Of a DNA stretch of 60,364 nucleotides, positions 1 through 60,364 are shown piece by piece. This stretch comes from an uncultured Sulfolobales archaeon. Its GTDB lineage: Archaea > Thermoproteota > Thermoprotei_A > Sulfolobales > NBVN01. Numbering within the stretch: position 1 is the stretch's first letter; every line of letters starts with the position of its first letter. Where the stretch lies: positions 1 through 60,364 of the forward strand of contig CALKCU010000002.1 in the NCBI GenBank assembly GCA_938083005.1. The letters run 5' to 3'. The translations under genes were made by a program, and so were the position numbers. Under the pieces are notes generated by a model. It worked only from the letters and a program-made list of their open reading frames with translations, was not told the DNA's origin and made no database searches.

Positions 1-271
1 TATGATGAACGCGAGGCTCGAGGTCGCCTATCCGTGGACGGGCTGGGGCTACGAACTCGACGCTATCGCCTCCTGCGTCCTGGGCGGCATAATGCTATCG
101 GGAGGAGTCGGAAGCCCCCTGGGACCGGTCTTCGGGGCATACATGCTGACCCTTCTAACGAATGTGCTGATACTCCTGGGTGTCAACCCGTACCTCCAGT
201 GGGTCGTCAAGGGCGTGGTCCTGGTCGCCGCGGCTGTGGCCCTGACGAGAGGACTCAGGTACGTAAAGTAG
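1..271 (+). CDS. Sugar ABC transporter permease (RbsC family), C-terminal part; truncated by window edge
   Basis: G.GYELDAIA.CVLGG..L.GG.GS motif and ..NPYLQ.VVKG.VL are typical of RbsC-type permeases. Confidence 0.85.
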   Translation, partial: MMNARLEVAYPWTGWGYELDAIASCVLGGIMLSGGVGSPLGPVFGAYMLTLLTNVLILLGVNPYLQWVVKGVVLVAAAVALTRGLRYVK

Positions 272-329
272 CGGTTAGCGATCTAGGAAAGCTCTTGCGA
301 GTCCCGTAGGTGCTCTAGGACGGTCGCGC

Positions 330-1385
330 TCAGTCCAGCCTCTCTAGCCTGACACCCTTGGACCTGAGTCCGTTCACTATGTAGTTGAACGCCTTGGGGT
401 CCGGGCCCAGGAGCTCGGGTGGAACCAGACCCTTAGGGACCTCTCCCCTGATTAGGAGGTCAGTGATCAGCGCGGCAGTGTAGCCGGTCACTCGAGCCAT
501 TGAAGTATGTCCTCCGGTCGCTTCGTCGTAGAGAACGTACCTGATAGTCCCGTCCTTGCCGCTTCCCACCACCTCCATCACGGATACGTCGGCGGTTTCG
601 TAAGTCATGTGCGGCAGTATCACCTCCAGCGTCTTCCCCAGGTGCTCTCTCCTGAAGAACCCCAGCTCCTTGAGTATCCTCATCCTCTCTAGGTGCCCCG
701 GCCACCTCAGCGTGTACTCGGTCATCTCGCTCGCTCTAACCGTGTAGAGCATGGTCCTGAGCCCGTCGGTCGGGAACCTCTCGAGCTCGAGCCCTAGGAT
801 TCTCACTCTCTCTATGGTGCTCAGGGGGTCCACCGAGACGATCCTGCCCCCTCTGACCACTCTCGCGGGCCTGAGGTACTCATCTATGAGATCCTCCGGG
901 GAGAAGAGGACCGCGTGGTAGAGCGGCGGCCTGGGCTCCTTGGGTAAACCGCCCACGTTCACCTCGACCCTCTCGAGGGGCCCGAGCTCGCTCTGGATCC
1001 TGCCCACCAGGACGTTGCTAAGCCCGGGAGCGAACCCAGCGTCGACTACAACCGTGATGCCCGCTCCCTCGACGAGGTCCTTGAGCGGGAGAGCGTCCTC
1101 AGGCATGAAGGAGACGTCTACGAGGTCCCTGCGCGCCTCGGTGCAGGCCCCGAGCACTCTGTACCCTAGGCTCCCCGGGAGAGCGTCTACCACGACATCG
1201 AACTCCTTGACGACCTCCACCAGCCTGTCCCAGCTACTCAGGTCCGCGACGAGGGTCCTAACATAGGGCTTGAGGGGTTCCAGGCTTCTCTCGCTCTTGT
1301 CCACCGCGGTGACGTCGTGGCGCCTGCTTAGCTCGAGGGCTATCAAGGAGCCGACCCTCCCAGCTCCGAGGACCGCTATGCTCAC
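330..1385 (-). CDS. Saccharopine dehydrogenase / lysine 6-dehydrogenase family oxidoreductase
   Basis: N-terminal GAGRVG Rossmann motif, DAGFAPGLSN, VGGLP, TDGLRT, TLRWPGH, SMARVTG. Confidence 0.85.
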   Translation of the reverse strand: MSIAVLGAGRVGSLIALELSRRHDVTAVDKSERSLEPLKPYVRTLVADLSSWDRLVEVVKEFDVVVDALPGSLGYRVLGACTEARRDLVDVSFMPEDALPLKDLVEGAGITVVVDAGFAPGLSNVLVGRIQSELGPLERVEVNVGGLPKEPRPPLYHAVLFSPEDLIDEYLRPARVVRGGRIVSVDPLSTIERVRILGLELERFPTDGLRTMLYTVRASEMTEYTLRWPGHLERMRILKELGFFRREHLGKTLEVILPHMTYETADVSVMEVVGSGKDGTIRYVLYDEATGGHTSMARVTGYTAALITDLLIRGEVPKGLVPPELLGPDPKAFNYIVNGLRSKGVRLERLD

Positions 1386-1454
1386 GCTCCTCTACCGGGT
1401 CAGCGTAGGGCGGCTCAAAAAATAGCCTGGGCACTGCTCTAGAGCACGGGCTCT

Positions 1455-2564
1455 CTACTCGTACTCTATCGTGGCCGGGGGCTTCGGCGTTACGTCGAAT
1501 CCCACCGCTCTAATACCGCCGACCTCGAGTAGACTCGAGACGGTCTTCAGGAGGAGCTCGTCCGGGGGTCTGACCACGTCAGCCGTCATGAAGTCCGAGG
1601 TGCTGACGGCTCTAACGGAGACGAAGTATTTGCCCCCAGAGCGCTCGCTCAGCATCACGACGAACCTGGAGACTCCGGCTTTCTCGGTGAGCTCCGAGAC
1701 CTCCCCAGCGTCGAGCCCGGGGTCTCCCTCCAGGAGGGCTACTGGAGCATAGACCCTCCTCCCGCTCCCGACCCCGGTAGCCAGGACCCGGAATTTGCGG
1801 TAGCCCAGGCACCTGCCCGAGCTAAGGCAGACCTCGGCCCGGGGCCCGAGCTCGTGCTCCCACACCGCCGCGAAGTACTGACTCGCCCCGGCGTTGGCAA
1901 GAGTCTCCTCGACGAGCTCCGTGGCCCTCCTGACGATCTCGAGCTTTTCGAGCGTGAGCACTCCAACAGCCCTCACCAGGAGGCCGGGACCCGGGAACGG
2001 CTGCCTCGCGATTACGGCCTCGGGGATTCCCAGATACCTCGCGACCTCTCTGACCTCGTGCTTGTAAAGATCCCTTAGCGGCTCTATCACTCTGACGCCG
2101 AACCTCTCCTGTAGCTCTCCGCTCAACACGTTGTGCTGGGTCTTGACCCCCCTAACGGTTTCGACGACATCGGCTCTAATGGTCCCCTGAACTAAGTACT
2201 CGGCCCCGGACTCTCTGACTATCTCCGACATGACCCTGTAGAAGACCTCCCTAAAGGTCCTCCTCTTCTCCTCGGCGTCGCCGAGCCCAAGCAGAGAGCC
2301 GTAGAACCTCGCCGACTCGTCGACCACCTCAACGTCGATCAAGCCCCTCAGGCTATCCCTGGTCTTCCCGCTCTCGCCCGACCTCATGAAGCCCGTGTCC
2401 ACGTAGACTGCTCTGACGACCTCCCCGAGAGCCCTCCTAACTAGGACCGCCGCCGTGACGCTGTCCACTCCACCGCTCACAGCCGCCAGGACTCTCCTGG
2501 TCCCTCCATAGGCTTTCCTCAGCTCCTCGACGGTCTTCTCGACGAACTCGACCGGGTCGAACAT
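1455..2564 (-). CDS. guaA: GMP synthase, ATPPase subunit B
   Basis: PP-loop SGGVDS, LVQGTI, KTQHNV, RQPFPGPGL, C-terminal KPPATIEYE; no GATase domain. Confidence 0.92.
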   Translation of the reverse strand: MFDPVEFVEKTVEELRKAYGGTRRVLAAVSGGVDSVTAAVLVRRALGEVVRAVYVDTGFMRSGESGKTRDSLRGLIDVEVVDESARFYGSLLGLGDAEEKRRTFREVFYRVMSEIVRESGAEYLVQGTIRADVVETVRGVKTQHNVLSGELQERFGVRVIEPLRDLYKHEVREVARYLGIPEAVIARQPFPGPGLLVRAVGVLTLEKLEIVRRATELVEETLANAGASQYFAAVWEHELGPRAEVCLSSGRCLGYRKFRVLATGVGSGRRVYAPVALLEGDPGLDAGEVSELTEKAGVSRFVVMLSERSGGKYFVSVRAVSTSDFMTADVVRPPDELLLKTVSSLLEVGGIRAVGFDVTPKPPATIEYE

Positions 2565-2648
2565 GGTCCCACCGTCAGCTTAACTCATACTAAATAAGCC
2601 TACCGCAGTCCGTCTCCGACGGACTCCGTCTGGCTTTAATTCTTAAAA

Positions 2649-3326
2649 GTGGCGGTCTACTACGGGGCCTCCGTGGTCGAGGTAGTGTACGTCTCGTGGA
2701 GTAGGGCCCTCAGGCTCTGCTACCGGCTCGCAAAGATGGTGGCCGACTCGGGTTACAGGCCGGAGGTTATCGTAGCTGTAATGAGGGGGGGAGTAGTCCC
2801 CGCGCTCGTGATCAGCGACGTCCTGAACGTGGAGTCCTTCTACGCGATAAGGGTCAAGCACTGGGGAATAGCCGAGGAGGTCCACCCGACGCCTGTCGTC
2901 GAGCAGCTGCCCCAGGGTAGGGTGGAGGGCAGGAGAGTCCTCCTGGTCGACGAGGTCGCGGACACCGGGAAGACCCTGGAGGTGGCCATTAGGGAGCTAT
3001 CGAAGCTGAACCCGAGGGAGCTCAGGTCGGCGGTGCTCCACCTCAAGCCCACGTCAACGGTGGTGCCGGACTACTACGCCGAGAGGCTGGACAGGTGGAT
3101 CTGGGTATTCTATCCCTGGTCGCTAGCCGAGACCCTGATCGCGCTTACCCTGAGGGAGTACGGGAGCGGGGGGCTCACGGAGGAGCAGCTACTAAAGAGA
3201 ACGAGCGGGCTCGCGAAAAGGCTCGGGGTGGGGGGACCCGTGGAGAGGATACTCAGGATCTCACTAAGGTACTACCACCGGTCCCAGAGCTCCGATCCCG
3301 GTGTCAGCTCGGCAGGAGCACGTTGA
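2649..3326 (+). CDS. Purine phosphoribosyltransferase (type I PRTase, Hpt/Gpt-like)
   Basis: RGG loop, PRPP-binding VLLVDEVADTGKT, W.FYPW; divergent from GMP synthase. Confidence 0.85.
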   Translation: MAVYYGASVVEVVYVSWSRALRLCYRLAKMVADSGYRPEVIVAVMRGGVVPALVISDVLNVESFYAIRVKHWGIAEEVHPTPVVEQLPQGRVEGRRVLLVDEVADTGKTLEVAIRELSKLNPRELRSAVLHLKPTSTVVPDYYAERLDRWIWVFYPWSLAETLIALTLREYGSGGLTEEQLLKRTSGLAKRLGVGGPVERILRISLRYYHRSQSSDPGVSSAGAR

Positions 3327-4227
3327 GGTATCTGAACGCAGAGTCCGGGGCTATCGTCACCACGACACTTCCTCTGGGTAGGGATCTCGCGATGCTCAGG
3401 GAGGCGTAGACGTTCGCTCCAGCCGATATCCCGGCCATTACCCCCTCCTCTCTTATCAGCCTCCTCGCGGTCTCGATGGCGTCCCGCCTCGAGACCTCGA
3501 CCACGGCGTCAGCGACCCTCCTATCGAAGTTCCCGTGGACCTTCTTCGACGCCAGCCCGTCGATGTACTCCTCGCCCGGACCCCCGACTAGCCTGGATCC
3601 CCTCGGGGCCACCGCGACCACCTTGACCTCCGGCGACATCTCCTTGAGGAGCCTCCCCACTCCCGTTATAGTGCCGCCGGTGCCGACCCCCATGACGAAG
3701 GCTGTGATCCTGCCTCCCAGGGCCTGCCAGATCTCCCTGGCCGTGGTCTCGTAGTGGGCCCTCACGTTTGCCGGGTTCTCGAACTGGTTCAGGAAGACCC
3801 CTCCGAGCTCCTTGGCGAGCTCCTCGGCAACCCTTATATAGTACCGCGGGGAGGCCGGGTCACTGCTCCCGTAGTGGACCTCGGCTCCCAACAACCTCAG
3901 CATGGCTACTTTCTCCGGGCTTGCCTCCTCTTCGACCACTATCACCGACCTGAGTCCGTAGAACCCGGAGACGAACGCGACGGATATGGCCATGTTCCCG
4001 CTAGAGGCTTCGACCACTACGTCGCCCTCCCTTAGCCCGTACTTCTCGACAGCGTCTCTGATCATGTAGAGAGCGGCCCTGTCCTTGTGGCTACCGGTAG
4101 GGTTCATGTACTCGAGCTTCACGTAGACTTCAACGCCCGGTGGGGAGAGCCTTCCGAGCCTCACGACCGGTGTATTCCCTACAAGCTCGACCAGCCTGGC
4201 GGCGACCGCCGGAGCACCGGAGCGCAT
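3304..4227 (-). CDS. Cysteine synthase / cystathionine beta-synthase family PLP enzyme
   Basis: VGNTP, KLE..NPTGSHKDR (PLP Lys), EASSGN, NQFENPAN, GVGTGGT. Confidence 0.9.
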   Translation of the reverse strand: MRSGAPAVAARLVELVGNTPVVRLGRLSPPGVEVYVKLEYMNPTGSHKDRAALYMIRDAVEKYGLREGDVVVEASSGNMAISVAFVSGFYGLRSVIVVEEEASPEKVAMLRLLGAEVHYGSSDPASPRYYIRVAEELAKELGGVFLNQFENPANVRAHYETTAREIWQALGGRITAFVMGVGTGGTITGVGRLLKEMSPEVKVVAVAPRGSRLVGGPGEEYIDGLASKKVHGNFDRRVADAVVEVSRRDAIETARRLIREEGVMAGISAGANVYASLSIARSLPRGSVVVTIAPDSAFRYLNVLLPS

Positions 4228-4309
4228 GCGCGGATCACCTCCGACCTTCCTACGAGTCCCGAATTTTAATCAGTGTAGTCGTCGCACTTCGCGCGGATCG
4301 GGTCCAGCG

Positions 4310-5536
4310 CTATTCCCCCCGCTGTGCCCAGGGCTTCCGGTACGCGCCGCTGTACCAGGGTACCAGCCTGGCGACAACTCCGAAAGCGTCCTTGAGCATC
4401 CTCTCGTCCGTCATGGGCGGATCGTACTCCCCGGAGGTCTGCACCCTCCAGCTCAGGGTCCGCGCCTCGCCCCTAGCGTACCTGGCTATCGACTCCATCT
4501 TGCCAAGAACGGGCTCCACCTCCCTCAGGAGCTCCCTGTCGCGCACGGACTCCCGGAGCTCTCTCACGAGCTCGAGCACCTCGCCCGCGTTCTCCCTCGT
4601 GACGGTAGCCTCTCTGAGGTCCATAAAGCTGGCCCTGTTGAACTCTACGAACCTCCTGAACCAATACCTGCCGCTCTTGTTGACGATGCTGTCCACGGAG
4701 TCGGACAGGCTCCTCTCCGGGTCGTAGGAGGGGTTTAGCAGCGCCTCCGCCACGGTGTAGAGAGGCACCCTGGACGCCTCGCACTCGTTCATCGGGTTCG
4801 ACACGTACCCGGAGACGTACCTGGCGAGCTCCGGGGGTCTGTTCCTCAGCGGACCCAGGTGGAGCCTGGTTATCCCGTAGACCGTGAAGTAGTCGTTGAC
4901 CGGGTAGTTGTCCCATAGGAACGGCTTCCTGTTGAGGAGCCGGGAGACGGCCTCCAGCTCCTCGACGCTTATCCTGTGGGATGCTACCCACATACCGGTC
5001 CAGACTACGTGTACCCCGGGGTCGACGAGCTCGCCGAGCTCTCTCATGTAGTCCTCCCGGAGCCCGTAGTAGTAGGTGGGGCAGAACACTAGGGACCTCG
5101 GCTTCAGTTCCCTGTACAGCCTGTTCACCAGGTGGGCCTGGGCCTCGGCCAGGGTCCTGAACCCCCTCCCCCTGAGCACTGGGGGGATGTCGTCGAGGAA
5201 TAGAGCCAGGTCCTCGATCCCCAACTCCATGAACCACTCGAACTTCCTCGCGAGCAGAGCCACGTCACGCTCTGACGAATAGTCCACGTCCAGACCGGGG
5301 CTCAAAGCGAACACCACCCTAACGCCGTACCTCGACGCTGCGTCCAGAAGCATGATCAGCCTGTCCGCAAAGCTCGAGTCGTAGGGAAGCCTCCACCGGT
5401 CCCTGTGCAGGGGGTCCCACTTGGGCGCGTAGACGTACGCGTTCAAGCCTACTCTGCCGAGAAACTCCACTAGGCTCAGCCTCTCGGTCCAGTCCCACGG
5501 CGGCCCGTAGAACCCCTCGACAACTCCTAGCAGCAT
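4310..5536 (-). CDS. GH84 beta-N-acetylglucosaminidase (O-GlcNAcase-like)
   Basis: GVVEGFYGPPW, Y.YAPK.DP.HR, catalytic LDD dyad, FCPT.Y, WDNYPVND, SNPM; start reassigned to ATG at 5536. Confidence 0.9.
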   Translation of the reverse strand: MLLGVVEGFYGPPWDWTERLSLVEFLGRVGLNAYVYAPKWDPLHRDRWRLPYDSSFADRLIMLLDAASRYGVRVVFALSPGLDVDYSSERDVALLARKFEWFMELGIEDLALFLDDIPPVLRGRGFRTLAEAQAHLVNRLYRELKPRSLVFCPTYYYGLREDYMRELGELVDPGVHVVWTGMWVASHRISVEELEAVSRLLNRKPFLWDNYPVNDYFTVYGITRLHLGPLRNRPPELARYVSGYVSNPMNECEASRVPLYTVAEALLNPSYDPERSLSDSVDSIVNKSGRYWFRRFVEFNRASFMDLREATVTRENAGEVLELVRELRESVRDRELLREVEPVLGKMESIARYARGEARTLSWRVQTSGEYDPPMTDERMLKDAFGVVARLVPWYSGAYRKPWAQRGE

Positions 5537-5896
5537 AGTCCCGACACATAAGTCCGTTACTGATAAAAGGCTTAGGCTCCCAAACGGGGAGGAGCAGCCC
5601 GCATCGTTCGGGGAGTCGAGAACGCGCGTGGTCTTGCCCGAGAGCGAGCGCGGAGTTACGCTGTTGACGGTATCCGCGCTCTTGGCATCTCTCCCGGGCC
5701 CGCTCCTCATGGTCGGGTTCGAGACGCTCGCGCTCCGCGCTGGCGTAGTCTAACAACCCCTTGCCCGAGCTCCTGTTTTTGGTCCACCAACAGAGAGCCG
5801 AGCATGTCTGGGGCTTTTCCCTTCGAGAGAAACCGTATGCGCTTCCCCGCGGAGCCGGCGAGTTGAACGCTTGCCGAGCACGCGGGGTCCGAACGC

Positions 5897-6670
5897 GTGA
5901 TCCTCGTACTTTTTCCGCGGGTTCTCGAGGAGCTGGGGAGCGTCGTGATCGAGGACCCTGTGGTGCGGGTGATTACCTACGCCCTCATCCCAACGGTGGC
6001 GACAGTCCTAGGCTCCGCGCTGGTATTTCTCCGCTCCGGCCTCGACGAGAGGTTTGCGGATGCTGCCCTGGGGTTCGGCTCGGGCCTCATGGTCTACGTG
6101 GCATTCGCTGAGCTCCTGGTCCCCTCGCTCGAGCTCGGCGGCCTCGGCCTGTCGTTACTGGGGTTTATCGCCGGGTTCGCGCTCATCAAGGCCCTGGACG
6201 TGCTCGTCCCCCACACGCGCATAATCCGGGGCGAGCTGAGCGAGAGGATGGCCCTGGTGGCCCTGGCCATAGCTATACACAACGTCCCCGAGGGCCTCGC
6301 GGTCGGTTCGGCGTCCCTCTACAGCCCCGAGGACGGTCTCGCTGCTGCTATAGCGATAGCTGTGCAGGACGTACCGGAAGGGCTGGTAGTGTCGCTAGCC
6401 GCGATGGCGGCGTCCGGGTCGAGGCTGGTGGGCTTCTCGGTCGGGGTTCTGAGCGCCGCGTCCGAGCTCGCCTCCGCCATGGCTGCCCTGGTGGGGCTTG
6501 TCGAGACCGCGGTGACACTCCCCCTGTTGCTGGCCCTCTCGGCGAGCGCGATGGTCTACGTGGTCATACACGAGGTGGCTCCCGAGATCTTCGGGCACGA
6601 GCATGACGAGTACTCTACAGCGGGGCTCCTCGCGGGGCTGGTGCTAGGCATCCTGACCTCTGCTATATGA
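5897..6670 (+). CDS. ZIP (ZupT/GufA) family metal transporter
   Basis: Hydrophobic; HNVPEG and [11 protein letters not shown] metal-site motifs; start could be GTG near 5945. Confidence 0.9.
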
Positions 6671-6749
6671 ACTACGGCCCCGCGTTGCGGATCCCTCCCG
6701 CTCCTCCGAGCTTTTTACTCCTAGCCCCTACTATACTCCCGGTGCCTCC

Positions 6750-7538
6750 ATGGCCCGGCTGGAGCAGAGGATATCTAGGACCATATGGAGGAGCACGGCC
6801 CGGGACTGGCTCGAGCTCTCGGACGTCGACGTGGTCGTAGTAGGGGCCGGTCCATCGGGCATGGCGGCGGCCAAGTATCTGGCGGAGAGGGGGTTTAGAG
6901 TCGTAGTTTTCGAGAGGAGGCTCAGCTTCGGCGGCGGCATAGGGGGAGGCGGGATGCTCCTTCACAAGGTCGTTGTAGACGAGAGCGCGCTCCAGGTCCT
7001 CAAGGACTTCAGCATAAGGTACTCTAAGGACGAGGAGGAGGGCCTCTACATAGTCGATGCCTCCGAGCTCATGGCCAAGCTCGCTACCGGTGCCATAGAC
7101 TCTGGAGCCAAGATTATTCACGGAGTCCACGTGGAGGACGTCATCTACCGGGACGACCCGCTCAGGATAGAGGGAGTGGTGGTGCAGTGGAGCGCCGTTA
7201 CGCTATCCGGGCTCCACGTAGACCCCATCTTCGTGACTAGCAGAGCGGTCGTGGACGCGACCGGTCACGAGGCGGGGGTACTCAACATAGTAGCCAGGAA
7301 GGTCCCCGGGGTCAAGCTCCAGCTCGAGGGCGAGAAGTCAGCGTACGCGGAGCTCTCCGAGAAGCTCGTGGTGGAGAGAACCGGGAGGGTCATACCAGGG
7401 CTTTACGTAGCGGGGATGGCGGTTGCTGCCCTCTACGGATTACCCAGGATGGGGCCGATCTTCAGCTCGATGCTGCTATCAGGCAAGAGGGTCGCGGAGA
7501 TAGTGGCCGCCGACCTGAGGGGTCCCGGTCCCCGCTAG
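6750..7538 (+). CDS. thi4: Sulfide-dependent adenosine diphosphate thiazole synthase (His-type Thi4)
   Basis: [19 protein letters not shown] (His in place of the suicide Cys), DATGH, RMGPIF. Confidence 0.92.
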
Positions 7539-7645
7539 GCGCGGTCCCGCGTCCCGAGGAGACTCGGGCTTCCTAACCCGGTGTAGTGAGGGTCGCAGCG
7601 GTTTTAATCCCCCGTTAGAGCTTCGTATCTCGGTGGAGGAGGTCG

Positions 7646-9391
7646 TTGGGCAGCAGTGGGGCTCTGGCTCTCTGGTTATGGCACTACATGTCCAAGAGGG
7701 CCTTCCTCCTTACTGCTCTCGTAGCGCTGGTGCTGCTAGCGGCCTACGCTGCTAGCCTACCCCCAGTCTTCGTCAGGTACGCTATAGATAGAGGAGTTGC
7801 TGCCGGCTCCCTGGAGGGAGTCCTTCTATACTCGGCCCTGACCGTGGCTATGACCGCGGCGTCTGGCGTCACGAACTTCCTGGCCAGGTACGTCTCGGCT
7901 GGATACGCTCAGGAGGTCACCCACCGGATAAGGCTTGAGGCCTTCGAGTCGGTCCTCAGGAAATACCTGGGGTTCTTCGACAAGTCCTCGGTTGGGCAAC
8001 TGATCTCGAGGATAACCAACGACAGCGAGAGGGTGGCGAGCTTCCTCTCGGACAGGCTCAGGATGATCACTAACGCGGTGGGCCTCCTCGCCTTCTCGGC
8101 CTACAACATGTTCGGGCTCCAGCCGCAGCTCTCGGCAATAGCCGTCTCATCGATGGTCCTCGTGGTCGCGGTCTACGCGCGCTACGCGTCTATCATAAGG
8201 CCTCTCTACGACTCGATAAGGCACCAGCTCGGAGTCCTAGCGTCCCTGACTACGAACAACCTAGTGGGGATCAAGACCGTCAAGGGGCTAAACATAGTCG
8301 GCAGCGAGATGGAGAGATTCGGGCGGGAGAACGAGAAGTTCGCCGAGATGAACGTGAGGGCGGCGAGGGTCAGGGCGTTCTACGGCCACTCTACCGCACT
8401 CGTGCTCGGCATCTCGTCGGCCCTCGTGATATTCTACGGGGCCTACGCTATAGAAAGGGGGGAGCTCACGGTAGGTGGGCTCGCGATGTTCCTTACATAC
8501 ATAGCCGCTCTCTCCAGGCCCCTCAACATGCTGGGCTTCTCGATAGCCGATGTCCAGAGGGCTCTCGCCTCCGCCAAGAGACTCTACGAGCTGACGAGCT
8601 CCGAGGAGGTGGTCCGCGAGAGCCCCGATGCTCTGGCCCTGGAGAGGGTCGAGGGGTCTCTGAGCTTCGTTAACGTATCCTTCACATACCCGTCTGGCAG
8701 GAGAGCCCTTAACCGGGTAAACCTCGAGGTGAGGAGCGGGGAGAAAGTACTCATAGTGGGTCCCCCGGGGTCCGGGAAGTCGACGCTACTGAAGCTGGTG
8801 ATGAGGTTCTACGAACCCGACGAGGGTGCTATACTTCTCGACGGCATCGACGTGAGGGACGTCAAGCTGTCGTCCCTTAGGATGCACGTCGGCTACGTGC
8901 CCCAGGAGCCGTTCATCTTCAACGGCACGATATATGAGAATATAGTCCTCGGGAACCCGAACGTGGTTATGGATGATGTGGTTAGGGCGGCCGAGGTAGC
9001 CAAGATACGCGACTTCATCGAGAGCCTCCCCTGGAGGTTCGAGACCCTCGTGGGTGAGAGGGGAGTGAACCTCTCCGGGGGCCAGAGGCAGAGGATAGCG
9101 ATAGCGAGGGCCCTCGTGAGGAACCCCAAGGTGCTTCTCCTAGACGACCCGGTGGCTAACCTCGACGCTGAGACCGAGAGGGCTCTCCTCGAGGATCTGA
9201 AGGAGATTTTGAGGGGCAGGACGGTCATTATCGTGACTCAGAGGCTCTCGCTAGTCCCGCTGGCGGACAGGATAGTCGTCATGAACGACGGCGAAGTTGT
9301 AGAAGAGGGAACGCATGAGGAGCTCGTGAGGAGGAGGGGGCTCTACTACAGGCTATACACTTCCATGGTGGGAGGGGATGCGAAGGGCTAG
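7646..9391 (+). CDS. Heterodimeric ABC exporter subunit 1 (TMD+NBD; degenerate Walker B and H-loop)
   Basis: GPPGSGKST, LSGGQRQR, LLLDDP (E>D), TQRL (H>Q); TM287-like. Confidence 0.9.
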   Translation: MGSSGALALWLWHYMSKRAFLLTALVALVLLAAYAASLPPVFVRYAIDRGVAAGSLEGVLLYSALTVAMTAASGVTNFLARYVSAGYAQEVTHRIRLEAFESVLRKYLGFFDKSSVGQLISRITNDSERVASFLSDRLRMITNAVGLLAFSAYNMFGLQPQLSAIAVSSMVLVVAVYARYASIIRPLYDSIRHQLGVLASLTTNNLVGIKTVKGLNIVGSEMERFGRENEKFAEMNVRAARVRAFYGHSTALVLGISSALVIFYGAYAIERGELTVGGLAMFLTYIAALSRPLNMLGFSIADVQRALASAKRLYELTSSEEVVRESPDALALERVEGSLSFVNVSFTYPSGRRALNRVNLEVRSGEKVLIVGPPGSGKSTLLKLVMRFYEPDEGAILLDGIDVRDVKLSSLRMHVGYVPQEPFIFNGTIYENIVLGNPNVVMDDVVRAAEVAKIRDFIESLPWRFETLVGERGVNLSGGQRQRIAIARALVRNPKVLLLDDPVANLDAETERALLEDLKEILRGRTVIIVTQRLSLVPLADRIVVMNDGEVVEEGTHEELVRRRGLYYRLYTSMVGGDAKG

Positions 9392-11138
9392 TAGACCCCG
9401 AGTTGAGACGGCGACCCTGCGCGAGATGCTAGGACTTGTCCTGGCGTATAGGAGGGACGTGATCGTAGTCGCCACAGCCGTGGTCGCCGGCAGTATAGCC
9501 CTGCTCGCATCCCCCTACATACTCGGGCTCGTGATAGACGAGGGCATAGTCGGAGGGAGGCTAGACCTGCTCCCGAAGCTCGCCTCCCTCTACATCGCTA
9601 CGGTGCTGCTGCAGTGGGCAGCCATGGTGGTGAGGACTATCAGGATAGAGACCGTGGGTCAGAGAGTTCTGAAGAACCTCCGCGAGCTCCTCTTCAGCAA
9701 ATACGTCAAGGCTACCCTGGACTTCCACAAGAGATACCAGGTGGGAGACCTCGTATCCAGGCTGGTCAACGACACGTCGGTGGTCAACGAGTCCATGGTC
9801 ACGGGGCTGCTCAACGTCCTCGGGGATTTAGTGTCCATGGCGGGCTCCCTGGCGATGATGGCCTACCTCAGCCCCCAGCTGACCCTCGTCTCCCTGGCTA
9901 CGGTCCCCCTCATGGTGTTCGTAGCGAAGAGGCTGGGAGCCAGGCTCAGGAGGACCTGGAGGGAGGTCAGGGAGAGCGTGTCTAGGATGACCTCGGTGGT
10001 TGAGGAGAACGTGTCGGGCATAGAGGTCGTGAAGTCGTTTGGCCTCGAGGGGGACGTCCTCTCTAGGTTCGACAAGGTCTCGCGCGAGGTGTCTAGGACC
10101 TCGGTGAAGGCCTCGATCTTGGCCGGGCTCTTCTTCCCCCTCATGAACGTATCGATGTCTCTCTCCCTGGCAGTGGTCGTGGCGTACGGCGGATACCTAT
10201 GCCTGAGAGGGCTCCTCAGCGTGGGGGTATTGGTGGCCTTCACTCAGTACGTCAGCAGACTCATGGCTCCGGTAAACGAGCTTGTGTTCCTATACGACGC
10301 TCTCCAGTCTGCTCTGGCCTCTCTGGACAGGGTATTTGAAATGGCAAGATCCGAGGACGTTGAGAGCGACGAGGGTATAGAGCTCGAGGACGCCCGGGGC
10401 CATGTAGCGTTCGACCACGTCTGGTTCGAGTACGAGCCCGGGATGCCGGTCCTCAAAGACCTGACGTTCAGCGTGAGAGCCGGGGAAGTGGTGGCCGTGG
10501 TGGGGCACACGGGTGCGGGTAAAACGACCATGGCCAACCTCCTGGTGAAGTTCTACGAGCCGACCAGGGGCAGGGTGCTGATAGACGGAATCGACTCGAG
10601 GAATATCAAGAGGAGCAGCCTCAGAAGGTTCGTGAGCTACATACCCCAGGAGACGTATCTGTTTCAGGGGACGGTCATAGACAACATCAGGGTCGTGAAG
10701 CCTGCCGCTAGCGACGAAGAGGTGATCCGCATCTGCGAGAAGCTGGGGATACACAAGTTCATAAGCAAGCTGCCCAGCGGCTACCAGACCGACGTCGGTG
10801 AGGTAGGCAAGAGACTGTCCCTGGGCGAGAAGCAGCTAGTAGCTATAGCGAGGGCCATGCTGAAGGACTCCAGGATAGTGATATTTGACGAAGCGCTCTC
10901 GGGGGTCGACGCCGAGACTGAAAGAGTAATTAAGAGCGCTCTCAGAGAGCTCCTCAGGGGCAGGACGGGGATAATCATAGCCCACAGGCTCTCCCTAGCC
11001 AGGGACTGCGACAGGATAATAGTTCTGTCCGACGGCAGGGTTGTCGAGTCAGGGTCTTTCGAGGAGCTCATGGAGAGGCGGGGTGCGTTCTACGAGATGT
11101 ACAGGGTCCAGGTAGAGGCCGGAGAGAGCGCCAGCTGA
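9378..11138 (+). CDS. Heterodimeric ABC exporter subunit 2 (TMD+NBD; degenerate signature)
   Basis: GHTGAGKTT, LSLGEKQ, IFDEA, AHRL; overlaps subunit 1; TM288-like. Confidence 0.9.
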   Translation: MRRASRPRVETATLREMLGLVLAYRRDVIVVATAVVAGSIALLASPYILGLVIDEGIVGGRLDLLPKLASLYIATVLLQWAAMVVRTIRIETVGQRVLKNLRELLFSKYVKATLDFHKRYQVGDLVSRLVNDTSVVNESMVTGLLNVLGDLVSMAGSLAMMAYLSPQLTLVSLATVPLMVFVAKRLGARLRRTWREVRESVSRMTSVVEENVSGIEVVKSFGLEGDVLSRFDKVSREVSRTSVKASILAGLFFPLMNVSMSLSLAVVVAYGGYLCLRGLLSVGVLVAFTQYVSRLMAPVNELVFLYDALQSALASLDRVFEMARSEDVESDEGIELEDARGHVAFDHVWFEYEPGMPVLKDLTFSVRAGEVVAVVGHTGAGKTTMANLLVKFYEPTRGRVLIDGIDSRNIKRSSLRRFVSYIPQETYLFQGTVIDNIRVVKPAASDEEVIRICEKLGIHKFISKLPSGYQTDVGEVGKRLSLGEKQLVAIARAMLKDSRIVIFDEALSGVDAETERVIKSALRELLRGRTGIIIAHRLSLARDCDRIIVLSDGRVVESGSFEELMERRGAFYEMYRVQVEAGESAS

Positions 11139-11271
11139 GCGCGGGTTTTAGGTCCGATACCTACGCGACGAGAGTTCTTACGCCTCGGTACAGCGACCGG
11201 TCTTGTTAGTGGGAGGAGCCGCGAGGTAAGGATAGCCTTTATTCCGTGCGCACTAGGTCTGCGGGCAGCTC

Positions 11272-12513
11272 GTGGTAATAGAGGTCAGAGGTCCGCACCT
11301 CTACGTTGGAGGTCTGAGAGCCGAGGATATAGCCGACAGGTTCGGAACCCCGCTGTTTGCGTACGATAGAGAGACCGTGGAGGAGAACTACGGCAAGCTC
11401 GTCGGGAGCTTTACCTACGAGAACGTGGAGATCCTCTACTCCTGTAAGGCGAACAACAACCCCGGCATACTGAGTGCTCTCAGGGAGCTGGGAGCCGGCC
11501 TCGACGCCTCCTCGCCGTGGGAGGTCCTCCTCGGTGTTAGGCTTGGGTTCCCGAGGGAGAGGATACTGTTCACGGGCGTTGGGGTCGCGGACGAGGAGAT
11601 GAGGTTCGTCAGGGGGGAGCTCGGGGTCCTAGTCAACGTAGATTCCCTACCCCAGCTCAGGAGGTACGGGAGGATGTTCCCGGGGACGGAGGTATCGATA
11701 AGGATAAACCCCGGCTTCGGAGCGGGCTATCACGAGTTCACCACGACCGGAGGCCTCACGAAGTTCGGGATAGACGTGAGCTCTGCGAGTAGAGCCCTTG
11801 AGATAGCCGGGGAGCACGGGCTGAGGGTGGTGGGACTCCACGCGCACATAGGGTCCGGGATCTTCTCGGTAGAACCTTATGCTAGGGTGGCTAGGGTGCT
11901 GTTGGAGCTAGCGAGGAAGATCCCTCACGTAGAGTTCATAGACGTGGGAGGAGGTATGGGAGTTCCGTACAGACCCGGAGAGGGGGCGTTCGACCACATA
12001 GGCTTCGGTCGCACTATGTCGAAGATCATGGAGGAGTACTCAAGAACTCTCGGAAACGTCAAGCTGAGGTTGGAGCCCGGGAGGTTCATAGTCGGAAACG
12101 CGGGGGTCCTCCTGACCAGGGTGGTCGACGTCAAGGAGGTAGAGGTCGGGGGGATCAGGAAGGTCTTCGCCGTGGTCGACTCGAGCGTCAACCACATCCC
12201 GAGGGCAGCGATGATGGGTACGTACTACGAGGTAGTCCACGCGTCGAGAGCCGGCGCGCCGGCCGAGGTGGAGGTCGACGTGGTCGGGAACCTCTGAGTA
12301 GCCGGCGACGTGATGGCCAGGTCCAGGAAGCTGCCGCGGCTCGAGGAGGGGGACTTTCTAGCGTTCCTGAACGTGGGAGCGTACGCCTACAGCACGAACA
12401 TGAACTACAACATGAGGCCCAGGCCGGCCGAGGTACTCGTTCACGGAAGCGATGTGGGGCTCACGAGGAGGAGGGAGACCTTTGCGGACCTCGTCTCGAC
12501 GATGGTGTTCTGA
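11272..12513 (+). CDS. lysA: Diaminopimelate decarboxylase (LysA)-family enzyme with one in-frame TGA at 12295-12297 (recoded, or recent pseudogene)
   Basis: YSCKAN (PLP Lys), HAHIGS, LEPGR; ORFs 11272..12297 and 12310..12513 are in the same frame: VVGNL*VAGDVMARSR...VGAY...NYNMRPRPAEV...RRET. Confidence 0.85.
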
Positions 12514-12575
12514 GCTCCCGGCTTGCGAACAGTTTTAGGTGCGTCCGCGCCCAACCCGGGGGTGAGCGAACTCCG

Positions 12576-13607
12576 ATGCTCGTTCCAGAGCTCGGTAGAC
12601 GCGCGCTGATCCTAGCAATAGGGGGTGGAGGGGACGTCGCCTCTGCCGCAGTCTTGGCGGCTACGTATAGGAGAGCGGGCCTTGGCGCGCTCCTGGCTTC
12701 CATAGCGTGGGAGAGGTACGTCAACGACCCGGTCCCGGGACCGATAAGGCTGAGCGAGATCGCTAACTGCGTAGAGCTCGGCGAGGGCTACGCGATCGTC
12801 TCGGGCCCCTCCTACGCCCTCAGGGGCGGTAGGAAGGTGGTCTTCCAGGCCGCGAGGGTGGCCGAGATCCTCGGCGAGAACCTCTACATAGTGGACCTCT
12901 ACGGCGGGGTCGCCGGGTACGCGAAGGCCCTCAAGGAGATCGCGGAGCGGGAGGGCGTAGACGTGGTGATCGGGGTAGACGTGGGCGGGGACAGCCTCGC
13001 CGTGGGGTACGAGGAGGGGCTCTGGAGCCCTCTGGCCGACTGGATCGGCGTCGCGTCCCTAGCGAAGCTGGGCGGGATCCTTGCGGTCCACTCCCCGGGT
13101 AGCGACGGTGAGCTCAGCCAGGATTACGTGTTGAGAAGAGTGGACGAGGTGGCTCTGAGGGGAGGGCTCATCTGGGGAGCGTTTATGACTAGGGAGGACG
13201 CGGAGCTCCTGGAGCGGATGCTGGAGCGCGTGGAGAGCGAGGCCTCCAGGGTGCCGTTGCTGGCGTACAGGGGGCTTAGGGGTAGGTACAGCATGAGAAT
13301 GGGCTCTAGGGCCGTCGACGTGACGCTCTTTAGCACTGCGACCTTCTTCCTCGACGCTCGCGTGGTCGCCGAGGGTGTCGAGCCCCTCGAGGTGCTCGCG
13401 TCGACGAAAAGCCTCGAGGAGGCTAGGCGGTGCCTGAACGTCATGGGGATCTACACGGAACTCGACCTAGAGGAGGATCTAGCAAGGCTCGGTGTAGACC
13501 CGGCGCAGCTGAGCGGGGAGCTGCTCGTCGAAGTAAGGAGGAGGGGTATTGAGAGGCTGAGGGAGGGAGCGCACCAAAAATACGGTTCTTGTGAAAAGGC
13601 TAGCTAG
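12576..13607 (+). CDS. DUF1152 family protein
   Basis: IGGGGDV, GVDVGGDSLA.G.EEGL.SPLAD, G.DGEL. Confidence 0.8.
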   Translation: MLVPELGRRALILAIGGGGDVASAAVLAATYRRAGLGALLASIAWERYVNDPVPGPIRLSEIANCVELGEGYAIVSGPSYALRGGRKVVFQAARVAEILGENLYIVDLYGGVAGYAKALKEIAEREGVDVVIGVDVGGDSLAVGYEEGLWSPLADWIGVASLAKLGGILAVHSPGSDGELSQDYVLRRVDEVALRGGLIWGAFMTREDAELLERMLERVESEASRVPLLAYRGLRGRYSMRMGSRAVDVTLFSTATFFLDARVVAEGVEPLEVLASTKSLEEARRCLNVMGIYTELDLEEDLARLGVDPAQLSGELLVEVRRRGIERLREGAHQKYGSCEKAS

Positions 13608-13902
13608 CTCTTGCTAGGAGTCTTCCCGCCACGACTAAGAGTGACCACATCCCTACTCCCGCTGCCACGAGCAGAGCGCTCAGCTTGAGAGCGTCCAGCG
13701 AGTACTCCACAAATGTTCCCTCCTCTATGTAGGTAAACGCGGAGTCGAGGAGGAACATGAGCGCGGCACCGGCGAATATCAAGGTGAGGGAGCTTAGCTC
13801 GTACTTGTCCGGCTTCCCGCTCCTATAGCCCCTGTACCACAGCGCGGCCGACGCTAACGCGACCGCAAGGAGTACTAGAGGCCACATGCGCTGCCCCGTC
13901 AC
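13600..13902 (-). CDS. Small membrane protein, partner of the upstream gene
   Basis: Three hydrophobic segments, GAALMFLLD motif; GTGA start/stop overlap with the upstream gene. Confidence 0.7.
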   Translation of the reverse strand: MTGQRMWPLVLLAVALASAALWYRGYRSGKPDKYELSSLTLIFAGAALMFLLDSAFTYIEEGTFVEYSLDALKLSALLVAAGVGMWSLLVVAGRLLARAS

Positions 13903-14243
13903 TCACTTAGCGTGGTCGTCACTCTGGTTGCGGGCTTTACCTTCAGCTCGACCTTTCTGGACGCGTACAGTATTGAGAGCCAGAGGCCGGCCGTAGCCAA
14001 CGTCATGGATCCCCCTACTCTTGTCATCTCCAGCAACATCCCGGCGATGCCCGAGGCTCCCGTTAGGAATGGGGGGTAGGGCGCTATCTCTCCGTGTCAG
14101 GCGTGCTCGATCATCAGCAGAGCGGAGCCTCCTAGCAGGAGGCAGGACAACATCCTCAGCTTAAGCTCCTCAGCTTTCCTCCAGATCTTGGGCAGAACCG
14201 AGGTCACTACGCCCACTACCAGGGGCGTGATGAAGCACGCCAT
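13899..14243 (-). pseudogene. Conserved-type small membrane protein (MACF... family) interrupted by an in-frame TGA at codon 49
   Basis: Manual translation: MACFITPLVVGVVTSV...LLMIEHA*HGEIAPYPPFLTG...TTTLSE*; 115 codons; absent from the ORF track. Confidence 0.75.
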
Positions 14244-14378
14244 TCCAGACAACCTCGATGAGTTTTCGAGCACACAATAATAAGCCCTAACGTACGTAAC
14301 AAGATATCGAACCAGCGCGAGTCCGGGGACGACGGAGGACGGCTACATAGCTGTTGAACATGGGAAGAGGCGCGAGGG

Positions 14379-15437
14379 CTAGCTCCCGCTGGAACCCTCC
14401 CACAACCTCTTCGGCACAGCGTAGCTGCGTATCTCCCTGGTCCCGATGGTTATGACAAGGTCTCCGGAAGGCGTCTCGACGCTTAACACTCCCCTTACCC
14501 TCAGCTCCCCGCCCCTGTAGAGGGCATAGGAGTAGAGGGACTCGTAGGTCACGACCCTGGATACTCTGGAGGGCTCTACGTCCACTCTCCGGAGCGATCC
14601 GAGGACCCTCAGGTCGAGGACCCTGCTCACGCGGGCCGCTCCAGGGTAAAACAGAGACTCGCAGCCCCCCGGCTCCACGGCCAGCTCGGCCTCCACGAGA
14701 GCCGTGGGGACCAGAATCCTCTCCCCGTATCTGCCCGGCGCGTCCGACGCGAACATCACATTGACCTCCCTCTTCCTGTCCCGCATGTACAGCCTCTTGT
14801 AGGGAGGAGAGATAGCTCGCAGGACCTCGGGAGGGAGCCTGTAAACCTCAGCCATCCTGACAAGCCTCTCGGCCTCAACCTCCGGTGGCGCTTCTTCGAA
14901 GGAGCCCCTGGCGGACTCCACCACCTCCAAGGCCTCGCGGCATCCGTAGACCACGAGGTCCACGTCCGATACCGATGGGTTGTGGATCCCGACGGCGATG
15001 GACCCGTCTACGCCGACGCTATCCGGATGAACTCCAGAGCAGGCCCTGATCCTCTCGAAAGCCATCGCCGTATCGACCTCTACCGGATCCGCGGGCCTCC
15101 TCAGGATCTCCCACAACCTGTCCCTGGGTCTGTAGACTGCCGTGATATCCTTCAGCCTGACGACGGGCATAGTCACACCGAGCGCGGGGTCGTAGAGCTC
15201 CTCCTGGAGCCCGCTGATGGCCCTCAGAACGCTATCGACGCCATACCTCTTCACCACTCTCTCGTAGCACCTGCCCCCCCGACACCAGGGGGTCGTAGAC
15301 GACGTCGGTAAGTACTTGAGATAGGCGATCACGGCTCCGGGGGGATGAGTGTTGCCAACCACGATGTATATCTTGCCGGTCGAGTCTTCCAGGTGGTCGT
15401 GGTCCAGAAACGGTTCAGCCGGTTTGCTACTAATCAC
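14379..15437 (-). CDS. Predicted archaeal nucleotidyltransferase (pol-beta fold, COG1665-like)
   Basis: VVGN.HP, YLKY, GVDGS.....N..VSDVDLVVYG. Confidence 0.75.
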   Translation of the reverse strand: MISSKPAEPFLDHDHLEDSTGKIYIVVGNTHPPGAVIAYLKYLPTSSTTPWCRGGRCYERVVKRYGVDSVLRAISGLQEELYDPALGVTMPVVRLKDITAVYRPRDRLWEILRRPADPVEVDTAMAFERIRACSGVHPDSVGVDGSIAVGIHNPSVSDVDLVVYGCREALEVVESARGSFEEAPPEVEAERLVRMAEVYRLPPEVLRAISPPYKRLYMRDRKREVNVMFASDAPGRYGERILVPTALVEAELAVEPGGCESLFYPGAARVSRVLDLRVLGSLRRVDVEPSRVSRVVTYESLYSYALYRGGELRVRGVLSVETPSGDLVITIGTREIRSYAVPKRLWEGSSGS

Positions 15438-15490
15438 GCCTCATCCCGCTCGTGCTTCATCACGCCCGCTTATTTTAGCCCGTATGCAAG

Positions 15491-16381
15491 GTGCGTGGGG
15501 CAAATATATTGAAACCGCGCTTAATTCCCGCGGCACTGCTGCTCACGGTATTGCTCTTCGCTCCCATCCCGGTTGGTGCGTGGGAGCTCCTGGAACGGTT
15601 CAGGGGAGACGTCCTGTACATGGCCTACGACATCGTCTACAGGGTCGCCGTCACTGCGTCCGGGGTCAGCGGAGTGGCCACTAGCTCCTACACTCTGCAC
15701 ATATTCATCGAGAGGCTGAACGGCACCCACTACATCGCAAGCGCCTCGGCGAGCGACGTGGTGTACTCGTTCGCCTCGGACGACGTGATCTTTCTCCACG
15801 CTTTCGTATCTCTCTACATGGTTAACCTGAGCAGGTACTTCATAGAGCTCCTCTACGTGCCGCGGACTAAGGGCGTCACGCTAGACGTAGTCCTGCCCAA
15901 GGAGTCGGTTCCGCTGTTCCTGAACTCCGTTGCTAGGTGGTATAGGATAGTAGAGGAGACCGCCGGGGAGGTCTGCCAGGAGATCAGGGTGGGAAACATC
16001 ACGGTCGGGAGCGGCGTTAGGTATAGGATGGTCTCCCCGCGGGCGGAGCTGGTCTACGACTGCCCGTCGGGTATCCTCGTGAGCATGACGGCGTCGGTGC
16101 CCGTGGAGGCGGCGGGAGCGAGCGTCACCATGAGCGTCGAGCTCTCCAAGCTAAACTTCCTCAACCTCACCAGCATAAGGCTCCCCAGAGCTGAGGTAAG
16201 CCGGGAGCCCGCGCTCGCAGTGCCCGTAGCCCTCCTAGTCTTCACCGCGGCCGTGCTCGCGACGGTAGTGGTGCTGACCCTGGTGATCGTGAGAAGGCTG
16301 AAGAGGCTCCTCGCTACTCACGGGGCACCGGTCGCCGTCGGCAGAGCGCTCCTCAGCGCTAAGTGGCGTCGAGAGCCCTGA
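15491..16381 (+). CDS. Hypothetical secreted protein with C-terminal membrane anchor
   Basis: N-terminal signal-like segment, YD..SG.L motif, C-terminal TM helix followed by RRLKR. Confidence 0.65.
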   Translation: MRGANILKPRLIPAALLLTVLLFAPIPVGAWELLERFRGDVLYMAYDIVYRVAVTASGVSGVATSSYTLHIFIERLNGTHYIASASASDVVYSFASDDVIFLHAFVSLYMVNLSRYFIELLYVPRTKGVTLDVVLPKESVPLFLNSVARWYRIVEETAGEVCQEIRVGNITVGSGVRYRMVSPRAELVYDCPSGILVSMTASVPVEAAGASVTMSVELSKLNFLNLTSIRLPRAEVSREPALAVPVALLVFTAAVLATVVVLTLVIVRRLKRLLATHGAPVAVGRALLSAKWRREP

Positions 16382-16388
16382 GTATCGG

Positions 16389-16488
16389 GTAATACTCGTT
16401 TAATTGATCTGAGCGTAATACCGAAGAGATCGGATATTAAAGTTCCGACCGAGCTAGGTAATACCCGCGAACTCCAGCGCGGTATTAA
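16389..16488. promoter_or_regulatory. Cluster of GTAATAC/GTATTA boxes upstream of gar1-tfb (aCcr1-box-like)
   Basis: GTAATAC at 16389, 16415 and 16458; inverted GTATTA at 16482. Confidence 0.5.
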
Positions 16489-16538
16489 GCCCATAGCTGT
16501 TTTAACCCGGTACGAAGCTACCTACCGGCGGTGATTCC

Positions 16539-16766
16539 TTGAGGCGCTTGGGCTACTTCCTCCACAAGACCCCCTCGGGTAGGCTAGTCGTCAAGCTCAG
16601 CTCTCCCAAGCCTCCCAGGCTGGGCGCGAGGGTGCTGAACTCTAGAGGAGAGGTAGTGGGTGTCGTTGTCGATGTGATAGGCCCTGTGAGATCGCCCTAC
16701 GCGGTGGTAAAGCCCTCCAGACCAGCCCCGTCCCTGGGCAGGTACGAAGAGCTCTTCGTCAGGTGA
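16539..16766 (+). CDS. gar1: H/ACA RNP subunit Gar1
   Basis: G.VVDVIGPV.SPY.VVKP; conserved position upstream of tfb. Confidence 0.85.
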   Translation: MRRLGYFLHKTPSGRLVVKLSSPKPPRLGARVLNSRGEVVGVVVDVIGPVRSPYAVVKPSRPAPSLGRYEELFVR

Positions 16767-17626
16767 CACGTGTGGGCTGTCGGAACGACATGGTAATCTA
16801 CGACGAGTTCAGGGGGGAGTACATCTGCGCCGAGACCGGGGAGGTAATCGAGGAGAGGCTCGTGGACACGGGTAGGGAGTGGAGGTCCTTCGAGATCCCG
16901 AGCAGCAGAGAGCGCGCTGGGACCCCCAACACCTTCAAGGTCCACGACATGGGTCTCCACACCGAGATAGACGGGACCACGTGGGTCGGCAGGAGGCTCT
17001 CGGAGCTCAACAACATGAGCAGGATAGTCACGAGCGACGAGAGGAAGCTCTCTAGAGCGCTCGCTCTCGCCAACGAGGTGGTCAGCAGACTGCAGACTCC
17101 GGGAGCTGCTAGGTTGAAGGAGGAGGTGGGGCTAATGCTCAGGAAGCTCGTCAAGAGCGGGGTCCCGGGCCGCAGGAGGCTAGGAGCCTTCGTGGCGGCG
17201 TGCATCATATGCGCGGCGGAGAACCTAGACATGCCGGTAAACGCCAGGGAGATCGTGAACCAGTGCGGTACCACCTTCAGCGACGTCTGGAACGCCTTGA
17301 TGAGAATCAGGAGAGACCTCGGTATAGCTAGGTCAAGGTCCTACAACCCGAAGACCCTCGTCCTGGCCTACGCGCAAAAAGCCGGGCTGCCAAGCCATGT
17401 CACTACTCTGGCTATGAGGATAATAGAGGCGGGCAGGGCCTCCGGGACTCTCCTAAGCAAGGGTCCCCAGGGTGTCGCGGTCGCCGCGCTTTACGTAGCC
17501 TCTCTGCTCATGGACTTGAGGAAGACTCAGACGGCCATATCCAGAGACACGGAGGTCTCCGAGGTGACTATCAGGAACAGGTATAGGGACATCATCGACG
17601 GGGTAATGATAGAGGTGACCCTCTAG
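16763..17626 (+). CDS. tfb: Transcription initiation factor IIB (crenarchaeal TFB2-like paralogue)
   Basis: GEYIC.ETGEV, EWRSF, KVHD.GLHT, two cyclin repeats, VSEVTIRNRY. Confidence 0.9.
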   Translation: MTRVGCRNDMVIYDEFRGEYICAETGEVIEERLVDTGREWRSFEIPSSRERAGTPNTFKVHDMGLHTEIDGTTWVGRRLSELNNMSRIVTSDERKLSRALALANEVVSRLQTPGAARLKEEVGLMLRKLVKSGVPGRRRLGAFVAACIICAAENLDMPVNAREIVNQCGTTFSDVWNALMRIRRDLGIARSRSYNPKTLVLAYAQKAGLPSHVTTLAMRIIEAGRASGTLLSKGPQGVAVAALYVASLLMDLRKTQTAISRDTEVSEVTIRNRYRDIIDGVMIEVTL

Positions 17627-17627
17627 C

Positions 17628-18461
17628 TCAGGCCCCGAACCTCCTCTCCCGCTTTTGGTAGTCCCTCACAGCCCTCAGCAGGTCTATGGTCCTGAACTCG
17701 GGCCAGTAGACCTCGCAGAAGTAGAGCTCGCTATACGCGATCTGCCAGAGAAGGAAGTTGCTCACTCTGACCTCCCCCGAGGTCCTTATCACCAAGTCCG
17801 GGTCCCCCAGCTCCCCGAGGTGGGACGTGTAGAGGTAGGACATGAAGGTCCTATCGTCTATGCCGTCCAGGGAGAGCCTCCCGGCCATTACGTCCCCGAC
17901 CAGCCTCCTGACCGCGCTCAGTATCTCTTCGCGACCTCCGTAGCAGAGGGCTACGTTCAGTACGCCGTTGCTATAGCGCTCGGTCCTCGCCTCTATCTCG
18001 CGGATCCTCGAAGCCAGGGGGTCTGGGACTAGGTCCAGCCTACCGAAGACTTTGACCCTCACCTTCCTCTCGTCCAGGGTCCCGGCGCTCTCCAGCTCGT
18101 CGATGGCTCTCTCGATAAGGCCGAAGAGATGGGCCCTCTCTTTCGGGTCCCTCTTCACGCAGTTCTCGGAGGACATAGCGTACACCGTCACCACCTTGAC
18201 CCCCAGCCTCCAGAGGACGTCAAGGACTTCCCTGATCTTTCTGTAGCCGTGCTCGTGCCCCTCCCTCGGGTCGAGCCCGAGCTCTCTGGCCCACCTCCTG
18301 TTACCGTTGGGGATTATCGCTACGTGCCTGGGGAGAGGTCCCGACTTCACCTGCTCCCAGAGCATGCTCTCGTAAAGCTTGTACAGGGGCTTAGCTAAAA
18401 CCCCGAACGGGCTCCGGAATAGCTTGAGGGCTAACCTGGCTAGCACCACTCCTGCTACCAC
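17628..18461 (-). CDS. uppS: cis-prenyltransferase (polyprenyl diphosphate synthase)
   Basis: PRHVAIIPNGNRRWA, YGGREEI, PDLVIRTSGE.RVSNFLLWQ. Confidence 0.92.
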   Translation of the reverse strand: MVAGVVLARLALKLFRSPFGVLAKPLYKLYESMLWEQVKSGPLPRHVAIIPNGNRRWARELGLDPREGHEHGYRKIREVLDVLWRLGVKVVTVYAMSSENCVKRDPKERAHLFGLIERAIDELESAGTLDERKVRVKVFGRLDLVPDPLASRIREIEARTERYSNGVLNVALCYGGREEILSAVRRLVGDVMAGRLSLDGIDDRTFMSYLYTSHLGELGDPDLVIRTSGEVRVSNFLLWQIAYSELYFCEVYWPEFRTIDLLRAVRDYQKRERRFGA

Positions 18462-18602
18462 TCGGGGATCTGCGGAGTGGGTATAATTTCTTTACCTGCT
18501 CATTGCTGGTCAGCAGGGTTCGGTCAGCTGGCCAGTCCCAGCCGTCCACTGCTGCGATTAAGCCTCCCTCCGGCCAGCTGCTTCGCGTTGGTGTAAAGTG
18601 AT

Positions 18603-19763
18603 TTAACTCGGGTGCGAGTAGAGGATCAGCTCGAACGTCATGGGGTCGTCGTCCCTGAACCACCACCGGTACCAGGTGTAGGTCCTCCCACTGACGTCGC
18701 GGATCCTGACGTACGGCGGCACGCAGTTACCGTCGCACCTACCGGCCCTGTAGAAGTCGACCGAGAGGGTCCACGAAACCGCTGTAGGTACTCCGGGGAG
18801 GGTTATCGCGAACGTTACCGGGGTGCTCGCGATGACATAATCAGACTGGTAGACGCCCCCGCACCTGCCCCTCACGAAGTACACGACTCTATCCCCTCGC
18901 GTTGGTCCGGCAGCGTAGGCTGGCACACCGCTGGCCCTGTACTCCTCCGGGAGGAGGACCCCCCTGACATCGAGTACCTCCACAGGGTAGAGGAGCCAGA
19001 CGCACCTGCCCCCGACGTTAGGACCCACAGCTATATAGTATCTCTCGTACGCGTACCTTACGTTGAACCTCAGCCTATCCCTTCGGTTGCCGCTTAGACT
19101 CTCTGACTCAGTAGTTACGATGCTTACTGCCTCCTTCCTCCCCATGCTCTCCCAGCGTGGAGGGAGCTCGGAGCAGAGACCCCCCGAGGGCTCGCTATAC
19201 CCGTACCCTTCCAGGTACACCGCCGTCTTCGCTAGCCCAGCCTCTATACCGAAGGACGTCTCAACGCCATTTATGGAGTACAGGTATGGGCCCTCGACCC
19301 AGGTCACGCACTCGCGCATCCAGCCGCCGGGTATGGATCTCCTCTCCCCGAAGACGCAGGAGTACCCGCCCTCCCGCACCGCGTCAGAGCCCGTAGCCGC
19401 CGCCGCGGACTCTTCCTCGGAGAACGAGACCTCTATCCTGTGCGTCCACACCAAGCTCCTCGGAAAGACCTGGTGTATCCTTGCGTACACGTAGGGGGTC
19501 CTACCCCGCTCAGAGCAGTCGACTATCACCGCGTACTCCACCGGCTCATAGTACTCGACCCCGTACTCCCCGGTCCTGGGGTCGAAGCTCTTCTTAGCGA
19601 CCACCGCGCTGTGCAGTTCCTTCACCACCACGGTCTGACCCGGCACAGCTTCGCCCGCGTAGGCCACCTCCGAGTGATACGCCCTCGTGGGCTTAAACCT
19701 CACGACTGTGACCGCGCAGCGCTCGGCCCTTACCGGCGGTATCCGTATCTCGAGCCTAACCAT
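18603..19763 (-). CDS. Hypothetical Cys/Tyr/Trp-rich protein, probably extracellular; signal peptide is out of frame upstream (to 19900)
   Basis: 386-aa ORF; the upstream frame from TTG 19900 encodes MPRGLQSTAVAAVLSLLVALASLGAVLY. Confidence 0.65.
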   Translation of the reverse strand: MVRLEIRIPPVRAERCAVTVVRFKPTRAYHSEVAYAGEAVPGQTVVVKELHSAVVAKKSFDPRTGEYGVEYYEPVEYAVIVDCSERGRTPYVYARIHQVFPRSLVWTHRIEVSFSEEESAAAATGSDAVREGGYSCVFGERRSIPGGWMRECVTWVEGPYLYSINGVETSFGIEAGLAKTAVYLEGYGYSEPSGGLCSELPPRWESMGRKEAVSIVTTESESLSGNRRDRLRFNVRYAYERYYIAVGPNVGGRCVWLLYPVEVLDVRGVLLPEEYRASGVPAYAAGPTRGDRVVYFVRGRCGGVYQSDYVIASTPVTFAITLPGVPTAVSWTLSVDFYRAGRCDGNCVPPYVRIRDVSGRTYTWYRWWFRDDDPMTFELILYSHPS

Positions 19764-20098
19764 AATCTTGGGCTTCCCCCGGCCCAGCTCGCGAAGACCA
19801 CGGTCAGGTCGTCCTGATAGAGGACCGCGCCCAGGCTCGCGAGAGCGACCAGCAGGGATAGGACGGCGGCAACCGCAGTACTCTGGAGACCCCTAGGCAA
19901 AGGGGGACGCCCCGTTTGGTGTTGTTGAAGGGGAGTTTAAGTTTGCTCTACAGAGAGGCCCCGACGCGAGTGTTGCCCACACGGCGTCGCGCGGGGACCG
20001 GGTTCGCTGCTCGAGGTTCCCGGCTAGCATAGGCCCGCTCAAGCCTTCGGACCGCGTCACGTTTATTACCTCGGGCTCCATCCTCGGGGGGATCGGGC

Positions 20099-21193
20099 AT
20101 GATCAGGGTGAGCTCTCCCCACATCACCGACGAGGATGTGGAGGCCGTGGTTAGGGTCCTGCGCTCGGGCATGCTGGCCTTCGGTCCGGTCGGCGAGGAG
20201 TTCGAGAGGGAGCTTGCGAGGTACCTGGAAGTGAAGCACGCGGTCGCCGTGAGCAGCGGCACGGCGGCCCTCTACCTCTCCCTCAGGGCCCTCGGCGTGG
20301 GACCGGGGGACGAGGTCGTGGTCCCGGACTTCACGTTCTTCGCGACGGCCTCCACGGTTCTGCTAGCCGGTGCTAAGCCCGTACTGGTCGACGTGGAGCT
20401 GGAGACCTACACGGTCGACCCCTCTCAGCTAGAGGGAGCGGCTACCGACAGGGTCAGGGCCGTAGTCCCGGTCCACCTCTACGGGCATCCAGCCGACATG
20501 GACCAGGTACTCAGGGTAGCCAGCGAGAGGGGCGCCCACGTCGTCGAGGACTGCGCGCAGGCTCTGGGGGCCGAGTTCAGGGGGAGGAGGGTCGGGGGGC
20601 TCGGCCACGCGGCCGCCCTCAGCTTCTACCCGACCAAGACCATCACGACCGGTGAGGGGGGAGCCGTGGCGACGAACGAGGACCAGATCGCGGATGCCGT
20701 TAGGTTCCTGAGGAGCCACGGCCAGAGGCAGAAGTACTACCACGTGGAGCTGGGCTGGAACATGAGGATGAGCGACGTCCAAGCAGCCCTCGGGCTCTCG
20801 CAGCTGAGGAGGGTCGACCGGATGATCGAGAAGAGGAGGGCGCTGGCTAGGATATACGTGGAGGAGCTCTCGCCGGTCCCGGGCCTGAGGCTACCGGTCG
20901 AGAGGCCTTGGGCTAAGCACGCATACAACCTCTTCACCGTGTGGGTCGAGGGCGAGGGGACGAGAGACAGGCTCGCTCGGTTCCTGGGAGAGAGGGGGGT
21001 CGAGACCGCCGTCCACTACCCGGTCCCCCTCCACAGGCAGCCCGCCCTAGCCGGGGTCAGGAAAGCCCGCGGCTGCTGCCCGAACTCTGAGGAGGCCTCG
21101 AAGCACGTGCTATCGCTGCCCCTCCACCCGGGACTGAGCGAGGACGACGTGCTCAGGGTGTCGAGGCTAGTGAAGGAGTTCTTCTGTAGTTAA
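20099..21193 (+). CDS. DegT/DnrJ/EryC1/StrS family sugar aminotransferase
   Basis: SSGTAAL, VHLYG, EDCAQA, SFYPTK.ITTGEGG, G.N.RM. Confidence 0.92.
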   Translation: MIRVSSPHITDEDVEAVVRVLRSGMLAFGPVGEEFERELARYLEVKHAVAVSSGTAALYLSLRALGVGPGDEVVVPDFTFFATASTVLLAGAKPVLVDVELETYTVDPSQLEGAATDRVRAVVPVHLYGHPADMDQVLRVASERGAHVVEDCAQALGAEFRGRRVGGLGHAAALSFYPTKTITTGEGGAVATNEDQIADAVRFLRSHGQRQKYYHVELGWNMRMSDVQAALGLSQLRRVDRMIEKRRALARIYVEELSPVPGLRLPVERPWAKHAYNLFTVWVEGEGTRDRLARFLGERGVETAVHYPVPLHRQPALAGVRKARGCCPNSEEASKHVLSLPLHPGLSEDDVLRVSRLVKEFFCS

Positions 21194-21262
21194 GGGGTCT
21201 GCCTAGAACAATTTGCTAGCTTAAAAGCGATGCAGCTAAAACGAGCTGCGGAGAGTACATAG

Positions 21263-22258
21263 ATACCCGGAGTTGTAATCGTCCTAGGGCCCATAGAGTA
21301 TATCATAGAGTATATAGAGAAGAGCGTGGTCAACGGCATTCCGCAGCAGGTGCTAGACGTTAGAGACCCCTCCTTGAAAGATTTCATCCAGCGCCACTAC
21401 GCCTCGGGCAGAGTCCTACTGTGGGGCTTTAAGGAGGCCGCTAAGGGTTCTTGGAGGAGAGCCGGACCGGGGGACTACATAGTGTTCTACGTCTTAAACA
21501 CGCGCAAGTTTCTATATGCCGCTAAGATCCTCTTCCTTTACCCATTCAACGAGGGGAGGGCTGACCAGGTTAGGGAAGCGGAGAGGATAGCTGAGAGGGT
21601 CTGGGGAAGAGATCCCGTAGATGGTAAAACGTGGCCCTACCTGTTCTTTCTTCACGACGTCAGAGAGATAGACATATCTTTTGAGAAGTTTAAGGAGCTA
21701 ACAGGATACAGGCTCAGAGCAGGACCTAGGAAATCCGTTAAGGTAGACGACATCAAGGCGCGAGGGCTCCTCGAGCTCTTGAATAGGGTATACACCCCAT
21801 CGCCAGCCCGGCCGCCCCGGGGGTTACGCGAGCGGGAGTTATCCGAACACGAGCGAGCGATAAAGATGATACGCGAGCTTGGCGAACTTCTTGGCTACAG
21901 GCCGGAGGAGCGATGGCGGGGAGACGGGTACGAGTACGACGTGGTTTGGTTCGTCTCGCGGAGCAGAGGCCCCGAAGTACCGAGGTACGTTTTCGAGGTC
22001 CACATAGGCGGAGACCTTGAGAAGGCGCTGGTAAGGCTGAAGCACGCTCACGAGATATGGGGATCTCGCATGTTCTTAGTGTCAACCGAGGACCAGCTGC
22101 GCAGAGCGCGGGAGAGGTTGGAAGGAGCCTTACCCGAGCTAGTCAGGCTCGAGGAGAGAGGAGAGCTGACGCTACTGAGCATAAGCGAACTGGAAGAGTA
22201 CCTCGAGTTCAAGCGCCGCTACAAGCGGCTTGATGAGAGGCTGAGGCCTCGCTACTGA
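21263..22258 (+). CDS. Putative modification-dependent restriction endonuclease (EVE/PUA-like N-domain + PD-(D/E)XK nuclease)
   Basis: WG......W....PGDY.VFY N-domain; C-terminal H...G...G, DVVW...VFEVH..G....AL.RLKHA; AT-richer DNA; frame open from ATA 21263, first canonical start GTG 21326. Confidence 0.6.
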   Translation: MPGVVIVLGPIEYIIEYIEKSVVNGIPQQVLDVRDPSLKDFIQRHYASGRVLLWGFKEAAKGSWRRAGPGDYIVFYVLNTRKFLYAAKILFLYPFNEGRADQVREAERIAERVWGRDPVDGKTWPYLFFLHDVREIDISFEKFKELTGYRLRAGPRKSVKVDDIKARGLLELLNRVYTPSPARPPRGLRERELSEHERAIKMIRELGELLGYRPEERWRGDGYEYDVVWFVSRSRGPEVPRYVFEVHIGGDLEKALVRLKHAHEIWGSRMFLVSTEDQLRRARERLEGALPELVRLEERGELTLLSISELEEYLEFKRRYKRLDERLRPRY

Positions 22259-22339
22259 AGGACCGGCCTCGGAACGTCCTCCTCGGGAAAGTTCATAAAG
22301 TATTTAAGTTGGTCTCCCCGGGTGTGGTGGTCGTTGGAG

Positions 22340-22663
22340 GTGAGCGGGATCGCTGAGAAGATGATCAAGGTGGACGGCTGCGAGCTGAGGGTGGTGTCGG
22401 AGAGGTACAACAGCCTGGTTCGCAGGCTAGAGGTGGAGGCCGTGGTCGTCCACCAGGGAGCTTCGACCCCGAGCAGGAGGTTTATAGCCGAGGCTCTGGC
22501 CCGCCTCTACTCCAGGAGCCCGGACCTCATCGTAGTGAGGAAGATCGAGAGCGAGTATGGGATAGGGCTCTCGAGGGTCTACGCCCACGTCTACGAGGAC
22601 CCGGAGAGGCTGAGGAGCTTCGAGCCCAAGCACATACTCGAGAGGCATGGCGTAGAGGTGTAG
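22340..22663 (+). CDS. rps24e: 30S ribosomal protein S24e
   Basis: N.L..R.E, TPSR, YG.G.S..YAHVY. Confidence 0.92.
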   Translation: MSGIAEKMIKVDGCELRVVSERYNSLVRRLEVEAVVVHQGASTPSRRFIAEALARLYSRSPDLIVVRKIESEYGIGLSRVYAHVYEDPERLRSFEPKHILERHGVEV

Positions 22664-22667
22664 CCGA

Positions 22668-22847
22668 GTGGGCGGGGGAGGGAAGGTCTTCAGGAGCAGA
22701 CTCTACGAGATCGACCCCAGGACCGGTAGGATAAGGCTGAAGAACAGGGTGTGCCCCAAGTGCGGTAGAGTGATGGCCTCCCACCGAGAGCCCGTCCCGA
22801 GGTGGCACTGCGGTTACTGCGGTTACGTTGAGATTGTGAGGTCCTAG
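22668..22847 (+). CDS. rps27ae: 30S ribosomal protein S27ae (59 aa; below the ORF-track cut-off)
   Basis: Manual translation: ...LYEIDPRTGRIRLKNRVCPKCGRVMASHREPVPRWHCGYCGYVE; lies between rps24e and kae1. Confidence 0.93.
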   Translation: MGGGGKVFRSRLYEIDPRTGRIRLKNRVCPKCGRVMASHREPVPRWHCGYCGYVEIVRS

Positions 22848-22855
22848 GTGATCGA

Positions 22856-23845
22856 GTGGCCCTAGTCTTAGGGATAGAGTCCACCGCGCACACTTTCGGC
22901 GTCGGGATAGTTTCTGACGAGCCGAGGATCCTGGCTGATGCTAGGTTCAGCTACGTCCCCGAGAAGGGGGGGATCCACCCCAGGGAGGCTGCCGACAGCT
23001 TCGTTAAGAACGCACCGAGGGTCCTCCGGGAGGCTTTCGACCAGGCGGGAGTCTCCATAGACTCGGTCGACGCTATCGCTGTTGCCCTCGGCCCCGGCAT
23101 GGGGCCCTGCCTCAGGGTCGGAGCGACTATCGCCAGGGCTCTCGCAGCTTATTACGGGAAGCCCCTAATTCCCGTGAACCACGCCGTTGCCCACATAGAG
23201 ATAGGGAGGATGCTGACCGGGGCCGCCGACCCCCTCGCAGTCTACATATCCGGGGGGAACACGGCCATAGTAGCCAAGCACGGAAGCAGGTACAGGGTCT
23301 TCGGCGAGACCCTCGATGTAGCCCTCGGGAACTTCATGGATACCCTGGTTAGGGAGCTCGGTCTGGCTCCTCCGTACGTGGTTGGAGGGGTCCATGCTCT
23401 CGACAGGTGCGCTGAGGGAGGCAAGTACGTAGAGCTGCCGTACGTAGTGAAGGGTCAGGACACCTCGTACTCGGGCCTCCTCACGGCAGCGCTAAAGGCC
23501 TTCAAGAACGGGGCCAGGGTCGAGGACGTGTGCTTCAGCGCTAGGGAGGTGGCGTACTCGTCCCTGGTCGAGGTGGCGGAGAGGGGCGTAGCTCAGCTAG
23601 GGAAGTCCGAGATACTCCTGGTCGGCGGAGTGGCTGCGAGCAGGTACCTCGTTGAGAAGTTCAGGGCCCTAGCGGAGTACAGGAACCTCAGGCTCCACGT
23701 GGTCCCCCCGAAGTATGCTGTGGACAACGGGGTCATGATCGCCTGGACGGGCCTCCTCCTCTTTAAGCACGGGGTAACGGTGGAGCCCGAGAGAGCTGTC
23801 GTGAAGCAGAGGTGGAGGCTCGATAGCGTCGACGTCTATTGGTAG
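22856..23845 (+). CDS. kae1: KEOPS N6-threonylcarbamoyladenosine synthase Kae1
   Basis: LGIESTAHT, GGIHP, GPGMGPCL, VNHAVAHIE, SGGNT, DNGVMI. Confidence 0.95.
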   Translation: MALVLGIESTAHTFGVGIVSDEPRILADARFSYVPEKGGIHPREAADSFVKNAPRVLREAFDQAGVSIDSVDAIAVALGPGMGPCLRVGATIARALAAYYGKPLIPVNHAVAHIEIGRMLTGAADPLAVYISGGNTAIVAKHGSRYRVFGETLDVALGNFMDTLVRELGLAPPYVVGGVHALDRCAEGGKYVELPYVVKGQDTSYSGLLTAALKAFKNGARVEDVCFSAREVAYSSLVEVAERGVAQLGKSEILLVGGVAASRYLVEKFRALAEYRNLRLHVVPPKYAVDNGVMIAWTGLLLFKHGVTVEPERAVVKQRWRLDSVDVYW

Positions 23846-24503
23846 GGTTGAGAGAGTAGTATATCTGGGAGCCGAGGCCCTCGTAGCCGAAGGGGAGTTT
23901 CTAGGCCACAGAGCCGTATTCAAGCTGAGGGTCTCGAAGCCCTACAGGGCCCCCGAGCTGGACCGAGAGATAGTTAGGAGGAGGACTGTTCACGAGGCTA
24001 AGATCATGCTCTCTCTTCGTGAGAGGGGAGTCAGGGTCCCCAGAGTCCTCTTCGTCGACCCTCTGGCGGGCCTCATAGTCATGGAGAAGGTGGAGGGAGC
24101 GGTACTGAGGGATGTACTCGAGAAACTGGACAGAGAAGAGGCCTGCCGCTCCATGATCTTGCTAGGGGAGGAGGTCGGCAAGATGCACAAGCACGGAGTA
24201 GCCCACGGGGACGTGACGACCTCCAACGCTATCTTGGAGCCTTCCGGCTCCATACGCATTCTGGACCTCGGTCTCTCGAAGCACGTAGAGGATCTCGAGG
24301 ACGCGGCCGTCGACGTACACCTTTTGATCAGAGTCCTCGAGAGCTCTCACTACTCGATCAAGGAGGAGATGCTCGAGTGCTTCATGGAGGGCTACAGGAA
24401 GATACTCGGGGATTACTGGCTCAGGAATGTAATGGAGAAGGTGTCGGAGATCAGGATGCGTGGGAGGTACGTGGAGGAGAGGAAGCTCAGCAGGATAGCG
24501 TGA
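23832..24503 (+). CDS. bud32: KEOPS kinase/ATPase Bud32; start codon non-canonical
   Basis: In-frame region upstream of ATG 24006 encodes GAEA...K.R..K.YR..ELD....R.RT..EA; HGDVTTSN and DLGL downstream. Confidence 0.9.
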   Translation, partial: TSIGRVERVVYLGAEALVAEGEFLGHRAVFKLRVSKPYRAPELDREIVRRRTVHEAKIMLSLRERGVRVPRVLFVDPLAGLIVMEKVEGAVLRDVLEKLDREEACRSMILLGEEVGKMHKHGVAHGDVTTSNAILEPSGSIRILDLGLSKHVEDLEDAAVDVHLLIRVLESSHYSIKEEMLECFMEGYRKILGDYWLRNVMEKVSEIRMRGRYVEERKLSRIA

Positions 24504-25459
24504 ACTCACCTCGATCCTGCGCGGAGGCTTAGGCCTCTTAGTCAAGACAGCGCTCGGTGCGCAGGCTCCCTATCGGTCGCGCTAACCCGGAGTACGTTTT
24601 GAACGCGCGAACCGCGCTCATCAAACCTGGACTATTCGACGCTGACGCGATACTAGCGAGAGACGCGCTCTCAGCGTGATGATCGAGCCCGCCGGTTTCG
24701 TGAGGGGTCTCAACAGCTTGCGGGTTCTCGGAAACGGGGCTCCGAGGAACGTCTTCAAACATGGAGACGGACTGTTCCGACAGAATGGAATCCCCAACGC
24801 TCATCTCGGAGTTGCGGAGCGATGTACTCCCCCTTCAGCCGAACCCGCTCCAGCGAACCGGGGCTAGCCCGGGAGCCTGTAGACTCTCTTCATAAGCCGC
24901 TCGCCGAGCCTTCAGATATCCGCGGCAGGACTGATGGGACCCAGCAGCGGGATAGTCCCTGTACCGATTTTGAGCAGCCCGATGACTCCGTTTACCCCGC
25001 AAGCTCCTGGATCCTCTAGGTAGACGTCCCTCAGCGCTGCCCGCATCATCCCTTCCCGACCTGGCACTGCTCGCGTAACGCAGGGACTCTCCTTTTATCA
25101 CATGAGGGCTCTCAAGCAAGCGGGTGAAGTCTCTGTACCCACCTCCCTTGCTCGCGCTTGTTCGGGCCTCCCACCCAAATACCGAGCGTCTAATCCTCGG
25201 TAGTTGTCCGCGCGCGGGAGGTTACTAAGCTTTGCGCTCGGCGGGAGTCGCTGTTCGTGAGGGGGAAGGGAGTAAAGCGTTGTGGAAGCAGCGCGGGCTA
25301 AAGCGGCAAGGATCCCGAGTGGGACTTTGTCTAGGTACTATCAAAATGCTATCCTGGCTCGTTCCTCCGTCTCAAAGGTTAAGATGCATGGAACTATTCC
25401 GAGCGAGGAGCTTTTTATTGATCGGTTTAACCAACCCTAGGGAACCGAGTGGTTCATCT

Positions 25460-26701
25460 ATGAAAGCTGGCACCGCACTAAGCCGAAGGCCTGGGTGGAT
25501 CTCTCTCTTAGCAGGCACAGTAATTACCTCTATCTTGGGGGCCTCTTACGCTTACAGCGCGTACAAGAGCTCCCTGATGAAGCTGTGGGGCAGCTCGCTT
25601 TGGGCTGCGCTGCCCTTCTCAGTGTTCGTAGCGGTCTTCGCGCTGAGCAGCATACTAGGGGGAGGGCAGTACGTTCGCAGGGGGATAAGGTACACGTCGC
25701 TCCTCAGCGTGGCCCTAGTCTTCGCGGGTTTAGCGCTGTCCTCCCTCGTGGAGCTCATCAGCAATCCTCTCTACCTAGTCTTCACCTACGGAGTGCTGAC
25801 GGGGATGGGCAACGGGTTCGGGTACATCCCCGTCGTAACGATGGCGAGGAGGTGGTTCCCCGACAGGGCCGGGTTCGCCACGGGCGTGGTCATATTCGGG
25901 TACGGTGGGAGCGCGGCCGCCTTCGCGCCGCTGAAGACGATGCTGGTGAGCGCCCACGGACTGGCCACGACGTTCCTGGTCATCGGTGCCGTGTCGCTCG
26001 CGCTCGGTCTACCGGCCGCGCTGCTAACGCGCGATCCGTCCCCGGAGGTCACTGACTTCTTCTCTAAGCGATCCAAGGGGAGAGCAGTGGTCCCCAAGGA
26101 GGACATCCCCCCCTCGAGGGTGCTCAGGCTGCTCGACTTCTGGCTCCTGTGGGTGAGCTTCGTCCTCGTCAGCGGGGCCGGCCTCATGCTCATAGGTCAC
26201 CTAGCCCCCTTCGCCATGCTGAGGGGGCTCGGAGCGTTGGAAGCGGCGGCCGCGGTGAGCATCTTCTCGGTCATGAACGCGCTGGGCAGACCTCCTGCCG
26301 GGTGGATCTCCGATAGACTGGGCAGGTTCGGGAGACCGATCACCATGACCGCGCTCTTCGCGGTCCAGAGCGCCCTCTTCGCATCGATGGCCTTCGCGGG
26401 CTACAGCGCGTGGGAGCTCTACATGCTCGTAGCGCTAGCGGGCTTCGTCTACGGGTCGGCCCTCGCGCTGTACCCGGCCGCGGTGGGCGACTTCTTCGGC
26501 CTGAAGTACCTCTCGACCAACTACTCGCTGGTGTTCACGGGGTGGGGACTGGCCGGCCTGGTCTTCCCCTCTTTGGGCGGGTACATAAGGGACCTCACCG
26601 GAGGCTACGAGCAGGCTCTCCTCGTTTTCGGAGGAGCGAGCTTCGTCGGCTCGCTGATGTGCCTCTACCTAAAGACCAGGCTGAAGAGGTACCTCCCCTA
26701 A
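25460..26701 (+). CDS. MFS transporter, oxalate:formate antiporter (OFA) family
   Basis: About 12 TM helices, WFPDR.G.A.G....GYG, GWISDRLGR, FG.KY...NY; start set to ATG 25460. Confidence 0.88.
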   Translation: MKAGTALSRRPGWISLLAGTVITSILGASYAYSAYKSSLMKLWGSSLWAALPFSVFVAVFALSSILGGGQYVRRGIRYTSLLSVALVFAGLALSSLVELISNPLYLVFTYGVLTGMGNGFGYIPVVTMARRWFPDRAGFATGVVIFGYGGSAAAFAPLKTMLVSAHGLATTFLVIGAVSLALGLPAALLTRDPSPEVTDFFSKRSKGRAVVPKEDIPPSRVLRLLDFWLLWVSFVLVSGAGLMLIGHLAPFAMLRGLGALEAAAAVSIFSVMNALGRPPAGWISDRLGRFGRPITMTALFAVQSALFASMAFAGYSAWELYMLVALAGFVYGSALALYPAAVGDFFGLKYLSTNYSLVFTGWGLAGLVFPSLGGYIRDLTGGYEQALLVFGGASFVGSLMCLYLKTRLKRYLP

Positions 26702-26859
26702 GGCCTCGCACGTCCCAAGCGCAAACGGTGCGGTCGGCGCCGCGCGATCTCCACGCAGCATCTACCGAGCCCGAGCACCGACGTAGGGAGGACGCGCCAG
26801 CGGAGGCTGCCGACTCGAGCTCTAGACGGAGGGAAGGCCGGCCACTCTCTGGAGACGAG

Positions 26860-27923
26860 CTATCGCTGCGCTTCCGACCTCTTCTTCCAGCCCTTCGGGT
26901 AGACTCCCCTCTCCATTATCACCCGAACGGTCTTGAACGCTACCCCCCTGTCGCTCGACAGCACTTCCTCGGTAGACATCAGGGCCTTACCGAGGGCCAC
27001 CAGCTCCCCCTTAAGCGTCATTATCGCAGCTAGGTCCCCCCTCCTTATTCCCTCGGATATCACCGAGATCCCGGGGACCGCCAGGTCCGCTCCGTAAGCT
27101 ATGGCGGATGCCGCACCGTCAAGCACTAAGACCTTCGGCAGGTGGGAGACTATGTACTCGTGGGGGAGTATCATTGACCTCAGCTTGTCCCCTCTTCCGT
27201 GCTCCTCGTACAGGTAGACCGCCTCAGAGAGCTCGTGCATCCTCACGGAGCTCTCCTCTCTGAAGGGGCCAGTCCTCGTCCTCCTGAGTTCCCTCATGTG
27301 GGCCCCGACTCCCAGGATCTCGCCTATGTCGTGTACGAGCTTCCTTATGTAGGTCCCGTGCTGACACGATACCCTCATCAGAGCGAACACGCCCTCGTAC
27401 TCGAGTACCTCTATCCCGTAGATTTCCTTAACCCTGAGGGTCCTCTTGACCGAGGACCTTACTGGGGGCCTCTGGTATATCCTGCCGACGAACTCCCTGA
27501 TCACCTCCTCGAGCTTCTCCCTGGGCACTCGCGCGTGGAGCTGGGCCAGGGCTATATACTCTTTGTCCGAGTGAGCTATCACGCCTATCAGCTTGGTCGC
27601 TCTGCCCAGCGCTACGGGCAGGACCCCGGATACTCTGGGGTATCCCCGCCCTAGTCGGGCTCTAGGGTACCCCCGTGCCCAGCCTTGGGCACGCCCAGTA
27701 AGCTCTTCGCCCAGGCGACTACCTCGTGGCTCGTGGGGCCGGGCGGCTTGTCGAGGTTTACGACCCCGCACTCGACGAGCTCCTCCAGGGTCCTGGCCCA
27801 GGGGGGCTTCCCGTAGCTGGGATCCGTATGTCCCTCCCTCTTCACGAGGTACCTCCTCTCGATACCCGCGAACCTGTCCAGCTCCACCGCAAACCTGGTT
27901 GCCTCCTCCACTCTCGGTACCAA
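26860..27923 (-). CDS. cbf5: RNA-guided pseudouridine synthase Cbf5, two exons (27923..27662 and 27641..26860)
   Basis: LDKPPGPTSHEV and GHGGTL in exon 1; PRVSGVLP, YQRPP, GTYIR and PUA domain in exon 2; removing 20 nt restores GTLDPRVSG. Confidence 0.95.
27642..27661 (-). other. 20-nt archaeal mRNA intron (bulge-helix-bulge type) in the cbf5 catalytic Asp codon
   Basis: CCCU-AG^A-GCCC-gacua-GGGC-GGGG-AU^A: 4-bp central helix with two 3-nt bulges; the intron contains a stop and shifts the frame; junction ambiguous by 1 nt. Confidence 0.92.
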
Positions 27924-27984
27924 GGACGACTACTGAGAGAGCTATTTAGCCAGCGGAAGGCCCCGCGCGAGAAAGACTCCCCTG

Positions 27985-28305
27985 CTACCTCTTGGCCACG
28001 AGGGCAGTCGCGGCCAGCAGCTCCCTCCTCCCTATCTTGACCCTCTCCTTCATGAACTCAGCTAGTCCGGCGGCCTCGATAGCCCTCAGCAGCTCCTCAT
28101 CGGACGCTCCCCGGGGTATCTCCACCTTCTTGTCCAGGACCTCGATGTGTTTGACGTTGACCTTCCTCCTCTTGACCCCCGTGAGGTCCTTAGGGCCCGA
28201 GATAACAATGAAGTTGTCGTCCACTAAGTCGACTATCACCGCCTTCCTTCCAGCCTCCCTGCCGGCTATCTTGACGCAGACTCTGCCGACCTCTATTATC
28301 GGCAT
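27985..28305 (-). CDS. rpl14e: 50S ribosomal protein L14e
   Basis: IEVGRVCVKIAGREAGRK, TGVKRRKVN..H; conserved position upstream of cbf5. Confidence 0.95.
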   Translation of the reverse strand: MPIIEVGRVCVKIAGREAGRKAVIVDLVDDNFIVISGPKDLTGVKRRKVNVKHIEVLDKKVEIPRGASDEELLRAIEAAGLAEFMKERVKIGRRELLAATALVAKR

Positions 28306-28386
28306 AGGCTCTCACTTGTAGAGGTTCGGGGGAAGGCTTAAAAGCTGTTGAAGTCCCGAGCGGAAAGGTATGACCTTGGACCCCGC

Positions 28387-29718
28387 TCACGCGGGCCTTA
28401 TGTATCCCCACTTCTCTAGAGCCCTCTTCAGCTCCGGGCGCTCCTCCGCGTACTGATCCAGGGGGATCCCCCTGGAGATAGCCTCCAGGGCCTGCCTCAC
28501 GGCGGCGGCGCCGGCTCTGGGGCCGTCCGGGTGCCCGACGACCCCTCCTCCAACCTGTACGACCACGTCCACTCCCATGTGCTTGACGACCTCCGGGAGA
28601 GTCCCCGGGTGCAGACCGCCCGACGCAACGGGCATCGCCGGCTTTATGTGGTAGAAGGGCTGGACCATCCGAACCGGATCGTCGGGCGCCGGCCTGAAGA
28701 CCTCCTCCCTGAGGACCGAGCAGTTCCTGACCACGTCCGCGGTCTTCGCCTCGAGCTTCCCGACCTCTGGGGTCCCGACGTGGAGCTGGTCTACGCCCAC
28801 GACCCTAAGGAGCTTAGCGAGGACGAACATCGATATCCCGTGGTCCGGGTTTCTAGTGAACGCCGCGTGCATGGCCCTGTGAGCGTGTATCGCGAGTCCG
28901 TGCTCCTCCGCCAGGTCCCTGACGTAGGTCAGCGAGGACCAGCCGGCTATCACTACGTCGACCATGACGTACGGGTTTCCGTAGTCCGCGATCAGCTTGA
29001 TCCTCCTGGCCATCTCCCTAACGTCGGCAGTCACGTTGGCGAACCAGACCTTCCTCTCCCCAGTCTCCCTCTCTGCTCTGTCTATCGCCCTCATCATGCT
29101 CTTGGCCCTGGCCTCAAACCTACAGTAGCTCGGGCTCGCGAGGTTCTCGTCGTCCTTTACGTAGTCTAGCCCCCCGACGAGTATCTCGTAGGCCAGCTTC
29201 TCGACCTCCTCGGACGAGTAGCCGACTTTAGGCTTCGGCACCGTGCCGGCGATTGGTCTATCGTAGACCCGGAGTATCTCCCTGACCCCACCGAGCCCCT
29301 TTGAGGGTCCCTCGAAGTGCTCCAGGAACCCCCTCGGTAGGTAGATGTCCTCGACCCTCAACCACTTGACTCTCCTCATCCCGAACACGTTGCCAGCTAC
29401 CGAGGCCAGGAAGGCGGGCATGTTGCCCTCCTCGAACAGCTCCAGAGGGTAGGCTACCCTGACCAGATAGCTCCCTCCCCCCAGGTCCAGGAGCTCGTAC
29501 GCTCTACCCATGAGCCTGGAGAGCCTGGCCTCGTCGTACCAGGTGTACAGGGTTGTCCAGGTCCCGACGCTACTCTCAGCTGCTACGCCCCCGGCCGCGT
29601 CCTCGACCGTGAACCCGGTGGCCGGGGTAGCCCTAAAGCTGACGAGCACGTGCTCCTCGGGGTCCGGCCTGAAGCTCCTGTCGACGAAGAGGTGGTAGGG
29701 CTCTACTTCCCGAGACAC
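28387..29718 (-). CDS. rbcL: Form III ribulose-1,5-bisphosphate carboxylase
   Basis: AAESS.GTWT, GNVFG, KPKVG, GLDYVKDDE, HAHRAMH, GKLE, SGGLHPG; start set to GTG 29718 (GGTGA SD upstream); ORF extends to 29751. Confidence 0.95.
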   Translation of the reverse strand: MSREVEPYHLFVDRSFRPDPEEHVLVSFRATPATGFTVEDAAGGVAAESSVGTWTTLYTWYDEARLSRLMGRAYELLDLGGGSYLVRVAYPLELFEEGNMPAFLASVAGNVFGMRRVKWLRVEDIYLPRGFLEHFEGPSKGLGGVREILRVYDRPIAGTVPKPKVGYSSEEVEKLAYEILVGGLDYVKDDENLASPSYCRFEARAKSMMRAIDRAERETGERKVWFANVTADVREMARRIKLIADYGNPYVMVDVVIAGWSSLTYVRDLAEEHGLAIHAHRAMHAAFTRNPDHGISMFVLAKLLRVVGVDQLHVGTPEVGKLEAKTADVVRNCSVLREEVFRPAPDDPVRMVQPFYHIKPAMPVASGGLHPGTLPEVVKHMGVDVVVQVGGGVVGHPDGPRAGAAAVRQALEAISRGIPLDQYAEERPELKRALEKWGYIRPA

Positions 29719-29793
29719 CGGTTTCACCGATACCGCAACCCGCTGCCGCAATATAATTGTTAGCTAAGCCCTATCACACAGGGGCGAGGATGG

Positions 29794-30804
29794 ATGGGAC
29801 TGGAATGTGCTGAGGCGCTGGCCTCCTACGAGAGGACCCTGAGCGACGTTGGGGAGTTTAGGGTACCCGGCTCCACCGAGGCGGCCACCGAGGTCCTCGG
29901 GTCCCTAGCTCGCGTGCTCAAGAGCTGCTACCGGGATCCCCGGGCAGACTTAGAGCGGCTAGTCCGCTCGGCTGTGGACTCGAGACCAAGCTCCCAGTCG
30001 GTCCGCAACATCCTGTTTCTGTTCCTCGAGAAGCTCCACAGAGAGCTCCACGCTTCCGGCGCCGGTGATGCGCTGAAGCGCGTGGATGACCTCGTGAGGG
30101 AGGTTGAGGGCTACGTGGTCAGAGCCAGGGAGACGGCGTCAGAGCTCGCATCGAGGAGGGTGGAGGACGGGGATACGGTCCTCACGCACTCCTACAGCAC
30201 CACGATCCTGAGACTGCTGGCCAGAGCCAGGGAGCGCGGGCTGAGGGTCTATGCCTACGTGACCGAGTCGAGGCCGGGCGGCGAGGGCAAACTGATGGCA
30301 TCCCATCTGTGGAGGAGCGGAATCGGGACGAAGCTCGTGGTGGACTCCGCGGTCAGGTACGTGATGAAGGACGTGGACAAGGTCTTCGTGAGTGCCGAAG
30401 CCATAGCTGCGAACGGGGCTGTGGTCAACAAGGTGGGGACTTCTACTATGGCCCTGGCCGCCAAGGAGGCCAGGGTCGGGGTCTACGTGGTCTCGGGGCT
30501 CTACAAGTTTGGCGCGGAGACCCTTTTCGGGGACCTCGTAGCGATAGAGGAGTTAAACAAGCCGGAAGCCGTGATCCCCCCGGAGAGAGTCGGCGAGCTG
30601 GCCCCCTACCTCGGCAGGAATCTCCACGTCAGGTGCCCGCTCTACGACATAACCCCGCCTGAGTACATAGACGCGATAATTACCGATAGGGGGCTCATAG
30701 CCCCCCAGGCGGTCGTGTACCTAGCGCGGGAGCTTTTCGGGTGGCCCAAGTCTCGCGAGACCCTTGAGAGAGTCCTAACTGAGGTGGCCTCCCTATGGAA
30801 GTAG
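29794..30804 (+). CDS. eIF2B/ribose-1,5-bisphosphate isomerase family paralogue lacking the catalytic Cys and Asp
   Basis: RPS, THSYS, TESRP, SAEAI, NKVGT, D.TP..YID.IITD.G. Confidence 0.85.
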   Translation: MGLECAEALASYERTLSDVGEFRVPGSTEAATEVLGSLARVLKSCYRDPRADLERLVRSAVDSRPSSQSVRNILFLFLEKLHRELHASGAGDALKRVDDLVREVEGYVVRARETASELASRRVEDGDTVLTHSYSTTILRLLARARERGLRVYAYVTESRPGGEGKLMASHLWRSGIGTKLVVDSAVRYVMKDVDKVFVSAEAIAANGAVVNKVGTSTMALAAKEARVGVYVVSGLYKFGAETLFGDLVAIEELNKPEAVIPPERVGELAPYLGRNLHVRCPLYDITPPEYIDAIITDRGLIAPQAVVYLARELFGWPKSRETLERVLTEVASLWK

Positions 30805-31784
30805 GAGGTTTCAGCATACCGGGAGAGGTAGTCAGGATTCGAGAGGACATCAAGAGCATGAGGATACGCGGTGCCGGAAGCATAGCGAGACACGGTGCCC
30901 TGGCGCTGGCTCTCGCCGCCGAGAGGTTCCCGGGCGGGACTCTCGAGGAGTTCTTAAGGTACATCGAGGCAGTCGCGGCGTTCGTCCGCTCAGCGAGGCC
31001 CACGGCCGTTTCCCTGCCCAACGCGGTTTCGTATGTCGTGAGCAGGCTCAAGAGGGGGAGCCCTCAATCTGTGGAGGAGGCCAGAGAACTCGTAGTTAGA
31101 GCTGCCAGGGAGTTCGTGACGTACTCGGAAAACGCGGTGAAGACTATAGCTCAGCTCGGCGCCAGGAGGATAGAAAGGGGTGACATCGTCATGACCCACT
31201 GTCACAGTGCGGCGTCTGTAGCCGTGATAGTCGAAGCGCACAGACAGGGGAAGGTTGAGAGAGTCTTCGTCAAAGAGACGAGACCGGCCTTCCAGGGGTT
31301 GATAACGGCTAAGGAGCTTGCGAGAGAGGGGGTCGAGGTGATCCTGGTCCCGGACTCCGCCGTCAGGTATTACATGAAGAGGGTCGACAAGGTGGTGGTC
31401 GGGGCCGACGCCGTAGCGGCCAACGGGGCCCTCGTGAACAAGATAGGAACGTCCCTGGTGGCCCTGGCCGCCAAGGAGGCCAGGGTCAGGGTCTACGTCG
31501 CCAGCGAGACCTACAAGTTCAGCCCCTACACGATAGTCGGGGAGCTCGTCCCGATAGAGGTGAGGGACCCCACCGAGGTGGTAGATGTGGAGTGGCTCTC
31601 CGAGAACCCCGGGGTCGAGGTCCTAAACCCGGTCTTCGACGTAACCCCGCCGGAGTACATAGACGCGATAATTACCGAACTGGGCGTCATACCGCCCCAG
31701 GCGGTAGCGTTGATACTGATCGAGGAGTATGGCGCCACGCCAGTGTTCCCTGAGCTCCACGTGCCCCACCTCGACTTGGGCTGA
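30795..31784 (+). CDS. Ribose-1,5-bisphosphate isomerase
   Basis: IRGAG, RPTAVSLPNA, THCHS (catalytic Cys), ETRP, GADA (catalytic Asp), NKIGT, FDVTP. Confidence 0.92.
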   Translation: MEVGGFSIPGEVVRIREDIKSMRIRGAGSIARHGALALALAAERFPGGTLEEFLRYIEAVAAFVRSARPTAVSLPNAVSYVVSRLKRGSPQSVEEARELVVRAAREFVTYSENAVKTIAQLGARRIERGDIVMTHCHSAASVAVIVEAHRQGKVERVFVKETRPAFQGLITAKELAREGVEVILVPDSAVRYYMKRVDKVVVGADAVAANGALVNKIGTSLVALAAKEARVRVYVASETYKFSPYTIVGELVPIEVRDPTEVVDVEWLSENPGVEVLNPVFDVTPPEYIDAIITELGVIPPQAVALILIEEYGATPVFPELHVPHLDLG

Positions 31785-31897
31785 GCCCGCGGTTTAGGTA
31801 CGGGAACTGGTAGTGTGTTCACCGGTCCCCCTACCGCGGCTCGGGCGGAGGTAGCAACGCATATAAGTGCGGGGAGCGAGAGGTTACAAAAAGCTGG

Positions 31898-32806
31898 GTG
31901 ATGCCTACGATAGTGCTGGGGGGATCCGCCGGATCCCACGTAGGCTACGAGCTATCCAGGATCCTGGGAGCGAGCTACTACGACGTCGAGGTCAGGGAGT
32001 TTCCCGACGGGGAGCTCTACGTAAGGATCCCTGTGGACGTTAGCGGGGCCGACGTCGTTTACGTGAACTCCCTGGCTAAGAGGCCCAATGACCTGCTGGT
32101 AGAAACCTTCCTGACGCTGAGGACGCTGGAGGACCTCGGAGCTAGGACCATACGCTCGGTGCTCGCCTACATACCCTACGCGAGGCAGGACGCTAGATTC
32201 AACCCGGGTGAAGCCGTGAGCGCTCTGGTGATCTCGGAGCTTCTCAAGTCCTTCAAGGTCGACCGGGTTTACACGTTCGATCTCCACCTCCACAGGTTCA
32301 GGGACCCCAGGCAGCTGTTCGGGGACTCGCTAGTGAACCTGACTGCGATCAGGGACCTCGCCAGGTACCTGAGCGAGCACCACAAGCTCGGGGAGTGCGT
32401 AGTCGTGGGGCCCGACGAGGAGTCCGAGCAGTGGGCCAGAGTAGCATCGGAGGAGCTAGGAGGAGCTCCGTACACCATCATGGAGAAGAGAAGGATAAGC
32501 GCTACGGATGTGCTCGTGGAGCCCAGGGACCCCGAGCTCGTCAGAGGGAGGGCGGCTGTGCTCGTCGATGACATCATCAGCACCGGGGGCACTATAGTGG
32601 AGACCGTCAGGGCGCTGAGAAACCTCGGAGTTGGGGATGTGTATGTAGCTGCGACCCACGCGATTCTCGCACACGGAGCTTACAACAGGCTTGTGAAGTT
32701 GGAACTACGGGACCTCGTGGCATCGGACACCGTGTTGAGTCCCATAAGCAGGGTTCACGTGGCCCCCATAGTCGCTAGGCACATCCTCGGCCAGGAGAGA
32801 CGGTGA
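31898..32806 (+). CDS. prs: Ribose-phosphate pyrophosphokinase (PRPP synthetase)
   Basis: FPDGE, PYARQD..F..GE, DLH, PD, K.R, VDDIISTGGT. Confidence 0.92.
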   Translation: MMPTIVLGGSAGSHVGYELSRILGASYYDVEVREFPDGELYVRIPVDVSGADVVYVNSLAKRPNDLLVETFLTLRTLEDLGARTIRSVLAYIPYARQDARFNPGEAVSALVISELLKSFKVDRVYTFDLHLHRFRDPRQLFGDSLVNLTAIRDLARYLSEHHKLGECVVVGPDEESEQWARVASEELGGAPYTIMEKRRISATDVLVEPRDPELVRGRAAVLVDDIISTGGTIVETVRALRNLGVGDVYVAATHAILAHGAYNRLVKLELRDLVASDTVLSPISRVHVAPIVARHILGQERR

Positions 32807-32866
32807 ACGGCTCTCCCCCGCTCACTCGTTTTTAACGTCGCATCGCCTAGACGCCTCGGGATACCC

Positions 32867-33706
32867 GTGGGTCTCGGAGGCATTTACGTGGGAACCGCCG
32901 GTATACCCGTCTCAACGAAGCGTAGGAACACCATAGAGGGGATCAGAAGAGTAGCCGAGCTGGGGCTCAACGCTATGGAGCTCGAATTCGTCAGAGGGAT
33001 AAACATAAGCCGTGAGACCGCCGCTAAGGCTCGCGAGGTGTCCAGGGAGCTCGGCGTCGTCTTAACGGCGCACGCGCCCTACTACGTAAACTTGCTCTCG
33101 GACAGGAAAGAGGTCAGGACGGCATCCATGGAGAGAATAGTGGAATCCGCCAAGGTGGCTTACATAGCCGGGGCCTGGTCTGTGGTGTTCCACCCGGGGT
33201 ACTACGGCGAGCATAAGTCCGAGGAGGCCGTTAGGATCGTTAGGGAGTCCCTGGAGCAGGTCGTCGAGACGCTCAAGGGCATGGGAGTAAGTATATGGGT
33301 GAGGCCGGAGACCATGGGAGGACTGGCTGAGGTGGGATCCCTCGAGGAGATCCTCTCCATAGTCGAGGGGGTAGACATGGCTCTGCCTGCGATAGACTTC
33401 GCACACATATACGCGAGGAGCATCGGCAAGATCAACGGCCTGGAGGGGTTCAGAAGGGTTCTCGAGGAGGTCGAGAGGAGACTGGGTCGAGAAGCCCTAA
33501 AGAACTCCCACGTGCACATGTCGGGGATGGAGTATGGAGAAAGGGGGGAGAGGGCTCACAGGAACTTCGACGAGTCCGAGTTCGACTGGGCAGCGGCCGT
33601 CGAGGTCCTCAAGGAGTTCGGCGTCGAAGGAGTGGTGATCTCGGAGTCCCCGAACCTGGAAGGCGACGCCCTCAAGATACTCGGCGCCCTGAAGGCGAGC
33701 GGCTAG
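32867..33706 (+). CDS. nfo: Endonuclease IV (AP endonuclease family 2)
   Basis: ELEFVRG, HAPYYVNL, VFHPG, PETMG, DFAH, H.SG.EY...GE..H, ESP.LE.DA. Confidence 0.9.
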   Translation: MGLGGIYVGTAGIPVSTKRRNTIEGIRRVAELGLNAMELEFVRGINISRETAAKAREVSRELGVVLTAHAPYYVNLLSDRKEVRTASMERIVESAKVAYIAGAWSVVFHPGYYGEHKSEEAVRIVRESLEQVVETLKGMGVSIWVRPETMGGLAEVGSLEEILSIVEGVDMALPAIDFAHIYARSIGKINGLEGFRRVLEEVERRLGREALKNSHVHMSGMEYGERGERAHRNFDESEFDWAAAVEVLKEFGVEGVVISESPNLEGDALKILGALKASG

Positions 33707-33731
33707 AGGAGGTCAGCGAAGCCCCCGCCGC

Positions 33732-35387
33732 TCACTCGCGGCTCTCCTCTTCACCTACTTCCAGCTCCTTCACTGCTGACAGGTCCTTCCTCCTTCTCGC
33801 GTGCAGCTCCTCGGCCGTTCCTCGGGTTATCACCTCATAGAGCCTGGCCACTTTGCCGGGGCCGGGTCTGAGGAGGCGTCCGAGTCTCTGCACGAACTCC
33901 CTGGGTGAAGAGGTCCCGGCTACTAGGATGCCGACAGCCGCGTCCGGTATGTTCAACCCCTCATCTCCGACCGTCGTGACCACGAGGACGCCCTCTCTGC
34001 TTTCACGGAAGGTCTTCAGGATCCTCTCCCTCTCCGACACCTCTACATCGCCCGTCAGGAGTAGTCCCCCGACCTCCTCCGCTATCTTCCGGGCTAGATC
34101 CACGTAGTGAGCGAAGACTATGATCTTCGAGCCCCTCTCCTTCTCTACTATCTCCTTGACCTTTTCGACCTTGGACCTGCTCGTCTGGACTATCTTCCTC
34201 ATCTCGGTCGCTAGCCTCAGGGCCTCGACTGCCCTCGGGTCCCCCCTCCTAGCGGCCTCTAGGATCTCCCCGAACTTAGCCCAGCCGACCAGGTCCCTGT
34301 ACCTCTTCTTAAGCTCCAGGTACTTGCGCTTCTCGTCGGGCTTCAGATTCACTCTAACCGTCGCGACTTCGTACTGAGCTAGATAGCCTGCCTCCGCTAG
34401 CTCCGCCGGCGACCTGTAGTACACGACCCCGCCCATCAAGGGGAAGAGCTCTACGTGCTTACCGTCCTCTCTATACGGAGTGGCGGAGAGGCCCAGCCTC
34501 TTCGGGGCCGGGGAGCCTAACGCTATCGCCCTGAACTTCTCGGCTGGCAGGTGGTGGACTTCGTCTATGATCAGGAGGCTGAAGTGGGGAGCCAGCTTGC
34601 TCACGTACTTGGAGGCGGACTGGTAGGTGGCTATGGTTATGGGAGCCAGCCTCTTCTCTTCCGAGTAGTAGAAACCGACGAGCTCCGAGGGTATATCGGA
34701 CGCCTTAAGCATCTCATCATACCACTGCTTGACGTGATCCTTCGTCATGACCACCACCAGGGTCCTCTCTCCGGTCTCAGCGATTGCGGCTATGGCTACC
34801 AGGGTCTTCCCCGACCCCGTCGGGAGGGCTACTATCCCCCTATGCTTGTTCCTCACCCACCTCTCGAGAGCCTCCCGCTGGTAATCCCTGAGGACCATCT
34901 TCAGGGAGACCCTCCGTCCCAGCTCGGTCCTCTCCAGGAACCCCGTCCTGTCTACTACCTCGATCCCGAGTCTCTTCACGGTCTCCACGAAGGGGTTGTA
35001 GTAGCAGGGGTGTAGCAGGAAGACGCCGTCCTTGCGTCGGTACCTCAGCTTAAACTCAGAGAGGGCCTCTCTGAGGTCCTCCCCGAGGAAGAAGCTGAAC
35101 CTCACGCAGAGATACTCGGGACAGTAGGTCAGCTCGGCGAGCCTCCTGGACTTGGAGAGGAGCCCTCTCAGAGAACCCTCGTCAAACTCCGCTCCGATGT
35201 CGCTGAGGAAAGCTACTAGGTCATCGACCTCGATGGACCTCTGAGAAGCCTTGATCCTGCTGACCCTGAACACGGAGCAGCCGCCAGTGCGGCCCACGTA
35301 GTCTGCGTACTCGAGTAGCTCCTCGAACTCCTCCTCGGAGAGCCAGCGGCACACTCTAATCTCGAGAGGGTCCAAGAGCCTTACCAC
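33732..35387 (-). CDS. xpb: XPB/Rad25-like SF2 DNA helicase
   Basis: LRDYQ, PTGSGKT, DEVH, SATPYRED (RED motif), QRLGRLLR. Confidence 0.88.
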   Translation of the reverse strand: MVRLLDPLEIRVCRWLSEEEFEELLEYADYVGRTGGCSVFRVSRIKASQRSIEVDDLVAFLSDIGAEFDEGSLRGLLSKSRRLAELTYCPEYLCVRFSFFLGEDLREALSEFKLRYRRKDGVFLLHPCYYNPFVETVKRLGIEVVDRTGFLERTELGRRVSLKMVLRDYQREALERWVRNKHRGIVALPTGSGKTLVAIAAIAETGERTLVVVMTKDHVKQWYDEMLKASDIPSELVGFYYSEEKRLAPITIATYQSASKYVSKLAPHFSLLIIDEVHHLPAEKFRAIALGSPAPKRLGLSATPYREDGKHVELFPLMGGVVYYRSPAELAEAGYLAQYEVATVRVNLKPDEKRKYLELKKRYRDLVGWAKFGEILEAARRGDPRAVEALRLATEMRKIVQTSRSKVEKVKEIVEKERGSKIIVFAHYVDLARKIAEEVGGLLLTGDVEVSERERILKTFRESREGVLVVTTVGDEGLNIPDAAVGILVAGTSSPREFVQRLGRLLRPGPGKVARLYEVITRGTAEELHARRRKDLSAVKELEVGEEESRE

Positions 35388-35413
35388 TACTACCTAGATG
35401 CTATGGCGTCTAA

Positions 35414-35776
35414 TTAAGCGCTCAGCTCGCCGGCACCGCTCTTCCCCTTCAGGAAGATCTCCCCGTCGCTGAGTAGCACGAGGGGTTCCTCTACCTCGAC
35501 CTCAGCGCCAACGTCTACGGCAGTCCTGAGGACCAGCGTCACTATCAGATACTCGCCTACCTTGCTCACCTTCACCCTCCTCACCACGCTCCTGCTCAGC
35601 ACGTCGGGCGCTATGTCCCTCCTCGGGAGGTCTCGAAGAGAATTCCTCGCACCGGAGAGTCCGAGCGCGAAGCGCTTATCGAAGCTCGCGTATGCGACAA
35701 GGACCGTCAGGAGGAGCAATACAGCGATCACCAAGTAATCCAGCTCCGACACCCGGCATAGTGCTGCGGGGGTCAA
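35414..35776 (-). CDS. Hypothetical membrane-anchored protein
   Basis: One N-terminal TM helix; fills the gap upstream of xpb. Confidence 0.55.
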   Translation of the reverse strand: MTPAALCRVSELDYLVIAVLLLLTVLVAYASFDKRFALGLSGARNSLRDLPRRDIAPDVLSRSVVRRVKVSKVGEYLIVTLVLRTAVDVGAEVEVEEPLVLLSDGEIFLKGKSGAGELSA

Positions 35777-35920
35777 AGCTTTAAAGCGGTCAGCTTAATC
35801 GTGTCTCGCTGGTTCCGAAGGGCGTTCCCACTCCTCCAGGCCCCGCGGGGGGTCGGAGCGTGGAAAAGCTTATAAGGTCATGCTTGCCTATTGATGTGAA
35901 ACAGACGAAGGTGGTAGAGC

Positions 35921-36214
35921 ATGAGTGGTCCAGCACCCGCAGCTACGAACGTGGTCCTGGTAGGCAAGAAACCGGTAATGAATTACGTCATGGCCACTCT
36001 AACCCTGCTACACCAGGGAGTCCCAGAGATAGTAGTGAAGGCTAGAGGGAGGGCCATCAGCAAGGCGGTCGATGCTGTCGAGATAGTGAGAAGCAGGTTC
36101 CTGCCCGACAAAGTGGAAATAAAGGACATAAGGATCGGGAGTCAGGTGCTAACCACCAGCGACGGCAGGCAGTCTAGGGTCTCTACTATCGAGATAATCC
36201 TAGCAAGGAAATAG
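35921..36214 (+). CDS. albA: DNA/RNA-binding protein Alba
   Basis: [28 protein letters not shown]. Confidence 0.96.
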
Positions 36215-36265
36215 TAAGGGCTACCCCGAGGGCCCGAACGAGAGAAAGCCAAGAAGTGTTTTTAG

Positions 36266-36943
36266 ATGAAGATAGGGCAGCTGAAGCTCCCCGCGCTCCA
36301 GGTCGCGCTCGACTTCACCTCCCTCGACCGGGCCCTTCGCGTATTAAGCGAAATTCTCGATTTAGGCGTAGGCATAGTGGAGGTCGGGACGCCCCTCATC
36401 AAATCGGAGGGTGCCAGGTCCGTGTCCGAGATCAGGAGGGTCTCCGGGGGGACTCCCGTTCTCGCTGACACGAAGACCGTCGACGTGGGTGCCCTGGAGG
36501 CAGAGCTGTTTCTGAGAGCCGGTGCCGACTTTGTAACCCTCCTGGCCACGGCCGACGACGCTGTAATAGAGTCCGCCGTCAGAACCTCCCGCGAGCTCGG
36601 GGGCGACGTCGTGGCGGACTTCATAGGGTTCAGGGGCGACATCATTAAGAGAGCTAGAGAGTTGAGGGACCTGGGGGTTTGCGCAATGAACGTCCACGTC
36701 GGTATAGACGTGCAGAGGTCTCTCGGTCTTACCGCTGCTGGAATGCGCGACCTGGTGAGAAGGCTCTCGGCGGAGCTCACCGGCGTGGTTGTGTCGGTAA
36801 GCGGTGGGATAAAGCCGGAGGACATCCCCTCGCTGCTGGACGCGGGGGCCCAGATAGTGGTTGTGGGGAGCGCCATAACCGGGTCTCCCAACCCTAGGGA
36901 AGCGACCGAGAGATGCCTGAGGGCCTTCAGGCGCTCCGTCTAG
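36266..36943 (+). CDS. hps: 3-hexulose-6-phosphate synthase (OMPDC/HPS family)
   Basis: LQVALD, EVGTPLIK.EG, AD.K..D.G, HVGIDVQ, VVGSAI. Confidence 0.85.
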   Translation: MKIGQLKLPALQVALDFTSLDRALRVLSEILDLGVGIVEVGTPLIKSEGARSVSEIRRVSGGTPVLADTKTVDVGALEAELFLRAGADFVTLLATADDAVIESAVRTSRELGGDVVADFIGFRGDIIKRARELRDLGVCAMNVHVGIDVQRSLGLTAAGMRDLVRRLSAELTGVVVSVSGGIKPEDIPSLLDAGAQIVVVGSAITGSPNPREATERCLRAFRRSV

Positions 36944-37005
36944 CCCCTCCGTGGACCCCGACGCGTATATATTCTCGGCCCAGCACATCCAGCGGGCGCG
37001 CCGGT

Positions 37006-37329
37006 ATGGCTAAGCTCGACAGATTGATACTCGTGACAGCGGATCATCACCCTCTCCACAAATACTTCAAGGAGCTGAGCGAGGAGCTGGGTAGGAGGTA
37101 CGGGGTCCCGGTAGAGGTGAGAGTCGAGGACTACCTGTTCCTGATAGAACACGGGGACACTGACGAGTACGGTATGGCGTGGCTACCGCAGCTACTCGCT
37201 CGACTGGACACCGGGAAGATAGTCAGAGTCCTAACGAAGCCTGTCCTGGACTCCCTGGGGAACATAAGCAAGGAGAACGACCTAAGGACCTCGATCGAAA
37301 ACATAGAGAAGGCTATAGCCGGTGGGTAG
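37006..37329 (+). CDS. Conserved crenarchaeal hypothetical protein (thioredoxin-like fold suspected)
   Basis: HHP.HK, EDY.FL..HGDTDEYGMAWLPQL; start set to ATG 37006. Confidence 0.65.
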   Translation: MAKLDRLILVTADHHPLHKYFKELSEELGRRYGVPVEVRVEDYLFLIEHGDTDEYGMAWLPQLLARLDTGKIVRVLTKPVLDSLGNISKENDLRTSIENIEKAIAGG

Positions 37330-37341
37330 AGCGGGATTAGC

Positions 37342-37881
37342 CTACATGGGGTACTTCGTTCCGTACTTGTTTAAGTAGGTTATTTCCTCTAGAGGCTTCC
37401 TAGGCTTCGGCTGCGGCTTCTCCGCGGGGTATCCCATGGCTATCAGAGCAACCGGAACGTAGTTCTCCGGCAGCTCGAGGACTTTCTGAATCCCCTCGAC
37501 GTCCCTCAGCGTCTGGAGCCAGACCGTCCCCAGACCCAGTGCGTGCGCGGCCAGCATCACGTACATCGCCGCGTTAGCGCAGTCTACCTGGTAGGAGATC
37601 TGCGCGAGGTCCCTGTCGCACGCTACGAGTATCCCGAGCGGTGCGTTCAGTAGCAGCGAGAAGCCCGCGCGAACGCTGACCAGCTTCTCCTTCACCTCCC
37701 TGTCCTTCACCACCACGAAGATCCAGGGCTGCCTGTTACCAGCGCTCGGGGCGAACCTCGTCACTCCGAGTATCTTGAGGAGGACCTCGTCCGGAACAGG
37801 GTCGGGCTTGAACTGCCTTATGCTCCTCCTCGTGAGGAGGAACTCGAGCAGGTCCTCACTCCTGCAGCTCACGACTGCCAC
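37342..37881 (-). CDS. Nitroreductase family flavoprotein
   Basis: RRSIRQF, APSAGNRQPW, LAAHALGLGT.W, GYP. Confidence 0.92.
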   Translation of the reverse strand: MAVVSCRSEDLLEFLLTRRSIRQFKPDPVPDEVLLKILGVTRFAPSAGNRQPWIFVVVKDREVKEKLVSVRAGFSLLLNAPLGILVACDRDLAQISYQVDCANAAMYVMLAAHALGLGTVWLQTLRDVEGIQKVLELPENYVPVALIAMGYPAEKPQPKPRKPLEEITYLNKYGTKYPM

Positions 37882-37920
37882 CGTAAGTATCTCTGCAGTA
37901 AATATTTAAGGTCGTCGTCA

Positions 37921-38973
37921 GTGTGCGAGCTGATGAGACGTATGGGTGAGAACCCATACCTGAGGGAGAGAGTGGGGTCCATAGATGTTAAGCCTAGGAG
38001 GATTAGCGAGCTATTGAGGAGCATGTCGAGAACGGCCTACCAGGGGAGGAAGCTCGGGGAGGTCTACGAGGTGCTCCTCAAGATGTTCGAGGACCCGAGG
38101 ATCACCGTGTTCATGGGGCTCGCCGGCTCCATGGCGCCCGCCGGGATGTGGAGGATAGTTAAATGGCTCGTGGACGAGGGGTTCGTGGACGTTCTCGTGA
38201 GCACGGGTGCGAACATCTCTGAGGACATAGTCGAAGCGATGGGGTTCAGCTACTACAGGGGCTCCCCGTGCGTCGACGACTACGAGCTCCTTAAGCACAG
38301 GATCGATAGATTCTACGACGTCTACGTCTCCGAGCTGGACTACAGATCCATGGAGAACCTTGTGCTGGAGTTCGTGAGAACCCTGCCGGACGGTACGTAC
38401 TCCACAGCGGAGTTCCTCTACCTCTTCGGCCGCTTCCTCAGCGACAGGGGGATAGACTCTATAGTGACCGCCGCCTACAGGTCGGGAGTCCCCGTCTTCT
38501 CTCCAGCGCTCGTGGACTCCGGTTACGGGATGGCCGCCGTCCTGGCCCTTAGGGAAGGCAGGAGAGTGGCTATCGACATGGTCAAAGACTTCGACCAGCT
38601 GATCAGGGTAGCCGAGCACTCTGAGGAGACGGCTGTGATCTATATCGGTGGAGGGGTCCCGAAGGACATTATCAACTTGGTGGCGGTGGCCCAAACTTTG
38701 ATAGCTGAGAGGTCGGGCAAGCGGGACTACTACAAGCCGCACAGGTTCGCCGTCCAGATAACCACGGACCTCCCGCAGTGGGGCGGCCTCTCGGGGGCTA
38801 CTCTCGAGGAGGCGGTGAGCTGGGGCAAGGCTTCTCCGTGGGGTTACAAGGCCATGGTGCACGTCGACGCGACCATAGCCCTGCCCATACTGGTCCACGC
38901 GATCGCTGAGGAGGTGGCGACCAGGAGGCCGAAGAAGAGGCTGGTCGAGCTCTTACTGTCCGCGGGCGGGTAA
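37921..38973 (+). CDS. dhs: Deoxyhypusine synthase family protein
   Basis: STGAN, DS, GGGVPK, GGLSGA..EEAVSWGK, DATIALP. Confidence 0.9.
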   Translation: MCELMRRMGENPYLRERVGSIDVKPRRISELLRSMSRTAYQGRKLGEVYEVLLKMFEDPRITVFMGLAGSMAPAGMWRIVKWLVDEGFVDVLVSTGANISEDIVEAMGFSYYRGSPCVDDYELLKHRIDRFYDVYVSELDYRSMENLVLEFVRTLPDGTYSTAEFLYLFGRFLSDRGIDSIVTAAYRSGVPVFSPALVDSGYGMAAVLALREGRRVAIDMVKDFDQLIRVAEHSEETAVIYIGGGVPKDIINLVAVAQTLIAERSGKRDYYKPHRFAVQITTDLPQWGGLSGATLEEAVSWGKASPWGYKAMVHVDATIALPILVHAIAEEVATRRPKKRLVELLLSAGG

Positions 38974-39167
38974 GCGGCTTCGGTCTAGAGACCTCTCGAG
39001 TGTGGTAAGCGTGGGTCGGGGTCCTTTAGTCAGCAAGCTCTGAGACGTTGAGGTAGGACTCTCGGCTCTTCTCTACATGTTTTGAGCCCCGACGGTTCTA
39101 CCGTTTCCCCACTAACGGCCGCGTCTATGCCCGCCGGCGGGTCGGCCCCGCCGACCTCCGCCTGGCT

Positions 39168-39324
39168 TCATCATTACCCCCGGATCCCCGCGACCTGCGG
39201 TGGGGAGCCCGAGTCCCAGAGCCTCTACTCATCACCTCCCCCGGCGTTCTCTCACCTCAGAGAGTTCAGGACCGCTCCCGGTGCCACGCATCCAGGTGCT
39301 CATGATAGCCGGATCTATCATCAC
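39168..39324 (-). ncRNA. Candidate box C/D (K-turn) sRNA cluster
   Basis: Three RTGATGA boxes on the minus strand (39324-18, 39235-29, 39174-68) and two CTGA boxes (39269-66, 39260-57) in an intergenic gap. Confidence 0.4.
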
Positions 39325-39440
39325 GTGCGCACAGCCTACAGAGCGGCAGAGCGCGATGGCGTGCTAGAGCCAGGAGTGGCGCTCGGGTACTGGTTAATAA
39401 CTCGGGAGGTCTGCAGGGGGTGGGTGCCGGCGAGGAGCCG

Positions 39441-40076
39441 ATGTTCGAGGTAGTGATTTCTTGTAGAATCAGAACGGGGGACTCGGAGTACCTAGCCATG
39501 AAGGCGCACGAGCTTCTGAAGGAGCTCGGGACCTCCGAGCTCGACACGGTCTACTTCTCGGAAGTAGTGGGATCGGTCGGCGGGGTCTCTGTGGCCTTGT
39601 ACCTCTCGAGATCAAACGTGGGCGTCCTGGCGGTGGCCTCCGCCTGCGACGACGAGGGGAGGTGCATCGCCGGGCCCCTCAGGGAGGTCACCAGGGTGGG
39701 CGGGAGGCTGCTCCGGGAGCTTAGGAACTTCATAGAGGTGCTGAGGGTCGACTACGTGGTCAGGACTAAGCTGACTCTGACTTCCGCGCGCAGAGGCAAC
39801 ATAGTAAGGTACCTGAGGGCGGGCGGCGTGGAGGTATTGGACGCGGGGAGCTACGACGCGGGCTGGTACACGGTCAGGATACTCAAGGGCAAGTACATAG
39901 TCTCCCTGAAGAAGCTGGACGTGGCCATAGCTCTAGTCCAGGAGAGGGGAGGAGGGTTGGTCAGCGCCCAGCTCACCGTCTCCAGGTCCCTGCATGGGGT
40001 CGAGGAGCTCGCCGAGGAGGAGCTAGTCGACTGCCTTAAGGCCGTATCCCACATCATCGCCTACGTGGCCGGCTAG
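39441..40076 (+). CDS. Hypothetical protein
   Basis: ORF with genome-typical codon use; no motif recognised. Confidence 0.6.
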   Translation: MFEVVISCRIRTGDSEYLAMKAHELLKELGTSELDTVYFSEVVGSVGGVSVALYLSRSNVGVLAVASACDDEGRCIAGPLREVTRVGGRLLRELRNFIEVLRVDYVVRTKLTLTSARRGNIVRYLRAGGVEVLDAGSYDAGWYTVRILKGKYIVSLKKLDVAIALVQERGGGLVSAQLTVSRSLHGVEELAEEELVDCLKAVSHIIAYVAG

Positions 40077-40768
40077 AGAAGGCCGAGGGCTCCGCTGGCC
40101 ACCAGGACGGCGAGCGTGGAGAGGGTTATCAGGACGTTGTCGTCCAGCAGCGGTGGGATCTCGTAGTGCTCGACCAGGCTAGCGATCAAGGCAGCGACTA
40201 TGCCCACGTGTCCGGCGTAGTAGACCCCGATGGGGAGGGTGACGGCGAGCATCCCGAGGTTGCCGACCCACGATTTGGTCCTTCTCCTATATAGGGTGTT
40301 CCTTATGATACCTGTGACGGCGTCCCCGAACGACATGAAGGCGAGGGGGACGACCGCGTAGACCGGGTTACCGAATAGGACCCAGAGGGCGAGCAGGGCT
40401 AGCCCCCACGCGACGCAGAAGTTCACCTCGTACATGTTCTCCCCGACTTGGAACCAGTAGAGAAGCCTCCCGGTCCTGTGCGGCAAGTACGTTATCGCGG
40501 CCAGGATCAGAGCGAAGACCGTTGGTACGAGGGGTGAGGTGAAGAGGTGGGGGACCAGGAGGGCCACCAGCCCGCCGGCCAGCACGTGGATCAGCTTTCG
40601 ATTGTAATAGACGACCACGTTGTTGCTAAGGCCCCTCGTCCTCAGAAACCCGTAGACGTACCTAGTTAGCGCCAGGACTCCCAGCACGTAGAGGAAAAGC
40701 GGGACGGCTATGAGGACCTCGACCAGAGGGTCGCTCGGCACTAGAACATCGAGAGCGAGAGTCCGCAC
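40073..40768 (-). CDS. Dolichol/phytol kinase-like membrane protein
   Basis: YNRK.IH, FMSFGDAVTGIIRN, K.W.GN, DDN. Confidence 0.82.
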   Translation of the reverse strand: MRTLALDVLVPSDPLVEVLIAVPLFLYVLGVLALTRYVYGFLRTRGLSNNVVVYYNRKLIHVLAGGLVALLVPHLFTSPLVPTVFALILAAITYLPHRTGRLLYWFQVGENMYEVNFCVAWGLALLALWVLFGNPVYAVVPLAFMSFGDAVTGIIRNTLYRRRTKSWVGNLGMLAVTLPIGVYYAGHVGIVAALIASLVEHYEIPPLLDDNVLITLSTLAVLVASGALGLL

Positions 40769-40836
40769 CCCACGTCACCGGGATCTGCGCTAAGGCAGGA
40801 CATATAAGTGTGCTACGATTAGCTAGCGTAACAGTG

Positions 40837-41577
40837 CTACTCGCGGTCCGGGCATCCCCGGATCGCTAGAGCTGCCACCTGAACGAACTTGAAGGCCGCG
40901 TAGAGGTGGCTCGCCAGGGCCAGCGCCACCAGCGAGTAGGCCAGGGCACCGGACACCGCGTGCTCCAACACTCCCCCGACCATCACCAGGAAGATTCTTA
41001 CGTCCCTCGAGGCGATGCTAGGCAGGGGCCCGACTACGGCTGGGTGGACTCCCAGATCGTACTGGCTTCTCGCGTGGAGGTAGCTCACCATCAGGGTCCC
41101 GGAGATCGCTAGCACAGCGATGACGAGCCCCCACGGCTCCGGAAAGCGCCCGAGGGACAGCACCGACGCGGACGCTACTATCAGCACATCCGCGTATCTG
41201 TCGAGCATGGAGTCTATGAACGCTCCGGTCCTACTTTCCATCTTCCTCGCCCTGGCCAGCTCTCCGTCGACCCCGTCCACAACCGAGGAGACCTGCGCGA
41301 GTATCCCGCCGAGGGCGGGGACCCCCAGGGTGAAGCCGAGAGCAGAAGCAACCGATATCAGGAATGAGATCAGGGACACCTGGTTAGGCGTCACCGGGAT
41401 GCCCCTCTCGAGTATGAACATGGTTATGGCGGTGGATAGCCTCCTGTTCACGTACTTCGCTACCGGCCCATCGATGGGCTTTGTGAGGGAGCCCTTGTCG
41501 ATAACTCGCCCCGGGTAGATCTCTGTATAATTCGGCCATATATACCGTTCGCATACCACTCCTTTCCTGGAAGCCAA
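40837..41577 (-). CDS. CDP-alcohol phosphatidyltransferase, probably di-myo-inositol-phosphate phosphate synthase (DIPPS)
   Basis: DG.V.KYVNRRLS, TPNQVS, DGVDGELAR...S..GA..DS.LDRYAD; true start uncertain. Confidence 0.8.
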   Translation of the reverse strand: MASRKGVVCERYIWPNYTEIYPGRVIDKGSLTKPIDGPVAKYVNRRLSTAITMFILERGIPVTPNQVSLISFLISVASALGFTLGVPALGGILAQVSSVVDGVDGELARARKMESRTGAFIDSMLDRYADVLIVASASVLSLGRFPEPWGLVIAVLAISGTLMVSYLHARSQYDLGVHPAVVGPLPSIASRDVRIFLVMVGGVLEHAVSGALAYSLVALALASHLYAAFKFVQVAALAIRGCPDRE

Positions 41578-41670
41578 GCGCTCGGTCCTCTTTCTAGACC
41601 AATTCGCGGGACCCTACACCGGTGGCTGACATACACGTTTAATATCTCCCACTCCTACTCTACACATGGG

Positions 41671-42081
41671 ATGACTTTACCGAGTAGCATGAAGACGCAG
41701 GAGAGAGAGTTACTGATGGAGACTGAGATCGTACACAAGGTGCTACTGTGCGCATCCCTGCTCATCAGTAGGGGGCTCGCGAGCAGTTTCCCAGGCCTCA
41801 ACGCCGCGTTCTCTCTGAAGCTCCGCGGCATGGGCATAGACCCGGAGGCGGGGCTACTCGCGAACCCGGAGAGCTACCTAAAGACCCTTCTCGAGCTTCT
41901 GGGAGGCGGGAGGGCGGCCGAGGCGCTGCTTAGGAGCGCGCTGCCGCGCAAGGAGGTCTTCGATAAGATTCTCGAGGCGCTGCTCACGTCGCGCAGCGCG
42001 GCGGAACTTGAGGTGTCCCTTCTCTCTATCGCTAGAGAGTACGGAAAGGACCTGAGAGCTGTTTGCAAGGACGTTTACTGA
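41671..42081 (+). CDS. Hypothetical protein
   Basis: 136-aa helical-looking ORF filling a gap. Confidence 0.55.
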   Translation: MTLPSSMKTQERELLMETEIVHKVLLCASLLISRGLASSFPGLNAAFSLKLRGMGIDPEAGLLANPESYLKTLLELLGGGRAAEALLRSALPRKEVFDKILEALLTSRSAAELEVSLLSIAREYGKDLRAVCKDVY

Positions 42082-42088
42082 GGGCCGG

Positions 42089-45000
42089 CTACCCGCCGGC
42101 CTCTTCGTCCCGGGTAATGGTCGTGCCCGGGATCCGCTCTCCCGAGCTAGGGGGCCTCCTCACTCCTATCCTGGTGGTGGAGCCCTCTATGTCCCACGCC
42201 TTCACGAGGTATCCGTCCCGGGGCACTCCGATCCGCACCTCCGAGGCTCTGACCTCCCCGGCTATGTAGTCGCGGAAGCGGCTCACAGCGGCGGTCACGT
42301 CCTCCGAGTCGGAGTCTATGGCGACTTCTATGAGCTCAGCTACTCCCAGGTTCATCTCCTTCCTCATGACCTGTACCCTGCGCACCACCTCCCTGGCCAG
42401 GGCCTCCATGTAGAGGTCCCTGTCTACGCTCTTCAGCAGGCACGCCACTATTCCCCCCTCCTGGGCCGACTCGTACTCCCCGCTCTGGCAGACCGAGGGG
42501 TCTGCCGCTAGCACCATACTCTTCACGTTGGACAGCCTGGCCACGACGCTCCTCAGCGGTTCGAGCTGTCGTAGGACCTCCTCCTCCGCGATCACCACGG
42601 CCTCCCGCATGGGCCACCTGATCTTTATCCCCATCCTGTTCCTCAGCGAGGCTAGCATTTCCGCGATTCTTAGGGCCCTTCTGAAGGTCTCCTCGAGCTG
42701 GGGCTTCCTCATCCTCTCGTCAGCCCTCTCAGCCCTGGTCAGGTGGACGCTCTCCGCTTCGTCGGGCTCGAAGTGCTTGACGAAGCGGATCCAGAGGGCC
42801 TCGGAGAAGTGCGGGACCACGGGGGCTAGCAGCTTCAGCAGGCGCTTCAGGACGTAGTAGAGCGCGGCGTAGACGACGAACCTGTCGTCGCTCTCCTCGC
42901 TCCAAACCCTCGGCCTGACCAGCTTCAGGTAGGTCCTGCTCAGGTCCTCGACAGCGAAGTCCATCAGTAGCTGCACCGCTCTGTTTACCTCGTATCTCAC
43001 CATTAGGTCCGCGAACTCGGCCGTCACCGTGTTTACTCTTGAGAGTATCCACTCGTCCTCGATCGAGAGCCTCCCGAGGTATTTGGAGAGCTCGTGAACC
43101 CTTGGGGAGAACCCGTCGAGGTCCATATACATGGCGGCGAACCTGAACACGTTCCAAACTATGTTCAGTGCGCTGGTCGAGACCTTCCTGACCTCGTCCG
43201 GGTCGAACATGAAGGAGTCTCCAGGCGGATACCTCGACAGTAGGTAGAGCCTCAGAGGGTCCGCCCCGAACTTCTTGATAGCCTCCTCGGCGTACACCAC
43301 GTTGCCCAGGTGCTTAGACATCTTCCTCCCGAACTTATCGAGGACGTGCCCCTGTATGAGGACTTGCCTGTACGGAGCGACACCCCTGTCGATGACCGAC
43401 GCAGCTATCAGAGAGTAGAACCAACCCCTCGTCTGGTCGACGGCCTCCGTTATGAAGGTATAGGGGAAGAGCCTTTCGAAAAGCTCTCTGTTCCTCAGTC
43501 CGTCGACCGAGGCTATCCACGCGACCCCGCTGTCGAGCCACACGTCAACGACGAATGGCTCCCTGACCCACCTGGAGCAGTCTGACGTCCTGAGCTCGAC
43601 AGAGTCGATCCACGGTCTGTGAACTAGCCTATCGTCGTCCACGTCGGGGAGCTTGGAGGCGTATCTCTTCAGCTCCTCGACGCTCCCGATAACCAGTATC
43701 CTGTTGGGGTCCTCGGAGCACCTCCATACCGGTAGCGGAGTACCCCATATTCTCGATCTAGATATGGTCCAGTCCTTCACGCTCGCGAGCCAGGATTCAA
43801 ACCTGTTCCTGTGGACCCTCGGGAACACCTCGACGGAGTCCAGGGCCTTCAGGAGATCCTCTCTGAGGAGGCTCATCGCCATGAACCACTGCCTGTCCGC
43901 TCTGTAGACTAGCGGAGTGCCGCACCGCCAGCAGTGGGGGTATCTGTGGACGATCCTCCCGCACTTGACCAGGAGGCCCTTCTTGCTTAGGATCTCGACG
44001 ACGAGCTTCGAGGCCCCGTCTACCGAGAGTCCCCCGAAGACCCCGGCGCGCTCATCGAAAACGCCGTCGATTCTGACGGTGCTCGTCACCGGCAAGCCGT
44101 GGCGCACGCCCAGCTCGAAGTCCTCTGGTCCGTGGCCGGGCGCTATGTGAACGAGCCCCGTGCCCTCCTCGAGGCTGACGAACTCCGCGTCTAGGACTCT
44201 GTGAGCATCGTGGTGGTCCGCGTGCAGAGGGATCTCGTTCGCTAGCGGATGCTCGTACTTCATCCCCCTAAGCCTAAGCCCCTCCAAGACCTCGACGCAC
44301 CCCCAGGACTCCAGTCCCAGCTCTTGAGCTACACGCTCGGCCAGGTTCCTGGCTACGTACCACCTCTCGCCGCCCACGGCCATGACGCAGTACTCCGCTC
44401 TTGGATGGACCGCCACAGCCTCGTTGTCCACCAGGGTCCAGGGAGTGGTCGTCCACACCAGGAGGTACTCCCCGTCCCCGCCCTCTACCTTGAACTTCAC
44501 GTAGATCGATGGAGACTCCTTCTCTTCGTAGCCCATGTCCACCTCGGCATCGCTTAGGGCCGTCTCACACCTAGGGCAGAAGGGGAGGACCCTGTAGCCC
44601 TCGTAGAGCAGTTCCCTCTCCCAGGCTCTCTTTATCACGTACCACACGTACTCTATGTACCTCCCCCTCCTGGTCTCGTAAGCGTTGTCGAGGTCTAGCC
44701 AGAGCCCGATCATCTCGGTCGCGTACTTCTTCCAGTACTCGAGGTAGTAGTCGACGAGCTTGTTGCACTCCTCGACGAACCTCTCGAGCCCTATCCTCTC
44801 GTAGATCTCCCTCTTAGTCCTCACCCCCAGCTTCTTCTCCACCTCGACCTCGACAGGCAGGCCCTGCTCGTCCCACCCTCCCTGAGCCCACACATCGTAC
44901 CCGAGCATCCTGTAGTACCTAAGGACGAAGTCCTTGTACACCCTACCCCTTAAGTGGCCCACGTGTGGGTAGCCGTTAGCCGTCGGCGGCCCCTCGAGGA

Positions 45001-45109
45001 AGCTAAAGAGCTTCCCACCGCTGGGCGCTCTCCATTTAGCCGGGACACCCTTCTTCCTCCAGTACTCCCTGACCTCCTCCTCTATCTTCCTCACGTCCAG
45101 CGGAGGCAA
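42089..45109 (-). CDS. ileS: Isoleucyl-tRNA synthetase
   Basis: EGPPTANG.PHVGH, WTTTPWT, GTGLVHIAP, DQTRGWF, KMSKH. Confidence 0.96.
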   Translation of the reverse strand: MPPLDVRKIEEEVREYWRKKGVPAKWRAPSGGKLFSFLEGPPTANGYPHVGHLRGRVYKDFVLRYYRMLGYDVWAQGGWDEQGLPVEVEVEKKLGVRTKREIYERIGLERFVEECNKLVDYYLEYWKKYATEMIGLWLDLDNAYETRRGRYIEYVWYVIKRAWERELLYEGYRVLPFCPRCETALSDAEVDMGYEEKESPSIYVKFKVEGGDGEYLLVWTTTPWTLVDNEAVAVHPRAEYCVMAVGGERWYVARNLAERVAQELGLESWGCVEVLEGLRLRGMKYEHPLANEIPLHADHHDAHRVLDAEFVSLEEGTGLVHIAPGHGPEDFELGVRHGLPVTSTVRIDGVFDERAGVFGGLSVDGASKLVVEILSKKGLLVKCGRIVHRYPHCWRCGTPLVYRADRQWFMAMSLLREDLLKALDSVEVFPRVHRNRFESWLASVKDWTISRSRIWGTPLPVWRCSEDPNRILVIGSVEELKRYASKLPDVDDDRLVHRPWIDSVELRTSDCSRWVREPFVVDVWLDSGVAWIASVDGLRNRELFERLFPYTFITEAVDQTRGWFYSLIAASVIDRGVAPYRQVLIQGHVLDKFGRKMSKHLGNVVYAEEAIKKFGADPLRLYLLSRYPPGDSFMFDPDEVRKVSTSALNIVWNVFRFAAMYMDLDGFSPRVHELSKYLGRLSIEDEWILSRVNTVTAEFADLMVRYEVNRAVQLLMDFAVEDLSRTYLKLVRPRVWSEESDDRFVVYAALYYVLKRLLKLLAPVVPHFSEALWIRFVKHFEPDEAESVHLTRAERADERMRKPQLEETFRRALRIAEMLASLRNRMGIKIRWPMREAVVIAEEEVLRQLEPLRSVVARLSNVKSMVLAADPSVCQSGEYESAQEGGIVACLLKSVDRDLYMEALAREVVRRVQVMRKEMNLGVAELIEVAIDSDSEDVTAAVSRFRDYIAGEVRASEVRIGVPRDGYLVKAWDIEGSTTRIGVRRPPSSGERIPGTTITRDEEAGG

Positions 45110-45217
45110 ATCAATAGCAGACCCCTACAGAGCTAGGGAGGCAAGACTAATAAGCCACTGCCGTAGAGTCGGGCAAGGATCCGGGGGTTAAATCCGGGTC
45201 GGGCTAGCGATACCCCG

Positions 45218-46414
45218 GTGCGGAGGGTGCTCGATTCGATCTCCGCGGCGTTCGGCATCGCGTCGGCTGCGATCATCGCGGCCAACTCGATCCTGGTGAT
45301 CCTCGCTTCACTGAGCAAGGCCAGGCCTCTGGAGCTAGAGCCGGGCAGCCCTCAGGAGCATGTTAGCGTAGCGGTGATCGTTCCTGTCTACAGGGAGGGA
45401 CCGCGCGTACGCTACGTACTCCGATCACTTGGGGAGGTGCGATATCCGAAGGACCGTCTGACCCTGGTAGTGGTTGGTGAGGAGGGGGACGACGAGACGT
45501 ACCGCGAGATCTCGAGGCTCTGCGAGACCTCTGGGAACCTCTTGGACTGTGGCGGCGTGAGGGGAGTGTACGTCGTCAACAGATCGGGAGTCCGCGGTAA
45601 GCCCGCGGCCCTCAACTACGCACTAAAGCACGTGAACGCCGATGTGGTGGCCGTATACGATGCCGAGGACACCGTTCATCGGGACCACGTATCGATCGCT
45701 GTCAGGCTACTCGAGGACCGGTCGGTGGGAGCGGTACAGTTCGTGAGGGAGGTCTCCCCCTACCCAAGCGACCTAGCCGAGGCCCAGAGGTCTGACTTCT
45801 ACTTCTACTACATGGTCCTCCAGCCGTACCTGATGCGCAAGACGGGCCTGGCGGAGGTGTGCGGATCCGCGTTCTTCGCGAGGCTTTCGCTCCTAAAGAG
45901 CCTGGGCGGGTTCAACGAGTCGTCCCCCGCCGAGGACCTGGACCTGACGTACAGACTCGGAGCCAGGGGCGTGAGGGTGCTGGTGGCTCTGCCCCCCTCC
46001 GCCACGAGACCGGTGGTCCGCACCTCAAGCCTAGTCAAGCAGAGGGCCCGCTGGATAAGAGGCGGGATACTGTCGATCCCGACGGGGCTCAGGGCCCTGC
46101 CCAGGTCCGCGCCTCTGCTGCTCGTGACAGGTCTCACGCCGCTGACGTCGGTGACCTCCACCGTCGCGGTATTACTGCTCGTGGCCGGGCTGATCAAGGG
46201 CTCCGCTCCCGTTTTATCCTGGTACGCCATCTCAGCGCTAGCGGCGGCGTGCCTACTCGGGACCCTCTTCACGCTCCTATCCGGGTACGGCAGGGGAGGG
46301 GGGCTCAAGCACCTGGCGGCGATGTCGGTCGTGTACTTCCTGGCCTCCTGGAGGGCCGTGGTCGAGCTTGCGGTATCTCCCCGGAGCTGGACGAGGTCTG
46401 AGTCCAAGGCCTAA
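45218..46414 (+). CDS. Membrane GT2 glycosyltransferase (cellulose synthase-like)
   Basis: KPAALN, YDAE, AED, QRARW (QxxRW), flanking TM helices. Confidence 0.88.
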   Translation: MRRVLDSISAAFGIASAAIIAANSILVILASLSKARPLELEPGSPQEHVSVAVIVPVYREGPRVRYVLRSLGEVRYPKDRLTLVVVGEEGDDETYREISRLCETSGNLLDCGGVRGVYVVNRSGVRGKPAALNYALKHVNADVVAVYDAEDTVHRDHVSIAVRLLEDRSVGAVQFVREVSPYPSDLAEAQRSDFYFYYMVLQPYLMRKTGLAEVCGSAFFARLSLLKSLGGFNESSPAEDLDLTYRLGARGVRVLVALPPSATRPVVRTSSLVKQRARWIRGGILSIPTGLRALPRSAPLLLVTGLTPLTSVTSTVAVLLLVAGLIKGSAPVLSWYAISALAAACLLGTLFTLLSGYGRGGGLKHLAAMSVVYFLASWRAVVELAVSPRSWTRSESKA

Positions 46415-46457
46415 GTGTTTTTTGCTCGACGCAGCCTAGCGACTCGGTGGGCACCGC

Positions 46458-48026
46458 GTGAGCACCAGGTCTAAACTCGAGGAGCTCGGGAGGCTCTACG
46501 AGCAGGCCCTCCTGGGCGGAGGCAAGGAAGCCATAGAGGCGCAGCACGCCAAGGGGAAGCTCACGGCTCGCGAGAGAGTAGAGCTATTGGTAGACCCCGG
46601 CAGCTTCCTGGAGATGGACATGTTCGTCAGGCACAGGGCTACGGAGTTCGGCATGGACAAGAGGTGGGTCTGGGGGGACGCTGTGGTCACAGGACTAGCG
46701 AGGATCGACGGGAGGAGAGCGATCGTCATAGCTCAGGACTTCACCTTCATGGGTGGATCCCTAGGAGAGATGCACGCGGCTAAGATAGTCAAGGCGATGC
46801 AGTACGCTATAAGCCAGGGGGTCCCCATAATCTTCCTGAACGACTCCGGGGGCGCTAGGATACAGGAGGGTGTCGACTCCCTGAAAGGTTACGGGGACAT
46901 ATTCTACATGAACGTCATGGCGTCGGGGGTGGTGCCGCAGATAGCCGCGATAATGGGTCCGTGCGCGGGGGGAGCGGTCTACTCCCCGGCGCTCATGGAC
47001 TTCGTAGTGATGGTGAAAAAGACCTCCTTCATGTTCATTACAGGACCCAGGGTCGTCAGGGCTGCCATAGGCGAAGTCGTTGACGAGCAACAGCTCGGCG
47101 GCCCCGAAGTCCACGCGACTAAGTCCGGGCAGGCGGACTTCGTTGCCGAGGACGATAGGGAGGCTGTTACCGTAATCAAGAGACTCCTCTCCTACATCCC
47201 GGGTAACAACATGGAGGACCCGCCGGTAGTCAGAACCGGCGACCCGCCCGACAGGGAGGTGCCGGAGCTCGACGAGGTCGTGCCCGACGACCCCAACGCT
47301 CCCTACGACATGTACGAAGTGATAGATAGGATACTGGACGAGGGGTCGTTCCTGGAGGTGAAGGCGCTGTGGGCTCGGAACGCGATAACGGGCTTCGGAA
47401 GGCTGGACGGCAAGGCGGTCTGCGTCGTAGCCAATCAGCCGAACTACCTCGCCGGCGTCCTCGACATAGACTCGTCGGACAAGATAGCTGAACACGTCAG
47501 GTTCTGCGACTCCTTCAACATGCCTATACTAACCTTCGTAGACGTACCGGGCTACATGCCCGGCACGAGGCAGGAGCACGGCGGTATAATACGGCACGGA
47601 GCTAAGGTCCTCTACGCGTATAGCGAGGCGACGGTGCCCAAGCTGACGGTCATCACCAGGAAGGCGTACGGGGGCGCGTACATAGCTATGGGCTCTAAAC
47701 ACCTCGGGGCAGACTTCGCGGTGGCCTGGCCGACCGCGGAGATAGCCGTCATGGGGCCCGAGGGAGCAGCGGAGATAATATGGAGGAGGGAGCTCGAGGC
47801 GGTGAAGGATCCCCAGGAGAGAGCCAAGCTCTTGGTCAAGTTCACCGAGGAGTATAGGAGCAAGTTCGCAAACCCCTACATAGCCGCCAGTCGAGGCTAC
47901 GTAGACATGGTGATCCAGCCGAGAGACACGAGGAGAGCGCTAGCAAAGGCTCTAGAGATGCTATCCTCGAAGAGAGAAGTGAGGATGTGGGTTCCGCCAA
48001 AGAAGCACGGGCTAATGCCCATGTAG
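46458..48026 (+). CDS. Acyl-CoA carboxyltransferase (PccB / methylmalonyl-CoA decarboxylase alpha)
   Basis: DSGGARIQEG, GPCAGG, DVPGY.PG..QE..GIIRHGAK, KAYGGAY. Confidence 0.92.
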   Translation: MSTRSKLEELGRLYEQALLGGGKEAIEAQHAKGKLTARERVELLVDPGSFLEMDMFVRHRATEFGMDKRWVWGDAVVTGLARIDGRRAIVIAQDFTFMGGSLGEMHAAKIVKAMQYAISQGVPIIFLNDSGGARIQEGVDSLKGYGDIFYMNVMASGVVPQIAAIMGPCAGGAVYSPALMDFVVMVKKTSFMFITGPRVVRAAIGEVVDEQQLGGPEVHATKSGQADFVAEDDREAVTVIKRLLSYIPGNNMEDPPVVRTGDPPDREVPELDEVVPDDPNAPYDMYEVIDRILDEGSFLEVKALWARNAITGFGRLDGKAVCVVANQPNYLAGVLDIDSSDKIAEHVRFCDSFNMPILTFVDVPGYMPGTRQEHGGIIRHGAKVLYAYSEATVPKLTVITRKAYGGAYIAMGSKHLGADFAVAWPTAEIAVMGPEGAAEIIWRRELEAVKDPQERAKLLVKFTEEYRSKFANPYIAASRGYVDMVIQPRDTRRALAKALEMLSSKREVRMWVPPKKHGLMPM

Positions 48027-48231
48027 CCGAGGAGAGAACGTTCGATAGTCAGAGAGTGGTCCGCGAGCTTGGTCCCCTTCCAGGAGGGCCCGGGGTCCGT
48101 AGCCAAGGCGTCCGAGCGCTCTGGCGAAGAGCGGAAGCTCTACACGCGATCTAGCCTATCTCTCCATCGTAACGCTGATTAAAACTTATATTGGTTCGGC
48201 GCAAAAGAGCGCGGACTGTTTGGTGACTCAA

Positions 48232-49455
48232 ATGACCATTCGAGTGGGTATAATCGGCCAGGGGTACGTAGCTTCGACGTTGGCCCTGGGGCTAGCGAGG
48301 ATTAAGGAGGGAGAGATAGGGCTCAACGGGATTCCGCTCCAGGATTTCACTAAGAGCTACTCCGTTAACGACATAGAGATAGCGTCTAGCGTCGACGTCG
48401 ATGCCGCTAAGATAGGCTCCACACTACTCGACGTAGTCAGGACGTACTTCCCCGCGGTCAACAAGGTCTACGAGCCTCTAGAGAGAGTCAGAGTCGCGCC
48501 GGGCCTGCACCTCGGGAGTGCGAGGAACCTCCCGATAAAGGCCGTCGGGCTAGAGGAGGAGTACGGTCTGGAGGACGCCGTTCACAAAATCGTAGACCAC
48601 TGGGAGAAGAGCGAGGTAGACGTGCTAATCAACCTGATAACGACGGAGTATACCGAGCCCCCGAAGAGCTTCGAGCAGCTGCGCGAGTGGGTGAGGTCCG
48701 GAGAGTTCAAAAACCTCCCGGCCACCTACGCTTACGTGTACGCGGCAGCCATCTACGCCGAGACCGTTAAGCCCGTCGCGTACGTGAACGCTATCCCAGC
48801 CACCGTGGCCAGGAGCACGGCTATAGTCAAAGCCTTCGAGGAGAGGAGCAGCCTTGTCCTGGGAGACGACGGAGCTAGCGGCGCTACGCCCCTCACTAGC
48901 GACATCCTGGAGTACCTCGCCGAGAGGAGCAGAGTCCCCAGAGGAGTGGTCCAGTTCAACATTGGCGGAAATCTCGACTTCCTGGCGCTCCTCGATGAGA
49001 GGAGAAGCAAGGCTAAGGAGAAGACCAAGAGCTCCGTGGTGTCGGACGTACTCGGCTTTGAGGTCCCGAACTTCATAAAGCCAACGGGCTTCGTGGAGCA
49101 CCTGGGTGACAAGAAGTTCGTCTCCATGCACATAGAGTACGTCGGGTTCAACGAGTCCGTCGACGAGATCATCGTGAACGCCAGGATAAACGATAGCCCG
49201 GCCCTCGCCGGCCTCCTGGTGGACCTCGTCAGATTGGCCAAGGCGGCGCTCGACAGGGGGCTCAGGGGAACTATCTACGAGATCAACGCGTTCTACATGA
49301 AGAGCCCCGGTCCCGAGGGCTCGAGGTCTATATCCAGGATAGTGGCCTACCAGCTACTCCTGGACTGGCTCCTGAGGCTTGGCGAGCTGACCAGGGTACC
49401 CAGGTACAGCGTCCACAACTTCATACCGGAGCTCAAGAAGCTCTACGGACTATAG
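48232..49455 (+). CDS. ino1: myo-inositol-1-phosphate synthase
   Basis: GQGYVA, GDD..SG.T, QFNIGGN.DF, SK..TKS, GDKKF, NDSPAL. Confidence 0.9.
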   Translation: MTIRVGIIGQGYVASTLALGLARIKEGEIGLNGIPLQDFTKSYSVNDIEIASSVDVDAAKIGSTLLDVVRTYFPAVNKVYEPLERVRVAPGLHLGSARNLPIKAVGLEEEYGLEDAVHKIVDHWEKSEVDVLINLITTEYTEPPKSFEQLREWVRSGEFKNLPATYAYVYAAAIYAETVKPVAYVNAIPATVARSTAIVKAFEERSSLVLGDDGASGATPLTSDILEYLAERSRVPRGVVQFNIGGNLDFLALLDERRSKAKEKTKSSVVSDVLGFEVPNFIKPTGFVEHLGDKKFVSMHIEYVGFNESVDEIIVNARINDSPALAGLLVDLVRLAKAALDRGLRGTIYEINAFYMKSPGPEGSRSISRIVAYQLLLDWLLRLGELTRVPRYSVHNFIPELKKLYGL

Positions 49456-49456
49456 C

Positions 49457-50200
49457 ATGCTGCGGAGGGCCGTAGTCCTCGCAGCCGGCCTAGGGGAGAG
49501 GTTCAGAGGTAGCGAGCACAAGCTACTCGCGAGGATATCCGGGCACCACCTCATAGAGTACCCCATAAGGAGCATCGCCGCGGCTGGGATATCGAGGTTC
49601 CTAGTAGTGACCAATAGCATCCTACTTGAGAAGCTGAGCCGCGTCGTAACTGAGCTGGAGAGGGAGCTCGGCCTAGAGGTAGGGTTCGTAATCAACGACG
49701 ATGTTGAGAAGGGTAATGCTCGCTCCCTGCTCCTGGGACTGGCTAGCTCCCGCGAGCCGGTGTCCCTGGTAACGGTAGCTGACCACGTCTACCCCTCAAC
49801 TCTCGTAGCCAGGCTCGTGAGGGGGTACGGCGAAGCCCCCCTGGCGATAGCCGGGGACAGAGAGCCTGTCCACGTAGACATCGCTGAGGCCACGCTGGTG
49901 AAGGTGAGCGAGAGCGGTGTGATAGAGAGGATAGGCAAGAACCTCGATCGGTGGGACTACGTCGACACGGGTCTGCACGTCGTCTCCGCTAGCCTGCTGG
50001 ACTACGTCGAGCGCTGCGGATCTGAGGGGGAGATGTCCGCTCTGTACGAGTGCTTCTCCAGATCGACACGCGGGAGCGTCGTCGTGGACGTCACCGGGGA
50101 CGTGTGGAAGGACGTCGACACATGGGAGGACTACCTACGCTTGGTGGAGGGTAGAAACGGGGTTGTCGCCCTCCGCGCTATAGAGAGCTGGAGGGTGTAG
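49457..50200 (+). CDS. NTP transferase, probably inositol-1-phosphate cytidylyltransferase (IPCT)
   Basis: LAAGLGERF, GN..SL, DH, D..EAT.V, DTG, W.DVDT; immediately after ino1. Confidence 0.8.
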   Translation: MLRRAVVLAAGLGERFRGSEHKLLARISGHHLIEYPIRSIAAAGISRFLVVTNSILLEKLSRVVTELERELGLEVGFVINDDVEKGNARSLLLGLASSREPVSLVTVADHVYPSTLVARLVRGYGEAPLAIAGDREPVHVDIAEATLVKVSESGVIERIGKNLDRWDYVDTGLHVVSASLLDYVERCGSEGEMSALYECFSRSTRGSVVVDVTGDVWKDVDTWEDYLRLVEGRNGVVALRAIESWRV

Positions 50201-50222
50201 CGGGGACCGCTAGCCAGACCAC

Positions 50223-50828
50223 TTACTGAGCTCGAAGCCTTATCGACCTCCACGGCCTGTAGCATAGCGAGTACCAAAGCCTCTCCACTCTCCGCGCGTT
50301 GGGCTTAGCGCCGAGGGCGGCCAGCACGTCCTCGAACCCCGCTCCGATCTCCTTCACGAGGGCCAGGTCGTCCTCGTAGCTGCAGGTAAGCTTCGTGAGG
50401 AGGTCCCCGCACTCCTCCTCAATGGAGTGCAGAGGCACTTCTCTGTAGCCCATGCTATAGAAGAGACGCCTCGAGCCGAGGTTCTCGACCCTGGTGGTGG
50501 CTAGAACTACGTCTGCGCCCTCCTCCTCCAGCACGTGCTCAGCGGAGGCCACGAGCACTCTGCCTACCCCCCTCCTCCTATAGCCCTCCCCGACTACCAC
50601 GTAGTATATCACTCCAAGGACGTAGCTGGGGTCTAGCCCTACGGAGTAGAAGAGTACCGCTCCCAGAGGTATCCGCGAGTACGCTACAAGGCCGCGGCAT
50701 ACCCCCTGGTTAAGGCACTCCACGGCATAGCGCGCTTGCCACGCTCCCATCCCCTCCTCGACGAGGCTGACCAGCTCGGATGCCGTGCGGCTATCCGGTT
50801 CGACTACGAGCAGGGTCTCCTGGCTCAC
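50223..50828 (-). CDS. GNAT N-acetyltransferase
   Basis: YVVV...YRRRGVG acetyl-CoA motif, N..S..LF...GY; start set to GTG 50828, overlapping the upstream TGA. Confidence 0.85.
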   Translation of the reverse strand: MSQETLLVVEPDSRTASELVSLVEEGMGAWQARYAVECLNQGVCRGLVAYSRIPLGAVLFYSVGLDPSYVLGVIYYVVVGEGYRRRGVGRVLVASAEHVLEEEGADVVLATTRVENLGSRRLFYSMGYREVPLHSIEEECGDLLTKLTCSYEDDLALVKEIGAGFEDVLAALGAKPNARRVERLWYSLCYRPWRSIRLRAQ

Positions 50829-51187
50829 CCGGGCACCTCCCCCCGGTACGTAAAGCCCGCCCTGTAGGTCCTGGGCTTCAGGGAGTCGAGGATCCTCTCG
50901 AAGATCCTCGAGGGGTCGCGGTCCCCCGCTACGAGTATGTCGACAGTAGCATACCTGTACTCCACCCACGTATGAACGACCGTATGCGCTCCCTCGAGGA
51001 TGACGATGACCGAGACTCCCCCCTTCTTGCCCCCGAAGCTCCAGGACTTCACGTCTACCGGCTTCAGTCCCTCGCTCTCGAGGGCCTCCAGAATCGCGCC
51101 GACGAGCCCCCTCTCGTCTGCTAGCAGCCTCGGGTCCACGTCGTAGAGGTTGGCGTAGAGGTGCTTGCACGCGGGCGGGTAGCCCAA
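50825..51187 (-). CDS. S-adenosylmethionine/arginine decarboxylase (SpeD/SpeH) proenzyme homologue lacking the pyruvoyl-forming Ser
   Basis: KH...NLY, WSFGGKKGGVSV, HTW.EY.YAT.D; but LEGAH replaces EESH and DILVAG replaces DVYTCG. Confidence 0.85.
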   Translation of the reverse strand: MGYPPACKHLYANLYDVDPRLLADERGLVGAILEALESEGLKPVDVKSWSFGGKKGGVSVIVILEGAHTVVHTWVEYRYATVDILVAGDRDPSRIFERILDSLKPRTYRAGFTYRGEVPG

Positions 51188-51198
51188 CGTTCCGACCC

Positions 51199-51675
51199 CT
51201 AACGCTCGGTAGCGTTCGTCCCGGCTCCCTCCCTTCTCTTAAGGATCGCGTAGAGGGCTAAAGCTATGACCGCCTGCGGTGGGGCATCCACCGGCAGCTC
51301 GGGAATCGAGATAGCCTCGGCCGGTAGCTCACTCCTCCCGTGTTCCTCCCCGGAGAGAACCAGAGCACACCTCGGGCCTTTCAGGTCGAGCTCGTCCAGC
51401 CTCCGCAGGTCGTGCCGCCCGGGCAGCACCGCGTACACCTCGTCGAATCTGAAAAGCTCGAGAACCTCCTTAACGCTCGGCAACACTACCAGGGGCTTGC
51501 CATACCTAAGGGCTACCCTGTAGGCCTCGGGTACACCGATCTGGGACGCCAGGCCCGTGGACTTCACCACTATGAACGCATCGACATCGAGCCCCCTGAA
51601 CCCGTACGCGACCCTGACGGACTCCACAAGCCTATGGGGAGAGGAGACTCCAGAAAGCACGATCGAGATCCGCAG
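51199..51675 (-). CDS. Conserved crenarchaeal protein (DUF2122 / SpoU-like, often annotated 'RecB-family nuclease')
   Basis: VSS..RLV, K.TG.A.Q.GVPE..R.A...GK; probable CTG start at 51675 after GGAGG, otherwise GTG 51660. Confidence 0.65.
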   Translation of the reverse strand: MRISIVLSGVSSPHRLVESVRVAYGFRGLDVDAFIVVKSTGLASQIGVPEAYRVALRYGKPLVVLPSVKEVLELFRFDEVYAVLPGRHDLRRLDELDLKGPRCALVLSGEEHGRSELPAEAISIPELPVDAPPQAVIALALYAILKRREGAGTNATER

Positions 51676-51685
51676 GGTCCTCCCC

Positions 51686-52855
51686 CTATATGCTCATCCG
51701 CGGCTCGGGCCTGCTCCCTCTGCCCTTGAACCTGGCGACAGTGTACTTGTCGAGGGCCTGGAGGAAGTCCCCCATCGTGACCGTCTCCGCGTTCCGCCTT
51801 ATGGCGTTATACCCGGCCTCCGTGCACAGGTTCTTGATGTCGGCTCCGCAGAACCCCTCAGTCATCTCCGCTAGCTTCCGGAGGTCCACGTCGTCCGCGA
51901 GAGCCATCCTGGACGTGTGTATCTTGAATATCTCGTACCTCCCCGAAACGTCCGGTGGCGGCACCTCTATCAGTCTGTCGAACCTGCCAGGCCTCAGGAG
52001 GGCCGGGTCCACGACGTCCAACCTGTTCGTGGCGGCCATGACCTTCACTCTGTCGAGGGGGTCGAAGCCGTCTATCTCCACGAGGAGCTGCGAGAGCGTC
52101 CTGTGTATCTCCCGCTCCCCGGAGGTACCGACGTCAACCCTCCTAGCGGCGATAGCGTCGAGCTCGTCGATGAAGACTATCGCTGGGGCCTTGCGTCTGG
52201 CCAACCTGAAGACCTCTCTGACGATCCTGGCCCCCTCGCCCACGAACTTCTGGGCCAGCTCCGATGCTGCGAGCCTAATGAACGTAGCGTTGACCTCTCC
52301 GGCCACAGCCTTGGCTAGAAGGGTCTTACCACATCCCGGGGGGCCGTGAAGCAGGACCCCCTTCGGCGGCTCGACGCCCAGCTTGGAGAAAAGCTCGGGC
52401 GCTCTGAGAGGGAGCTCTACGACCTCCCTCAGCTCCCTTATCTGCTCGTGCAGCCCCCCCACGTCTTTGAACCTCACTTTCGGCCTCTCGTCTACCTCCA
52501 TGGCCCTTACGTAGTAGTCCTCCACTATCGGGAGCACTTCGACTATCGTTGACCCTCGCTGATTCAGCGCCACGTGGACTCCGGGCTTCAGCTTCGACGG
52601 GTCCACGGTGCCGCTCACGTTTACGACTAGGGTAGGCCCCGCGCTACTCCTGACGATGGCCCTCCCGTCGTCCATGAGCTCCAGCAGTACCGCCTCCACC
52701 AGCGGAGCCGCCAGGAGCTTGTCTATCTCCCCCTTGTAGTAGTTGAGCTCCCTCCTTAGGAACTCGACCTCGGCCTCTAGCTGCTGTACCCTATCCTCTA
52801 GGTACCTGACGTACTCGAAGATGTTGCCCCTCTTCTCACTGCCCGCATAGCTCAA
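51686..52855 (-). CDS. pan: Proteasome-activating nucleotidase
   Basis: Coiled coil, OB domain, [27 protein letters not shown]. Confidence 0.95.
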
Positions 52856-53074
52856 GCGCTTCGCACCGTAGTCGTACTAGCTACGAGAACTTATTAAGGG
52901 TGGGGGGTAGCCGGTGTTCAAACGTAGTGCCGCTCAGCGCGGCTGGGACTACCGGGAGGACCGGAAAGAGCTGCCTCTCTACTTCAGCGGGACTGCCCGG
53001 TACTACTAAGTTAACGGAGGCCCTCGGGCCCCCCGATCTCCTCGGAGCGCGCTGCGACGAGGACGCTCTCGAAC

Positions 53075-53929
53075 TTACACCATAGAAAGCGCTATCCCCG
53101 AGGAGACGAGTAGGGCTCCCGCCAGCTGCTTTAGCCCAGGTCTCTCCCCGGCGACGAGTCTGACCAGCGCCTGAGACAGGACGGGCGTGAGGGCCGTGGC
53201 CACGACTGTGGCCGACACCCCGATGGCTCCTATCGAGTAGATGAAGAGGTACATCCCGGCTCCCCAGCTTAGAGCTCCAGTTAGCGACGAGACTGCCAGG
53301 AACGTGCTCAAGCGGGTCCTCCCAGGAGGACCCTCAAGCGCGAACCCTATCGGGAGAAAGGTGGCAGCTACCATGAGAAGTCGGACGAGAGTCAATGAGA
53401 GAGCGCCGGTGCAGGCCAGGGCGATCCCTATCGTAACGGTGCTCACACCCCATAGCAGGGCCGCGGTTGCGGCGTACGCTAAACCTCTCGGGTCTAGTCT
53501 CGGGCCTTCCCTCTCTCCCAGCACTGACACCGCTATCCCGAGGAGCGCGGTAATAGAGCCTAGCGTCACTGTATATCGGAAGGGCTCCCCTAGAGTCAGG
53601 ACCGACAGCGCCTGGGCGACGAAGATGTAAGTGTAGCTTACCGATACAGCAACCGAGCTCCCCACGAGCTGTATGGACCTGGTGTAGAAGGCGTTGCCCA
53701 GCCCCGGTCCGGTGATGGCAGATAGGTATATCACCGGTACGGCGTAGAGGGGGACGCTCCACACGTCGGCTTCGCTCAGAAGCGCTACGGGGAGTAGGGA
53801 CAGGAGCGCGAACACAGCCTGCGCCGCGGTGAACACTACGGGCTTTATGAAGCTCCTGAACCTAGACACTACGGCCGGGTTCAGGCTCCACAGCAGCGAC
53901 GCGACCAGTATCGCGGCGTACCCCAGCAT
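53075..53929 (-). CDS. DMT/EamA family transporter
   Basis: Two EamA repeats, each ending in LGE/GE.P; about 10 TM helices. Confidence 0.85.
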   Translation of the reverse strand: MLGYAAILVASLLWSLNPAVVSRFRSFIKPVVFTAAQAVFALLSLLPVALLSEADVWSVPLYAVPVIYLSAITGPGLGNAFYTRSIQLVGSSVAVSVSYTYIFVAQALSVLTLGEPFRYTVTLGSITALLGIAVSVLGEREGPRLDPRGLAYAATAALLWGVSTVTIGIALACTGALSLTLVRLLMVAATFLPIGFALEGPPGRTRLSTFLAVSSLTGALSWGAGMYLFIYSIGAIGVSATVVATALTPVLSQALVRLVAGERPGLKQLAGALLVSSGIALSMV

Positions 53930-54039
53930 TACGGCTCCTACTCGGTATCGGAGGTCCCAACTAAAAGCGTAGGCAGCGCGCTCGGAGGGGGGCTCGCGCT
54001 ATTATGCTTTGCGGGAGCGTCGGCTGGGTGGAGCCCTCA

Positions 54040-54798
54040 GTGAGCATCCTCGTAGACTCGCACGTCCACCTCCATGAGTACGGGGACGGCTGGAGGAGCT
54101 ACTGCGATGGGAGGTACCTGATGCTGGCCGTCTCCGACGACGCGGACTCCAGCGTCGTAACGGTCCGGCTGGGGAGGGAGTGCGCCCACGTCGTCCCGGC
54201 TGTCGGGGTCCATCCCTGGAACGCGGCTAGGGTCGACGTGAGCGAAACGCTCAGGACCGTCGAGAGGCTCGTGGTGGAGCACGGAATCCGGTTCCTGGGC
54301 GAGGTGGGGCTCGACAGGGCCTTCCACCCGGAGACGTTCGACGTTCAGCTGAGGCTCTTCGAGGGTTTTCTCAGAATAGCGTCGGACTACGGGCTCGGCC
54401 TGAGCGTCCACGCGGCCGGAGCATGGAGGGAGGCCTTCGAAATGCTCAGAAGGTACCGGATTCCAGCGGCCGTCTTCCACTGGTACACGGGACCCCCAGA
54501 TCTCCTTGAAGAGATAGTGGCTGAGGGCTACTTCATCGGGATAAACCCAGCCCTCTTGGTTCAGAAAAAGCACGAGGCCGTACTCGAGAGGTCGCCCCTG
54601 GATTCCGTGCTCACGGAATCGGACGGTCCCTATAGCTATAGGGGGCTGACTCTCGGTCCCGAGATGCTCAGGAGGCTCCTGGAGAGGATCTCCGAGATTA
54701 AGTCCGTGGACGTGGACGAGGTCTCGAAGAGGGTGGCCGAGAACTTCGGGAGGCTTCTCTCCTCGGTCGGGCTCCGGAGCGGAGTCTCCCCTCGATAA
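54040..54798 (+). CDS. tatD: TatD family nuclease
   Basis: DSHVH, GVHPW, GEVGLD, FHWY, TESDGP. Confidence 0.92.
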   Translation: MSILVDSHVHLHEYGDGWRSYCDGRYLMLAVSDDADSSVVTVRLGRECAHVVPAVGVHPWNAARVDVSETLRTVERLVVEHGIRFLGEVGLDRAFHPETFDVQLRLFEGFLRIASDYGLGLSVHAAGAWREAFEMLRRYRIPAAVFHWYTGPPDLLEEIVAEGYFIGINPALLVQKKHEAVLERSPLDSVLTESDGPYSYRGLTLGPEMLRRLLERISEIKSVDVDEVSKRVAENFGRLLSSVGLRSGVSPR

Positions 54799-54907
54799 AC
54801 CGGTCGGCAAGTCTCGATGTAGAATCGCTTATAAGCCCCTAGCTAGACGCGGAGGAGACCTTGGGTCATGCTTATTTCTGGCACCTTCACAGCATGGGGG
54901 CGAAGCC

Positions 54908-55513
54908 ATGAGCGCTCGAGGGACGAGGTTCCCGGGGTTCCCCGGAGGGCTTCTGGAGCTGTCCCTAGGTGCTACTCTGACGGCCCTATCGCTGGTGCTC
55001 CACCTCTTCAAGCTCCCGTACCCCCCCGTTTCGTTCCTCAAGTTCGACGGGATGGGGATAGCTCTAGCAGCGCTCGCTCTCTACTCGCTGAGGACCTCGG
55101 TAGCCGCTCTACCGATAGTCTTCGTGGGGCTCCAGCTGATGGGCGCGGACTTCGTCGGCGCAGGCATGAAGGTGATCGCCGAGACCTCCACCTTCGTGCC
55201 CCTAGTTTACGGGTACAGGTGGGTCGGCTCGAGGAGAAGCCCGGTGTACTACTCCCTGCCGATAGCCCTGGGGATGGTGAGCAGGACCCTCGTCATGTCT
55301 CTCTGCAACTACCTAGTCACGCCGCACTGGCTCGTCCTGATCGGGTTCAGCTTCGAGAAGGCGTACGCGATGACGATCGGTCTGCTCCCGCACGTCGCGA
55401 TCTTCAACCTGATAGCCGCCTCGTACGTCGGAGCGCTGAGCATCGGCGTATTCAAGGTAATCTCGAAGACCTTCGGCGCCGAGACCCTGGGGAGGGTGCT
55501 CCAACCGCGGTAG
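54908..55513 (+). CDS. ECF transporter S component (RibU/PanT-like)
   Basis: P.PP..FLKFD, R...M...NY...P, FN.I; hydrophobic; upstream of the ATPase and T genes. Confidence 0.8.
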   Translation: MSARGTRFPGFPGGLLELSLGATLTALSLVLHLFKLPYPPVSFLKFDGMGIALAALALYSLRTSVAALPIVFVGLQLMGADFVGAGMKVIAETSTFVPLVYGYRWVGSRRSPVYYSLPIALGMVSRTLVMSLCNYLVTPHWLVLIGFSFEKAYAMTIGLLPHVAIFNLIAASYVGALSIGVFKVISKTFGAETLGRVLQPR

Positions 55514-55527
55514 CGACGGGAACGCTG

Positions 55528-56997
55528 TTGGAGAGCCTGCCGACCGATGCTCTTCTGGTGGCCAGAGACCTGTGGTTCAGGTACCCCTCCTCGGATTGGG
55601 TGCTACGGGGCGTCAGCTTGTCCGTGGGCCGCGGAGAGCTCGTCCTGGTCCTGGGCGCGAGCGGCTCAGGGAAGACTACCCTATTGAGAGCCCTCACGGG
55701 GATCGGAATCTGGGTCTACGGCGGTCAGATGAGGGGCGAGGTCCTGATCGGCGGGAGGAGCGTTCAGGACATGACCCTCGAGGAGTTGCGGAAAGCCGTA
55801 CAGGTGGTGAACCAGAACGCGTACACGCACTTCTTGGAGCACACTGTAGGGCTGGACCTCTACTACAGCTCTACGGCGATACACGGCCCCGAGAGAGGGG
55901 AGAGGGTGTTCAGGAAAGCGGTGAGCGCTTTCAAGCTCGAGGGTGTGCTCAGCAAGAGGTTCTTCGAGCTGTCCGGAGGTCAGCTGAGGAGAGCTGCCAT
56001 AGCCAAGGCGATGCTCTGGGACCCCCAGGTGGTGATCCTCGACGAGCCGCTGATGTGGCTGGATGACGAGGGGCTGGGGGAGCTCAGGGAAGTCCTGGTC
56101 ACGCTAAAGTCCATGGGTAGGGTTCTCCTGGTTTTCGAGCACAGGTTCCTAGGCTTGCTGGACCTCGCTAGCAGAGTGTACGTGCTGAGAGGAGGGACCT
56201 TAAGCTCCGTGGAGCACGGAGAGCTCAGGCATCCGAGGAAGGCTCCCGCACTCCACCGCGGCCCCGAGCCGAGTCCCGGTGCGGCTGCTGGAGGCGTCAA
56301 GCCGATGCTGAGGGCTGACAACCTCTGGTTCAGATACGAGAAAGATGGGGAGTGGCTCCTCAGGGGGGTAGACCTCGCCGTGGAGAACCCGGGGGAATCT
56401 CTAATAGTCTTCGGCCAAAACGGGAGTGGTAAGTCGACCCTACTCAAGCTGCTGGCCGGGTACCTGACCCCCGAGAGGGGAAGGGTTTGGAAGACCCCCA
56501 GAGTAAGGACGGTCTACGTCCCGCAGAACGTCTACCTCTTCTTCACGGAAGAGAGCCTGAGAAGGGAGCTGGAGGTCGTCTGTCCCAGGCGGAGGAGCGA
56601 GTGCTTGGAGAGAGGCCTCGCGACCCTGAAGAGCCTGGGAGCCGACCTGGACGTGGAGGCGTCCCCCTTTAACCTCTCCTGGGGCCAAGCGGTGAGGGCC
56701 GCCATCTCCATCGCTACGTCCGCCGGGAACGACGCGGTCCTCCTGCTCGACGAACCCTTTACGGGTTTGACGTACGCCGACAGACTCTCCCTAGCCAAGC
56801 TCCTCGCGAGAATGGAAGTCCCCAAGATCCTTACGGTCAGCAACAGAGAGACCCTATCGCTGCTGTCTCCGCTGTCCACGGTAAGAGTCTACGAGCTCAG
56901 GGAGGGTCGCCTGTCTGCTATAAAGCCTGAGGCGGATCCCGAAGCTATCAGCGCTGCCGAGAGGTGTAGAGAGCTGGGAGTATACGGTGTGACCTGA
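55528..56997 (+). CDS. ECF transporter ATPase with tandem NBDs
   Basis: GASGSGKT/LSGGQ/LDEP and GQNGSGKST/LSWGQ/LDEP; start set to TTG 55528. Confidence 0.88.
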   Translation: MESLPTDALLVARDLWFRYPSSDWVLRGVSLSVGRGELVLVLGASGSGKTTLLRALTGIGIWVYGGQMRGEVLIGGRSVQDMTLEELRKAVQVVNQNAYTHFLEHTVGLDLYYSSTAIHGPERGERVFRKAVSAFKLEGVLSKRFFELSGGQLRRAAIAKAMLWDPQVVILDEPLMWLDDEGLGELREVLVTLKSMGRVLLVFEHRFLGLLDLASRVYVLRGGTLSSVEHGELRHPRKAPALHRGPEPSPGAAAGGVKPMLRADNLWFRYEKDGEWLLRGVDLAVENPGESLIVFGQNGSGKSTLLKLLAGYLTPERGRVWKTPRVRTVYVPQNVYLFFTEESLRRELEVVCPRRRSECLERGLATLKSLGADLDVEASPFNLSWGQAVRAAISIATSAGNDAVLLLDEPFTGLTYADRLSLAKLLARMEVPKILTVSNRETLSLLSPLSTVRVYELREGRLSAIKPEADPEAISAAERCRELGVYGVT

Positions 56998-57707
56998 TGT
57001 CGCTCCTCAGAGACTTCGCCTACGCGTTCCTGGTTTCGGAGAAGGCTGGGAGGTTCGGGTTAGTGGCTAGGCTTCTCGCTCCCCTGCTTGTCCTCCTATC
57101 GCTAACCCTCCCCTACGTGATCCCGGGGACCAGGACACCGCTGTCTCAGACCGTGAGCGCCCTGGTCTACGAGGCGCTCCTCGCGACCTACCTGATCGGA
57201 TCCAGGAGGCTGCTGGGAGTGTTCAGACTCGTCGGGTTCTTCCTGGTCCTCGGCTTTGCCCTGAACCTCTTCTCCGCGTTTCTGGGCTTCGAGCCCTCGG
57301 ACGCCGCCGTACTGGCCCTCGGGACCCTCCGCATGGCTGGCATAGTGATAGCCCTCACGCTCTTCTTCCAGCTATTAACCATAGGGGAGCTCAGGTTCCT
57401 GCTGCGAAGGCTGGGACTCGGGCGCTACTCAGAGCTGCTCTCCGTAGCGATGGCTCAGCTACCGACGACCTTCACATCGTTCTCGGAGGCGTACGTGGTG
57501 GCCAAGCTCAAGCTAGGAGGGAGGAGAGTGGCCTCGCTGGTTAAGCCCCTCGTAGTGGACTCGATACTAAACAGCAGGCAGATAGCCGAGGCCCTGTACA
57601 TCCACGGAATCCCCCCGGCTCCCAGGCCTAGGCTAGTCTCGAGGAGAGACCCGCTAATACTGGTCCCTGCGATCCTGGTGTTACTAGCCCATATGTTCCT
57701 GAGGTAG
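56997..57707 (+). CDS. ECF transporter T component (divergent)
   Basis: TM helices followed by a coupling-helix-like C-terminus (IAEAL..HG); operon position. Confidence 0.7.
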   Translation: MSLLRDFAYAFLVSEKAGRFGLVARLLAPLLVLLSLTLPYVIPGTRTPLSQTVSALVYEALLATYLIGSRRLLGVFRLVGFFLVLGFALNLFSAFLGFEPSDAAVLALGTLRMAGIVIALTLFFQLLTIGELRFLLRRLGLGRYSELLSVAMAQLPTTFTSFSEAYVVAKLKLGGRRVASLVKPLVVDSILNSRQIAEALYIHGIPPAPRPRLVSRRDPLILVPAILVLLAHMFLR

Positions 57708-57990
57708 TCACGTATAGCCCTGCTCGGCCTCGGGAAGCCGCGTTGAGTGGCCGTGCTCCAGGGAGCGGAGACCGCTTCTGCTTACGCTCGGCAGTCTCAC
57801 GCGCGCAGACGGCCGCCGGGGGGCCGGGCCATCTGGTACGTGGGATAAGAAACCCAAGGGGACGCGAGTATCGAGGGGAGAGCACGAAGCCTGGAGGAGC
57901 CTTTGGGAATACCTAGGACCGCGAGAGGGAGCCCGCACTACACGAGTGCGCCCAGGACGGTTGTGACGGTAATCACCGGGCGGGGTTTCT

Positions 57991-59133
57991 TTAGCTTGCG
58001 GAGGAAACGCCGGGTCCCGCCGCGAGCTCGCGCGGGCCCCTCCACGGAAAGACGGTCCCCGAGTTCTTGAGAACCTCGAAAAGAGCGTCCTTGAGAGAGT
58101 CGAGGTTTATCCTCTTGAGGGCTGATATGCTAACCACCCTGTAGGGCCACACGTCGCTCCTCACCTCGGACTCAACAAGCTCCCTCAGCGCGATCTCTCT
58201 AGACGGATCCACGAGATCCAGCTTGTTCAGGGCTACGACTAGAGGCTTACCTACGTAGCCTATGTTCGTCAAGACCTTGAGGGACTCCCGGAGCTTAACT
58301 CTGAACTCGCCCTCCCCGTCCGACATGTCCATGATTAATACCACGGCCGAGGCGGACGAGATCTCCCTCAGGGTCGCGTAGAAGGCCTCGATCACCTCCG
58401 GCGGTATGTCCCTTATGAACCCTATAGTATCTATGAAGACCACCCTCAGACCGTCGAGGGGGACCATCTTCGCCTTCGTCGACGTCGTGGTCAGAAGCTC
58501 GGGGCCCGTGGCCCTCCTCTCGCCGGTTAGAGCGTTGAAAAGGGTAGTCTTGCCAGCGTTGGTGTAGCCCGCTACCGCTACGTGGACCAGCCCTATCTCC
58601 TCCCTCCTAGCCCTCTCATGATCCCTGACCCTCCTCAGCTTCTCCAGCTCTCTGCGCAACCTGCTCATCCTCCTCCTCACGTGAGCGTAGTAGGCGTCTA
58701 CGGCATAGCCTCCGGGACCTAGGAAACCCGGGAGTTCTCCCAACTTTGCTCTGTTTATCCAGTCTCTGAGTAGGGGGAGCTGGTGCCTCAGCCTGGCCAT
58801 CTCTACCTGTATCTTAGCTTCCTTCGATCCCGCGTGCTCCGCTAGGACGTCGAGGATCAGCATTACCCTGTCCTCAACCAGCATCCGTAGCTCCTTCATG
58901 AGATGACTCACGTGCCTCGGACTGAGGACGTCGTACACGTAGACTTTCCCGTAGCGCCCGCTCTCGACCATGCCCTTGACGACCTTAAGCCACTTCGGGG
59001 TGAAGTAGGTGGATGTCGAGGCTCTGTACCCGTTCGGCAGTTTCACGACGTCTACGCTACCGTGGACCGTTCTAGCGAGTTCCAGAGCCTCGACCAGGTC
59101 CCTCTCCCTAGCAACGAGCAGTACTGTGCCCAA
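57991..59133 (-). CDS. hflX: Ribosome-associated GTPase HflX
   Basis: EAK.Q.E.A.L, GYTNAGKT, DTIGFI, NKLD. Confidence 0.93.
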   Translation of the reverse strand: MGTVLLVARERDLVEALELARTVHGSVDVVKLPNGYRASTSTYFTPKWLKVVKGMVESGRYGKVYVYDVLSPRHVSHLMKELRMLVEDRVMLILDVLAEHAGSKEAKIQVEMARLRHQLPLLRDWINRAKLGELPGFLGPGGYAVDAYYAHVRRRMSRLRRELEKLRRVRDHERARREEIGLVHVAVAGYTNAGKTTLFNALTGERRATGPELLTTTSTKAKMVPLDGLRVVFIDTIGFIRDIPPEVIEAFYATLREISSASAVVLIMDMSDGEGEFRVKLRESLKVLTNIGYVGKPLVVALNKLDLVDPSREIALRELVESEVRSDVWPYRVVSISALKRINLDSLKDALFEVLKNSGTVFPWRGPRELAAGPGVSSAS

Positions 59134-59134
59134 T

Positions 59135-59647
59135 CTACCTCTCCCGCTTCTTCAGGGAGACGACGTCGCCCAGGGTCAGCTCTTTCATCTTAGCCGGGCT
59201 CGGGAGACGCGCTTGCCCTGCGTCCGCGAGGGGTTCGAGGAGCCTGATCGACAGAACGCTCTCGAGCTTTCTAGCCAAAGCTATCGTGGGCACTAGCCTC
59301 CCGGACTCTATCCTCTTTATCGTGCTCTCACTCTCCTTGACCATGTCCGCAAGGGCCTTCTGAGTCAGGCCCAGCCTCTCCCTGGCTTGCCTGACCCTCT
59401 CCGCGTAGTCCGGGACGACCTCGTACTCCTCCAGGAGCCTCTCCTCCGGTCTCGCCTCGACTCTCTCTCTGGGTCTCTGCTGGCGGACCCTGGACGCTTC
59501 TTCCTCTATCTCCCTCGCTACGTCCCTTCTCGAGAGCCTGCCGTAGCAGGGCGGACAGACTGACAGCCTGACGCTCTCGACGTAAATCACCCTCAGCTCG
59601 CGCCTCGGCACCGCTCTCCCGCACATCTCGCAGTACCCGTAGCTCAA
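59135..59647 (-). CDS. mbf1: Multiprotein bridging factor aMBF1
   Basis: CEMCG...VC..C zinc ribbon, Cro-type HTH, TLGDV; start set to TTG 59647. Confidence 0.92.
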   Translation of the reverse strand: MSYGYCEMCGRAVPRRELRVIYVESVRLSVCPPCYGRLSRRDVAREIEEEASRVRQQRPRERVEARPEERLLEEYEVVPDYAERVRQARERLGLTQKALADMVKESESTIKRIESGRLVPTIALARKLESVLSIRLLEPLADAGQARLPSPAKMKELTLGDVVSLKKRER

Positions 59648-60067
59648 GCGGGACGTCCCAACTACAGAGAGACCTACTGCTATATTATCTGCGTCAACCT
59701 CCCGCGCGTTCAGGGTCTCTCGTCTAGCCCACGGTTTCGGGTAGAAAAGTCGGTGGTGAGACGTAGAGCTCTCGACGAAGCTGGGAAGAGTTCCGACCGC
59801 GAGATGACGCATGCTACGGGGGCCTGCCCCCAGACTGATGACACCCTCCTCAGCCCCAGGGCCCCTCTAGGGGCTGGTGAGGAGCGGATTCGCCTCGACA
59901 GGATACGATACTGGCCGACCCCGGGCTGCGCGATCCGCTTAAGACCGCGCGACTCGAGACTCGCAACAAGCTCTCGCGGCTCATGCTCCTGCCCTGGATC
60001 CCCACTGCCACGATCTTCCGCACTCGCGGGTTTCTAGTTTTATTCTACAGTTCCCTTGGTAGCCCCG

Positions 60068-60364
60068 GTGGCGAGAACGGTAAGACGCGCTAGGATAGTC
60101 GCGTTCGCGACGCTGTGCTTCCTTCTATCAGCAGCTACCATTCTGCTAGTCAACCCACCGCGCAGCGGAATTGGCAGTGAGCTGAGGAGATCTTGGGAGG
60201 AGGTGAGAGGCGGTCTGACGCTTGAGTCTTCGAGGGCTCTTTTCGAGGGGATCGTGTCCCTTGGTCTATTCCTCCTCCTGCGAACCTTCACCATCTTGGA
60301 CATGCGGTACAGGCACTTCCTCGCGTTCCTCGCCGTCTCGATAGTGGCGCTCCTAGGCGTAGCC
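60068..60364 (+). CDS. Membrane protein, N-terminal part; runs off the window end
   Basis: Open frame from GTG 60068: MARTVRRARIVAFATLCFLLSAATILLV...FLAFLAVSIVALLGVA. Confidence 0.6.
   Translation, partial: MARTVRRARIVAFATLCFLLSAATILLVNPPRSGIGSELRRSWEEVRGGLTLESSRALFEGIVSLGLFLLLRTFTILDMRYRHFLAFLAVSIVALLGVA

Follow-up and report, generated by a model that had tools for sequence, protein, structure and literature searches.

Analysis of a 60,364-nucleotide stretch of DNA from an uncultured Sulfolobales archaeon (the window) revealed a gene for a fold-type III PLP decarboxylase whose reading frame is interrupted by one stop codon, TGA, at the position of the catalytic cysteine. This gene, a paralogue of lysA that we refer to as lysA2, occupies positions 11272 to 12513 of the plus strand, comprises 413 codons and is likely a young pseudogene. 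We attribute the stop to a presumably recent single-base nonsense mutation, TGC to TGA, that turned a duplicate lysA into a pseudogene, and we assign this reading a probability of about 90 %. A recent change of TGY to TGA had also been the preferred reading of the preliminary description of this DNA, and it is supported by the Cys codons found in relatives and by a contig of the public run X1, both described below.

Translation revealed a single internal stop between positions 11272 and 12513, the TGA at 12295-12297 (plus strand; codon 342 of 413), after which 71 open codons lead to a normal terminal stop that is also TGA (12511-12513, plus strand) and lies at the codon where the orthologues terminate with TGA, TAA or TAG. 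The column of codon 342 corresponds to the Cys residue of the GNxCESGD motif of canonical homologues and to Cys314 of the T. maritima DAPDC, the numbering of which was checked against residues R249, R285 and E315 given in PMC8277567. Upstream of the stop, the PLP Schiff-base lysine, Lys59 of the SCKAN motif, is intact in the alignment (11446-11448, plus strand). Downstream, the 71 codons lost by truncation (12298-12510, plus strand) encode Asp346, Tyr371 of the GAY motif, the YN..PRPAEV motif and four strands of the beta domain; their dN/dS to the sister species of 0.16 looks purifying. The letters quoted in the preliminary description for positions 12283 to 12315 match the window exactly, and its observation that the TGA falls precisely on the catalytic Cys of an otherwise intact frame was confirmed by translation and alignment. 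The read-through product scores 354 bits against TIGR01048 (cut-off of 298). In the sequence records looked up, the truncated lysA2 protein of 341 residues is recorded on one contig and the Cys-containing read-through form is absent. It should be noted that a nonsense change falling on a Cys codon is not surprising in itself, since both TGC and TGT are one base away from TGA.

The cysteine column was then compared among relatives, of which 19 of the 61 genomes searched contained a match to lysA2. All six orthologues from the same genus, which share 67 to 79 % identity with lysA2, carry TGC or TGT at the column of codon 342, as do all 16 other LysA rows that have a residue there (the alignment comprises 25 rows, two of which lack a residue at this column). 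The two metagenome loci that matched a pattern allowing any TGN codon both encode Cys. Within the class, the PF00278 C-terminal domain occurs in 48 of 351 genomes, and an internal stop was present in 1 of 55 matches, namely in lysA2 itself. When 185,579 species were searched with a pattern that places UGA in the canonical motif, 16 matches were returned, none of them in a LysA frame; the motif of this pattern fits 62 of 113 canonical homologues, so that about half of such genes were covered. The alternation of UGA and Cys among relatives, which had been proposed as a check for recoding, was thus not seen: Cys codons occupy the position in all six orthologues and no other genome was found with UGA here.

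We further asked if the TGA is a real base. One public run, X1, contains the stretch (0.89 of its words). Runs X2 and X3 yielded no contig for it and no RNA run was listed as containing it, neither of which bears on expression. An X1 contig with a depth of 10.3 spans positions 12150 to 12520 without a break, differs from the window in a single letter (12398) and retains the TGA. Since this contig was assembled separately, the TGA is probably real DNA, and an assembly slip is disfavored. Of the mutation and the assembly error proposed earlier, the former is therefore favored; TGC or TGT in the reads, which had been expected to speak against recoding, was not borne out by the near-identical X1 contig, which has TGA. 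The TGA is known from this one sample, which may be the source of the assembly, and Logan contigs lose rare variants, so that the X1 contig documents a real allele and is not independent proof of its fixation. A second X1 contig (depth of 23) carries TGC and differs at 51 letters; it belongs to the sister species G009, whose flank it has.

Alternatively, the TGA could stem from an error of sequencing or assembly, or the population could be mixed and carry a functional TGC allele beside it. The genome is metagenome derived and of modest depth, rare variants would be dropped from Logan contigs, and several other sites differ between the window and the near-identical X1 contigs (11266, 11643, 11788 and 12398), a pattern which itself points to a mixed population. 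However, the TGA lies on a separately assembled contig whose depth of 10.3 is similar to that of the adjacent near-identical contigs (10.4 to 14.5), and X1 yielded no near-identical contig carrying TGC. We therefore regard an artefact or a mixed allele as very unlikely.

Under a nonsense mutation, a single transversion of TGC to TGA would terminate translation after residue 341, with loss of the catalytic Cys, Asp346, the PLP-binding Tyr371 and the four beta-domain strands, and because of the loss of the Cys, the Tyr and the strands, the 341-residue product is expected to be inactive. Such a loss would likely be tolerated because lysA2 is an accessory duplicate beside a canonical copy with an intact CESGD motif. 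This copy lies on contig C8 (17982-19070) and is cut by the contig end, beyond which about 45 N-terminal residues are located.

The gene itself exhibits no clear decay. Its pairwise dN/dS to G009 is 0.235, which corresponds to the 70th percentile of 688 genes (median of 0.185), and the pairwise values are 0.25 before the stop and 0.16 behind it. At sites that the other six members conserve, lysA2 has 15 private changes, compared with 13 for the G009 orthologue. These data fit a young stop and equally fit read-through, and the latter was weighed in two forms, low-level decoding and selenocysteine insertion. Taken together, read-through of any kind was given only about one chance in twenty.

UGA acts as an ordinary stop in this genome. 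In a codon-model comparison with 1.29 Mb of sister species G009, which covered 958 gene pairs and 244,178 well-supported codons, TGA occupied 1 of 1,959 aligned Cys positions, this being lysA2 itself, and 3 of 2,465 aligned Trp positions. Among the co-terminal gene pairs, 168 of 514 end with TGA here, and TGA interchanges with TAG and TAA between the two species; a genome-wide reassignment of UGA was not indicated by this comparison. Since TGA terminates these pairs and lysA2 is not the only disrupted gene, we conclude that UGA is an ordinary stop and that young pseudogenes exist in this genome. The codon-model scan listed eight stops, three of which lie in credible genes, namely lysA2 and one gene each on contigs C26 and C49. 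The gene on C49 (8560-9891), a GT4 glycosyltransferase pseudogene, is disrupted by a frameshift near its start and by a TGG to TGA change, whereas it is intact in the sister species. The gene on C26 (220-1761, minus strand) belongs to an unknown family, has an internal TAA at approximately codon 436 of 522 and shows a dN/dS of 0.57 to the sister species. The other five listed stops were set aside as lying within short ORFs that resemble shadow frames. A sugar ABC permease gene on C69 (3-846, minus strand) carries an apparent frameshift near the contig end, perhaps an error of assembly. Coding sequence downstream of stops was also sought without a reference; this test, which is weak because its filter excluded lysA2, returned 12 of 369 TGA, 16 of 618 TAG and 3 of 148 TAA codons, mostly in front of in-frame operon neighbors, with no excess of TGA.

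Some active enzyme would be made if a near-cognate tRNA for Cys or Trp, or a context-dependent mechanism of an unknown kind, allowed low-level read-through of the UGA. The lack of detectable decay is compatible with it, and ARAGORN called a tRNA-Cys(GCA) in this genome. Against it, no relative conserves the UGA, UGA serves as an ordinary stop in the genome, including at the end of lysA2 itself, and no stimulatory RNA structure was detected: folding of the sequence behind the stop, of the 3′ gap and of the 5′ gap was no better than that of shuffles (z of 0.40, −1.10 and −0.23). A search of positions 10500 to 14500 against the Rfam families gave no match up to an E value of 10. Stop codon read-through proven in archaea comprises only Sec and Pyl, according to the list in PMC8211752. 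We consider low-level read-through highly improbable.

The preliminary description had also raised selenocysteine, and had suggested searching the genome for the corresponding machinery. Several observations seem to favor this reading, as the stop sits precisely on the catalytic Cys, the frame downstream is unbroken and seemingly under purifying selection, and run X1 shows the TGA to be real. Moreover, the genome is incomplete (1.33 Mb in 70 contigs, 83 % complete). The search yielded none of the components SepSecS, PSTK, SelB, SelD or tRNA-Sec: SepSecS was absent from this 83 % complete assembly, PSTK had no match over the cut-off, the SelD and SelB matches were far below theirs, and the 12 matches to the tRNA-Sec model were all below the cut-off, the best two being tRNA-Ser. 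No UCA anticodon was present among 50 ARAGORN calls. The absence of these genes from this genome alone is weak evidence because the assembly is 83 % complete and even tRNA-Trp, tRNA-Phe and tRNA-Gln were not called. Across the genus, SepSecS was found in none of the 10 genomes, and weak partial matches of up to 37 bits occurred in 6 of 101 relatives elsewhere. Matches to the tRNA-Sec model did not withstand inspection; 5 of 52 family genomes had matches exceeding the cut-off, each of which proved to be a tRNA-Ser(tga) or a tRNA-Leu(taa), and the four within the genus were tRNA-Ser(tga). With a relaxed threshold, ARAGORN produced hundreds of low-quality calls, among them "SeC" calls that were as frequent as other rare anticodons and represent noise.

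According to a review from 2026, Sec use among archaea is confined to Methanococcales, Methanopyrales and Asgard (PMC13188914). In the main text of that review, the word decarboxylase appears once, for a CMD-like redox protein, and diaminopimelate nowhere, and its 11 archaeal selenoprotein families are redox or Se-metabolism proteins, unlike lysA2. In the literature searched, a body without most subscription papers, we found no report of a selenocysteine-containing LysA. With the selenoproteins of these archaea lysA2 does share a UGA aligned to the catalytic Cys of its homologues. In contrast to them, neither recurrence of the UGA, nor, in this 83 % complete genome, tRNA-Sec, SepSecS, PSTK, SelB or SelD, nor, by Rfam search and RNA folding, a SECIS-like signal was found. 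Given further that no other Cys to TGA change occurs among the 1,959 positions and that none of the 16 pattern matches lies in the LysA frame, the reading of this UGA as selenocysteine, which would make the protein the first PLP-dependent selenoenzyme and the first case of Sec use in Thermoproteota, is extremely improbable. The recoding proposed earlier is thus not supported, as relatives have TGC or TGT, lysA2 is the only one of 55 domain matches with a stop and Sec machinery was not found. That this species reads a lone UGA either as Sec, by a system missing from incomplete assemblies, or as Cys, by an undescribed context-dependent mechanism, has a slightly fainter prospect than read-through as a whole; if true, lysA2 would be the first recoded PLP decarboxylase, with the first such recoding in Sulfolobales. 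As the recoding claim fails, the stop itself is of little import, and it provides a worked example showing that UGA at a catalytic Cys, when seen in a single metagenome-derived genome, does not suffice for calling a selenoprotein.

The likely nonsense mutation struck a member of what appears, from sequence comparison, to be a genus-specific, neofunctionalized clade of LysA duplicates represented in seven species. In a quick tree of 48 proteins, the seven orthologues formed one group (SH-aLRT of 100) with a long stem (0.41) within the canonical copies of the genus, and 6 of 10 genus genomes, including this one, carry both the canonical copy and the paralogue. The orthologues are named "diaminopimelate decarboxylase [Sulfolobales archaeon]" in the database. 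The predicted structure of an intact orthologue, P0003, had a pLDDT of 93.6 and TM scores of 0.84 to 0.91 to DAPDC structures. The intact orthologue and the lysA2 read-through product both possess the features of fold-type III PLP decarboxylases, that is, the TIM barrel and beta domain, the PLP lysine, GGG, EPGR and GAY. Against TIGR01048, clade members scored 350 to 354 bits (cut-off of 298), compared with 413 bits for the canonical copy of the sister species.

The substrate site of the clade differs in a defined manner. The two arginines that bind the distal carboxylate are kept, as Arg271 of EPGR (12082-12084, plus strand) aligns to T. maritima Arg249, to which this role is ascribed in PMC8277567, and Arg311 of RAAMM (12202-12216, plus strand) aligns to T. 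maritima Arg285. In the same RAAMM segment, Met315 replaces the Tyr of RPALY, as Met does in 7/7 clade members. The Glu that binds the distal amine (T. maritima Glu315) is replaced by Met or Val, again in all seven: Val343 in lysA2 (12298-12300, plus strand), Val in the sister species and Met in the five other species. The GxxCE segment is kept in 111 of 113 other homologues. The divergence of substrate-site residues pointed out in the preliminary description (E to V, Y to M) is thus real and common to the entire orthologue clade, and both its conservation in seven species and mutagenesis of the same position (PMC8277567) support the suggestion drawn there of a possibly different substrate. 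In that study, the E315M variant of T. maritima DAPDC fell from 675 to 111 mU/mg with DAP and gained activity toward 2-aminopimelate (62 mU/mg) and 2-aminoadipate (13 mU/mg), and the E315L and E315F variants accepted D-norleucine and D-phenylalanine.

Because the amine-binding Glu is replaced while both arginines are kept, and because E315 mutants shift specificity, we predict that the intact orthologues are PLP decarboxylases acting at a D-stereocenter of an amino acid other than DAP, which would possess a distal carboxylate but lack a distal amine. Candidate substrates are D-2-aminoadipate, D-2-aminopimelate and D-glutamate. We consider it somewhat better than an even bet that the intact orthologues constitute a natural D-dicarboxylic amino acid decarboxylase that arose by lysA duplication in a genus apparently feeding on bacterial cell-wall fragments.

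Three known systems resemble the clade. With LysA (TIGR01048; PDB entries 2p3e, 1ko0, 1twi and 2yxx) it has in common the fold, the PLP lysine, HxGSG, GGG, EPGR, GAY and the distal arginines, but it has Val or Met for the Glu, Met for the Tyr of RPALY and YHEFTT for the lid loop HHxY/xxTGG; in this genome only, the Cys codon is moreover a stop. The engineered T. maritima DAPDC E315X variants are altered at the same position (PMC8277567). They are, however, single laboratory mutants, whereas the clade is natural, carries more site changes and is conserved in seven species, and E315V is not listed in the variant table of that paper. The D-ornithine/D-lysine decarboxylase DokD (NF052544) is a natural LysA-like enzyme for another D-amino acid in which the equivalent Cys is important, the C387A variant of DOKDC retaining approximately 1 % of activity (PMC13294871). 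Clade members score 152 to 167 bits against NF052544, below its membership cut-off of 700, and while DokD takes basic amino acids, the clade no longer has the acidic residue responsible for binding a distal amine. Another protein in our set, P0069, is an unrelated LysA-like protein on a long branch that reads GNLVQAGD, without the Cys and the Glu.

Natural D-amino-acid decarboxylases are few, and the paralogue clade is of modest value in this respect. The position altered in it is the site at which engineering was directed toward a thermostable D-2-aminopimelate decarboxylase for making a precursor of nylon-6 (PMC8277567), and the six intact natural variants, which are probably thermostable, are labeled as plain diaminopimelate decarboxylases in databases. 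We found no report of the clade in the literature searched, which was without most subscription papers.

The genomic context is consistent with scavenging of cell walls. The canonical lysA gene adjoins a gene for the exo-N-acetylmuramidase NamZ in four genus genomes, and NamZ is present in 8 of 10 genus genomes versus none of 42 other genomes of the family. DapF and LysX over its cut-off were each found in none of the 10 genus genomes, and MurQ over its cut-off in none of five genomes; DHDPS-family matches occurred in five of five genomes and do not distinguish a DAP pathway from aldolases. This gene content suggests that lysine is won from DAP of scavenged peptidoglycan. It is plausible that the canonical enzyme converts scavenged DAP to lysine; action of the duplicate on another D-amino acid is speculative. 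Three genes of the Asp/Glu-racemase family (C47:21678-22292, C5:1924-2439 and C47:6971-7594) represent a possible source of D-amino acids, and the family occurs in 9 of 10 genus genomes.

In five of the seven species, the paralogue lies beside genes for a ThiN-domain regulator, a CoA transferase, an aldehyde ferredoxin oxidoreductase and an acyl-CoA dehydrogenase. Its other neighbors in those species we take, from their motifs, to be ETF, enoyl-CoA hydratase and hydroxyacyl-CoA dehydrogenase. This set could serve the oxidation of an omega-amino acid product. The cluster of CoA transferase, aldehyde ferredoxin oxidoreductase and acyl-CoA dehydrogenase is, however, not beside the gene here or in the sister species, and the neighbors do not fix the substrate. 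Within the window, a gene for a beta-N-acetylglucosaminidase (PF07555; 4310-5710, minus strand), unusual for an archaeon, is consistent with scavenging of amino sugars. Finally, a DUF1152 gene (12576-13607, plus strand) begins 62 bases behind lysA2, an order that only the sister species shares.
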